From positions 83,266,001 through 83,330,000 of the forward strand of contig NC_091474.1 of NCBI RefSeq assembly GCF_036971445.1: 64,000 bases of DNA, in the 5' to 3' direction. The translations under genes were made by a program, and so were the position numbers. Below, piece by piece: positions 1 to 64,000 of the stretch (position 1 is its first letter; every line of letters begins with the position of its first letter). Below the pieces are notes generated by a model. The model did no database searches, was not told the DNA's origin, and worked only from the letters and a program-made list of their open reading frames with translations. The stretch comes from Narcine bancroftii (taxonomy: Eukaryota).

Positions 1-354
1 CTTTGCTCACTCATTGGAAATGCAAACCCCTTTGATAAAAAGCTGCTGAACTTTCCTCTACAAATCAATATACAATATCAGTCTTAATCCCTTCATCCAC
101 TCGCTCAGTTACATGCTCCACAAGCTCATTTGGTGTAAGACACCAAGTGAGCTTGAATGTATTGCTTTGGTTGTCAACAGAAATTTTTGAATTCATCCTT
201 TACAATGGATTCTAACTGTTAAAAGTCAAATTAATAGGCTGATCATTCATTTCTCAAGGAATTGGAAAATCATCAGTATCGTCTTGCTCTCTCGGATTAC
301 CATTTTAATCTAATACATTGGACTTACCGCAAACAAAAACTTCGATCTTTGATG

Positions 355-925
355 GTATAACCCATGGAGCCTCCATGTCAATGTAATCACAATGAAAATT
401 CGCCAAGAGCTAAACTTTGAGACGTGTTTGAGGAGATGTGGTACGTCACCAGATTCTTGAAAACTTTTACAGAGAGCATTTTGGCTGGTTGAATCACTGT
501 CTGGTGTGAATTTACCAACACTCAGGACAGGGAAAAAACTCCAGAAGGTTGTTAACTCGGCCTGCAACATCATGGGTACCAGACTTCACTCTGTCAAGGA
601 CATCAACAAGAGGCAGTACCTTAAGAAAACAGACTCTATCCTCAAGGACCCCCACCACCCAGGCCATGCCCTCTTCACACTGCTACCATCAGGGAAAAGG
701 TACGAGAGCCTGAAGATGAGCCCTCAGCAGCACAAGGACAGCTTCTTCCCCTCTGCAATCAGATTTCAGAGAATGGACAATGAACCACAGGCCCTGCCAC
801 ACTTTGTCATTTTCTTTTTCTTGCACAATTTTATTTATTTTATAATGTGGTTTATAGAAATATTTACACTGTGATGCTGCCATAAAACAACAAATTTTGT
901 GACATGTTCGTGACAATAAATTCTG
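355..925 (+). mobile_element. Rex1/Babar-type LINE 3' fragment
   Basis: ILKDPHHPGHALFTLLPSGKRY...KDSFFPSAIRF C-terminus; tail gacaataaattctga. Confidence 0.8.
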
Positions 926-3179
926 ATATTCGCTCTGACCATTTCTACTGCTTCATTCATATCAAGTTGATAAGTTGGATAAATTGAGAGGGCGAACAGA
1001 AGGAAGGAGTGGGTTGTGCAGTTCAAACAACACTGATGGAGTCTCCAAGACTTTCTTTGGCACTCTTTTTGAGTCTGTTCCATCCTTCTCCACTTCAAAA
1101 GCCTTCCTCAAATTCCTCTTTCAATCCAACTTTCCATCCAAGGCTCAGTCTTCAGTGGACGACCTTATCCTGAGGTTGGTGATGAGGATTTAGAACTCAC
1201 TGTTGCTAAGTAAATGGTTCATCATCAAGATTGAAGCCTTGCAAATATGCTGTTAAATCAACACCTCAATACTTCTGGAACAGTTCCCCTCCAGGCAATG
1301 AAAAAGAGAATGTGTTGGGTAAAGAATACATGCAGGAGAAAAGGCATGGTTGGAATGGGTAAGGACACCAGTATGGATGAATTGAAGGGGAATATCCAGA
1401 CCACAACTTCATCAACCCTTGGAGGATAGCATTTTAGGAAGATACGACAAGAGGTTTGGCACATGTGCACTTCAGTTTGGAAAAATGGGAAGGAATCTCA
1501 CAAAGATCTGAGGAAGAATGATCCTGATGGCTGTGCATTTCACCTGGCTTCAGGGACATAATTCTTTGCTTCTTCCATGCAACTTATAAGATCATGATTT
1601 TAAAAATGTCGTAGGTCATATAGCTGTTAACCCTAAACCATCTAACAAGATCTTACTTGATCATTTACCTTTTCCGCATCACACCTGATCCCCAATCCCG
1701 TCAGTTCCATTGCTTGTAAGTGGACCATCTTGTGGAAAGGGCGAATTCAAGCTAATGAAAGACATATAGAAAAGGTCGATAAATTGTGCAAACTCAAGTT
1801 CCCACAGGCAGCAAAATAACAAATGAACCAGTTTTGGTCTTGGTGGTTGAAGGATAAATATAAGCCAGTGCGTCAAGAAAAAAAAATCCCCCTATTCTAG
1901 CATCGGCTGAGATCTCTGCGCTTGGCTTCTGGAGTTAGTTTTGAACGAAAAATCTCTGAATTAAAAAGTATGAAAACAAAACCCAGGTGGCACCTTAATT
2001 GCAATCATTCTTATTCTGCAAGATATTCCTATGAATCCGAAATATGGGAATTGGGAGCGACAAAGGGACATCTCTTTGGATGAAAGAGAATGTAGTTTTG
2101 GACGAACCTCAAATCTCTCTCTTCCCATTGTGCTGTGTGAGGGAATGAGCTGCCTTCTATTCTGTGGTGACCAGCAGTCCAGACAGCCACTGGAACGAAC
2201 AAGGTTCGAATGACGAGCATCCTCAAGCTTTGAACTTGTGACCTAATGTCATAAATTGAACATGGAGTGTTTTATCAGCTTGAGCTGCCACGTTACCCAT
2301 CAGAGAATTCACTGTGCACTTTATCTATTATCGGGCAAAATGATTTAAGAGCCAGTACAAATCTTTTGTGTGCCTTTTTTTTTACTGTGGGATCATCTGC
2401 ACTTGTAATTTTTACAAGAATATAAATATCTTCAGCGCATTGTCCCACCCGAAGGCATACAGTAAAAATTGTCATTTTTAAACCTCACAAAAGGTTTACA
2501 CTGAGCATTAAATGCTTCCTGTTTCCAACTTTTTTTTTACGGTTGGGAACATTACAACTGTTGATTGTAATTGCCTTAGATTTATGGGTTATTTAAATGC
2601 ACCCAATACAGTTCTTTTCATATCTTTGCACATTTTTATTACATAATTCATTAAGTTATACGACACAATGAAGTATTTTTCTTGTAATATGAACCCATTT
2701 CATTTGCATAAATCCATTCATTTAAATGAGATTTATGCCCCTGCATTAGTCTGTTTGCAAAATGCATTACCTTTCATTCTTCACCACTAATTTAAGAAGC
2801 AAAAATAGATTTCCATTTATATAGCATCTTTCACTTCTTTTCCGGTATGCCCAAACACAGTTAACCATTTCTGGTTGAGGTGCTGTTATAGAATATGAAA
2901 AAAAGCTGCTAATTTATGTAGTCAGCTCCCACAATCAGCAATGTGCTAAAGATTAGATAGTTAAACAGGGAAGTCTGCAGACGCTGTGATTGTAGTGCAA
3001 TGCACAAAAAGGACTGGAGAAAGTCAGCAGGTATGTTTTATGGAGCACTTTGATTCAAACAGTTCGTGATGAGGTTGGGTAAAAGGGAAGGAAAAGTAGT
3101 GAGGAAGCAGAAACATTCAAGGTTCAGAACAAACTTGAGAGATCATCTTGCTCAAGAAGTTAGGATGATTCAATGTTTT

Positions 3180-3745
3180 TTTTGAACAATGGGGTCGAGT
3201 TCAGGAACAGAGAGATGATGTTGCAATTCTACAAATCTCTGGTAAGACAACACTTGGAATATTGTGTTTAGTCTGGTCACCTCATTATAGGAAGGATGTG
3301 GAAGCTGTGGAGAGGGTGGAGACAAGATTAACCAGGATGTTGCCAGGATTAGAAAATAAGTCTTATGAGGCATGGTTAGCAGAGCTGGGACTTCTCTCTT
3401 TGGAGCACAGAAGAATGAGTGGAGACTTAATAGAGGTCTACAACATTATGAGAGGCATAGATAAGGTGGACAGCCAGCATTCCTGTTTCCCAGGTCAGGA
3501 ATGTCAAACACCAGAGGACATATGCACAAAGTTAGGGGAGATTTTTTTTTTACAGAGAATTGTGGGTCCCAGGAATGCCTCGCCAGGGATGGTGGTGGAG
3601 TCTGAAACATTGGGGGCATTTCAGAGACTCTTAGACAGGCACATTGATGAAAACAAAATAGAGGGTTACAGGGAAGGGTGCGTTCAGTACTTTTTTTTGG
3701 AAGGGATATAAAGGTTGGCACAACATTGAGGGCCGTAGTGTTCTA
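3180..3745 (+). mobile_element. CR1 LINE 3' fragment
   Basis: WSPHYRKDVEAVERV...RMSGDLIEVYNIMRGIDKVD, the CR1 ORF2 C-terminus. Confidence 0.85.
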
Positions 3746-4079
3746 AATATGCAGCACTCTAAAAAGCAAAGGGATATAAACAACATTTTTGTTGTTTATT
3801 AAGGTGAGATGAGATGGTCTGATTTGGTAATGCTGAGTAAATGATAAACATCGGTCAGGATGGCAGAGAAAACAGACCACAGAATAATTTTGAGAAAGCA
3901 GCACAGTCCTGTCCTGTTCCAAGATCCATTCTCCTCATGTTAAAGTGAATAGAAGTGCAAAAACAAATTTTAATCACTTTTCAAAGCATAATAACTCAAT
4001 TACAGCAAGAAGCATTGCCACAAGCAGGAGAGTCTCGTGGCTCACAGATTACGTATTTAAACAGATGAATTTCCAGAAC

Positions 4080-6722
4080 ATTCAAACAGACTTCTCCGTG
4101 TAAGTACCATACATGATCCAGCACTACTGACTTAGGGCCAATCTCAATTAAATGCAGACCCTTCTATCTACCCCGAGAGTTCTCATCAGGGATTGCCACC
4201 AGAGTTTACATCCCTCCCGATGCCAATTACAAACAGGCACTTGCGGAGCTGCATGATGTGGTCAGTAAACAAGAGACGGCCTAGCCCGATGCACTACAAA
4301 TCTTAAGTCAGTGACTTTAACCAGGCCTGTGTCAAGAAAACCCTGCCAAACTACCACTAGCATGTAACCTGCTAAACCAGAGGTCTCAGTACACTCGATC
4401 ACTGCTACACCAAGATAAGGAAGACCGATTGCTCTTTCCTGAAACTGTATTTTGGCAAGTCAGATAACCTGGCTGCACTCCTTCTGCCTTCATACAGAGC
4501 CTAAAAAGAGAGGCTCTGGAGATCAGGACAGCTAGAAAGTGGTCATAGGAGGCTGAAGAGCAGTTACAGGACTTCCTCAAGTCAGCAGATTTGGTAGTGT
4601 TCAAGGAATCAGCTTAGGATCTGAACGATTACACCAGGGCAGACACAGACTTTATCAAAACAGCTGTGGATGAGTGTGTCCCCATCAAAGCATTCAGAAG
4701 CCCTGGATGAAAAATGAAATCTGGAACCTGCTGAGAGCCAATCACAGGCATTTAAGTTCGGAGATCTGGATCAGTACAGCAGGAGCAGGTATGACCTGCG
4801 AGAAGCCATCTCCAGGGCGATGTGGAGATTTTGAGTGAAAATGGAAACAAGAAGGGACACATGACAGTTGTGGCAGGGTCTAAATGCCATAACCTGCTAC
4901 AAAACCAAATCTATTAAAGTAGCAGACAGCAAAGTTTCTCTCCCGGAGGAACTCAATGCCTCTTCACTCGATTTGACAACAAAAACAACCCCATGTTCAC
5001 TGATGATACCTTCCTGTCCGTATCTGAGGATGCCATGCATGCTGTCTTCAGGAGTGAATTCAAGGAAAGCATCCAGCCCAGATGGAGTACCAGGCTGAGT
5101 ATTAAAAATCTGTTTGCTAACACAACTGAGCAATGGATTAATTCTCTCACTCCAGCAGGGTATGGTACCCACCCGTTTCAACCAGGCATCAATCATACCA
5201 GTGCCCAAGAAGAGTGTAGTCACCTGCCTTAATGACTATCGACTTACATCAACAGTGATTAAGTGTTTTGAAGGGCTGGTGTTGAAGCATATCAGCTCCT
5301 GGCTGAACTGTGAAATGGATACATTCCAGTTCACCTATCACAGCACTGGATCAAAAGGCCCTGGAATGCCTTGACAGTAGATGCATTCATCAGGATGTTC
5401 TTTTTTGACTATAATTCAGCATTAAATATCATCATCCCCTCAAAACTGATTAGCAAACTCCAAGACCTGGGGCTCAACACCACACTGTGTAAGAGAATCA
5501 TGGATTTCCTCAACTCCAGACTACAACCTGTGAGGATTGGTAAGAACATCTGACCCCTCCACAATCTCCATTGGTATTGCAGCACCACAGTGCTACGTTC
5601 TTAGCCCCTGCTCCACTCACTTTACACCTATGACTGTGTGGATCAGGATGACATTAATCTACAAATTTGTTGCTGATACCACGGTTGTGGGTTGTATAAA
5701 GAATGGTGACGAGTCAGCATACAGAAGGGAGATCGAAAACTTGGCTGAATGATGCACCAACAATAACCTTGCACTCAATGTCACCAAAAGTAAGGAGCTG
5801 ATTGTTGACCATGAAGGGAAAACCAGAGGGATACAATCCTGGGGAGGGTGAGCAAATTTAAGTTCTTATGAGTCACTATCTCAGAGGGTCTTTCCTGGAC
5901 CCAACACATTAATGGTTTCGTGAAGAAAGCATGTCAGCGCCTTGACTTCCTCAAGAGTTTGTAGAGTCTTGGTATGAAATGAGAAATCCTGGCAAATTTC
6001 TACAGATGTATGGTGGAAAGTGGAAAGTGTGCTGATTGGCTGCATCACAGTCTGGTATGGGGACACCATTCCCCGAGCATCAAGCCCTTCAAAAGATAGT
6101 GGACACAACCCAGGACATCAGAGGCAAAACTCTCCACACTATCGAGAACATCTTCAGGGAACATTGCCATCAGGGAACAGCAGCAATCATCAAAGACCCA
6201 CACCACCCAGCACATACTCTGATTTCGCTGCTGCCATCAGGAAAGAGGTATAGGTGCCACAAGACTTGCACCACCAGGTTCAGGTACTCATCCCCTTCAC
6301 CATCAGACCCCTCAACAATCAGCTCAATGAGGTAAGTTTTATTTGTTGCCATTAACACCATTATAGGATTAAAAACAAGATAACATTCCCCAACCCAGTA
6401 CAAAAAAATGCCTATCCATACAATGTGACACAGAATCAATTTTCAGAAACCAGACAATGGTACAAAGGGACAGGTTACATCTAGTATTATAAAAGCCTGC
6501 AAGGACTCTTACTTGTACATTTTATTGATTCCTTTTATTCTCTCTATATTGCACAATCAGTTTGTTTACATTCATTATCCATTTCCAGTTCTTTAGTTGT
6601 TTACATGTGTACTCTGTGTACTTTTTTTGCACTATCAATCAGTGGTAATTCTGTGTGCCCGCAGAAAAAAGGATCTCAGGGTTCTATGTGACGCCATGTA
6701 TGTACTCTAATAATAAATCTGA
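4080..6722 (+). mobile_element. Degraded Rex1/Babar LINE (RT and C-terminus, many frameshifts); about 170-bp insert at 6331-6500
   Basis: IIPVPKKSVVTCLNDYR, FFDYNSALNIIIPSKL, YKFVADTTVVG, YRREIENL, IIKDPHHPAH; 3' tail aataaatctgaa. Confidence 0.85.
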
Positions 6723-6734
6723 AGTGCAAATCTG

Positions 6735-7212
6735 TATACAAGCATGGAATAGTTCAATTTCCTGGACCAATTTTCAGGGTAAAATTTAGGAGGTCGACTA
6801 TTACATGCATACTGTTTTTAACTGTGGTAAGCACCTGCATCGTTCAGAGCACCGGGAGCTCGGATGGGTGGCTGAAACTGGGTGGTACTTCTACATTCAG
6901 GGCATCGGGAGCTCAGATGTGCGGGAGGCCTGGGGGTTGGGAGCTCAGATGGGCAGGCGGTCGGGGCATGGGGAACTCTGGTGCGCAGGTGGCCTGGGCT
7001 TAGGGGACAGTCCCCCGTAGGGGCCTTGGGAGCTCTGGTGGGCAGGCGGCCAGTGCCTGGTTGAGGGATGGCGGCCAGGACGTTGGGAGTTTCGGTGGGC
7101 CAAAAAATTGGGGTGTCAACTTTTACACACGATATATGGAAAATTCCAGATTTTTGGGCCAAATGTTTTTGACTTTAACATGGTATCGACTATTACACGC
7201 ATGTAAACGGTA
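6735..7212. mobile_element. pogo/Tc2-like non-autonomous DNA transposon (MITE)
   Basis: Right end ...tcgactattacacgcatgtaaacggTA and internal ggcatcgggagctc repeats shared with 37855-38501. Confidence 0.5.
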
Positions 7213-7524
7213 CATATTTCTTAGAATTCTCATGGGATTCGTTAACCAGGGTTATGTCCCTAATCCAATGCCTAATAAGTCTTTTCCTGTCTTTGCAAAA
7301 TATAGAGTTGTGGTTGTTCTTCATAATCAGCTTTAATCTCACTGAATTATCAAAACACACCATCAGTATTTTGGCCACTGCTTTAAAACTTACATTCTCA
7401 CGTGAACTTCCTCCCACCCCTTATCATCTGAGGCAATGAGGAAAGAAATCATTTAGCTTCTTTCCCCCTCATGGATGACAATTAGAGATGGGCCTTATTT
7501 GTTGGCACAAGATTTTGCATGGTC

Positions 7525-7730
7525 AGGAACAAGGTGCATGAGCCTGACAACAAAGACAGCTTCTTCCCCTCTGCCATAGATTCCTGAATGAACAATGAAC
7601 CACAGCCACTGCCTCACTTTGACTTTTTCTTGCACTATATTTATTTATTTTGTGAAGTGGTTTATATAAATGTTTGCACTGTGATGCAACAAATTTTGTG
7701 ACATCCTCATGACAATAAATTCCGATTCTG
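7525..7730 (+). mobile_element. Rex1/Babar LINE 3' tail
   Basis: gacagcttcttcccctctgcc...gacaataaattccgattctga, homologous to 737-925. Confidence 0.75.
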
Positions 7731-7819
7731 AAGCAATTAGGATAGGAACCATTCACGAACCATGCAGAAGCAGCATCATCCAAGTCAACCCACAGTCACA
7801 CAGCAATCCTCATTACATT

Positions 7820-8325
7820 CTTTTTTTTTATTTTTTATTTTTCACACCATAAATCACATTAGCCATGATACACACTTTTTCCTTTTCACACATATACAGT
7901 GACATTTTCTCCCCCCCACCCCCTCCCTCCTCCCAACCCACCCCACCCCCCCTCCCATCCATTTAAGGTATACAATCTAGGATACATTAAACCAGTCAGA
8001 CAATGTTGTCACTCAACAAAAATACACCAGAAATTCTACTGAGTCCATTCTTTTCTTTCCTTCTCCTTCCATCAACTTAGGTAATGATTGTCCCCGGTAG
8101 GTTTTCGCTATTGTATTTAATGTAAGGCTCCCATATTTGTTCGAATATTTCAATATTATTTCTTAAACTATATGTTATTTTTTTCTAATGGAATACATTT
8201 ATTCATTTCTATATACCACTGTTGTATTTTCAAATTATCTTCCAATTTCCAGGTTGACATAATACATTTTTTTGCTACGGCTAGAGCTATCTTAACAAAT
8301 CTTTTTTGTGCATCCTCCAAATCAA
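7820..8325 (-). mobile_element. L1 LINE 3' end
   Basis: Poly-T at about 7821. Minus translation IALAVAKKCIMSTWK...WYIEMNKCIPLEK/ITYSLRNNIEIFEQIWEPYI is the fish-type L1 ORF2 C-terminus. Confidence 0.8.
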
Positions 8326-8827
8326 TGATGTCTCAACAGCCACAGATACGCCAGGTTTAACCAGGTCACCATGGGGGCCTCTTTTACCTCTGGGCCAGAT
8401 GATATGCCGCTGCTAAAAGTAATGCCATGGGGATTTTTCCAACACTTTGTGAATGCAGCCAGGATATTAGTTTACATCTCATTTAAAAGCCGGCAGCTCT
8501 GACAGTGCAACACTCCCAAAGCAGCAGTAGTGTCAGTCTGGATGATTAAGTTCAAGTCTCTGGGTCTTCAAACCCATTATCGTCTGGCTCAGACCTGAGA
8601 CAGCCACCCACAGCTGCATCTCGTACATCTTTAAAGATCAGGGAATGGAATAGGGTTTGTTGTGTTACTGTATGCTGACTTGGACAATGACTAAAACTGC
8701 TTGCCATACTACTTCTGTACATGGTCAGTGAATTGATCTTTACCCTAATTCCTTCAACGATCCATGAAAATTTTTGTGCTGACACTTCCTGTTAATTAAC
8801 ATGATCTCTAACCTTCGTGCAGATGAA

Positions 8828-9020
8828 TTTAGACATACAGTATAGTAACAGGCCCTTCTGGTCCACGAGCACGCACTGCCCAAATTAATCTACATTCCCC
8901 ATACATTTTGAGGGGTGGGAGGAAACTTGAGCACTGAAGGAAAACGTACAAACTCCTTGCAGACAGCGCCAGATTCAAACCCAAGTCACTGGCACTGGAA
9001 TAGCTTTGTGCTTACCATGT
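8828..9020 (-). mobile_element. HE1-like tRNA-derived SINE
   Basis: Reverse complement of the SINE at 30866 and 58288 (aggaaac...acaaactccttgcagacagc...ttcaaacc). Confidence 0.7.
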
Positions 9021-10030
9021 CATCCTAGAGAGGCATCCTAGAGGCCGCGGGGAGCACTGGAGATGAATTTCTTTCTCTGAATGTGAGGGGTGCCAGGCAA
9101 TGCTTGCAATGAATCTTTGTCTGCCTTATGGCAGACTAGAGGTAATTTTGCATAACATGACAATAAATCGTACCTATTTGGAGTATCTGATCTGAGAAAT
9201 AGATGAAATGGATCAGCTGCTTGGTTCAGAAGATAAGGGGTGGGAAGAGATCAGGTGAAACAGAATGGAGTGGCCGAATGACTGGTTTCTGTGCAATGGA
9301 CACTTCAGAGCATACTGTAGAACACGTGATTTAATCACATAGCATGCTTACAGGCCCCTAGCCTGCCAGGGCTTGCTGACCACCAATCACCCATTTACAT
9401 CCTGTGTAAATTTACCCAGATTCCGGTGTCTACCACTCAAGGACACTCTGGGGACAATTTACAGTGCCCGATGAATCCAACATAATTGGGATAAAAAAGA
9501 AAGTTGAAGCACCAGGAACAACCCATGCAATCACAAGGAGAACTTACAAACTCTACACAGACAGCACCACTGGCCAGGACATGGGAGTTGTGAAGCAATA
9601 GCTCACATTCTTTAATGTACAACAAGCAAAGTGCCACTCCTGTTCCCTGTGCAACCAAGTCCTGGAGTTTCTTGAATCACAAGACTTCACTGTCATTACA
9701 TTAGATACTGTCAGCCTCTGAGCAATGAGAGATCAGTAATTCTGGTCACTTTTTCTAACAGTATCTTATCCTGCAAGGGCTCAATAGAGTGATGTTGAGA
9801 TAGAGAGCAATTCTAATGACATGGTGTTTGGAGGCACAGGAGTCTGCAGTTGCTGGAATCTGGGGCCAAAAACAAACTCAGCTGGTCGAGGAGCATCTGC
9901 TGAGTTCTTTGCAATGACGCGGTGCTTATTATTCTGAAGGATAAGGCTGAATTCAGTATCAGACGACTGAGAGGGAATCAATGTGTTTGTGGCCAGTTTA
10001 ACATTGGAGTTTGTAGATCCTTATTGTATG

Positions 10031-10058
10031 AATCTTCGTCCGCGAAGCCAAGCCAAGA
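10031..10058 (+). mobile_element. Extremely 5'-truncated RTE LINE tail
   Basis: aatcttcgtccgcgaagccaagccaa is identical to the 3' terminus of the RTE at about 23777-23802. Confidence 0.7.
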
Positions 10059-10544
10059 ACACCTAAATTCAATTCAAACCAGCGTCATTGAATCGAGTGA
10101 ACAAGTTGATTTTTTTTGGGGTGAAGATTTTTACAATACAGCCTGACTCCAGTGTTAACCCATTACTTAAATTGATTTGCTGCCATGGGAATGTTGGCAA
10201 TGTAACAATGTCAAGCTGACGACTGGGCCAAAATTGGCTAATTGTTTCCACGGCATTTTGCCTCTTTCAGTCATTAACCTGAGAGCAGACAGAAGAATAA
10301 AGCAGGAATATTGTCAATGTGTGTGCGGCTTTGACATCTCAAAGCAAATTAGTTTATTCAAAAGAACCAAATCAAACGCAGCGATGATTTGGAAGGCTCA
10401 TCTGGTTGCTTTAGAGCACCACTATGAGGCTGAAGATGGAACAACATGTAATCACTCCAGAAAAAGTAGTGCAATTTTAGCACCCTATTCTCTGCTATTT
10501 GCTATAATGTGAGCAGATTAAGATTTTTTTTATAAAAAGTGGAT

Positions 10545-11106
10545 AATTGTCAACATCTCTGAGGATCTGTCCTGGAGTAACCATGTCAATACAATCACGA
10601 AGAAGGCTCGCCAGTGGGAAAACTTTCTAAGGACTTTGAAGAGATTCAGTATGTCACTAAAGACCTGTAAAAACTTCTACAGGTGCATTCTGGCTGGTAT
10701 GGAGGTGCCAATGCTCATGGCAAGAAAGAAATTCCAGAGTTGTTAACTCAGCCAGCAACATCATGGACGGCAGTCTTCACTCCATGGAGGCATCTAGAAG
10801 AGGCAGTGTCTTAAGAAAGCAGGCTCCATCCTCAAGGATCCCCACCACTCAGGCCATGCTCTCTTCACTCTCTGCCATGGTACAGGAACCTGAAGACGAG
10901 CACTCAGTGACACAAGGGCAGCTTCTTTCCCTTCTGTCATCAGATTCCTGAATGAACAATGAACCACAGATACTGCCTTCCTTTGACTTTTTGTTGCACT
11001 ATTTTTATTTATTTTATCGTGTTTTAAATAAAGGTTTGCACTGTGATACTGCCACAAAACAACAAATTTCATGACATGTACATGACAATAAATTCTGATT
11101 CTGAAT
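10545..11106 (+). mobile_element. Rex1/Babar LINE 3' fragment
   Basis: Homologous to 355-925; tail gacaataaattctgattctgaatc. Confidence 0.8.
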
Positions 11107-12954
11107 CAGGTGGGAAAGTTACCATAGCACAATGCTATTACAGTGCAGGTGACCCAGGTTTGCTTGTGGTGATGTCTGCAAGGAGCTTATTTGTACTCCA
11201 GTTTTCCTTTGAGTGCTCCAGTTTCCTCCTACCCTTCAAAATGTAGGTTAATTGGGATATTTGGGTGGCACAGGGTTGTGTGCCTACATTTTAAATTTTA
11301 ACAATTCAAAATTTAAAATTTAAATTTAAAAAAAGATGTCATTCAATGACAATTACCTGGCAGTATTTTGGTCTATTATTGAAGTGCTATGTTGGGGAGC
11401 TTGTGTTTTCTCCAGTGATCACTGAAATGTTCCACTGGCTGTACCACAGTTTTGAATGTTGAAGTGAAAAATACTAAATTGCTTCAAACTGCTTATCTCG
11501 TGGGATCTCATACATAAAATCAGGTTCTTCCGTCAAAATAGCAAGCGCACACAAAAAAAAACAACTTAACAACTCCACTGGCTGCTTGGTTGGGGATGCC
11601 CAAAGGTTAAGACAGTTTGCAAAAGTCTCTAGCCTTTCTTTCTCCTGTTTGGAGTAAATCATTTCCTGGATGGTGGATATATTCTTGATGTGTGGGTACT
11701 CAGGAAAATATGAGAGTTATTGATATCATTTTTAACATAGGCATAAAAAGTGAACGATGTTGACTTACCACGTTCCCTGGGGATTAAGTGCAACTGCTTT
11801 GCATGTCAATACAAGCAATGTTCAATTTAGACTTCTTTTTAAAATACCTCAAAGAGCTCAATGTAATATATTAAAAGCCATCAGTTTAAAAGTTTTAGTT
11901 AAGTTTGTGTCTGTGCTCTTGACCAATGTGCCCAAATTTCAAAGGCCATAGAATGAAAGAGGGATTTGCTGTCTGAGAAAAATAGGTTGATCTAGAATGG
12001 ATAAATGCTCTTAAACACCATTTTTCCCCACAGGAAAAACACTGCAACTGATGAAGAGGAACTGAAATATAAGCGCTAGCAGCAAGGAAGTCATGTGAAA
12101 TTGCAAGATGATGATTATTGATGACTTAATAAATCAGTTTAAACGCTGCAAAGCCACTAAATCGCATTTGAAGTCATGGCAAAATGAAGAAGAGAAATAA
12201 TGCAATATTACTCTGTTAATATTTTACAAGTGGAAAATTAGTTGAGGAATTTGAACAGCAGTTGCTGGGCACATGCGCGATAGAAGATGATGGATTTTTG
12301 GACATTGAGGAATCAAGGAACTTGGGGGTAGCACAGGAAAATAGTGTTGAGAAAGATTAACTGTGAACTTTTTGAATGGTGGAGAGGTACATGCATTTTC
12401 CTTCTCCATCTTCGATGAATCATTCATATATTCTGCAGCTTGTGACCTTACTGCGCCCCTGTACTTCCAAACATACAGACTCCTGATCAAGCAGATTTAC
12501 CTTTAAAAGTTTTCATTCTCTGGACAATACTGAATTCAGATATCCAATCATTCCTGTTTGTGTCAGAAATGACATGTACTCACACAGCATGGAACATAAC
12601 CAATTTCTCTCTCTCTACGGTGGATACCTGACCCTAGAAGTTCTTGCACTCTCTTTTCTTTCTGGTTTACAGCATTCTCCTTGGTTTTTGCATGAACATT
12701 GCATTTAACAATTTATAGGTAACTCCCATCAACCTGATTCTGTATCTTTTACCCTTCTCCTGTTCCTATTCTTGCCTGCTTTTCACTCACCACCACCCCC
12801 ACCACCCAGTGATCTCCCCACTCTACCTTTCCCACCCTCATCTGTCCATAATTTTATTCCCTTGTGGAGCCTCTCCCATCTCTTTTTTTTTAAAAAATCG
12901 CTTTCTATATTCCCTTCCCATCTTTTAAATTTTTTTAAATTTTAATTTTTTTGT

Positions 12955-13175
12955 AAATTTAGACATACTGCACAGTAACAGGCCCTGTTAGTCCATGAAG
13001 CCCTGCCTTCCAATTACAGCCGTTGATATGTTTTGAAGGGTGGGAGGAAACCAGAGCACCTGGAGCAAACCCACACAGACATGGAGAGAATGGACAAATT
13101 CTTGACAGACAGCATGGGATTCGAACCCTGGTTCCGATCTCTGACGCTGTAACAGCAATGTGCTAACCATGCCAC
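12955..13175 (-). mobile_element. HE1-like tRNA-derived SINE, inserted in a Penelope-type element
   Basis: B-box (ggattcgaacc on plus) and conserved SINE body, with aaattt-repeat tail at the left. Confidence 0.75.
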
Positions 13176-15089
13176 CTCAAAAGGACCCCAACCCGAAATG
13201 TTAACTGTCCACATCTTTCTGTGGATGCTGCCTTGCCCGCTGAGTCCCTCTTTGCTTGTTGAAGATTCCAGCATTTGCGGGTTCTCTTAACCTCTGCTCT
13301 GAGGCACAGCTTTGATGAGTGGAAATGAGCCATTCTCCAGGTATCCTGGCTATTAGTTGCACCTCATGCCATAGGTCATCTCCCCAGTGACAATGCATTG
13401 ATTGCATTTGCTATGTGTCAACTGCCTGAAAGCTTTCCTACACTACACCACCAACAATAATTCAAAACTATCTATTTCTTTAGCTCGACAGCCCTCTGCA
13501 GCAGAATGTTGTAGGAATACAAGTCTCTGTGTTTGGATGTTGAGAAAGAATAAACAGAAACACAAAAGCAATAAATAATACCTTGAATTATGTATCTGGA
13601 GATACATGGGATTTATTCCAATATTTCAAGGGGTTAAGATACTTGATGTATCCCTGAATTTCAAAAGTCTTTCCTTCTTTGAATCCATTGTCATAGTGAT
13701 ATATTGGAGGTCAGACTAAATATTCGATTTTGTTACCATTCAAGATTCGCAATAAAAGAATCTTACCTGCAGTCCATTCACACTGACGCAATTGGAACTG
13801 ACTGTCAACCACATCTTAGCACCTGCTATATACAGCGGGGTCCCAGAAATCTAGTGGACACATTTTACTTATTGGCTATTGGTTCATTTCTTTGGCATTT
13901 CACCTTTCTATTAGTTGTTGGTTCTAATTTAAAAGAAAGAGAAAATGTTTTGGTTCTTTAAAATCAAGTTACAGGATGCGGGCGACGCAGTCGAGGGGAG
14001 GGCATCCTGTCTGCCTGGAATGCGGGGTTGCTGGAGGCTGGCCCATGGGAACCAGGTTTCGGAACTGGGATTCAAGAGGGTGCTGAGGGCAAGAAGGGAT
14101 CCCAAAGGAGCTCGGGTGCTGAAGACTTCCTTATTGCATTGGAGATTTGGATCTGGAGCTTGGGTTCCCGATGAACCGAACATATATTTATTGTTACACA
14201 TTTTTAGACACATGGCATGGTAACAGATCCTTTTGGCACACAAATCTGCGCCACCCAATTACAGTCAATTAACCTATAACATATTGTAAGGGCACCAGAA
14301 GGAAATTTTCCGTAATATTACATGACAATAAAGGACAATTGGACAACAATGACTTCAATGTACTAACAATGCCTCAAAGATCAGCAAATACACTTTAATA
14401 CCGAGCAGCATGCAGGGAGATAAATGCATGTGAATAGAACGTGGATCAATGCACCATGCTACTTAGGGAGGGAGAGTTTGGAAGGGAAATTCATGACTTG
14501 GCTGAAGACATAATCATTTTGGGAAATGCAGTGTCAGGAACTGGCAGGAATTGTGGAGCTGGTCAAGACCACAATGGGATTTGAAAACATGGTTGAGTGA
14601 TTTAACAAAGTTATGCTTCATCATGTGCTGCCATTAGTTAACAAGGATAGGGGTGGTGGATAAAGGGATTGAGTGTGAGTTAGGACATGGACAGAGAGTT
14701 CTCGATGACTTTGATTTTAAATTTGGAAAGACAAGCCAGCCAGAAGTAACTGAGGCAAGGATGAGAGTATCAGCAGTTGAATTGATACAGAGGAATTGCT
14801 TGATGTCACTAACACAATGTCATCTTACCTGAATCATTCAAAAATATGCAGTGTCCCATCACATCGTCCAATGAACTCTTAGCTGAGTATTTTTCTCTCT
14901 GCTATTTGTCCATTCCAAACTTTGTCAGTGTGTGTGAAAAAATCCTTCCATCAATCGAAACACTGCTCCTTCATCACCTTGAACTCGGACCCTTCTCCAC
15001 ACCCTGATGGTTTGGTTTGAAATAATCCACCACTTTCTAAATGGTGGGACTTACACAAGGAAACTCAAACTTCTCCACTTCAATTAAAA

Positions 15090-16598
15090 TTTAAAAATTG
15101 GTCCATAGATTTTATTTGCCAGCTCACTCATGAAAAATGATCATAATGCCTATGTGGGATTTACAGAATGCAAATTGATAAAATCAACATCTTACAACAT
15201 GCCAGTGTGAATGATTTTCACAATTTTCAAACCAAATCTCAAATCACTATGTGCAAAATAAAGATGATTTTTAATAACAAGATTTTAAATGGAAAATATA
15301 TACTTCCCCAGACCTGAACATTTTTTAATTAAAATTTGACTTTTTCAAAAAGTGAAGCTATTTGAGCATAGAGATCATTTCATGGCAAATCTTCTGTGTT
15401 CTTAAACAATACAATCAAAAAGTTAAACATTTCTGTTTCTACCATGCTGCAGGATGACGGCACATCTTCAAAAAAAAATGTGCAAGGAAGCCAAATCATT
15501 TAAAATACTGTGAATAGAAGCCTTTTGAAACCAATTTAGTTAAGGTTGTGGGATGGAAGACAATTCTATTATTAATGGAGGCAGAATTGGGTATATTTAA
15601 ACTAGTTTTCATCTCTCAGTTCCACCTACAATTAACATTGCTGCTTAATAAAGGGTAGTAACATGCATTAGTGTACCAGAGTGAGTGGGCCAAAGAAACA
15701 TCCAGAACGTGAAACACGAAAGAGTACAAACAATATGATGGTGGTAAAAACACTCTGAAATGCTGGAGGAACTCAGCGGTCTTTTCAGCATCCATAGGAG
15801 GTAAAGATATATTGCTGATGTTTCGGGTCTCAGCCTTTCCCAAAACATCGGCATATATCTTTACCTCCTGTGGTTGCTGAAAAGACCGGCTTAATTCCTC
15901 CAGCGTTTCTGTGTATTTTTAAAACATCCAGGACTAATTCGAGCTAAGTCTGTACTCAATCAAGAGTAATCTGAGTTTGCACGCAGTACATAAGATCTCT
16001 CTCTCTCTTCTATTGGGGAGATTCTGCATTAAAGTTGATGTCGGACATGTTAACATCACATATGATCCTTTAGGCATAGTTCAAAGGGTAAACATTCTTG
16101 CCCACAATTCAAAAGGTTAAGAGTCTAAGACTAGATCTAAAGATTGAGTCCAAAGCTTCAAGTGCAGTCCTGATGCAGGTGTGTACTCCTGGATTCTTTC
16201 GGATATGAAATTAAATGAAGGACTTTCAGGTGAATGCAGACCTTGAGTCAATCTTTCGGAAACAAAATCAGGCCAGTCCTTCCCACGGTCCTGGGAAGTA
16301 TTTATCCCAAACTTACAACGAGAACCGATTATTGAGTTGGAATCACCTTAATAGTTTGCAGGAGGTCTCTGTGCAAAAATGACCATCATGTTCCTTCATT
16401 GCACCCGGCATACCTGACTGATTTAAGGCAGTTTGGGAGCCCTGGCGCTTGTGAATAAAAAGTCCTTGTTCATCCACTGGAAGTGGCACAATATCATTAG
16501 TTTGTACAGGTACCTTTTCCGAAGATGAAACCCCAATCTTGGAGTGGCCAACATTAAAATTAATTTTGCATTTCAAATGATTGTAAATTCCACCTTTG
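15090..16598 (-). other. slc29a3: Probable slc29a3 3' UTR with polyadenylation signal
   Basis: Minus-strand AATAAA (plus-strand TTTATT at 15111-15116) followed by a GU-rich tract on the minus strand. ATTAAA alternatives near 15270 and 15325. Confidence 0.5.
15745..15921. repeat. Palindromic Penelope-type element (about 80-bp arms, 11-nt loop) in the slc29a3 3' UTR
   Basis: Arm 15745-15827 (tgctggaggaactcagcggtcttttcagcatccataggaggtaaagatata...) is the near-reverse complement of 15839-15921. Confidence 0.9.
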
Positions 16599-17271
16599 CT
16601 AAATGAGATGAACAACAAGGACAGAGAAGCCGGAACCAGCAGCTAGACCCAGAGCAAGAAAGAAGGACATCACAATTCCAGCATGCTCGGACAATTCTTT
16701 CGGCACAAGCTTTGGTCCATAAATCATTGGTAGTGTCCCCAAGTACCCATTGGTGAAGCCCAAAACTGAGACGTAGATAGCTGGATAAAAATCCTGAGTG
16801 AAGAATACCGTGTGCAAGTGTTCCCGGGGTTGATAGTTACAGAAAATGAATAAAGGCAGGAGCAATGTCCGCAACACCACGAGGACGGGAAGAAACATAC
16901 TCTTTGGTCCAGGGATTTGGATCCAAGCAGTTACCTGTCGACCTGCCCAGTCTGCAAAATTGTACAAGAGGAAGCAGGTCAAAGGTGCAAAGTATTTGGT
17001 GGTCCACACGCTGTCTGAATTCGTTGAAACTGACTTGATGTTGGAAGAGATGGAAGGGAAAATGATAATGGAAACAAAAAAGGTGTAAAACACACTGAAG
17101 CCCAGGGCCGCAGTCTTCATGAGGATCGATTTCAAATGAGATGTTGTAGTGGCATTGCAAGACAGGGAATCACTCCTGTCTGACCCTTTCAAAGAATTGG
17201 TTTCATTGCTCTGCATGTTGCAGTTTCCATCTCCGAGATGCCTTCTTTCACTCAGATTCCTCAGGTAGTAG
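16599..17271 (-). CDS. slc29a3: SLC29A3 last coding exon (exon 6; 673 nt including TAG)
   Basis: ccatag|CTACTACCTGAGG is in frame with ORF 16599-17216. Motifs [68 protein letters not shown] match ENT TM7-TM11. Confidence 0.97.
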
Positions 17272-17360
17272 CTATGGAGTCACATTTAAAAAAAACACGT
17301 CAATGTTCAAATGTAGCATGTTTAAGACAGGTCAAACAGGTTTACAGAACATATTTTCTT

Positions 17361-18048
17361 ACTACAGTAAAATCCCTGGTATCCGGCACGTCTGGGGATT
17401 GGTGGATGCTGGTTAAGTGTATTTTCTGGTGCTTGAGACTTACTCTTCCGATGCCTAACGAATACACTTGCATTAAGAATAAACAATTCAAAAGACAAAA
17501 ATACTGTACTGACACTGAACAAACCTCACTTGCATGCATACATGCACTTTATTATCAGCAACATTCTTTGAAAACATTAACCGTCGCTGCACCCGCGGCG
17601 GGTTCCTCCCCCTCCATGGAGCTGCCCAAAATGAACAATAACATTATAGACAATTAACTCCACCCTCCCCCAAGTTTACAGATAAAGCTTCTGACTGGGA
17701 TGGCTCTTACTAAGCAGGGACAAGGAGACACTTGAAGAGAGTCGCCCCAACAGTGAGCAGTATCAACCAGTTCCATCCTGGGTAACACCATTGCTGTTTC
17801 ACACTTTATTCAAACAGCTGCTATGAGCAAAGCATGACCAAGGCCCTCCGCTGGCTGAACATTTACTCCTACCTTCACCGAAGGTATATGTGCTACTTCA
17901 GAGAATACTTACTTTTACAATTTTAAATTAACTTTTTTTTTTAAACTGTTAGTTTATTCTTATTTATTTTCAAAATAATTTATTTAATTTTCCTCCTTTT
18001 TTTTTTGCCAGTTGCTTGAGGCTGCTGTTTGCTTGTGTTTTTACTGTA
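17361..18048. mobile_element. Tigger/pogo-like non-autonomous DNA transposon
   Basis: TA-CAGTAAAATCCCTGGTATCCGG left end and ...gtttttACTG-TA right end. Related ends at about 26754 and 46432-46641. Confidence 0.6.
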
Positions 18049-18684
18049 TCCAAGAGTAAACTCATTTGAGATATGCAAAAGTATGAGGTAGATGGCAAGA
18101 TGCCATTTCACTAAATGGAGAGTCTACACTCAGGAGCATGGCCACAGGACAAAAACTGAAAGGTCACTTGTCATTTCATAAAATCGTGGTTGATTCTTTT
18201 CACCTCAGCACCAGTCTCCTGTTCTGACCCCAACGTTCTTTATTCTCCTTATATAAAGTATAAATATTGATCTCTAATTTGTTTACTAGTTGAGCCTCAA
18301 CCTTGGGCAGAGAATTCCGAAGATTCACTAACCTCTGGATGAAGACATTTCTCCTCATCCGTGTAGTGAATTAAACCACAACCCTGGACAGGGAAAAACA
18401 ATGACCCTGGTTCCATCTGCCCCTCATTCTGCTTTCACCTATTACTTACCTGCCCCTGTCCCCCCCAAGTCTGCTCTTCTCCCTTCCCTACCTGGATGTT
18501 TGTGACCACCATCTATCCCCCTCTTCAGTCCTCTATCACCTATCAACCCATCTCACCCTTCCCTCTTTTTATTGGCTATCTTCCTTCTCCACTCTTAGTC
18601 CTAATGCAGTTCAACATACACATTTGCACATTTTTACACCAAAGATTGCTGTTCCATCCAGGTGTTCTTTTACAATTGAATGAT

Positions 18685-19350
18685 GACAACTTACGTGAAT
18701 AGGGTGGTGAAGAAGGCTTTTAGTATTCTGGCCTTTATCAATCATTGCATGGAATATAGGAGTTGGGAGGTGATGTTGAGATTGTATAAGACGTTGGTGC
18801 GGCCTAATTTGGAGTTCTGTGTGCAGTTCTGGTCGCCTAATTATAGGAAGGATATAAACAGAGTGGAGAGAGTGCAGAGAAGGTTTACCAGAATGTTACC
18901 TGGGTTTAAGCATCTAGAGTACAGGGAGAGATTGGACAGATTAGGTCTTTATTCTTTGGAGCGTAGAAGGTTGAGAGGGGATTTGATAGAAGTATTTAAG
19001 ATTATGAAAGGGATAGACAGAGTGGATGTGGATAGACTATTTCCGTTAAGAGGAGGAAAGATTAAAACAAGAGGACATGAGTTAAGAATTAAGGGGCAGA
19101 GGTTTAGAGGTAACATGAGGAGGAACTTCTTTACTCAGAGAGTGGTAGCCGTGTGGAATGAGCTTCCGGGAGAAATAGTGGTGGCGGAGTCAATTGTATT
19201 ATTTAAGAAAAGGTTGGACAGGTATATGGATGAGAAGAAGATGGAGGGTTATGGGCATTGTGCAGGGAGGTGGGACTAGAAAGGGGTGTTTGGTTCGGTG
19301 CGGACTAGAAGGGCCTAATGGCCTGTTTCCGTGCTGTAATTGTTATGTTA
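18685..19350 (+). mobile_element. CR1 LINE 3' fragment, reading frame intact
   Basis: 199-aa ORF (LVRPNLEFCVQFWSPNYRKD...LRGDLIEVFKIMKG...RNFFTQRVVAVWNELP) and ttatg-repeat tail. Confidence 0.92.
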
Positions 19351-19706
19351 TAAACTTGAACTTGAATCCTTTATCCTGCCTCTGTAGGATCCTCTCAGGT
19401 CCACCAGTTTCCTCCAGTGGTTTGTTTTTTGCTCCTGATTGCAGCATCTGCACTCTCCAATTGCTGGCCTCATTGAAAGGATGTCCATTATTAGAATGTA
19501 TCATAAAAAATAAAGTAGCCACTGAAGTAGAACTCCTTGTATTCAAACCTCTCCATGACCTCATTCCCTCACTAACTCTAAACTTTCAAGATCTCTTCAA
19601 TTTTGCTTTTCTCTGAATTTAATCAGTTTACTTTGGTAGCTGTCCCAATGATGGCACATTCCTCCCTGGACCTTCCCACTGCTCATTCCTTCCTTGTGAT
19701 ACACAT

Positions 19707-20348
19707 TAGGCCCTTTCATGCCAAGCCTCCGTCTGGAGGTCGACAATAAGTGCGGAGGGAAAAATGTAAACTGACCTTTCATGGAGCAGCCCTGTGTCGT
19801 ATTCATGTTGAGTGAAGCTTCATAGCACCCTCCAGAGTCGCTGAAGGCAGTGTCGTGGCACCGCCTGTCATAAACACACAGCAGAGCAATAGCCGTCTTT
19901 CCCACCCATCATCCCCCACTTGCAGCTGGAATCGTTCTGGGAATCAGAGAGCAGTTCCACCTGCGTGGGGAAGACAGCCATTGCTCTGTTTTGAGGAGCT
20001 GCTGATGAGCGGCCCTGAAGGCCGAAACCCCTGATAGCTCCTGCTCTGACGGGTCCCGCCAGCTGCCCCTGCCCTGAGGGTGTCATGGAGCGAGAGGGGT
20101 GTGTAAGTGGGAAAGAGAAGGGAGATGGGTCGCTGGCTAACGGTATAATTGCAACAACATCAGCCCGCCAGTCGCTTGCAGTGGCATTACATTCATGCGA
20201 GGCGGTGGAGCGCAGCGCTCCGCCGATGATTCTTCCCTGAGAGGGATTGCAGTTGGCACCTGGGAGCCAACCATGGCACATTCATGGAACTAAGTCTCCC
20301 GACGTGAGGGTGGAGAATCTCTGCTGTTTCACTACATGAAAGGGCCTA
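19707..20348. mobile_element. Unclassified non-autonomous element with perfect 14-bp terminal inverted repeats and a structured interior
   Basis: TAGGCCCTTTCATG (19707-19720) and CATGAAAGGGCCTA (20335-20348); internal hairpins at 19726-19739, 19882-19988, 19994-20042 and 20203-20225. Confidence 0.65.
19994..20059 (+). ncRNA. Hammerhead-ribozyme-like core (variant or degenerate)
   Basis: CTGATGA (20002-20008), GGCC-ctgaa-GGCC stem II, GAAA (20024-20027), closed by AGGAGCTG/TAGCTCCT. The cleavage triplet is non-canonical in this fold. Confidence 0.35.
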
Positions 20349-20351
20349 TTA

Positions 20352-20610
20352 AAATTAAATTTTAAATTTAGACTAACGGCTGGAGAACAGGCCATTTCTC
20401 CACGAGTCCGTGCCACCCAGTTTATACCCCATTAACCTACACGTATACATTTTGAATAGTGGGAGGAAACCGGAGCCCCTGGAGGAAACCCTCGCAGACA
20501 CAGAGAGAGAATACAAACTCCTTACAGACAATGCAGGACTTAAATCCTGGTCCTCATCACTGGTGCTGTAACAGTGTTGTGCTAACCTCTACGTTTACCA
20601 TGCCGCCCCT
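20352..20610 (-). mobile_element. HE1-like tRNA-derived SINE
   Basis: Full-length reverse copy with aaattt-repeat tail at 20352-20370. Confidence 0.75.
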
Positions 20611-20694
20611 GATATCTCACATGGCAGAATAAAATGTTGGTGTCTATGTCACTTGAATAATTTTTATATATAAAAAGGTATATGTAAATAACAG

Positions 20695-20925
20695 TGTGAT
20701 AGTACAGATTCTATCACCAATGTGTATATGTACAGATGGCAGTGTAGGATGACTGTGATTGGCTGAGAGTGTTGCCACACCTACTGGCAGGTCTTAAAGG
20801 ATTGCTCCTAGCCAGACCAGGTCATTCTGGACTGGTCAACCTACTTGTTATATGCTCCAGTCTTTTAGTTAATAAAAGCCTTGGTTTGGATCAACAAGTC
20901 TTTGGTTCTTTCGACGCGCTCTACA
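20695..20925 (+). mobile_element. Solo LTR (231 bp)
   Basis: TG...CA termini; perfect 5-bp TSD AACAG (20690-20694 and 20926-20930); internal GATTGG (CCAAT), TATA-like cttaaa and AATAAA at 20871. Confidence 0.88.
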
Positions 20926-21999
20926 AACAGTAGCTGGTGAATGGTTTATTGTGTTTGATTTGATACGTAACACTACCAACTGGCAACAGAGACACAGAGT
21001 TTTGGATGGAGCACATGGTTTGCAACCTACCTTTGTACCAGATAGAATTAAAGCTCCCATCAATTTTAGTCTTTGTGGACTTTTAATGCAAATATCCCAA
21101 CCACGTGAGAAACATAATCTAGTGCAATATGAGGCAAATTATAGTTTGCTGAAGCTAACCTGAACCGTATTCAACCTGTGTGAAATGCAAGTGTCGAAAC
21201 TAATTTACAAACAAGAAAAAACTTGGGAGCATTTTATTCCCCATTAGTCTCGTTCAAGTCGAGAGACAAGAGTCCAACTGTTGATAGGATTGTAACATAC
21301 ATTTATTAGCCGTTACAGGGACTGTCTGAATTTTAATTACGCTGCAGGAAATCAATGTAGAGGATGTCAGTGTAGATAAATAGAATACCTTTCCACTTCA
21401 CGCTCCCTGCGCCCTTGTGCATGCACCATTCGAACTCCAATACAGGAGGGCATGGACACAGAACATTTCCCAATCTCTTCAAGGGAGATATATCTAATGA
21501 ATGTCAATACATCCACATCTCTGAGGTGGAACTCCATATAAATATCATTGCCCTTAAACTCGTGCACTTGAGGAATCGTGCTGCAAAAAATTATTTCCTC
21601 TAGTTAGATTATTTATCATCTCAATTTTAAAATCCTCAAACTCCTCTGGCCCTCGGCACTCCCGATCTCTAAAATCCAATAGCCTGATGACTTTCAATGG
21701 TGTCCAATGAGATGCTGTGGTGACATAATTAAAGGATATTCAAGGCACTAGAATTGATAAAAGCCACAAACACTGTCTACACTTTACTGCTTCTGTAAGA
21801 TTCTCCTCAAAGTCCAAGGCTTGCACCAAACTTTTGGATATTTTTCATGGACAATGGAATCCCCATGAAACAGAATTCAATCAACTGGAAAATGGAAAAG
21901 CAAAAATAATTGGAGAAAATAACTTCCCCAACTTATGGCCGTAATTCAGACCAAAGGATCGGTCGTATCTCAGAATGGACGCATGTGGGAATTGCATAC

Positions 22000-22473
22000 A
22001 TTTGTTTAAAAAAATTAAAGAATACATATAAAATTTACATGGTTTATGTTACATTTGACAAACTATAACAGGATACAGATCATGTAAGAGCTGGGGTCCG
22101 TAGACTGGGTGCAGCCATCTTGATTCCTGTGCACATGTGTGAGTGCCCAGTTCCCGTATTGGAATACGATTGGCACGTGTGCAGTGGGTTCGCGATTTGG
22201 AGTTTGGTGAGAGCACGCGTGAGAATTAAGCACCCTAACGATATTGAATTTGCGTCCTTAACTCTTGTGCATGCACCATTCGAACTACAATACAGGAGGG
22301 CATGGACACAGGAATCAAGATGGCCACGACCAGCCTACAGACCACAGAATGCGGACTAACAAGATAAGTACGCAAATATTGGCTCTTACATGCCATCTAC
22401 CTCTGTTATAGCTTGTCAAATAAAACATAAACAGCGTAAATTTTATATTTTTTCTTCATAATTGTTAACAAAT
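22000..22473. repeat. Foldback/MITE-like element with about 90-bp imperfect inverted arms
   Basis: atataaaatttacatggtttatgttacatttgacaaactataacag...catgtaagagc versus gctcttacatg...ctgttatagcttgtcaaataaaacataaacagcgtaaattttatat. Confidence 0.7.
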
Positions 22474-22564
22474 TTTCATTGTATGTGCGGATGAACGCAA
22501 GTCACATAGGTAACAACATCATTGCGACATTATCAGCCCACCCTTAGCTGAAGGGTCCTTTTCA

Positions 22565-25500
22565 CAAGAAGCATAGTGAACAAGGTAGATGAGCTGAGAG
22601 CATGGATTGGCACTTGGAATCATCATGTGGTGGCAATTAGTGAGACCTGGTTACAGGAGGGTCAGGACTGGCAACTCAATATTCCAGATGTTTTAGATGT
22701 GATAGAACAGAGGGTAAAAAAGGGGGAGGAGTTGCTCTGCTTGTTAAGGTGAGGTGGCAGGGATCGTCCAGTGAGGCTGTTTGAGTGGAATTGAGGGGAG
22801 GAGGAGGCATGAGGGAACTAATAGGAGTGTATTATAGGCCACCAAATGGGCCAAGAAATTTGGAAGAACAAATTTGTAAGGAGATAGCGGAAACTGACAA
22901 AATGTTTGGCCTGGAAGTCAGCCTGAAGAAAACTGAGGTCCTCCATCAGCCAGCTCCCCACCGTGACTACCAGCCCCCCCCCACATCTCCATCGGGCACA
23001 CAGAACTCAAAACGGTCAACCAGTTTACCTATCTCGGCTGCACCATTTCATCGGATGCAAGGATCGACAACGAGATAGACAACAGACTCGCCAAGGCAAA
23101 TAGCTCCTTTGGAAGACTACACAAAAGAGTCTGGAGAAACAACCAACTGAAAAACCTCACAAAGATTAGCACATACAGAGCCATTGTCATACCCACACTC
23201 CTGTTTGGCTCCGAATCATGGGTCCTCTACTGGCATCACCTACGGCTCCTAGAACGCTTCCACCAGCGTTGTCTCCGCTAAATCCTCAACATTCCTTGGA
23301 GCGACTTCATCTCCAACATCGAAGTACTCGAGATGGTGAAGGCCGACAGCATCGAATCCACGCTGCTGAAGATCAAACTGCGCTGGGTAGGTCACATCTC
23401 CAGAATGGAGGACCATCGCCTTCCCAAGATCGTGTTATATGGCGAGCTCTCCACTGGCTACCGAGACAGAGGTGCACCAAAGAAGAGGTACAAGGACTGC
23501 CTAAAGAAAGCTCTTGGTGCCTGCCACATTGACCACCGCCAGTGGGCTGATATTGCCTCAAACCGTGCATCTTGGCGTCTCACAGTTCGACGGGCAGCAA
23601 CCTCCTTTGAAGAAGACCGCAGAGCCCACCTCATTGTCAAAAGACAAAGGAGGAAAAACCCAACACCCAACCAACCAATTTTCCCTTGCAACCGCTGCAA
23701 CCGTGTCTGCCTGTCCCGCATCGAACTTGTCAGCCTCAAACGAGCCTGCAGCTGACGTGGACATTACCCCTCCATAAATCTTCGTCCGCGAAGCCAAGCC
23801 AAAGAGAAGAAGAGTGATCATGGGAGATTTTAACTTCCCTCACATTGATTGGGATACCCATACAGTAAGAGGGCTGGATGGGCAAGAGTTTGTCAAATGT
23901 GTGCAAGATAGTTTTCTTAATCAATACGTAGAGGAACCGACTCGGGACGGTGTAATACTGGATCTCCTGTTAGGGAATGAGATAGGTCAGGTGTCTGAGG
24001 TTAATGTTGGAGAACAAATTGGATCTAGTGATCACAACTCTCTTAGTTTTAGGGTAGTTTTAGGGAAGAGCAAAGAAGGGCCTAAAGCTGAGGTTCTGGA
24101 TTGGAGAAAAGCAAATTTCGAAGGAATGAGAATGGCTTTGGGGAGTATTGAGTGGGACATGATTTTTTTCAGGAAAGGATGTAAATGAAAAATGGAGAAT
24201 ATTCAAAGAAGAAATTTTGATAGTACAGAGTAGATATGTCCCAGAGAGGATCAAAGGAAAGGTTGGAAGTCATAGGGAGCCTTGGTTTTTGAGGAATATT
24301 ATAAATTTGGTTAGGAGAAAGAGGGAGGTGTACAAGAGGTATAAACAGCAGGGTGCTGAGAAATTGAAAGAGGACTACAAGGAGTGTAGAAAAAGTCTTA
24401 AGAAAGAAATTAGAAAGGCCAAAAAGAGGCACAAAGAGGCTTTGGCAGGCAGAGTAAGAATAAATCCAAAGGGTTTCTATAGGTAGATTAAAAGTAAAAG
24501 ATTAGTGAGGGATAAAATTGGACCCCTTGTAGATAGCGAGGGTAGGCTGAGTGAGAAGTCAGAGGAAATGGGGGAAATTTTAAATGATTTCTTTTCCTCG
24601 GTATTCACTAGGGAAAAAAATATTGTACCAGTTGAAGTAAAGAAAAATAGAGGGGAGGTCATGAAACATGTAAGGATAACTGAGGACATAGTGATGGCAG
24701 TGTTAAAAAAGATAAAGGTGGACAAATCTCCGGGTCCGGACAATGTATTCCCAAGGACACTCAGGGAGACTAGTGTACAGATAGTGCAGCCATTAACAGA
24801 GATATTTAGGATGTCACTGGTCACTAGGGTAGTGCCAGAGGATTGGAGGGTGGCTCATGTTGTTCCGCTGTTTAAGAAAGGGTCCAAATGTAAGCCAGGA
24901 AATTATAGACCTGTGAGTCTCACGTCTGTGGTGGGTAAGATGATGGAAAGTGTTCTGAGGGATGGCATTTACAAATATTTGGAAGAACAGGGATTGATAG
25001 GAAGTAGTCAGCATGGTTTTGTCAGGGGTAGATCATGCTTAACAAACCTTATAGAGTTTTTCAAGGGAGTTACAAAAAAGAGGCTATGGATGTTGTCTAT
25101 TTAGACTTTAGTAAATCTTTTGACAAAGTTCCCCACAGGAGGTTAGGAAAAAAGGTGGAGGCATTAGGTATAAATAATGAGGTGGTGAAATGGATTTAGC
25201 AATGGTTGGATGGGAGGTGCCAGAGAGTAGTGGTAGAAAATTGTTTGTCAAATTGGAGGCCGGTGACTAGTGCAGTTCTCCAGGAACTAAAACCATTGTG
25301 GTCCTGGGTCCACTATTGTTTGTTATATATATTAACAACCTGGAAGAAGGGGTGGTAAATTGGATAAGTAAGTTTGTAGATGATACAAAGATTGGTGGTA
25401 TTGTGGACAGCGAGGAAGATTACCGTAGCTTAAAAAAATATACGAAAGCTAGAGGAGTGGGCTGAGAAATGGCTGATGGAATTTAATACGGATAAGTGTG

Positions 25501-26281
25501 AAGTGTTGCATTTTGGAAAGGCAAATCTAAATAGGTCATTATCATTGAATGGTATACAATTGAGGAGTGCAGAGCAACAAAGGGATTTAGGAGTTATGGA
25601 AAATAGTACCCTCAAAGTTGATACTCAGGTAGATAGAGTGGTGAAGAAGGCATTTGGAATGTTGGCCTTCATAAATCGGAGTACTGAATTCAAGAGGTGG
25701 GATGTTATGATGAAATTGTACAAAGCATTGGTGAGGCCAAATTTGGAATACTGTGTGCAGTTTTGGTCACCAAATTATAGGAAAGATATAAACAAAATAG
25801 AGAGAGTGCAGAGAAGGTTCACGAGAATGTTGACAGGATGTCAGGGTTTGAATTACAGAGAAAGGTTGAGCAGCCTGGGGCTTTTTTCTCTGGAGCGTAG
25901 AAGATTGAGGGGGGATTTGATGGAGGTGATCAAGATTTTAAAAGGGACAGAGAGAGTCAACGTGGATAGGCTTTTTCAATTAAGAGTGGGGGATATTCAA
26001 ACCAGAGACCATGGTTTGAGATTGCAGGGGGAAAATTATAAGGGGAACATGAGGGGAAATTTCTTCACGCAAAGGGTGGTTGGGATGTGGAATAAGCTTC
26101 CGGCAGAGGTGGTTGAAGCAAGGATGTTATTTACATTTAAGGAAAGACTGGATAATTACATGGAGGGGAGAGGATTGGAGGGGTATAGGTGCTGGTCAAT
26201 GGGACTAGGAGGGTGGGGATTTGTTCCGGCATGGACTAGTAGGGCCAAATTGGCCTGTTCTGTGCTGTATATGGTTATATA
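22565..26281 (+). mobile_element. CR1 LINE, near-complete ORF2 (APE and RT) with stops and frameshifts, interrupted by an RTE
   Basis: SIVNKVDELRAWI...AISETW, IGVYYRPPN, VIMGDFNFPHIDW, GSSDHN, DKSPGPDN, NYRPVSLTSVVGK, SQHGFVRGRSCLTNLIEFF, KFVDDTKIG and the CR1 C-terminus; ggttatat tail. Confidence 0.93.
22887..23813 (+). mobile_element. RTE-clade LINE 3' portion nested in the CR1
   Basis: FGLEVSLKKTEVLHQP, YLGCTISSD, LRWVGHISRMEDHRLPKIVLYGEL, C-terminal CxxC zinc finger; tail gccaagccaaagagaagaag. Confidence 0.9.
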
Positions 26282-27801
26282 GGTCGCAAGTTGGGGAGTA
26301 CCTGTAAATAAAATTTAAAATAAATAAAATGGCTGATGTTGCTTGATGCTGGGGTGACTCTGCGAAAGTGTCTCCCTATCCCTGCCTCAAAAAAATCTTT
26401 ATATTCATATTAGGAATATAAGGAAGACTTTCATCTGTAAACTTGGTGGAGGGTGGGTTAATTACGATGGCAGCACAATTAAAGTAGCAGCTAGTGCAAC
26501 ACTGTAACAAAATTTAAATTCAAACCCCAGTCACTGGCACTGTAAATTACAGGAATTACCTGATTAAAGTGAACTTTACATAATTAAGGACTACAATACT
26601 GATATTTTTCAAATTTCTTTACATTTTGCACTGTATTTTAAATTGTGTATTCTTAATGCAAGTATATTAGTTTAACATTGTAAGAGTATCTAGAAAATTT
26701 GAATATCCGGTATCCGCGATCACCGGAGGTGCCAGACATGGAGATTTTACTGTAGAACATTGCAGGACAGGATCTGTGCTGAACACGAGGCCAAATTGAA
26801 CTAAATTTTCTCTGCTTGCACACAATCCATATCCCACCATACCCTACAGATTCGCATGTCTATCTAGAAACCTCTTGAGCACTTCCATTGTACCCGCTCC
26901 CACCACTCTCCTGGCAGTGGGTCCAGACAAACACCATTCTGAATGAAGATAACTTACCCTGCACATCTTCAAACTTTCCCTATTTCTGCAAATGCATGCG
27001 TTCAAGTATTTTACATTTTCATGCAGGGAGAAAAAATTCTGATTGTCAATCTAATCTGTACCTCTCATCATTTTATAAACTTCTGTCTGTTCTCCCCCAC
27101 CCTCCATTGCTCCAGAGAAAATAAACATAACCCTAGTTGTTCAACCTCTCCTTATGTCATACTGTCTAATCTGATCAATCTTTTCTGCACCCTTTCCAAA
27201 GCCCCCACATCATCCCTGGAATGAGGTGTCCAGAAATGCACACAATACTCCAAGCATGGACTAACTAAAGTTTTCTGCAGCGACAACATTACTTCCTTAT
27301 TCAATATTTATTATCTCTTCTTTTGGGTGGATATTTTAAAGGTCATTCATGGGTTGTGGATGTTGGTGGCATTTACTGACCTTCTCTAATTGCCATGAAC
27401 TACATCTGACCCGGGAGAGTGGGGAAGAGACATTGCACTGGTCTGCAGGGTCCTACTGTCTGGTCCTGATGCCGACAGCTCTGTACAGGCTTTAAAAGGC
27501 CTGGTAAGGGAGTCAATGGTGTTTTTTAAAAAAATCCTGCAACCACAGAGATCTGTGGCCAAGATGGCGGCGCCTGGGCTGGGCAGCGTACCAGGAGGGG
27601 TGTGGGGTGCACTGGAGGAAAATCCACAGACACTCAGGGTTTCTGAAGGGACTCACTTTTATTTCTCTTTCTCTTATTGTTATGGAAGCCAGCAATGCTC
27701 ATGGCGATTCTTTGATTGCCTTACAGCAGACTATGTCTATTACATGTTATGCACATTATTACATGACAATGAAAGTAACCTTTACCTAGAAATGTACTTA
27801 C

Positions 27802-27964
27802 CTGGAATATGGAATTGTGGGGAGCAGCAAGTAGATGATGATGCAGATCACAAGGAAGACATCAGCAGTAATAAAATAGGCGAGAGCACTGTCCAAAATA
27901 GACGCAGCAGCAGCCAGGTCAACTATTGAAGCAATCGCACTAATGGTTCCGCCCATGGCTTGCC
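27802..27964 (-). CDS. slc29a3: SLC29A3 exon 5 (163 nt)
   Basis: gtgtag|GGCAAGCCATGGGC...TATTCCAG|gtaagt; [54 protein letters not shown]. Confidence 0.96.
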
Positions 27965-28277
27965 CTACACAATAAAAAAACAGTGAATGTGAGCCCAACT
28001 TTCAATTGATCATGACAAATATGGGGGCAAGAAAAAAATTATTTGTTTTCAGGAAGTGGATATTACTGACGAGGCTGGAATTTTTTTTCTTCCTTAACTG
28101 CCTCGGACTGAGGAAGCAGTTAACAGATAACCAAGTTAGTTTATCAAAATAAAATAAACTAAATGGTAGAAATCTAGAAAAAGGCTGGAAACACTCAGCA
28201 GGTCAGGCAGCATCCGGGGACCCTTCCTCAGAACTGGGATAGTTAGCTTTCAGCAGCAGAGATGGAGGAGAGGTGAG

Positions 28278-29880
28278 TACTCTTTATGCCGCTGAATAGG
28301 ACAATCCTCAAAAGTTAAAATTTTCACCTTAAAATGGATCGTCCTATACGCAGGGTCTAAAATCCGCTGCCATCTTCCTGCTAGCTCCGATGCAATCTCA
28401 CACATGCCCCGTTAACTATTGGTGAAGTCTTAGCACTCCTTCATGTAGTTCATCCACCCAGTCCAACTGCTGTTGGCTCTGTACAGGCTTTAAAAGCCTG
28501 TTACAGGAGGTGACGGTGGTTTATTTTAAAATATCAAAATAAAAAGCGAACCTTTAAATCACACATGTCAAACTCTGGCCCGCGAGCCAAATTTGGCCCG
28601 CGATATAATTATATTTGGCCCGCAAGATCATTTCAAAAATGTATTAGAGGTGGCCCGCCCTGCAGCGAGAGCCGATGCTGTTTTTTGGTAATGTCACCCC
28701 CACCATCCTCCCCCTTCATTGCACATCCTTCCCCATTGTAACACGAGAAATTGTAACACGAGAAGTCTGTTGATGTCATCAGCCGGCAAGCCAGTTGGAA
28801 GGCTCCCCGCACAACCAGTCACTTCTCCCATCTGTCGAGCGGTGCGGCGGATGGGCGAGCGCCTGTGATTTCTTGTCGGCGCGACGGGCATGGCAGGCTG
28901 CGCACAGCCCCTGGGCAGCGCGAGCCCCGCGCGACTGGCACCGGACGGCCCTTCCACAGCGCGACCGCACTTCTCCCGGTCGCCACGGCCTTCAGTGCTT
29001 GCACCCGCGCGGACCCCAGGGACGGCTGGTTCGGCCCTGCACGTGAAGAGAGAGATGGTGGCTGTCCGCAAAGGCTGAGTGGGTGGGTAAGCAGGGGTGG
29101 GAAGAAGGTGTAGGTGAGGAGTAATGGGCAGGGGAAGTTATGGTGGTGCGAGGGGCAGTTAGAGGGAGGGATGAGTAGAAGGAGGGGTGGATAGGGAAGA
29201 GGTAAAAGGGGAGGGGCAGGGCAAGTAGGGGAGGGGTGATTAGAGGGTGAGAGACGGGTAGAGGGAAGAACAGGTTGAGGGGAGAGGCAATAGAGGGGTG
29301 TGTATAGGATGGGGTGGGTAGAGGCAGAGCGAGTGGAGTGAGGGGTGAGTAGAGGTTGGGTAAAGGACTGCTCAGGTAGAGGGATGGTGGGTCGAGGGTG
29401 AATAGAGGCCTAGAGCCTGAGGAGTGAGCAGGAAATGCTGAGTCCTGATGCAGGCCAAAATGGACATAGCCTGTGAATGCTGACTACATCTCCACAGGGA
29501 CCAAATATGTTTCCCTCAGGTCAAGCAAAGGGTGAACTTGAGCTACCTACTCCTGACCTGTAATATTATCCTCCTAAAGTTATATCCTAAAGTTTAACAT
29601 TACATATGTTGAAAGAAGAGAAAACATGCAGATGTTGTTGAAAATTTTCAATAAATATTTAGTTCGGCCCTCGACTTAGTCCAAGTTTTTAATTTTGGCC
29701 CTCCGTGAATTTGAGTTTGACACCCCTGCTTTAAATGATAATTTGTTATTAAAATATTGTGATTTGCTTTTAACAGCATCCACAGGTCAGCGATGCCAGA
29801 TTGGGGGGTGGTTGTCTTATTCAAAGGGTGGAAATTCTGGGGGGTGGGGGGATTCGTCCTATACAGCAGCATATATGGCA
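28278..29880. mobile_element. pogo/Tc2-like MITE hosting a hAT insertion
   Basis: Left tatgccgctgaataggac and right gtcctatacagcagcata form imperfect TIRs. Confidence 0.55.
28560..29728. mobile_element. Non-autonomous hAT (Charlie-like) DNA transposon, 1169 bp
   Basis: Perfect 8-bp TSD CTTTAAAT (28552-28559 and 29729-29736); termini CACACATGTCAAACTC and GAGTTTGACACCCCTG; subterminal TGGCCCGC repeats. Confidence 0.9.
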
Positions 29881-30569
29881 GATTAATAGAGTAGCTGCAG
29901 CAGAGTTTTTAAGATTAGATTGGTCTATTGGGACCTGGCAAGCAACTGATGGCCTGAATATTGATCTCCTTTGTCACTATAAATAAGTAATGGCCATAAA
30001 GTCTAGTAGCCAGAGGAGATGGGATTATAGATTTAAGCCAAAAAACAAAACCTATATTTGGACAACCATTATTGAGCTGTATTCAACCATGGTTTTCGAA
30101 AGAAAACTGGTCATTGTTGAAAGCAGAAGTGAAAGGATGAACCTGGGAACAATGTAGCCACAGCCTTTCAGTGCTTCTCAGCAGGGTCCTTCTGCCCGGC
30201 TGTCCCGTCTGATGGTCCACGGTGCGTGTCGGAACAGGCCTGGCAGCTGTCTTCACACTGAAAATCATTAGTGGTCCACCTCTAAGATGGCAGCATGCAT
30301 GTTTGTCAAATGTACTTGGAGGGTTGCGGGTGCTGGGGAAACAAAGGACAGGGAACATCCCCTCCCCACCACCCTGCAGGGCAAATAAAAGAGATTTTTG
30401 TACACATCACTAAGAATTTAAAAAGTAAAGAATCAAGGCAGATTAACTGGACTGACATTTGCAAAAGTCTCAATAAGATAAATAGTTCCCTGGTTTGTTG
30501 TATGATTCCAAGATAGCAATTGATCCGTATAGAATTCAACTGAAATTTCTGAAGTGCACAGAAGAGTTA

Positions 30570-31102
30570 CTGTAGTGGTTAGTACAATGCTAATAGTGAC
30601 CTGTGTTCAAATACAGTGCTGTCTGTAAGAAGGTTGTACATTCTCCTTGAGTCTGTGTGGGCTTTCTCCAAGTGCTGTAGTTTTAAAATGCTCCAAGGTC
30701 GTAGGCTAATTGGGGTATTTGGGTGGCATAGGTTCGTGGGTCAGAAGGGCCTGTTACCATGGCTTTCTAAATTAAAATTAAAGTGGTAAAAACACAGAAC
30801 TTTTAACACTGGGAGCGTTTTAAGCAAGAAGATGATTAACTGGACAACAGAGAAAATAAAAGAAAGCGGCACAGTTGGCATAGCGTTTAGTGCATCACCT
30901 TTACTGCACCAGTGTTTGGGACTGGGGCTCAAATCCTGTGCTGTCTGTAAGGAATTTGCACATTCTCCCTGTGTCTGCATGAGTTTCTTCCCCAGGACTC
31001 TGGTTTCCTCCCACCTTCCAAAACGTACCAGGGGTGTAGGTTAATTGGATGTAAATTGGGCGGCACGGCCTATTACCGTGCTGTATGTCTAAAATTAAAA
31101 TT
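30570..31102 (+). mobile_element. Two tandem HE1-like tRNA SINEs (about 30570-30782 and 30866-31102)
   Basis: A-box-like tggcatagcgtttag, B-box-like ggctcaaatcc/gttcaaat, shared body gctgtctgtaagga.tttg.acattctccc. Confidence 0.75.
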
Positions 31103-31209
31103 TCAAAAATAGGTTGATGGCAAGATGAGGAAGTACAGGAGGAGCCTTGTTTGGAGCATCAACATCGACCTGAGGGTTGATTGACAAGTCATTGGTCGAT
31201 GCAACTTAC

Positions 31210-31436
31210 CTGAAATCAAAGCCTGGGCATTTCTCATGGGAAACCTTCCAACTTCTCCAAATACACTCCCCAGAAACACGTTGGAAGCTCCACTGACAAT
31301 GGCCACACAGCCCATGGTCAGACCAAAGAACCCATATGTCCAGGTAGAGGTATCCACTTTGACCAGAACAGTGGTGGCACAGAATATAACAAACATGATA
31401 GATAGTGAGGACAGCACTCGAACCTTAGCAGAGATT
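31210..31436 (-). CDS. slc29a3: SLC29A3 exon 4 (227 nt)
   Basis: ttacag|AATCTCTGCTAAG...ATTTCAG|gtaagt; ISAKVRVLSSLSIMFVIFCATTVLVKVDTSTWTYGFFGLTMGCVAIVSGASNVFLGSVFGEVGRFPMRNAQALISG. Phases fit both neighbours. Confidence 0.96.
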
Positions 31437-33289
31437 CTGTAAGGGAACAAAAGTGGAATAGCGATGATTTTCATAGATTACAAACCAAAATATAATTTCT
31501 CGTTTTAAAGAACAATTTTCCATACTTGTTCGAAGGTGGAAAATTATGGTGGCTGTTGATAAAGCACTTGAGAGTTCTTGGCTTTATCATTAAAGGGAAA
31601 ATCACATACCAGGTTCAGAAAGTTACACTGATCCTGGTTTGATCTTTAATGACAGGAATGAAACACAAAAGTCTGCAGACACCATGATTGAAGTAAAAAC
31701 ACAGAAATTATGGAGGAATTCAGCTGGTCTTGCAGTGGCCATATGAAGTAAAGAAGCATATACCTTGAGGAAAGGCTCAGGTCCAAAATGTCATTAGTAC
31801 TTCTTTACTTCCAATGGACATTGCAAGACTGGCTGATTTCTTCTAGCATTTTTGTGTTCTTACTTAGACCTTTAATGACGTGCAATTCTGGGAATTGCAC
31901 TTGAAGGGTCTGGATGAAATAAATAAATCTGAAGTTTCCAGGGGCTAGGGGTGACCAACCAGAGGACAGTTTTAAATGATCATTGATAAATTCTCCATTG
32001 ATTCTCTACACTACTTTCGCATCAAGATTGCAATGTGCACCAGCAATAAAATCCACCAGATGAAGGGCATTACCAAGGTGCACGACTTCAACCATCAAAG
32101 AAGGTAAGTCGGGAAACAGAAACTCCAGGCCATTCAAACTTCCTGACTTGAAGTATAATTGCCATTCCTATTGCTGGAACTAAATCCTACCCACAGCATC
32201 AGGGCATACATTGATTGGACAGTTCAAGAAGGTGGCTCACCACTTCCTGAAGGGCAATAAACATTAGCCTTGCCATCAACACCCATATCCTGGAAAATGT
32301 ACAAACAAACCCAGAAGTTTGAGGTAAATGGGAAAGAGTAATCATCAGGTTCAAAAGGGCTCACTTCTGCAGACTTCAGAGAATCCAGGGGTGAGAGTTT
32401 TAATCATTCGGACAGAATATAGATGTTTATCTTTGAGCAGAGAAAGTTATGAGCATATTTGATTGGAATATTCAAAATATGAACAGATTTTAATGGATCC
32501 TGTGGTGAAGATCAGTCACCTCAGCACATAGATTTGGTATGGTATTAGCAAAGGTACCAAAGCTGATAGAAGGACGGGAATTCAAAGATAATATGCTGCT
32601 GTGGTGCCTGCAAGGGCAGGGAAAGAGGATTCAACAGAAACTTTCAAAGGGAAATTCAAGAAATAATTAAAGTAAAAAATTTAGTGCTCTGGGGAGAGGG
32701 CTGCTGGCTGAGATCTTTGAAAGAGCTGACACAGACTCAATGGGCTGAAAGGCTTTTCATTCTGTACTGGAGCCTCAGAGCCCATGGATATTTTGTAAAG
32801 TCCTTCCTTCCTCTTTGTTAAGTCATGGTTAGCGCAGCGGGGCAGCACTAGTAGCATAGCGGTTAGCACAATGCAACACTGTTACAGCACCTGTGACGAA
32901 TTAAAAAACACGATTAATAAGGATTTACAACAGGGGTGGGCAACCTATGGCCCGCGGGATGAATCCAAATTTATCCACCCCCCTCACCTTGCTGTCCAGC
33001 ACTGCCGCCACACCACCCCCTCCCCACCAAACCCGCCGTTTAACTACTGAAGCACCATATGGCCCACAAAAGGTAAATGGATGCCCGGCCAGATTTAGAA
33101 GGTCAAAGCATATATCAGAGCCTATTTTTGCACTGCTGCCTTGTAATGCTTAGCAAATGAAATATTGTTGTAATGCTTTTCAGATCCTTCATGCACCCTG
33201 GAACTGCATCTGCATTGCTTTTACCCTAATAGCTCTTGTCCAAACCCGATACAAAGGAACCAGGATCAAACTCAAACACCCACACTTAC

Positions 33290-33372
33290 TTGTCCACCAG
33301 GAGATAATTGATCATTAGGCATAGTACAGAAGGCACGGTCGAAGCAATCGACAGGTAACTTTCAAAGTAACT
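33290..33372 (-). CDS. slc29a3: SLC29A3 exon 3 (83 nt; missing from the ORF track)
   Basis: tttttcag|AGTTACTTTGAAAGTTAC...GTGGACAA|gtaagt translates SYFESYLSIASTVPSVLCLMINYLLVD(K), matching ENT3 TM2. Phase 0 in, phase 2 out. Confidence 0.95.
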
Positions 33373-34006
33373 CTGAAAAAGGAACCAAAACAACTGTGTG
33401 AGCCTCTGGACCCTCCAGATTAGCAGTCCTTGTAGGAGCAATGAACCAATTATTCAAAGGATATCGAGGCATTAAAGAAGATGCACGAACACTAACTGTT
33501 ATTTGTTCACAACCCAAAAACATTGCTGGCAAGGTCAGCACATATTGCCTACCCCTAGTTTATCTCTTGGACTGAGTGCCTTGCTTGGCCACCTCAGGTG
33601 TCAATTAAGAACCTTTCTTATTATGGCAAAAGGGAAAGCTATGATTGGATGAAGTGAATTGAAATGATGCATGGGGAATAGAAAAACTGGTTGCATCTAA
33701 GATTGTAGACCATGCATGATTAAGAGTTGTTCAAATGTTAGTGAGAGTTAAAAGAATATTTGTGGCTTGCTAAATTACACAATGAAGAGCATTTTTGGGG
33801 GGGGAAGAACCTGGTAACATTGAGAGGGTATAGTAGGTAAAGTTGATTTTTGTGAAACACGAAGACTACAGATACAGGAATCTTGAGCAGACAAAGAATT
33901 GCTGGAGGAACTCAGCAGATTAGGCAGCATCTGTGAGTCGAATGTCTGTCGACATTTTGGGTCTAGACCTTTAATTTTGGATAAAGTCTCAATGAAGGGT
34001 TGAGAC

Positions 34007-34363
34007 CAGTGGATTTCAGACTTTTTCTTTCCATTCACATTCCGAGGTAATCCCTATGCCATCGGTGCTCTGTGATTAGTAAGGGATTGCTTAAGGTGGT
34101 ATGTGAGTGCAAAGGGAAGGTTGAGAACCACTGCTCTCAACCCAATTGTGACTGAAATATTTTGCTTGAGAAAAATTGTCATTGGTCCATTTGCTTTTGA
34201 GTTATGAAACCGTGCACATAAAGAGTCAATTAGGGGCGATTAAAACAGTGGTTTTCGAACTTTTTCTTTCTACTCACATACCATCTAAAGTAATCCCAGA
34301 GCCCTACGACATAGGGATTATTGAAAGTGGTACGTGAGTAGAAAGAAAGTTTAAAAACGATTG
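34007..34363. mobile_element. hAT-type MITE (family also at 36356-36720 and 62366-62724)
   Basis: CAGTGG-type termini, internally repeated subunit, degenerate 8-bp TSD gttgagac/ttttagac. Confidence 0.7.
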
Positions 34364-34391
34364 TTTTAGACCCAAAATGATGACTATTTCT

Positions 34392-35919
34392 TTTTGAAAA
34401 TTTTATTTTTCATTTGCATCAACGTGTACAAATTCTTCATCGTATATTACAATGTGATAAAAATTATACAAAATGATATATAATTTTTTTATTTTTATCC
34501 CCCTCCCCAAAAGAAAAAGAGAAAAAAGAGAAAAAAATCTGAATTTATTATCATTCACTATTCATATATTCACACATTATTTTATCCTGTACAAATTAAT
34601 TGGGTGAATGGTTGTTATAGACAATGTGGATGGACCCCTACTAATGAAATCCATAAATGGCTTCCAAATTATAGGAAGATTCTCAGGTTGATTCCTTAAA
34701 TTATTAGTAATCTTTTCCAATGATACACAATTTTGAATTTCTGTATGCCATCTATCCAATCTTATAAAATTACCTGACTTCCATGTTACTGCCATACATT
34801 TCCACGCCACCGCTATTTCTCTGCTTAAAATTTTTTTGTTAATACTAAATTGAAGTTAGACAAATATCAATGTCATAAAAATCACCAAGCAAAAATATTC
34901 TGGGATCTTTGGTATCTGTATCTTCATAATTTGTCCCAATAATAGACAAATCTTCCACTTTTTCACAAGACCAAACTGCATGCAATAAGGTTCTTGTTTC
35001 TTTTTTACATCTAAAACATTTGTCATGTAATTTGCATGGAGTGTAGAATAATTGGCATAAAAAATTATATTGTCCCATTTGATATCTAACATTAATTGCA
35101 TAACAGGTACACAATCCTTTATCTGGAACCCTTGGGGGACAGTGTGCTCCGAATTTTGGATTTTTCCGGATTTCAGAAAGCCAGATTTAAGCCCACCCGA
35201 ATTGTGCTGCCGTATCCACCCCCACCGCTTCCAGTCGCGCTATCAGTCTCTCCCCCCCCCCACTTGCCCGACCGACCGACTCATGCTGCCAGTCTCCTCC
35301 CAATCGCCCGACTCACGCTGCCGGTCTCCCCCCAATCGCCCGACTCATGCTGCCAGTCTCCCCCCAATCCCCCGACTCATGATGCCGGTCTCCCCAACAT
35401 CGCCCGACTTGCTCTGCTGGTCTCCCCCACATCGCCCACCTGACTCGCGCTGCCGGTATCTCTCCACCCCCCCATCACCTGACTCGCACTGCCGGTCTAC
35501 CCCCCCAATCGCCCAACTCGCGCTGTCAGTCTTCCCCCCCCATCACCTGACTCGCGCTGCCTGTCTTTCCTAACCCCCCCCAATCGCCCGACTCGCGCTG
35601 CCGGTCCCTCCACCCCCCCGCCTCCCCCGAGTCACTTGACTCAGGCTGCCAGTCTCTCTTCCCACTTGTTGGATTTTGGAGCTTTCCAGATTTTAGATGT
35701 CCGGATAAAGGATTGTGTACCTGTAGTTACACTCTCCCAGCACAATTTTGACTAGGCCTCGTCATGACTTTGTATTTTTAAATCTTTTTCCCTTTTTTTT
35801 TTGACTTAAATAGTTCCTTTTTCTGCATTGTGTCTTGTAATTATGTATACTTAATAGTGATAAATTTCTCAATAAATGTATAAATTATTAAATACTCAAA
35901 TGGGCTCTGTTCCGGAAGT
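34392..35919 (-). mobile_element. 5'-truncated L1 LINE in sense orientation within slc29a3 intron 2
   Basis: 16-bp TSD AATGATGACTATTTCT (34376-34391 and 35920-35935); CFRCKK...LLHAVWSC zinc knuckle and CVSLEKIT...IWKPFMDFI. Confidence 0.85.
35104..35723. mobile_element. Tc1/mariner-superfamily (Tigger-like) MITE with an internal GC-rich 31-34-bp minisatellite
   Basis: TIRs CAGGTACACAATCCTTTATCtGGA and TCCGGATAAAGGATTGTGTACCTG followed by TA; internal unit cgcccgactcgcgctgccggtctccccccaat. Confidence 0.85.
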
Positions 35920-36355
35920 AATGATGACTATTTCTAATCGTAAATGCTGTCTGATCTTCTTGGGTCAGCCATTCTTAACTTTTAACATTTTTTATAGTTG
36001 GTAGTAGTGCAGAAGAAACCATAATTTAATTGCTTCATCGGGAAGGGGGCACATAAATTTTGAGCATGTGAGAATGGCAGCTCTTGGTTCCTCCAACAAT
36101 TTTAAGCTTACTTGTGTGTCTATTTAAATTATCAGGAAAACCATTTTCATTATTCATCACTGGCTACCTGGAAAAAAGTGGGAATGTTTCTCCTAAAATT
36201 GTTTGATGATAAAAAGCCTTCAAAATTATTGAGAGGATTTAATAGTGTTTTGGTGTCAAATCGATTTGATGGGTTGTTCCCTTCCAGAGAACAAATAAAC
36301 CGGATCATCTTAATAGCCAAATTCCACTTTTCACAGCTATTTCTCCCATCAAAAA

Positions 36356-36720
36356 CAGTGCTTTTCAACCTTTTTCTTTCCACTCGCAGACCACTTTAAG
36401 TAATCCCTATGCCATAGGTGCTCTGTGATTAGTAAGGGATTGCTTAAGATGGTCTGTGGGGAGAAAGAAAAAGGCTGAAAACCACTGTTTTAATCATACC
36501 TAATTGACTCGTTAATTATAACTCCAAAGGAAGTGGGACAATGCCAATTTTTTTCAAGCAAAATATTTCAGCAACAAATGGGTTTAGAGCAGTAATTCTC
36601 AACCTTCCCTTCCCACCCACATACCACTTTAAGCAATCCCTTGCCAATCACAGAGCACCGATGGCATCAGGATTACTTAAAGTGGTATGTGAGTGGAAAG
36701 AAAAAGGTTCAGATTCACTC
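36356..36720. mobile_element. hAT-type MITE copy
   Basis: Homologous to 34007-34363 and 62366-62724. Confidence 0.7.
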
Positions 36721-36844
36721 AGATTTAAGAGATTTCATGAGCTAACCTACTTTAGTGGGACTTGAATTTTGGAAATGGTGAGTTGCTCCAACAAAAGTAT
36801 TATATACCATTATCATATTCACCCGACATCACAACAATACTTAC

Positions 36845-37099
36845 ACTAAGGTCACTCTGTTGATGAGAGAGATGTGAGCTGTTGCTCAGTTTATACAACC
36901 AATAGTGCTTGGCAGTGCAGAAGAAGTTCCAAGGCAGCAGAGAGCCAATACCAAGGATGAAGAAAATCACATACACAGCATTGAATGTATCTGGAGGTGG
37001 CTGGCGGAAATGTCTCCGTGGCAAAGGGTTGGATATCAGGGGCTCTTCTTCTGGTGCTTGTGAGCTGAGGAATGTGTCGTGAAAACCCTGGATGTCCAT
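36845..37099 (-). CDS. slc29a3: SLC29A3/ENT3 first coding exon (exon 2; 255 nt CDS)
   Basis: ATG at 37099 in strong Kozak context (AAGATGG). Translation MDIQGFHD...EEEPLI...PPDTFNAVYVIFFILGIGSLLPWNFFCTAKHYWLYKLSNSS contains the ENT TM1 PWNFF motif, an acidic dileucine motif and an NSS sequon. Donor AGT|gtaagt at 36845/36844, phase 0. Acceptor probably at about 37150-37155 after a polypyrimidine tract. Confidence 0.93.
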
Positions 37100-37224
37100 C
37101 TTTTGTAAATCTGGAACAATTGTAACATCTACCCCTTCTTTGTGAGACTCCTATGCTTTGAAACAAAAAGGAAAAGAAAAGTGATCACTTAATTTTTCAG
37201 GAGGCAGGAAAGTCGTTCCATTCT

Positions 37225-37800
37225 CAAGATTCAAAATATTATCATAGTTATAAACATTTCACATAACTTGAAATTTCCTTTTGCCTGTTGCAAGGTGGAC
37301 GGCAGGTATTGCCTCTTACGACAGTCAGAAAGAGAAGCAAAAGAGAGGGCACAGGGTCACCAGGTGTCCCTAGATTTGCCTCCAGCACTTCTGCAGTCCC
37401 CACACAGTCCAGTCCAAACCATCGGAAACACAAGCTCTAGATCCGAACCTCTGACACAGTCAGGAATGAATCCCTCAGTGCCCTTGGCACTTCCTCGCAT
37501 CCTGGTTTCGATACCTGGTACCCTTCCAGCCAGTTTGACCAGTCTCCAGCAGTTCGCAGGCCAGCGTGAGTGTCCCGACAGCAGTCTCCAGCAGCTTCCG
37601 CAAGTTCACCTTTGTCCGCAGCTCGCCGCATGCACTGGCCCCTTAGCCACAGACGCCCTCACTGGTCTGCCACCATGGTCACTGACCCTTTGCTTCTCCT
37701 GCTCAGACAGGAGATGATCTTCCCATCCTCTAATGCCCTGCTCAACCCCTTTGCTTCCCCGGAGTCTGCAGCCCCTCGTAGCTACAGACAACATCCAAGT
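37225..37800 (-). repeat. Interspersed repeat family with a LINE-like 3' tail (also about 13975-14170, 48395-48720, 51850-52140, 62735-63400)
   Basis: Shared gagaagcaaaagagag...cagtccaaaccatcgg...tccagatccgaa body; some copies begin with tttattgtca, the reverse of the gacaataaa tail. Confidence 0.55.
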
Positions 37801-37854
37801 CTAACAGGACCTGTAAATTCCTCCAGCAGTAATGGGAGCCCAGATTTGTGAAAA

Positions 37855-38501
37855 TACCAGATATATTCATGTAGTAGTTGTGTTTTTTTTTGGACCACAT
37901 TTTCAGGTGGAATTTGGGAGGCCGACTTTTACACGGATTCTACTTTTGACTGCAGTAAGTACCTGCATTGTTCAAAGCATTGGGAATAGATGAGCGGGAC
38001 CACGTGGTAAGTCCACTTTCGGGGCGTCAGGACCTCAAATGGGCGGGTAGTCAATGTGAGGAATTGCAGAGGCCAGGTTGAGGATCTGCATTTGCTGGAG
38101 GCTGAGGGTTTGTGGTCATGGCGTCGGGAGCTCGAGTGGGCGAGCAGCAGGGGTGAGGATCTGCGGTCTGGGTATTGGGAGCTTGGATGGGTAGGCGGTC
38201 AAGGTATCGAGAGCTCAGATGCGTGGGAAGCCAGAGCGAGGATCCACGGTCTGGGCATCAGGAGCTCGGGTGGGTGGGCAGCCGGGGATTGGGATAGGAT
38301 CTGCAGTTGGGGTGTCGGGAGCTCAGATGGGCTGGTGGTCAAGGCGTTGGAGCTAGAATGGGGCGGATGGCCAGGACAGGATCCGTGTTTAGGGTGGTTA
38401 ACTTTGACACAGTATATACAGAAAATATACAATTGTTTGTGCCTAAAAAAGGCGGGGTCATCTTTTACACGAGGTCAACTATTACACAAGTATTTACAGT
38501 A
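37855..38501. mobile_element. pogo/Tc2-like MITE
   Basis: taccagatatattcatgtagtagttg ... caactattacacaagtatttacagta; internal gggagctc repeats. Confidence 0.55.
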
Positions 38502-40554
38502 AAAAATTGAAGCAGTTGACCATTCAGTCCCTCATACTGTACTGTTCTATCAGATTATGATCTTTTATCTCCTCACCACCCTTCCGCGCTAACTCATGTT
38601 CCCTAGAATCTATCAATATTGAAAAATCTGTCAACCTGAATATGCTTACTCAGGCTCCACAACTTGGATTCAAAATTTTAATAAAATCAGTGTATTTCTA
38701 CTCCTCGTCCCTTCTCTGCCATTCAATTAAGATCATAACTCATCTTTTATCTCAATGTCACTTTCCTGTACTTACACTGTATCCTCAATTCTCTCATAGC
38801 TAAAACTTCATTGTGTGGAAGTTTTGGGTAATAAATTATAAAGGTTCACTACTCTGGGAGAATAAAATTCTTCTCTCCCCTCTTCTTAAATAACAATCCA
38901 TTAGAAACGTCAACTCCTCATCCACCCTGAAATTGGAGGAAGACCTCTACTCTTGTAGCCACAGCCTCCTACAATCCTATCATTTGCATCCATAATTACT
39001 TGCTGAAACAACACATTAACTTTCAATGATGTTCAAGGATATTCAAACCCCTCTGAACATGCCACATTCAGACGAAAGGTACAGAATTCTGAAGTCTGCC
39101 TCCTCTAAGTTCAAGAACAGTTTTCTGACAACTGCTATCAGTTTCTTGAACCTGCCCATACTAATTCTATCCATAGTACCACTTCTGGACCCCCAAAGGT
39201 CTGTCTGCACAAATGAAACAGCACAAATTTTGCACTATTAAAACTATGAATACTTATTGGAGTAGATTTATTACCTTTTTCATTCTCCTGAGGCACATGC
39301 TTATCATTTAATGTTTGTTAGTGGGTTTTACATACCTATGTAGCCACAGCAAGCAAAAATATCCCCGCAAAAGAAATGAATCTGCAGGACGAACTCAGCG
39401 GGTTGAACAGTATCAGTGGGAAAATGACTGGTCGAAATTTCAGCTCAGAACCCTTGGTCATGACTGATGAACATGATCTTGATGAACTTCTCACTTCCAA
39501 CTGATACTGCTCAGCCAAATGGGGTTGACCACAACTTAACCAAAACTGAGATCATTGACCAGATGGTGTTTTGCCCCAGATTCCAGCATCTGAGGTGTCT
39601 TATGTGTCTCCAGAATTTCACTGTGTCTGTCCTTTGTAATTATATAGAATGATAATAAACTATTATCATTTTCAACATCAACATCCTTTATTCTTTCACC
39701 TTTTTGAAAAAGTATGCTGCCTTTTCATTTTTCCACAAGAATGGACAATTTAACGTTTCCACATTTATCTGTGATGTTCTTCTCGATTTCATTCCACAAT
39801 TTTGCTTTCATACTTTTCTGCATCCACCTCATTGTCCATTCTGCCTCCCAGCTTTTGTATTGTCAGCAAAAGGGGTGGCCAACCTTGTCATTTTTAAACG
39901 TACAGCAGGGTAACAGGCCATTTCGGCCTACAAGTACATACCAGGGGGTTTAGGTTAATTGGGCAACACTGAATCGTGGGCTGAACCGTACTGTATGTAT
40001 AATTAAAAATGAAAAGGTTGCCCACCCTGTTGTACATGATATCCTATAGACAATTTGTTAGGTCTCCGCACTGATCCCTGCAACTGGCTGCAACTCATTT
40101 CTTTTAGCACCTTGGATGCTTCTAGGAAGACATCCTCACAATTCTTGTGAAATTTCTCTGCCATTTCCTTATTCGGAAATATAATTTGTCCCATCGCAGT
40201 CAGAGACCCACATCAGCTTGAGCTAACCTTTTCTTTTGTACATGTCTTCCGATGCCTCTGTAGTCACTTTTTTTCTAGTTAGATTGTCCATGAGTTTCAT
40301 TTGCTCACCAATGTCTTGGCTGTCCTGGTTTTGCACTCAACGGTGTAAAAGCAGCTTCTTTCCCTCTGCCATCAGATTTCTGAATGGACAATGAATCACA
40401 GACACCACCTAATTTTTTTCTCCTTTTGAAATAATTTATTTTTACAAAACTTAACTGATAGCAATTTTTGCAACTGTAAGGTTCCGCAAAACAACAAATA
40501 TCATAATGCATGCTCATGAAGATAAATTCTGAATACTGAGGTCTACGGCTATTA

Positions 40555-40785
40555 TGGCACAGTCAACGTAGCAGTTCGCACAATGCAGTTACAGCACCAG
40601 CAATCAGGACTCGAGTTCGATTCCCGCGCTGTCTGCAAAGAATTTGTACATTCTCCCCGTACTGCGTAGGTTTCCTCTGGAGGTTTCAGTTTCTTCCCAC
40701 TATTCGAAATGGACCAGGGTTGAAAGTTAATTGGACGGCACGGGTTCGTGGGCCGAAAGCATAAATTTAAAATTAAATTTAACAT
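40555..40785 (+). mobile_element. HE1-like tRNA SINE
   Basis: B-box gagttcgattcc, SINE body and aaattt tail. Confidence 0.75.
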
Positions 40786-41949
40786 TTAAAAAGCCTTTTT
40801 CTTTGATCTACCACCATTGTTAGTCACAGTTGGGTCTCTTCTCCTGTCGAATTTTGTACCTTGAAACAATACAGATTTGTTAAAATCCATGTATTCATTC
40901 TTTAAGTGTAGGCCATTTTCACATTCTACCACTGCCAACTAACCTCGTGCCACGATATTGTTTAAACTGAAAACTTTACTTTCAGATTGAACAAATCAGT
41001 TTCAATCTTTAAATGACTCTCATTCTTGTCCTATCCTTGTTCCCCTAAGTCCCTTAACCCTCATAATTAGCTCTTTCTCATTGCACAATATTAGATCCAA
41101 AATGTAATGCATTGGTTCTCCAGAATGGCCAAGAATCTTGCCCTTAACAGCATTCTACAAATTCTTCCACAAAATTATTCCTTATTTTGTTCAAAACAGA
41201 ACATTGCTGAAGAAACTCAGCAGGTTCCGCAGCCAAGCAGACGGAGCCAGTGTGGTTGGTGTCGGGGTTAGCGCCTCGCTGTTACAGCACCAATGACCCA
41301 GGTTCAAATCTGCTGCTGTCTGGAAGGCGTTTTATGTTTTCCCCATATCTGCGTGGGTTTCCTCCCACCTTCAAAAACGTACAGGGTGTACTTGGATAGC
41401 AGAGACTCATTGGCAGGAAGGGCCTGTACTGTGCTGTACCTCTAAAACTACATTTAAAATTTGTCATTAACAATTTGGGCCTGAGCCTTTCGTCAAGGGA
41501 TCTTGCCTTACTTTGACAAAGGGCTCAGCCCAAAATGCATTTTGCATTAGGCATGCAGCATGTTAACAGGCCTCTCTGGCCCATGAGCCCATGTCACCCC
41601 AAATACCCCAATTAACCTACAACCCCTGTGCGCTTTAAAGGATGGGCTACTATGGACGTTGCGGGACCTGCTGAGTTTCTCCAACAACCTCTTCAATCAC
41701 AGCGTCTGCAGACTTTCTAATTTTTGTCTAGTCTCTATTCCTGTTAAAATCTCCCATGATTACTGATTTATTCTATACCCTGCATCATAGCATATTCCTG
41801 TAGATAAGTAATACATAAAAGTCTGCAGACACCGTGGTTGAATTAAAAACACAAAGCCAGAGAAAATCAGTAGGTCAAACAGAGTCCTTTATATAACAAA
41901 AATACACAACCAACGTTTCGGGCTTGAGCCCTTCAAACTATCAAGAGTA

Positions 41950-42405
41950 TCTCCCCTCTCTTCTCCTTCCCCCTATTTCCCCTCTCCCTTATCCCTCTCT
42001 CCCCTCCACTTCACCCTCTCCTTCTTTCCCTCCCCGCTCCCTTCCCTCGCTCCCCCTCTCCACTTCCTCATCCCTCTCTCCCCTCCACTCTTCCTCTCTC
42101 CTTTCCCTTTCTCCCTCCCCTCAACTCTCCTCCTTTCCCTCTCTCCCTCCCTGTTCCCTTCCCTCACTCCCCCTCTCCACTTCCTCATCCCTCTCTCCCC
42201 TCCACTCTTCCTCTCTCCTTCTTTCCCTTTCTCCCTCCCCTCTCCTCCTTTCCCTCTCTCCCTCCCTGCTCCCTTCCCTCGCTCCCACTCTCCATTTCCT
42301 CATCCCTCTCTCCCCTCCACTCGCCCTCTCCCTCCACCTTCCACTCTCCCCTCCCCTCTCTTCCGCCCCACCCCTACATTCCCCGTCTCCCCCTCACCTC
42401 CCCAC
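41950..42405. repeat. Polypyrimidine/polypurine tract with about 115-bp higher-order periodicity
   Basis: Almost pure C/T on plus; cca(c/t)ttcctcatccctctctcccctccactc recurs at about 42060, 42177 and 42291. Confidence 0.9.
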
Positions 42406-42516
42406 TGCCGTCCCCCAGGCCGCGGCCCCACTCGCCGGCCGAGCCCGGGGATGCGGGGCCTCAAGGAGAAGGCGCCCCAGATTCAGCTCCCACTCCGTCC
42501 CCGCAGCTCCGCTCAC

Positions 42517-42545
42517 CCGGCCCGGCTACGCGAGGAGGGCGGGGA
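42517..42545 (-). other. slc29a3: Putative non-coding exon 1 of slc29a3 (5' boundary uncertain)
   Basis: Minus-strand donor CCGG|gtgagc at 42517/42516, immediately downstream of the GC-box/CCAAT array inside the CpG island. Inferred; no transcript evidence. Confidence 0.55.
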
Positions 42546-42670
42546 CTGACGGCGGGTGCCCGCGAGGAGGGCGGGGACTGATTGGCGGGTGCCCGCGAGG
42601 AGGGCGGGGACTGATTGGCGGGTGCCCGCGAGGAGGGCGGGGACTGATTGGCGGGTGCCCGCGAGGAGGG
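42530..42670. repeat. 33-bp minisatellite, about 4.3 copies, with degenerate copies to about 42845
   Basis: Unit gcgaggagggcggggactgattggcgggtgccc is exact at 42562, 42595 and 42628; a 32-bp variant lies at 42530. Confidence 0.95.
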
Positions 42671-43249
42671 CCAGGCTGGTGCATGCGGCAAGGGGGAGGA
42701 TGACAGACGGGTGCCCGCGAGGAGAGGCGGGAGGGTGCACGTCAGGAGAGTGGGTAGGGGGAGGGTCCCCACGAGGAGGGTGGGGACAGACAAGTGGGTG
42801 CCCGTGAGCAAGGAGGGGGACTGAGTCAGCATGCCCGCGTGGAAGGCAGGGGCAGATCTTCAGCAGGTGCCCTCCAGGAGGGTAGGCACCAACTGATTGA
42901 CATGAGCAAGCTTCCAGTTCACACTGAACCATTGATTCTTCCCACAGATTAAATGTGAGAGCAATCACCCTTTGGTGATTTCTCCCTGGAGCCTGAGCAG
43001 GATGCTTTGAGAGGGAAGCTTCGTTGCATCCCGAACGCATGACTCCAGGGTTAGACCAGAACTCCTGGCGCTGAGCTCAAATGCAATGCACACACGTTGG
43101 AGAAACTCAGCAGGTGACGCAGCATCTGCAAGGTCATCAATGTCTTGGGCCTGAGCCCTTCAAAATGAAGTCAGGCGCTCGATTAAAAAGGCGGGGGCGG
43201 GGAGAAGCTGTTCCTTTCCACTCTCCCACTCGTATCCACCTATGACCCT

Positions 43250-43645
43250 CGGAGAGCAGCAGCAGCAGCAATCGTCAGGGACCCACACCACCCAGCACAC
43301 TCTCTGTTCTCACCGGAAACACCTATAGGTGCCACAATACTCTCATCACCAGGTTCAGGACCAGCTGCTCCCCCTCCACCATCAGACTCCTCAACAACAA
43401 ACTCAAGCAGCAACTCGTTTAAGGACTTTTACTTGTGCACTTTATTCATTTTCTTTTTGTTCTCTCTGTATTGCACAGTCAGTTTGTTTACATCCGTTAT
43501 CTGTTTTCAGTTCTTTTAGTTTACGCTGTGTACCGTTTTTTCTGCACGACCAATAAGTAGGAATTCTGCCTGGCCCGCAGGGAAAAAGAATCTCAGAGTT
43601 GTAGGTGATGTCATGTAGGTACTTTGACAATAAATCTGAAATCTG
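43250..43645 (+). mobile_element. Rex1/Babar LINE 3' fragment
   Basis: Homologous to 6180-6722; tail gacaataaatctgaaatctga. Confidence 0.75.
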
Positions 43646-44779
43646 ATCTCTGACCTGTTTGTGATCCTGCTCCTTCCTCCCACTTCCTTTATTCAGGCGC
43701 CCGTCTGATTTTTTTGCTCATCCCTTGACAAAGGGCTCAGGGCTGAAATGTTGTTGACCCTTTTATGAATGTTGTGTGACCTGCTAGGTTTCTCCAGCAC
43801 TTTTCTGCATTGCAGTGTATCCACAACATGGTTTCTAGCTCATTCTCCACTACTACTGGGAAACTCAGTCCGCATTACCTCACGTGCAACTTTTTGGCAT
43901 GTGCTTCACCTGCTCTCTAGACCACCATTCTCACGGTCTCTATCACATTCCAACACAAGGCAGCCTTTGTCTCCCAATCATCCACGCCACTCTGTGACTC
44001 ATCCTCCACCTGACCCCATTGTTTTCCTCTCCCTCTCCCTGCCATCTGCCTCCTTCCATCATCTCTGAGGGGTATATCCAAGCAGGCACTTTCCACTGAG
44101 GTTAGTTGAGTTAAGAACTAGAGGATGTGGGTTAAAGGTGAAATGTTTGAAGGGAACCTCTTTGCACAGAGAGTGGTGAGAGTGTGGAATAAGGTGCCAG
44201 CTCAAATGGTGAATTTTGACATTTAAGAAAAATCCAGATAGGTACATCGTCAGGATGGCTATGGTCCGGCTTCAGGTCAATGGGACGAGGCACAGACAAG
44301 ATGAGCCAAAGAGCCTGTTTCAGTGCTGTGGTTCTCTGGATTTATTTAATCTCTCCCTGCTTAGCCAATCCTGTGTGGGGATCTCTGCCTCATCCATCCC
44401 ACCATGTTCTCTCTCCACTGCTTTTGTGCACTTACCTCAGTGCTGATGAAAAAGTTTGGCTGGAAACATCGAACGCCAATGCACTGAAATCCTCCAGCTG
44501 ATTGTGGTTTGTATCAGATCCCAGCATTTGCAGTTTCCTGGGTGGGTATCTCAAATTTCAGGTTTATTGTCAGAGTACATACATGACATCACTTACAACT
44601 CTGAGATTCTTTTTTTCCTGCTGGCGAGGCAGAATTACCACTTATTGGTAGTGTAAAAATAAACTGTACTCAAGATGATACGAGCACCCCTCAGCCATCT
44701 CTCTCCTACTATCAGGGATAAGGTTCAAGAGTGTGAAATCACACATGGAAAGGTTCAAAGATAGGGCAGACAGTCAGCG

Positions 44780-45065
44780 CCTTTTTCCCAGGGCAGGAAC
44801 AGCAAACACCAGAGGACGTGTACAAAGTGAAGGGAGAGAAGTTTAGAGGGGTACAATTTTTTTTTGAAACAAGAGCTGTGGGTGCCTGGAATGCCTTGCC
44901 AGGGATGATGGCTGAAACATTGGGGACATTTTACAGACTCCTGGAGAAGCACATGGATTGAAGAAAAATAGAGGGCTACGGGGTAGGGAGGGTTGAGTAT
45001 TTTTTTTAAATAAGGAATATATAGGTTGGCACAACATTTAGGGATGTGCTGTTGTGTTCTATGAC
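44780..45065 (+). mobile_element. CR1 3' fragment (same subfamily as 3180-3745)
   Basis: caaacaccagaggac...ggttggcacaacatt shared with 3505-3727. Confidence 0.7.
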
Positions 45066-46990
45066 AGTTTGTTCCCTGCACCCATCAGGCTCCCGAATGA
45101 ACCTCACTACAGTGTTCCCATGCTGCCCCTGTCCTTTACTCATGGATCTTTTCACTGTAGTGCGACACACGGTATCATTGCACTGCAGTATGAATGTTAC
45201 TGTTGACTTGCTATCACGCAATGAGCCCTTTTCATTATTGTACAGGGTATTGTATTATTGACAATAAATCTGAAATTGAGAAGCACCATCAAATCTTTCA
45301 AACAAGACGGGTTGGCACAGTCAGCGTAGGGGTTAGCACAATGCCATTACATTGCCGGTGACAGGGGTTCAAATCTGGTGCTGCCTGCAAGGGGTTTGTA
45401 CATTCTCTCCGTGTCTGCTTGGGTTTCCTCCAAGGCTTACGGGGTTAATTGGCCCCTTGTATTTGGGCGGCATGGGCTGGAAGGGCCTGCTATTGGTACG
45501 GACTAGAGGGGCCGAGATGGCCTGTTTCTGTACTGTAATTGTTATATGGTTGTATTGTGCTGTATCTCCAAATTACATTAAAGTCCACCATGTTACATGC
45601 TCTCGTAACCTTTAAACCTCCTTCTTACACAGTCATGATAGACACTGGAACTGGAGTTAAACAAGATAGCATTTGAGACACTGGGGTCGAGTGCAACACA
45701 CAAAAGTGCAGGAGAAACTCAGCAGGTCACTCAGCATCCATCAGAAGAAATAGGCCTCCAATATTTTGGGTCTACAAATAGCCCCCATTGAGAATGGCCA
45801 ATCTCAGTGATGGCTGGTGAAAATCCTTTCTCCTTCTCCGCAAAGTTCACCAGCTTCAAAAGGTTTCACAGTCAGTGAATGGATGCGATAAATTCAGAAG
45901 ATTGAACATTCAACGCCCCTTCTTTCTCAGTTCTCTCCTCTCCCAAAATCCACTACCCTTCCTCCTCCTGGCTGACTCTCCAACTCATAAGGCCATCAGA
46001 AATAGGAGTGGAATTAAGCCATTCCATCATGGCTGATTTACAATCCCCTTCAACCCTATTCTCGTAACCCTCGATTCTCTTCCTGATCGAGAATGTATCT
46101 GCCTCCACCTTAATAGCTGCACTGACTTGGCCACCATGCCCATCCATGGCAACGGATTCCACAAATTCACCTCCCTCTGGATAAAGACATGCCTCTCTAT
46201 CTCTGTTCTAAAGGGACTCGCTCTCTACAGCTGCTAAATCTATAACTATTCCATAACCATCAAGTATGTGTGAATGATTCACAAATGCTCATGTAAACTT
46301 GTTACAGAAATTTGAAAATGGAAACACAAACACAGTCAAACAAATACTTGTAAACACACCAAACACAAGCAAACGGAGTCAAGTGCAGGCACACGCACAC
46401 ACACCTTCCTTGCCCCCAGTAAAACATTTAAAATACAGTGAAACCCCTGTCATCCGTATTTCATGCAACTGCAGCCTCAAACAACTGGTAAACAAAAATT
46501 GCAGAAATTAATAGGTAAAAAATGTGGATATTTAAAATTGGTGTACCTCACCGATAATTCACGCAAGACGTGATCTCAAGCAACCGGAAAATACACTTAC
46601 ACCAATCCCCATAGATGCCAGATTCCGGGGGCTTTTCTGTAATCTGATTAAATAATAATAAATTCTCGACTCATTTGCAGCTGATGTCCCCCATTCATGC
46701 AAATAGTGTTGGTGGTCGAACCGGATTCAGGGCAATAGGCTGGTCTATGGGGATTGGCCCTGTCCTGCACTGGTCCACGAATCCACTGGTGCAACAAGGC
46801 GAGTTCACACCAGCCGAGGCAGATGAGTGCCTGCATGGGTCATGGAGAGATGCGGCACAAAAATAGACCCTCGCTCCCTGCTGAACATCATCCACTAATC
46901 TGATATTTGTCCTTTTTTCCCCCAATTCTCCATGCATTCACCTCAACTCTGCCAGGTTCCCCAGACGAGGGACAACTTGCAGCAAAAAAT

Positions 46991-47830
46991 TACCGTATAT
47001 GTCGGTGTATACGATGGAATTTCAACATCAAAAATGTCAACCACAAATCAGAGATCGTCTTATACACCAAGTATAAAATCCAAACCTTAATATCTTGTGG
47101 TTTGGAGTGCACCGTATGGCAATGGAGTACAGCTTAAAACACTCACATAACTCTGACAGCCCTGCCATTAAATATTTTTCGACTGAAACTTGCATTTGGG
47201 AAGTTGGATTGATAGTAATGTTATATTCAGACAATGAAAATGTATTCTAAGCCTGTCCAACATAACCTTAAAACACATCAAATGAAGTTAACAGTTGCCA
47301 TTTGCAACAGCGGACGACAGTAAACAAACAGCCAGGGGTAAAAATTACGCTCGACACCATGATTGTTCCTGGAAAAGATCCAATGCCCAAGTGATGTCCC
47401 TAGTGGTTACGTTACAGCAGCTGGGAATGTTTGATGCATATTATGGTCAGTAATTGACAGTATTTTTTCCATTCGTTTAAATAAATTGGTTAAATTTTAA
47501 ATAACCAAGACTGTCTTGCTTAGTCATGTGCTTAACAGTAACACTCCACTGGTCAGTGGGATGGTTGGTGAAGGACAGTAAGCTCTCAGTGGTAAGTTCC
47601 AGACTTGGATACTCCTATAGCTCAAAACCTACATTTTAAGTGGAAATTCTAGGAGTTTGTTTACATTCGTTATCTTAGTTTGTTTACACGTTTTATGATT
47701 TTTTTTGCACTCCCAATAAGTGGTAATTCTGATCAGGAAAAAGGAATCTCAGGGTTGCATGTGATGTCATGTATGTATCCTGACAATAAATCTGATACAC
47801 CCAGTCGTTCTTTCCGGTGACATGTACGGT
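46991..47830. mobile_element. pogo/Tc2-like non-autonomous transposon with an internal Rex1/Babar tail (about 47655-47795)
   Basis: TACCGTATATGTCGGTG ... CCGGTGACATGTACGGTA imperfect TIRs. Confidence 0.55.
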
Positions 47831-49219
47831 AAACTATAGTATACAACTGGCCCACGAGCAGGTTATGATCACATTTCTCTGGAGGCTTGTAGTGCACAAA
47901 TTCTCTGCATCAATACAACTGCTACCACGTTTCAAACTGTCATGTTGATGCAGGTCTTCTGACAGCACGTGTGTTGTAGTCGTGCAATCAGCCATCTGAA
48001 CAGGGGTTCGAGTCAGCAGTCTGCTGAGCCACAGATGGACTATGAAGCACAGAGACTTCCTCTTCCTCTTTGACACTGTGGTCGACAGTGAAGGAGTGAG
48101 TTGTGGGTGCAGGGAAATATGGGCCTATGAATGGACTGCAAAGCGACCACAGTGCATTGCATTCATTTATATTGAGAAGCATTCTGTTAATTAAAGGCTT
48201 CGTTTGTGTGCTTTACATACTTGAAGAGCTGCAGCAAGCAAGAGTTTCAGTGCATCTGTGTGTGGCAATAAACTTTCTTTGTCCCCGTGATCCATTTAAG
48301 AAAGATCAATGGCAAATTAACACCTGAAGGTAGTCTGACAAAACTGTTAAGCCAGCAGAAAGGATGCTTTCTTTCATTGGTTGAAGCACAGAATAAAGGA
48401 TAGATTCAAGATTTATTGTCATGTCATAAAGACAGTGCAATACTCCATGGAATCTGTTTTCGTCTGCTGTAAGGCGGAGAGATTTACAGTCAGAGAAAAA
48501 GAAGCAGAAGCGTCACAGAGTGTCCGCAGAGTCGGCTCCAGCACTGACGCTGCCCCCGCAGCCACACATAATCCAGTCTAAACCATCAGCTGCCCAAGCT
48601 CCCAATTCTTCGGCTCGATCAGGAAGCCTTCAGCACCCTCGGCACCTCTCGAATCCTGGTCCCAATACCTGGTACCCCTCCAGCTGTCCACTGCCACGTG
48701 TGAATCCCTCAACTGCCGTCACGGTTTGGTCAGAGCTGATGAAATGTGTGGAAATCAGAAAGCATCTCGAAGGAGAACACCAAGCATGGTTGCTGGAACC
48801 GGAGAATTAAATTTATGAGCATAAACTGACATGGCTGGGGGGCTTTGTTTGGAGCAGACTAGGCAGATTTGAATTGAATCGCTTATCACTTCTACTGAGA
48901 TACAGTGAGAAGCTTTGTTTTAGGTGCTATCCAGGCAAGTCAACCCATTCTTAAGTACAGCAGGTTGTGCAAAAAATAAGCAAAGTTCAAGGCAGAACAT
49001 TACAGGAAGTCAAAGTCCTCAAGATACAGCATTACAGAGACAACAAGTGGTACGGAGGAGAATACTGTGCCAGGGTCTTATCTTTTACCAATGAGAGGTC
49101 CTGATAGTTGCAGCAAATAAACTGTCCTTTGATCAAGAATCATGGTGCATTAATCAAAGTGTGCTTAAGAGGGTCAAATAGGAATGGAACACTGTTTGAA
49201 GATGGAATGAATTGTGAAT

Positions 49220-49915
49220 TTTAAATTCAAATTTTAAATTAAGTTTAGACATACTGCCCTTTCGGCCCATAAGCTCGTGCCGCCAAATTACCCCCCAATG
49301 AACCTACAACCCCCAGTACATTTTTGAAAGGTGGGAGGAAACCGGAGCACCCGGAGGAAACCCCACGCAGGCACGGGGAGAGCGTACAAACTCCGTACAG
49401 ATTCTAACCTGGCACTGTAAACAGAGTTGCGCTAGTTGCTACACAAACTGTGTTGCCCCGGTAGCAAGATTAACGGGGTTGGGGGATGTGTGGTTTGGTT
49501 AAATGTTTCCACATACAGGCAAGAATTCTGAATGTCAGTGTCTAAAAGATCAGAGAATAATAATGTTCTTTTCACATTGAGAAAAGCATCTGACGTTTGA
49601 AGAAGTGTAATTGAAAAGGAACCAGATTAAGAGCTGGGAAGGAGGATTGAACTTTGTTGAGGTTGAACACAATGGATCAAAGAGCCATGTTAAGGCAGCA
49701 GTTAAGGCAACACCTTGACAGTGCCAGCAATTGGGATTGTGGTTCGAATTCCACGTTGTCTATAAGGAGTTTGTACCTTCTCCCTGCGTCTGGATGCATT
49801 TTGTCCAGGTGATCAGGTTTCCTCCTTCCCTTCAAAAAGTATCGGGGAGGGTGAATTGGGTGTAATTGGGGAGCACGGGCCCGAATGGGCCTGTTATGTG
49901 CGGTATGTCTAAAAA
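49220..49915. mobile_element. Two HE1-like SINEs in opposite orientation (about 49220-49455 minus, 49690-49915 plus)
   Basis: SINE body in each orientation; B-box ggttcgaattcc at 49741. Confidence 0.7.
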
Positions 49916-50349
49916 ATTATTTTCAATTCTATGTTCCGTAACTCATTACGGTCCCTGTTGAATCAGAATTAATTGCTCCTAATTAGAATGAATAACGGTG
50001 CAGACGTGCCAAGGTCAAAAATGCTCAACTCACTTGTGAAACATAAATGTTTCAGTCCCTGGCTTGTTGGAACATCCTGACAAGATTCTGGAACGAATCC
50101 CCATGACCAAAACGTCACAGGATTTACCACAGGAATAGGCAAAAGCAGAAATGTGACCACAGACTGAAACTCCAAATTCTGACAGGAACTCAGTGTTGAC
50201 TCATTCCCGAGAACTTCTGGCTGCAGTCTCATCACCAGCCACAAGAGTGAGCTTTTGCTTGATTTTTTTTATATATACAACTAATGTTTTCTCTTTTGAA
50301 AACTCAAAGATTGATCAGTAGAATTCTGGATTCTAGGCCATAAAGATAT

Positions 50350-51040
50350 TATCAGTACAAATTGTAAACAACATCTCCTCCTCACTAATCATCAACACAG
50401 GTGCACTTCAATGATGTGAGCTTAGCCCACTGCTCTACTCATTACACACCTATGACTGTGTGGCCTGGAACAATTCCAAACCCATCGATAAATTTGCCAA
50501 TGACAATTTTCAGAATGACAAATAGCAATGAGGAAATGTACAGGAGGGAGATAGAAGAGCTCGTTGAGTGGTGTCACACTAACAACCTTGCACTAAATGT
50601 TAGCAGAGCCAAGGAGGTGATTGTGGACTTCAGGAGGAAGTCAGGGGAACACGACCCACTCCTTATCGAGGGTCAAGCTCTTCAAATTCCTGGGTGTCAA
50701 CATCTCCGAGGATCCATCCTGGAGCTTCCATGTCAATGCAACCATGAAGAAGGCTCGACAGTGGCTATACTTTGTGATGTGTTTTGTGGAGATTTGCTAC
50801 ATCACCAAAGATGCTTGAAAACCTCTACAGATGCACCGTGGAGAGCATTCTGTCTGATTACATCACTGTCTGGTTATATTATGTCTGGTTACATCACTGT
50901 CTAGTACAGAGGTGCCAATGCTCAGGACAAGAAAAATCTCCAGAGGGTTGTTAATTCGGCCTGCGACATCACGGGAACCAGACTACTCCATTGAGGACAT
51001 CGACAAAAAAAGGTGTCTTAAAAAAGCAACCTCTATCCAG
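50350..51040 (+). mobile_element. Rex1/Babar LINE RT fragment
   Basis: YRREIEELVEWCHTNNLALNVSRAKEVIVDFRRK; FKFLGVNISEDPSW. Confidence 0.8.
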
Positions 51041-53579
51041 GTTTTGAGCTGGGGGGAGGGAGAGCACATCAAAAAGGTGCCGCAACCCCAGCCGTACACC
51101 TGTATCTGCGCACACAAGGGTTTTGCAACCAGAGCACAAAGCCTCCATGCCTCCTTCTCTCTCCAACCTCTCCTCTCCCTCCCCACCACTGCCTGCCTCT
51201 CTTCTTCCTTCCTCTCCCTCCCTCCTCTCCATCTCTCTCTTCTCACTTCCCTCCCCTTCCCTGAAAGAAACAATGAATGACTTCCTTCTCACCTCTCCCC
51301 ATTCCTTAGAGCTGGTGAGCAACCATTGACGTTCCTGTAGATGGAAGTTGAACTGATGGAGGAAACGTGGGGAGACAATCTGTACAGAGCAAGATCCCAC
51401 AAAAGAAAATGACCACACACTTGTGTATTTATTACATTGGTCACATGAAGCCCTGGCATCATTTTACATTGATCTATCATACAGGGCAAAGCAATCTTTC
51501 TGCAGAAGTGTTTGGGATGATTCCTTGAGCCTGAAGTCGAACGGCAAGGTAACAAATATCCTTGGCCTGTGACCGTGCGCCCACACCAGACTCCATTGTG
51601 CATGTGCTATAGGCTGAGGGGACACACAGGAGAGTGTTCGGAGTAGGGCGACGGGAGCTCTGGTGCAGGCTGAGAGGAGGGTTCAGAGTTGGGCATCAGG
51701 AGCTCCAGTCACCAGAGCTCCCGATGCCCAAATCCAACTCCAAATCCTCCCTCAGCCAACCTGAACTGTGGGGCACAATTTGCAATTTAGTTTTGAAATA
51801 AAACAAACATTTTACTCACAGCTCTCACCTCTCGGGCTCTCTGATTTACTATTCAAACATAAATCTTGAATTCTTTTTGCACCTTGTGTTCGCGCCAATT
51901 CACGCATGCCATGATTCTGAGCAACCATGGATTCACCTCCAGCAGCACAGAGTCCAGTTCAAACCATCGGCGACCCAAGCTCCAGATCCAAATTTCCGAT
52001 GGGATCAGGAAGCCTTCAGTTTCCGAGGTCTTTCGGGGAGCCCTTCTTGCCCTCAGCCTCCTCTCGAATCCCAGATCTGAATACGGCCCCATGAGCTAGT
52101 CTCCAGCAGCCCCGTAGACTGTGCGGGACCTACAGCCGCTAATCCCTTCGCTCAGCAGGTCAGGCAACATCTGCGGAGAGGGAAACAGGGTTTCAACGAC
52201 TCAGGTCCAAGACCCCTCCTCAGAACCCTTTCATATAACGATCCCACGACCTTCTGAAGAAGAGCTGGTGAGTTTTCTTGGAGACTGCAGATGCCGAAAG
52301 CTGAACACAATCGGCAGGAGGAACTGAGCAGCATCAGCAGGAGATTAAAAACAAAAAGTTGACGCTTCGAGCAGAAACCCTTTATCAAGAAAGCGGGAAA
52401 GTCATTGTCTGCTGAGCTTCAAAGAGGGAGGGATCTCAAAAAAGGGGTCCAGCTGGAATCATCGACCAATCTTTTTCTCCCACTGCTGCCTCTAGCCCAA
52501 TGTGTTCAGGTGAATTTTTACCTGATTGCCAGCGAGCATCCATTCAGAAAACCTCTGGTCATTGTCATGCTGCCGCTGATTGGCTGTCAAAGTTACAACA
52601 ATGTATTTCAATGGTGGTAAGAGCTGTGCTGGGGATCTGAAAGGGACAGGTTTTCCTCCCTGAAAACATTTGTACATGGAACAAACTTCATCACCTTGAC
52701 GAGAAAACATCTCAAAATTTTCCACAAGCAGAGCCGTTGAAACCTGCCTGGGCGACCAACTTTGTCGAAACAGCTCCCAAAGATAGCGGTGCTGAAAGCA
52801 CTCTGCCATTCGAGATTTGGAATTGCAGCAAGCGCTGACGTAGGAGAAGGCCTTTTGGCCCATTGTGTCCATGCTGGGAGACAGCCATTCTGACGAGTCC
52901 AACCTCTGAGTTCTCCTTCTGCTGCTGCCTCTGCCCTGGTCTTGGCAGTGAACCCTCAGCCCTCCATGCTTCAGTCCATTTTTGCCATTACAGCACCAGC
53001 ACCAGCGCTGACTGTCAGGAGTTAGTGTCCACCTGGGTTTCCTCCAGGTGCTCCAGATTCCTCCCACCCTCCAAAATCGTGCCAGGTTTTCAGGTTAATC
53101 GGTCACATGGGTGTATTTGAGTGGCAGGAGCTCAAGGGCCAGAAGGGCTCTATCTCTAAATTAAAATTAAAGCTAAAATAGATCAAAAGAGCCATCTCAC
53201 CCTGGTCACACTCTCTTCAGCCCCACCCAGGAGGTACAAGATTCACCAGTACAAGAGGCACCCCCAGATTCAAAGACAGTTTCTTTCCTGCTGTGATCAG
53301 ACTCCTGGATGACCCTCACACAAGTAATGTTGTCTTTGCTCATCTCTCTCCGTAACTTTGCCCTTTTGCCCTTCATCTTAACCCTTGTACTATGTCCAAG
53401 ATGTCGACTAGTCTGCTCGCAGATCAAGCTCTTTCGCTGCATGTGACGTCCACCATGTGACTGGCTCCCAGCAGCCTCCCTGGTCCAGGGGCAATCAGAA
53501 ATGCCTGATAAATGCTGGCACTGCCAGTCCTACTCACATGCTGTGGATTCATTGATTAAAAAGCCTGTGAATGATCACA

Positions 53580-53912
53580 TGATCTCAAGATAGAGGAGCA
53601 GAAGCCCATTGTCTACTCCTCCATTCTAATCATGAGCTGATCCATCCTCCCACTCAACCCCACTCCCCAGCTCTCTCCCCATAACCCTTGATGCCCTGAC
53701 TCATTAATTACCTGCCAATCGCTGCCTTAAACACACCCAAGGACCTTGCTTCCACAGCTGCCTGAAACAACAATCTCAGGGCCACCTGGCTAAAGAAATG
53801 TTTCCGTGCCTCTGTTTTAATTTGACGTCCTGTTATCCTGAAGTTGTGCCCTCTTGTCCGAGACTCCCCTACCAGGGGAAACATCCTTGCCACATCAACT
53901 TTGTCCAGGCCT
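53580..53912 (-). mobile_element. CR1 3' fragment
   Basis: LKGLDKVDVARMFPLVGESRTRGHNFRITGR...RKHFFSQ...AVEARSLGVFK. Confidence 0.8.
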
Positions 53913-54559
53913 TTCAACAGGCAAAGTCCCTCTTCGAGGTTCCCCAACCTCACCAAGGTCGTGGGAAATGGGGATGGAGCAGATTGCTTTGATCCATGGC
54001 ATCCATTCCAGAGATGGCCTGGTGTGACCACTTTATATCAGAGGGTTGTGGTCAAACCGGGTTGGTAGTGGAAAGATTGATTGTGAAATTGGGCAGTGAC
54101 CTCAATGGACTTCACATGGTCAATTGTCCTGATGAGATGCCTGATTCACTTAACGCACACAGATGCTTGTACATGTGCAAACATACATGCATGCTCAAAA
54201 GAACCTACACATATGCACACATTCATGGACACACACACATAAATAGAAACACATGCACATTCAGGAGGTGCGCCGGGAAGTGCAGACACAGGCCTTTCAC
54301 CCCTTCATATCCATGCTGAGCATCAAGGTAAATCTTTGCTCATCCCAATGACCAGCACAGTGATGGTCTCACTTCAGAGCAGCCAATACTGATCAGTGGA
54401 TGGCTGCTTCTGCTTTTGGACATTCCAGAGGATTAATGGCCTCATTCATGATTTAAATGGCAGGAGACCACAGCACTGTCACCATTGAAGGGAGCACAGA
54501 GGTGGCTGAGTGGGTGCAGTGTGACAACAGAAGGCATGCACGTGGACAACACATCAGAC

Positions 54560-54770
54560 TTAATGTATGCACATGTACACACTTGCAAATGCACACATGC
54601 ACACGCGTGCACTTAATGCACGCACACACATGCAAGCACTTAATACAGACACAGACACAAACACATGCAAGCACTTAATACACATGCATGCACACACACT
54701 CAACGTACACAGACATTTGGACAGGTGCAAACATACACACAAAAATACACACAAAAACACAACGCACACA
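54560..54770. repeat. Degenerate (CA/TG)-rich low-complexity repeat
   Basis: cacacatgca-type reiterations; similar tract at 54150-54260. Confidence 0.75.
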
Positions 54771-55114
54771 AGCAGAGCCAGATTAAGGTCATGTGGGTCC
54801 TGTAGCATAAATTTTAAAGGGCCCCTAAATAGTGCCGGCTGGGGCATGTGCAATGAGGGGGAAGTGTCACCTACCTTCCCCGCCCCCCCCCCACCCAACT
54901 AGAGAGTTTCTGATGCTGACCCTGCATGTCCATTTTGGTAACTTTGAAATAGACTTAATTATTCTTTACAAAATGATGCTAACTTTCTCAGATCACTATA
55001 TATTCAGTGGTTACCTGCACATACCACCTATGGCCCTCACTTCAACACTGAATTTGTAAGACTGAACTTTGAAGTAACTTTCTCGATTTTGGCCAGAACT
55101 GTAATGGTTTGGGT

Positions 55115-55117
<3 letters not shown>

Positions 55118-55149
<32 letters not shown>
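55118..55149. repeat. (AC)n microsatellite
   Basis: About 16 perfect AC units. Confidence 0.95.
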
Positions 55150-55152
<3 letters not shown>

Positions 55153-55730
55153 ACACCTGCGCATAGTTGGGGATAGATTTAGTGTTAGGGATAGTTTAAA
55201 CGTTAAGTCAATAGTTTAAAAGTTAGAAATAAAATCAGTATTTTAAAAATTAAACACTGTCTGCTTCATTGTCTATTGCAGCTCGCAATGCATGATTTGT
55301 AACCACACGTACGCACGTAGCGGGGCAGTTTCTCCTGCGCAGAGCGCCTTTGATGTAGACACAAAAATGTTGCCTCTGTGGTTTTCAGAATGCCAAGTTT
55401 GAGCAGGGATTGAACATGGGCTGGGGTCGCCCTCCACTGTTGAAGATCTGTAACTGCATCCTCATGCCTCCTGGGGTCAGAATTGGACTTTCCAACTCTC
55501 CTCCACTGGAACAGTTTATTTCCAAAAAACACACCACTGGAGTAACTGATTCCAGCATCTACACTCTTTTCTAGGTCTCCATGGTAAATTATTGATCTTA
55601 ATGAATTCCTGGCATTTTAAAGTATTGTTAATTACATTACTTTTGTTCAGGAAATTATTTAAAAATGTTTAAATCTATTTGAGAGATTATTACACTTATG
55701 GGACCCTCAAAAGCTCTTCAATAAAAACAA

Positions 55731-55882
55731 GGGCTGGTATTTCAATCTCTGCGAACTCCAGGGGCTGGGGGATTTGATCTGAAAACTCCAGGGGTTGGGG
55801 GATTTGATCTGTGAGCTCCAGGGCCTGGGAGGGATTTGATCTGTAAACTCCAGGGGCTGGGGGATTTGATCTGCCAACTCCA
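55731..55882. repeat. 30-bp minisatellite array 1 (5 units, first degenerate)
   Basis: ggggctgggggatttgatctgNNaactcca at 55761, 55791, 55821 (32-bp variant) and 55853. Confidence 0.92.
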
Positions 55883-56790
55883 GATGTAATAATCATGCCA
55901 TCTGTGAAGGTACAAAAATGCACAGCAGAACCACAAAATACAAGACACAGATTTTATTCAAATCACACCAGCGGGAATGAGTATTATTAATATCAGGTAG
56001 ACAGTGTTACCCTGGTTAATACCAGAATCTCATTCGAAGGATCAAGTGAATCAGTACAATACTTAAGGCATATTCTTGAATACTAATTTGATAGGCGTCA
56101 CTTGTTACAGGCTCAGATTTTACCTCTTCTAAAGACAGGGAAATGACTGGACATCAATCATTTTATTCATATGCACAAGTCAGAATTAAAAGATATCCTT
56201 CTTGCATACAAAATTACCAGTAGCCTGGAAGAGTTGCTCTCAATATTCATTGAGTGACATCCATTCTCTGTCGGCCTGATACCTGGTCTTTAATTATCAT
56301 ATGGAAATGGCTCGTTTCACAATAATATTAAACCATCAGATGAACAATAAAGAGCGAAATTTCTGGACAGAAACAATATTAAGTCAGGACTGGGCTGGCT
56401 TCGTTAGAGTCACTGGGTGCATTCTACAGCCTTTAACAATTCAAATCGGGTCTGACAGGTTTTGAAACCTGGACAGCTGTGTCTGCACAGGAATCATGTT
56501 GACAGTGTGACTGAATGGAACAAGCCATTTAGCATGAGTGTGTTATAAGCTATCGTAGCATTTATGAGGCTACCTGAATGATCTTTGCACAGGAATCCAG
56601 GAAATGGCTGAAGTAGTTAATTCAAGAGCTTTGCAGAAGCAAATGAAGGATGTCAATTGTCTTGTCTGGAATGTGTCTTCACTCTGGCAACCATGGGTAT
56701 TTCTTTGGCCTCAGCTCCAAGCTGGTGACTATCATGTTTTTTCTCATAACAGTAATGTTTGGATGTCATAAAAATGCAAACTTTAACACA

Positions 56791-56941
56791 GGGGCTGGGG
56801 GATTTGATCTGCCAACTCCAGGGGCTGGGGGATTTGATCTGCCAACTCCAGGGGCTGGGGGATTTGATCTGCCAACTCCAGGGGCTGGGGGATTTGATCT
56901 ACCATCTCCAGGGACTGGAAACATTCAATTTGACCATTCCA
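56791..56941. repeat. 30-bp minisatellite array 2 (5 units, last degenerate)
   Basis: ggggctgggggatttgatctgccaactcca is exact at 56791, 56821 and 56851, with a variant at 56881. Confidence 0.95.
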
Positions 56942-58284
56942 GGGGAAGAGAGGGTTGGCTCTTTGGTCTCAGCCCATGTCAGGAGAATACTGACTCCAGC
57001 CATGAGGAGCTCAGGTTATGGATCGCACCCTGGACAATCCGTCCCATTGGGGGCATGGACAGGGTGTCATGTGGACACTTACCTATATATTCCTGCAGCA
57101 GTCTGTTCTTGCCCAGAGAGCTTGTGGTTGCCATGGGAATGGTGCTACCAATAAGGCAAACCCCAATTGCAGTGATAGAGTGTTATCCTGACCATTAGAG
57201 GGAGTCAGAGACTAGTTTGTTGCAGCTCAGTTAGATTCAAGATGGATTCCTCCACATGGTCATGAATGAGTTCTTTATCTAATATAATTGTTTTAAAAGA
57301 ACCCAAGTTTCTTTATTACAATAAAAGAAACATCACACCTATCATATAACTTGCTGGAGAACATTAACCTCGTGGCATCTCTTTCACGGAAGAGCCAGTG
57401 TCATGTCCAGTAACAATATGGAGTCAAAGATTTCAACAGCTTGGAAACAACATCCAAGCCCTCCGAGCTTGTCCCATTATCCTGCTTTCAGCCATTATCG
57501 CTCTAAACCTCTCCTGTCCTGTTGAAATGTCCTTTGATTGGTACAATTGTCCCCACCTGTACCATTTCCCCAGCAGCTCATTCCACATACCCATGTGTGG
57601 AGAAGATGCCCCTCAGTACCCTATCAAACCTTTCCGCTTTCACCTTAACCCTGATGCCCTTACTCTGGGGAAAAAGATGACAATTTTTTAACATAATTTA
57701 CCCTTACGATTTAATAAACGTCTGTAAGGTTCCCTGCACTTTCGGGAGGAACAACTCCAACTGATCCAGCCCCTACCTACTGTATAAACTTGTGTAAAAG
57801 TCAATAACGTGTAAATGTCCAGTCATTTCCCCCCATTTTTGGCCCCGGCCGGCCGCCCTCTGGAACTCATGTCGCCTCGACCATGAACACTCACTTCAAC
57901 TCCAGCCGCCCTCACATCGAAGCTCCTGATGCCTCGAACGTGGACTTACCACCCAGACTCAGTAGGCCTTCCCCCATCAGAGATCCCAATGTCTCAAACA
58001 AAGCAGTCACTCACCGGGGTCAAAAGCAGCTTCCCTGTAAAATTAACGTTAAAAAATTGTCTTAAAAATTCAACATTTATACAAGTAAATCTTGCAGAAA
58101 AGTGGTTTATTGCCTTTATAGCCACAAAAAATCTATTTAGTGATTTCAGTTTTGCAAACTATGTGTTATTGATTTATAGAGTGACCAGTGAACTGAGACC
58201 AAGGTTATTTTAAATCTTAAACAGGGATTAACTGGAAGATTCAAGTATTGACAGAAAATGAGAAAATAAACTGGAAATCTGACA

Positions 58285-58530
58285 TGGTGATACGGTTGGC
58301 ATAGCGATGGTTAGCACAATGCCTTTACAGCGCCAGTGATCGGGGCCCAGGTTCAAATTCCACGCTGTTTTTAAGGAGTTTGTAAGTTCTCCCCACGTCT
58401 GTGTTGGTTTTCCCCAGGAGCTCCAGTCTTCTCCCACCATTCACAATATACCAGAGATCGTAGGTTAATTGGGTGTAATTGGGCAGCACGGTCCTGTGGG
58501 CCGAAAGGGCCTGTTACCGTGCTGTATGGA
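58285..58530 (+). mobile_element. HE1-like tRNA SINE
   Basis: A-box-like tggcatagcgatgg, B-box ggttcaaattcc and SINE body. Confidence 0.78.
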
Positions 58531-58589
58531 AACATTCGGTGGGTCAGCCAGCTTCCGTGGATCCTTCATTGGATCTGGGAATACAGATA

Positions 58590-59238
58590 CATAATTCTCT
58601 GAAAGTGGTGTCACAGGTGGATAGGGCTGGAAAGAGCTTTTGGCATATTGGTTCATAAATCAAAGTATCGAGTTTTGGAGTTGGGATGTTATGGTCAAGT
58701 TGTATAGGACATTAGTGAAGCCAAATTTGGAGTGTTTTGTGAAGTTTTGGTCATCTAACTACAGGAAAGTTATCAATAAGACTGAAATAGTCCAGAGACG
58801 TTTTACTCAGAGGTTGCCTGGACCTCTGGAACAAAATTATAGGGTAAAGTTAGGACTTTATTCCCTGGAGCGTGGAAGAACGAGGGGAGATTTGATAAAG
58901 GAATTTAAAATTATGAGGGGTCTCAACAGAGTAAATGACGGTAGATTTTTACCACCGAGGGTCGCTGAGATACAAACATGGGTTAAGGGTGAAAGGGGAA
59001 AAGTTTTGTGGGAACGTGAGGGGGAACTTCACACAGAGTGTGGAACGAGCTGCCATCTGAAGTGGTGAATGTAGGCTCTGTTTTAAAATTTAAGAAGAAT
59101 TCAGATAGAGTCATGGATGGGAGAGGTATGGAGGGCTACAGACTGGGTGCAAGTCAGAGGGACGAGGCAGAAAAATGGTTCGGCTCAGACTAGAAGGGCT
59201 GAAGGGCTGAACCAGTGCTGTAATGTTCTATTGTTCTT
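58590..59238 (+). mobile_element. CR1 3' fragment
   Basis: LYRTLVKPNLECFVKFWSSNYRK...RGDLIKEFKIMRG. Confidence 0.85.
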
Positions 59239-59589
59239 TGAGGGACACAGATAAGGTGGGTCTTTTTTTCTGCAATACAGGAGAGACGTAAACCAGAGAA
59301 CCTCAATTTAAGGTGAGAGGGGAAAGTTTTAAGAAGGTATTGGTAACAAGCTGCCAGAGGAAGTGGTTGAAGCAGGTACAATCATCTCATTGAAAAGACA
59401 TTTGAATGCACAGATGGAAGGAAAAGGATGAGGGCAAAGCGCAGGAAAATGGGGCTAGCTTGGTTGATGAGGACAAGTCGGGCCTTAGGTCTTGTTTCCG
59501 TCTGTGGATCAAAATGAGGCAGATTAGATCAGATCAAGTTTCTTTGTGTAAAATGTGGCTAATTATTGGACTGGAACATGCCCAGCGAA

Positions 59590-60170
59590 CCAGATTTCAG
59601 ATTTATTGTCAGAGTACATATGTGACATCACATAGCACCCTGAGATTCTTTTTCCTGTAGGCGAGGCAGAATTACCACTTATTAGGAGTGCAAAAAACAA
59701 ACTATTCAACGTACACATGTAAAAAAAATAAAGAAATGTAAACAAAATACAGAGAGAACAAAAACAATAAACTACAAAAGTAAGAGCCCTTAAATGAGTC
59801 CCTGATTGAGTTTGTTGTTGAGGAGTCTGATGGTGGAGAGTTAGCAGCTGTTCCTGAACCTGGTGGTGTGAGTCTTCTGGCACCTAGACCTTTTCCTGAT
59901 GGCAGCAGCAAGAACCAGGCGTGTGCTGAGTGGTGTGGATCTTTGATGATTCCTGCTGCCCTCCAACAGGAGCTTTTCCTGTCGATATACTCAAATGTGG
60001 GGAGGGTTTTGCCTGTGATGTCTTGGGCTGTGTCCACTACCTTCTGGAGGGATTTACACTCAGGGGTATTTGTGTCCTCAGCAAACTTTCCACCACCTCT
60101 ATAGAAATTTGCTAGGGTTTCTAGTGTCTTGCCAAACCTTCACAATCTCCTGAGGAAATTGAGGCACTGA
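59590..60170 (-). mobile_element. Rex1/Babar LINE 3' fragment
   Basis: DTAQDITGKTLPTFEYI...IIKDPHHSAHAWFLLLPSGK; reverse tail cagatttcagatttattgtc. Confidence 0.82.
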
Positions 60171-62365
60171 TACAACTGAGAGAAAATAGAAGGAAGGAAA
60201 AAATGTGCTGAAATCATGGCAATTGAGGACAGACAGTTGTCATGAGTTTGCGAGCATTGGAGAATTTGATGTGCTCTTCCAGCAGAGGTTGATTGGCCTG
60301 CTGAGTATTTCCAGCTTTTTCTGTTTAAGTTTTCAGCATATGCGGTTTTAAAAAAACCTACACAAGGTCCGACAGATGAGAAACTGCTGAGACACAAGGT
60401 GCAGGGAGATACATGGCACTCTCTTGTTTTAATCATTAAAGCCTTCCATTTTTCTGTGCAGAACATTGAATGGAGAACTTCTGAGCTGAGTCGGAACCAG
60501 GAACGATTTCTCTTTATTTGAGCTGATGACTCCCGTGTCTGAGAGGCCGGGACAAAAAGTGGTTCAACTTGCATCACTCCAGGGAGGATTCCATTGCAGC
60601 CATTTGATTTGTGACCAACCTACTTCGCTCTCCAGCTGTCTCCGGCTAATTGAATGACACTGCCCCGTGACACAAACCAGGTTCAAGGGTTTTCTCACTC
60701 CCCAGACTTCCAGCTGCAGCGTGGTCATTTGCTGCCCTCGACCTCTCAAGGGCTTCTGCACAACGGCAGGGCAAGGTCAATGGTGATAAAACTGATGACT
60801 CCACTGGTGTCCATTCTAGTCACAAGGGATCAGTCTGCTGTCGAACAGGCATAAATTTAGGCCCATTAGTGGATCATGGAATAGCCCAACAACTGTTAGC
60901 TCCTCAAATGAGCTGACAGCTAACTGATTAAGCCAAAAAAATAACATTTTGTCAGCGCTAAAATAAAACCTGACAGGGCTGAGCTCTTAGGAAGAGGTAA
61001 TTACTAACCAATTTCCATATTTGACCAGGGAACACAGTGCCACTAAATTGGTGTTGTTTCTATGGCACATAATCCAATAAATCTCATTTGTCAAGAAGGC
61101 ATTTTAAAAGCCAAATGTATGTCAATTTCTGACCATATTTGTTCAACATTTAAACATCACTAATTACTCTGGACAACAAAGATTTTGCTTTCTGAAAACC
61201 TTCAGGTATATTCTATGGTTTTGAAAAATCACCTCAAAATCTTCCTACCATGTACCATTTTTTGATTTAACCCATTTTTATGATTTCCTATCATATTTTG
61301 TCTACTTCAAGCATACAAAATTGTGAAGTGCAAAATGTAATTAAAAATTCATTTTCTGCTTTTGCACTCAGACTCCTTTCCTGCCAATCTTGGTGCAGTC
61401 AGTGACGAATGTAGTGAAAGGTTTCACCAGGACATTGTGACCATGGAAAAGCGGTATCAGGGCAACTGGAATCCATGCTGGCCCACTATTGTTGGTCACT
61501 GACATGAGAGGCATCAGATGCTGAGTACAAATGAAAATCAGCAGCAAAACATTTTTAGGTCAGTTGAACTAATGCATCGTGTCAACATCATTATGTGATT
61601 AAACCTGCTAAATTCAATAAAAGTTAATGTTTCTCCAACTTCCTATGTGATACAGCAAACCTGAAATTATCTTTGTGTTCAGCTTAATCCCCATTTCCTT
61701 TCAGGAAGCAAAGCTGTTATTGTGCTGTTATGGATCCAGTTATGTTGATCAGCACTTTTTAAGTGCAGTCCAATTGATTGGGAAGGACCACAGAATGCAA
61801 TGGGCATCCTTACATTTGGCAGATAATTTGTGTCCAAGGGATTTGCAAGGTGCTTCTGGCTTGGTATTGCCCTGGGTAGGTGCTGGTAAAGAGTTACATA
61901 CGTGCCAGGCTAAAATGCAAAATGCACAAAACGGGCAGCAGTTCCTCAAATCTGTTCTCCTGATCCACACACCCGGGGACCGCTCCTGTGCAATACCAAC
62001 AACTTCCCATCCATTGCCACACATCAGGATGCCATTGGTGTCCAAGAGTCTAATCCACTGGAGAATAAAATTCCAAAGATCCACAGCTGATCTCCAGCCA
62101 CTTCAGGCCGAATTGGGTAATCCCTGATCCTGGGATTGTGTCGTTAGTTCCCAGGTCCCACCTCTCCAGCCTGGTGAAATGAGCGCACAACATCCACCCT
62201 TTCCATTCCTTTCAGGATTTAAACCTTTCATGGGATCACCTGAACTTCAGAGAATGTATTTCTTCGTGCATAACTAAAGCTTTCTCTTGAAGGAAATTAA
62301 GTGGAAAGGAGCAAACAATTCAGGACATTCCTATAATTAATCTCAATTATTAAAAGGGTTTAAAG

Positions 62366-62724
62366 CAGAGGTTTTTAAACTTTTCCTTTCCACTCACACA
62401 CCATCTTAAGTATTCCTGATGGCATCAGTGCTCTGTGATTAGTAAGGGATTGCTTAAGGTGTTATGTGGGTGGGAAGAAAAAGGTTTGAAAACCACTGTT
62501 TTAATTGTACCTCATTGACTCGTTATGTGGACAGTTTCATAACTCCAAAGGAAATGGGCCAATGACAATTTTTCTCAAGCAAAATATTTCAGTAACAATT
62601 GGGTCGAGAGCAGTGATTCTCAACCTTCCCTTCCCACTCACAGACCACCTTAAGACCACCCTTATTAATCATCGGGAATACTTAAATGGTGTGTGAGTGG
62701 AAAGAAAAGGTTTGAAAACCACTG
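62366..62724. mobile_element. hAT-type MITE copy
   Basis: CAGAGGTTTTTAAAC ... GTTTGAAAACCACTG; degenerate TSD gtttaaag/gtttataa. Confidence 0.72.
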
Positions 62725-64000
62725 GTTTATAAGTTCCTTTTATTGTCACATAATATTTCATTAAAATGGTATATGCATGATGTACTTCAACCTTCATCTG
62801 CCCGAGGCAAACAAAGAATTGCTGTGAGCATTGCCCACTAACCCTAACAATAGGAGAAAGAGAAGCAAACGAGTCCCTTCAGAGTCATGGAATGTCCGTG
62901 AATTTACCTCCATGCTCCCGCAGCCTCTGCAGCCGCACAGACTCCTGTCCAGACCATCCACAACCAGATCCAAACCTCCAAAATGGTCGGGTGGCCTTCA
63001 GCACCCAAGGTCCTTCATGAGTCCCTCTTGACCTCAGCACCCTCTTGGTTCTTGTACCTGCCTGCAATCTGTATGAGTCCTTCAGCTGCAAGTTGCCGAC
63101 AGCCTATGTAGGTTCTTCAGCCGCTCAGCCCCTTGCTAGGTCTCCATCCGGTAGGGTAATCTCCTCAGCTTCTGCTCCTCAATGAGGGGGGGGTGGAGGG
63201 GAGGGGGTAGTCTCCCGTTTCTTGTGCCTTGTGCTAGTCCACCATTCCCTCAGAGTCTGCAACCCCTCGTGGTACGTTGCCCAGCATGGGCACCGTCACT
63301 TTAGTCGCAGGTCTCTGTGGTTGCAGGATTTGAATATTGTCATTTAACAGGCCGTCTGAAGCCTGTACAGAACCGTCGACATTCAGACCGGGCAGTTGGA
63401 CCTTGCAGAGCCGCACTGTACCTCCTCTCTCCCAGATCTGCACCAGCGACAATGCTAACATTTTACATTTTTTCATGTTTTCAAAGTAAACGTTGAATTT
63501 TTACCTAATTTTTTTTCATGTTTCAGCTGCATCTCCATTTAAAAATGAAGACCATTTTTTTTTAAATTAAAAAATATCAAAAATTGCAGATGCTTTAAAT
63601 CAGAGATAAAACATGAAAATTCTTGTTTCTCCGCTGGGGAGGCAGCGTCTGTGGAAAGAGAAACAGGATCAACATTTTGGACCAGAGACTCTTTCTTGGT
63701 GTTCGATTCGTTCACTGACTCTTGCTTCTTTATTGGGGATCATAATTAGATTGAGAGTTGCTGGTGGAGTTTAGGTGACTATTCTGTCAGGGGAAAGACC
63801 TGACAGAAACACTGAGGTTTCCTATTCATGTTCTTCCACGAGAAGGTCTGCAGACGCTGGGACTGTCGTGAGATACACTAACGCGCTGGAAAAACTCAGC
63901 AGGTCATGCAGCATCAATGGGGTGATCAATGTTTCGGGTCTGAGTCAAATCACCTTTGTCAAGGTGTGAGCAACAGGAAGGCAGGCACCTGAATGAAAAG

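Follow-up and report, generated by a model that had tools for sequence, protein, structure and literature searches.

The segment examined here, in an intron of Narcine bancroftii, raises the question of whether a short, hairpin-rich stretch with inverted repeats at its ends is a mobile DNA element, a structured RNA with a ribozyme-like core, or one carrying the other. A first-pass annotation of the window (the whole stretch of 64,000 nucleotides that was analysed) had offered two answers: a non-autonomous DNA element, Crypton- or Harbinger-like, that had captured a structured RNA, or an exapted structured-RNA locus in the host intron. We find that positions 19708-20347 of the window are a 640-bp decayed copy of a multi-copy, non-coding and non-autonomous DNA element of the PIF/Harbinger (PHIS) group. 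The explanation in which we have high confidence is that this is an old PIF/Harbinger (PHIS) MITE with 13-bp TIRs and a 3-bp TSD, likely moved in trans by larger elements with the same ends, and that the hammerhead-like stretch inside it is likely an accident of mutation.

The family, its ends and its target site

Much of what had been read from the letters alone stands. The element is richer in GC and CpG than its surroundings (GC 0.56 versus 0.41 and CpG observed/expected 0.54 versus 0.36, with 2-kb flanks for comparison) and contains no convincing ORF, all stop-to-stop frames being short and the longest 137 aa. The TTCATG motif is present at all five reported places (19715, 19778, 19802, 20192 and 20281), as are the four fold-backs at 19726-19739, 19882-19988, 19994-20042 and 20203-20225, with folding z values of -2.0, -7.0, -3.8 and -3.7, respectively, and -4.7 for the element as a whole; what does not stand is their independence as RNA structures, the fold-back at 19994-20042 being private to the window copy. 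There is, as reported, no second copy within the 64-kb window, and elsewhere in the genome there are many, so that the element is not single-copy.

Membership of a repeat family is a direct observation. A search of the species' own genome gave at least 76 matches of 66-85% identity besides the window itself (40 of 3,110 candidates scored), while exact genome-wide matches number 127 for the 23-mer of the left end and 1,400 for a 22-mer from the hairpin arm. All 28 distinct loci sampled with that 22-mer belong to the window copy's family, which we call family A, and one of the 28 carries the exact 23-mer left end of the window copy's subfamily. Five exact arms in 30 loci would put the copy number of family A at about 8,400, a figure good to an order of magnitude only. 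Both ends could be found in 38 of 58 family loci, with a 13-bp TIR at each end and lengths from 220 to 1,005 bp. The majority sequence of family A is 796 nt long, with 65% GC and a CpG observed/expected ratio of 0.80, and the copies are a median of 84.7% identical to it (84.8% for the window copy); the high GC and CpG of the family are therefore inherited and decaying.

The ends and the TSD were likewise observed directly. In the window copy the left TIR (19708-19720, plus strand) and the right TIR (20335-20347, minus strand) are each 13 bp long and are flanked on both sides by ATT, the left duplication at 19705-19707 and the right one at 20348-20350 (both plus strand), the former preceded by C as is usual for the family. 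A perfect 14-bp TIR had been reported, and the 14-nt inverted match between 19707-19720 and 20335-20348 does exist; its outer T/A, however, belongs to the TSD, because the adjoining base varies among the 38 two-ended copies (T in 18, A in 17), and a 14-bp TIR with TA ends was rejected for this reason. An exact 3-bp TSD is found in 16 of the 38 and one with a single mismatch in 12 more, against a mean of 2.55 and a maximum of 9 in 1,000 shuffles, and duplications of 4, 5 and 8 bp occur in 0, 1 and 0 of the same copies. The usual target is WNW between an outer C and an outer G (C-WNW-G), with C at -4 in 24 of 38 and G at +4 in 25 of 38, and a weaker W/S pattern is seen further out. In the left flanks of these 38 copies, TSDs of the type ANT number 17, TNA 8, ANA 8 and TAA/TTA 7; the strict PIF/Harbinger TSD in the scheme of PMC4482050, TWA, thus accounts for 7 of 38, versus 17 of 38 for ANT.

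Cryptons leave no TSD and are moved by a tyrosine-recombinase partner. Because a TSD is present here and the partner described below encodes a DDE transposase, we reject the suggestion that the element is Crypton-type.

We also note some features of family A loci. Subfamilies with variant TIRs and boxes (L193-L221) are more numerous than the window copy's own. At L102:123-310 the left end of the element has been amplified into a tandem array of five 39-bp units, and at L101 it is duplicated 4.7 kb apart (positions 203 and 4872).

Larger elements with the same ends

Relics of DDE_Tnp_4 transposases are plentiful in the genome (150 of 1,405 candidates scored), and a search for the MITE consensus within 1.5 kb of 30 such loci gave no match. 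The partner was instead found by extending 11 family loci that have no near right end, one of which (L096) was informative: here a transposase lies between the left and right ends of the MITE in an element of 3.97 kb flanked by TAT on either side. This transposase is up to 66% identical to the other relics (E 6.5e-46), and the long element is itself a repeat in the genome. At 30 long-element loci, alignment to the MITE consensus is confined to 1-187 and 554-796; the exceptions are a separate MITE copy next to the long element in L152 and a weak match in L149. The ends shared with the long elements, again an observation, correspond in the window copy to 19708-19872 (plus strand; consensus 1-186), which holds a small palindrome at 19725-19740 and two of the TTCATG sites (19778 and 19802), and to 20130-20347 (plus strand; consensus about 554-796), which holds the palindrome at 20203-20225 and the sites at 20192 and 20281. 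In the long elements, too, TTCATR and the small left palindrome lie near the left end, and the region of the right palindrome is also common to both. Inside the consensus TTCATR occurs 4 times versus 0.32 in shuffles, and none of 1,000 shuffles reaches 4. A purine-rich stretch at consensus positions of about 503-553 is absent from both the long elements and family B (see below).

Six loci carry two-ended long copies, observed directly as partner elements of 2.6-4.2 kb, all decayed. An exact TSD was called by script in one of the six and is present in two of the six if L096, read by eye, is included. The DDE_Tnp_4 domain scores above the Pfam cut-off in three long-element loci (61.6-64.9 bits). 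In a separate domain search of eight long-element fragments the DDE match falls under the Pfam curated cut-off, an antisense Myb_DNA-bind_4 domain (PF13837) appears in two (E 7.7e-6 and 8.8e-5, just below the curated cut-off) and five show no domain match. The long copies are a median of 87.7% identical to their majority and so of an age similar to that of the MITE.

These observations bear out the first-pass annotation in its claim of a non-autonomous DNA element and in its Harbinger guess: there is a 3-bp TSD, and the partners contain relics of DDE_Tnp_4 and Myb/SANT genes. PIF/Harbinger elements are described in PMC2836001, in the part available to us, as having a layout of two ORFs, a 3-bp TSD and an extended target preference, with a Myb-like protein that binds the ends, and the PHIS scheme in the sections seen of PMC4482050 likewise includes a 3-bp TSD, an extended target and a DDE transposase with a Myb/SANT protein. 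It could be argued that the element belongs to some other TIR group (Crypton, CACTA, Zator or similar) and that the long Harbinger elements merely lie inside or beside its ends. Other superfamilies also have 3-bp TSDs, and the domain scores of the long elements are weak. Yet in many independent long copies these ends meet one and the same transposase and Myb region at constant junctions, and the core DDE motifs, compared by eye, fit the PHIS blocks; we regard such a misassignment as very improbable.

Six of the DDE_Tnp_4 loci (L062, L063, L064, L068, L071 and L072) hold the domain in stop-free frames of 387-585 aa, and are candidates for domesticated HARBI1-like genes or for young elements. 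Just downstream of the 428-aa open DDE_Tnp_4 frame of L063 lies a stretch of about 600 bp (L063:2180-2778) with ends like the family A TIR.

Relation to known transposon groups

With its short TIRs, 3-bp TSD and extended target, family A resembles Tourist-like MITEs such as mPing and zebrafish Harbinger3N_DR, and it resembles those systems also in having a probable mobilizing partner of about 4 kb with a DDE transposase and a Myb/SANT ORF (PMC2836001 and PMC4482050, as far as the parts consulted describe them). It differs from them in its target, which is C-WNW-G and not plain TWA, and in its interior, which is a foreign palindrome plus a minisatellite and not a deletion derivative of the partner.

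Within the PHIS scheme, going by the sections of PMC4482050 on these groups, family A shares with NuwaII the C and G around the 3-bp site and the Myb/SANT ORF, and its DDE blocks, with motifs compared by eye, look closest to NuwaII_CPB1 and NuwaII-1/2_BFlo; with Pangu it shares the ANT TSD and a TIR starting with AG. The same sections define NuwaII by TNA and a TIR starting with GG, whereas in family A the TSD is TNA in 8 of 38 copies and the TIR starts with AG; and they give the ORF2 of Pangu as lacking any known motif, unlike the Myb ORF here. Judged from its sequence, then, family A mixes marks of NuwaII (C/G flanks, Myb ORF, DDE blocks) with marks of Pangu (ANT, AG). Cartilaginous fish are not listed for NuwaII or Pangu in those sections, and the TIR words of family A were not found in the supplementary text of that paper that was searched.

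A literature search, mostly judged from listings and with subscription papers outside its coverage, found no paper on family A, none on interiors shared between superfamilies and none on a hammerhead in a TIR element. Family A may already be named in repeat catalogues.

A palindromic block shared with a second family

The middle of the element is dominated by a long, near-perfect palindrome (19873-19993, on neither strand in particular) that forms 59 Watson-Crick pairs in the consensus and of which the window copy has lost about 14 bp of the 3' arm. Its core is shared with a second family, to which we were led by two motif-bearing loci with other flanks. This family B (L163-L192 and L223-L272; for example L166 and L169) is about 660-1,200 bp long, has TIRs that differ from those of family A and shows an 8-bp TSD within two mismatches in 11 of 17 two-ended loci, three of them exact, versus a maximum of 0 in shuffles; because of the 8-bp duplication we take it to be hAT-like. 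The right end of family B is represented by 167 exact 17-mers in the genome. Positions 204-496 of family A align with 292-614 of family B (E 6.6e-43), and the hairpin, the motif and the minisatellite are common to family B and the window copy's family, several subfamilies keeping the hairpin core only. The hairpin is present in 19 of 30 loci picked by the family B right end, including some from subfamilies with quite different interiors.

In family B the palindrome is longer: the bases that make up the apparent stem II of the hammerhead look-alike pair with its mirror arm upstream, and the 7-nt bulge in this pairing is a tandem duplication. Family A has lost this upstream pairing partner, which suggests, from the sequences compared, a B-like source for its middle block. 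The outer arms differ between the two families and are nonetheless self-complementary in each, so arm symmetry would have been kept or restored in the source elements. A central hairpin block common to two MITE groups with different ends implies the transfer of a module between superfamilies. There is a partial precedent in MER6, a Mariner-derived MITE that captured a retroelement domain, the SINE V domain (PMC6887750, seen in part): there, too, the ends come from one element and the middle from another, but the shared block here is a DNA palindrome common to two TIR groups and not a SINE domain.

In all families the shared core (19889-19983) is bounded on the left by AAT followed by GGCC and on the right by GGCC followed by ATT. 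These bounds resemble a GG-starting PHIS TIR in an ANT site, and the core might itself have begun as a fold-back mini-element of great age; none of 28 loci showed a copy of it standing alone. A broader proposal, which we put forward tentatively and would not bet on at even odds, is that the palindrome of about 115 bp is a cassette that has travelled between Harbinger-type (3-bp TSD) and several hAT-like (8-bp TSD) non-autonomous elements, either as a template-switching hub in gap repair or as an ancient fold-back mini-element, its outer arms being kept symmetrical in each lineage though their sequence differs; the block may also have helped the Harbinger MITE to outnumber the plain derivatives of its partner.

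To the right of the palindrome, a GC-rich, variable minisatellite remnant (20030-20080, plus strand) is the source of most of the length variation among copies. In one family B copy, L113, expansion of the internal GC-rich unit has given rise to a long 21-bp minisatellite, which lies beyond position 1600 when the locus is read in motif orientation.

If the long hairpin acted as RNA, its paired positions might be expected to change together. Covariation, named beforehand by the first-pass annotation as a refuting test of the structured-RNA reading, was assessed in 52 of the 82 loci with a match (102 examined; three family B loci left out). Over 59 pairs in these 52 copies, compensatory cells number 53 versus 57.7+/-5.5 in arm-swapped controls, and a single transition at a G-C pair has led to G-U in 173 cases and to A-C in 172; covariation thus does not rise above controls, and a bias towards G-U is absent. 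At non-CpG pairs compensation shows a slight, non-significant excess (12 versus 8.9, a value reached by 170 of 1,000 controls). Paired changes picked out by eye in L017, L028 and L040 were set aside as lying within the control range. The decay of the long hairpin is neutral DNA decay, with no sign of RNA selection on either strand.

The hammerhead look-alike

The stretch at 20002-20027 (plus strand) had been read as a ribozyme-like core, and part of that reading holds: the window copy has the box C3-U4-G5-A6-N7-G8-A9 at 20002-20008, two extra bases, a 4-bp stem II and G12-A15.1 (GAAA). All other required parts are missing. Stem II does not close directly after A9, the 10.1-11.1 pair being absent and the 4-bp stem needing a 2-nt insertion; G12-A15.1 is followed by four C and then TG; extra bases stand at both junctions; and the apparent stem I is immediately preceded by G-A in place of the U16-H17 that a hammerhead needs. 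There is no stem III, no A15.1-U16.1 pair and no 1.1-2.1 pair in the window copy. By the established definition of the core, even minimal hammerheads need U16-H17 and a stem I in register. Any change in the core, or a mispair beside it, leads to rejection of a hammerhead candidate in PMC3088659, according to the part of it seen.

Searches gave the same picture. A descriptor search, run with no positive control for the descriptor, returned no type I or type III solution for the window copy. An Rfam scan of the region gave no hammerhead at E<=5 and three weak non-hammerhead matches (E 0.77-3.5), and at the gathering score no hammerhead was found in eight sibling loci. Half-cores number 4 in the 64-kb window versus a mean of 1.15 in 40 Markov-shuffled windows, none of them complete. 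Among 25 half-cores in 836,613 bases, the loosest type I descriptor was passed by the sibling copy L034 and by four unrelated stretches. The other half-cores in the window, also incomplete, lie at 10430 (+), 37065 (+) and 52223 (-).

That the core is not conserved in the family was observed directly. Of 81 copies selected for matching the remainder of the motif, 30 were fetched: 28 of these have G at position 15.1, one has A and one has T, and in a count of 32 distinct copies G stands there in 29; the exact GAAAC version has one genome-wide match, the window copy. None of 21 sibling loci picked by the hairpin has a CTGANGA box, and 15 have a variant of the CAGAGAG type (21 of 28 loci kept; the other seven had been misread on the opposite hairpin arm and were dropped). 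In the apparent stem I (19994-20042) a mutated stretch pairs with a minisatellite unit, the two having been brought together by a deletion of about 100 bp that is private to the window copy (consensus about 357-457; junction at 20027-20030, plus strand). In family B the corresponding stretch is CCGACGA, from which CpG decay yields CTGATGA, and the boxes of the 22 copies read (CCG 7, CCA 7, CTG 6, CTA 1, GCG 1) bear the two-way decay signature of an ancestral CpG.

The likeness to the hammerheads of Penelope-like elements, retrozymes and amniote introns thus comes down to the succession of CUGAUGA, short stem and GAAA in the window copy. The differences are that this copy has no U16/H17, stem III or 1.1-2.1 pair and has two extra bases before stem II, that the look-alike is not conserved in siblings, and that it is antisense to the host gene. 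The sequences compared make it likely that the hammerhead-like stretch is a chance product of mutation and not a ribozyme, and the claim that the element captured a structured RNA or ribozyme is not supported, the hammerhead features not being kept in the family and the motif being antisense to the host.

One might still ask whether the central block is a decayed hammerhead that the founder MITE took over from a Penelope-like element or a retrozyme, and that once cleaved and no longer does. The subfamily consensus of the window copy keeps CTGAYGA, a 4-bp stem and GAA in hammerhead order, which is unusual for 800 random bases, and in older copies the 6 bases before the box have a possible pairing partner 12 nt downstream of GAA; many Penelope hammerheads are minimal and do without helix III, as stated in the part of PMC6155905 consulted, and MER6 offers a precedent for the capture of a retroelement domain by a MITE (PMC6887750, likewise in part). 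We nevertheless consider this origin quite improbable. Family B, which keeps the 5' partner, is further from a hammerhead, with a CCGACGA box, G at 15.1 and GG/AG/GA at U16-H17; the stem-II bases are accounted for as a mirror arm of the palindrome; the genome is without a multi-copy donor carrying the same stem and GAAAC; and a 6-bp pairing, as the best among 23 offsets when G-U is allowed, is close to what chance would give.

Proposed history and implications

Returning to the reading of the element as a Harbinger-type MITE with an accidental look-alike, its history might be pictured as follows. From an autonomous element of about 4 kb the founder MITE would have retained about 186 bp at the left end and about 240 bp at the right, and it would have taken its middle, probably by template switching in gap repair, from the palindrome block that is also found in the 8-bp-TSD (hAT-like) MITE group. 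The TTCATR sites and the two small palindromes at the ends are probably DNA-binding sites of the putative Myb/SANT protein, and larger elements with the same ends likely supplied, in trans, both this protein and the transposase for cut-and-paste movement of the MITE. The family would then have spread to several thousand places and decayed by about 15%. CpG decay or a short deletion may have produced the CTGAYGA box in one subfamily, and an old 7-nt duplication the appearance of a stem II plus GAA; in the window copy only, a change of G to A would have completed GAAA and the deletion of about 100 bp would have made the false stem I.

The case shows how a single copy of a repeat can come to hold a convincing imitation of a hammerhead through CpG decay, a duplication of 7 nt and one deletion; checks at the level of the family expose such look-alikes. 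To transposon specialists it offers a well-defined MITE of the Harbinger type, together with its partner, and a target signature that mixes those of NuwaII and Pangu. The palindromic block, present also in elements of another superfamily, is relevant to the exchange of interiors among non-autonomous elements. That block, shared by MITEs of two superfamilies, is the one lead for specialists; the ribozyme claim does not hold.

The host intron

The first-pass annotation had placed the element in intron 5 of slc29a3. It does lie in an intron, the last one, of an equilibrative nucleoside transporter gene (17272-27801, minus strand; GT donor at 27801, best AG acceptor before 17271); the name, going by the exon pattern, is presumably slc29a3. 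Because the host gene is on the minus strand, the hammerhead-like motif is absent from the host pre-mRNA. A contig from organism B (X5, 231 nt) spans 20001-20231 with one difference and includes both the motif and the deletion junction, so the deletion of about 100 bp and GAAA predate the split of organisms A and B; one difference in 231 means that the split is too recent for the comparison to be informative on constraint. No RNA run was listed as containing the sequence, and the contigs of two presumed-RNA sequencing runs contain sibling copies only and leave the unique flank uncovered, which speaks neither for nor against expression.

Another reading would make the window copy an exapted structured RNA, or an active ribozyme acting in the host transporter intron. 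Its local folding is strong, 11 of 13 hammerhead core positions are present and the motif and deletion junction recur in the X5 contig; but the motif runs on the strand opposite to the host pre-mRNA, the relationship to organism B is too close to reveal constraint, and the window copy, besides missing part of one hairpin arm, has diverged no less than its siblings. In addition, the core has G in place of U16 (or of H17) and lacks the 1.1-2.1 pair, each a ground for rejection in the part of PMC3088659 seen. With the long hairpin decaying neutrally as well, exaptation is not supported as an account of the locus, and we judge it extremely improbable.

Finally, we note that the element sits among other repeats. 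Very high-copy repeats flank it on both sides, at 19000-19400 and 20675-20942, and another high-copy repeat (20370-20610), with very high summed depth, starts about 20 bp to the right of the element; we take this one to resemble a V-domain SINE of cartilaginous fish.
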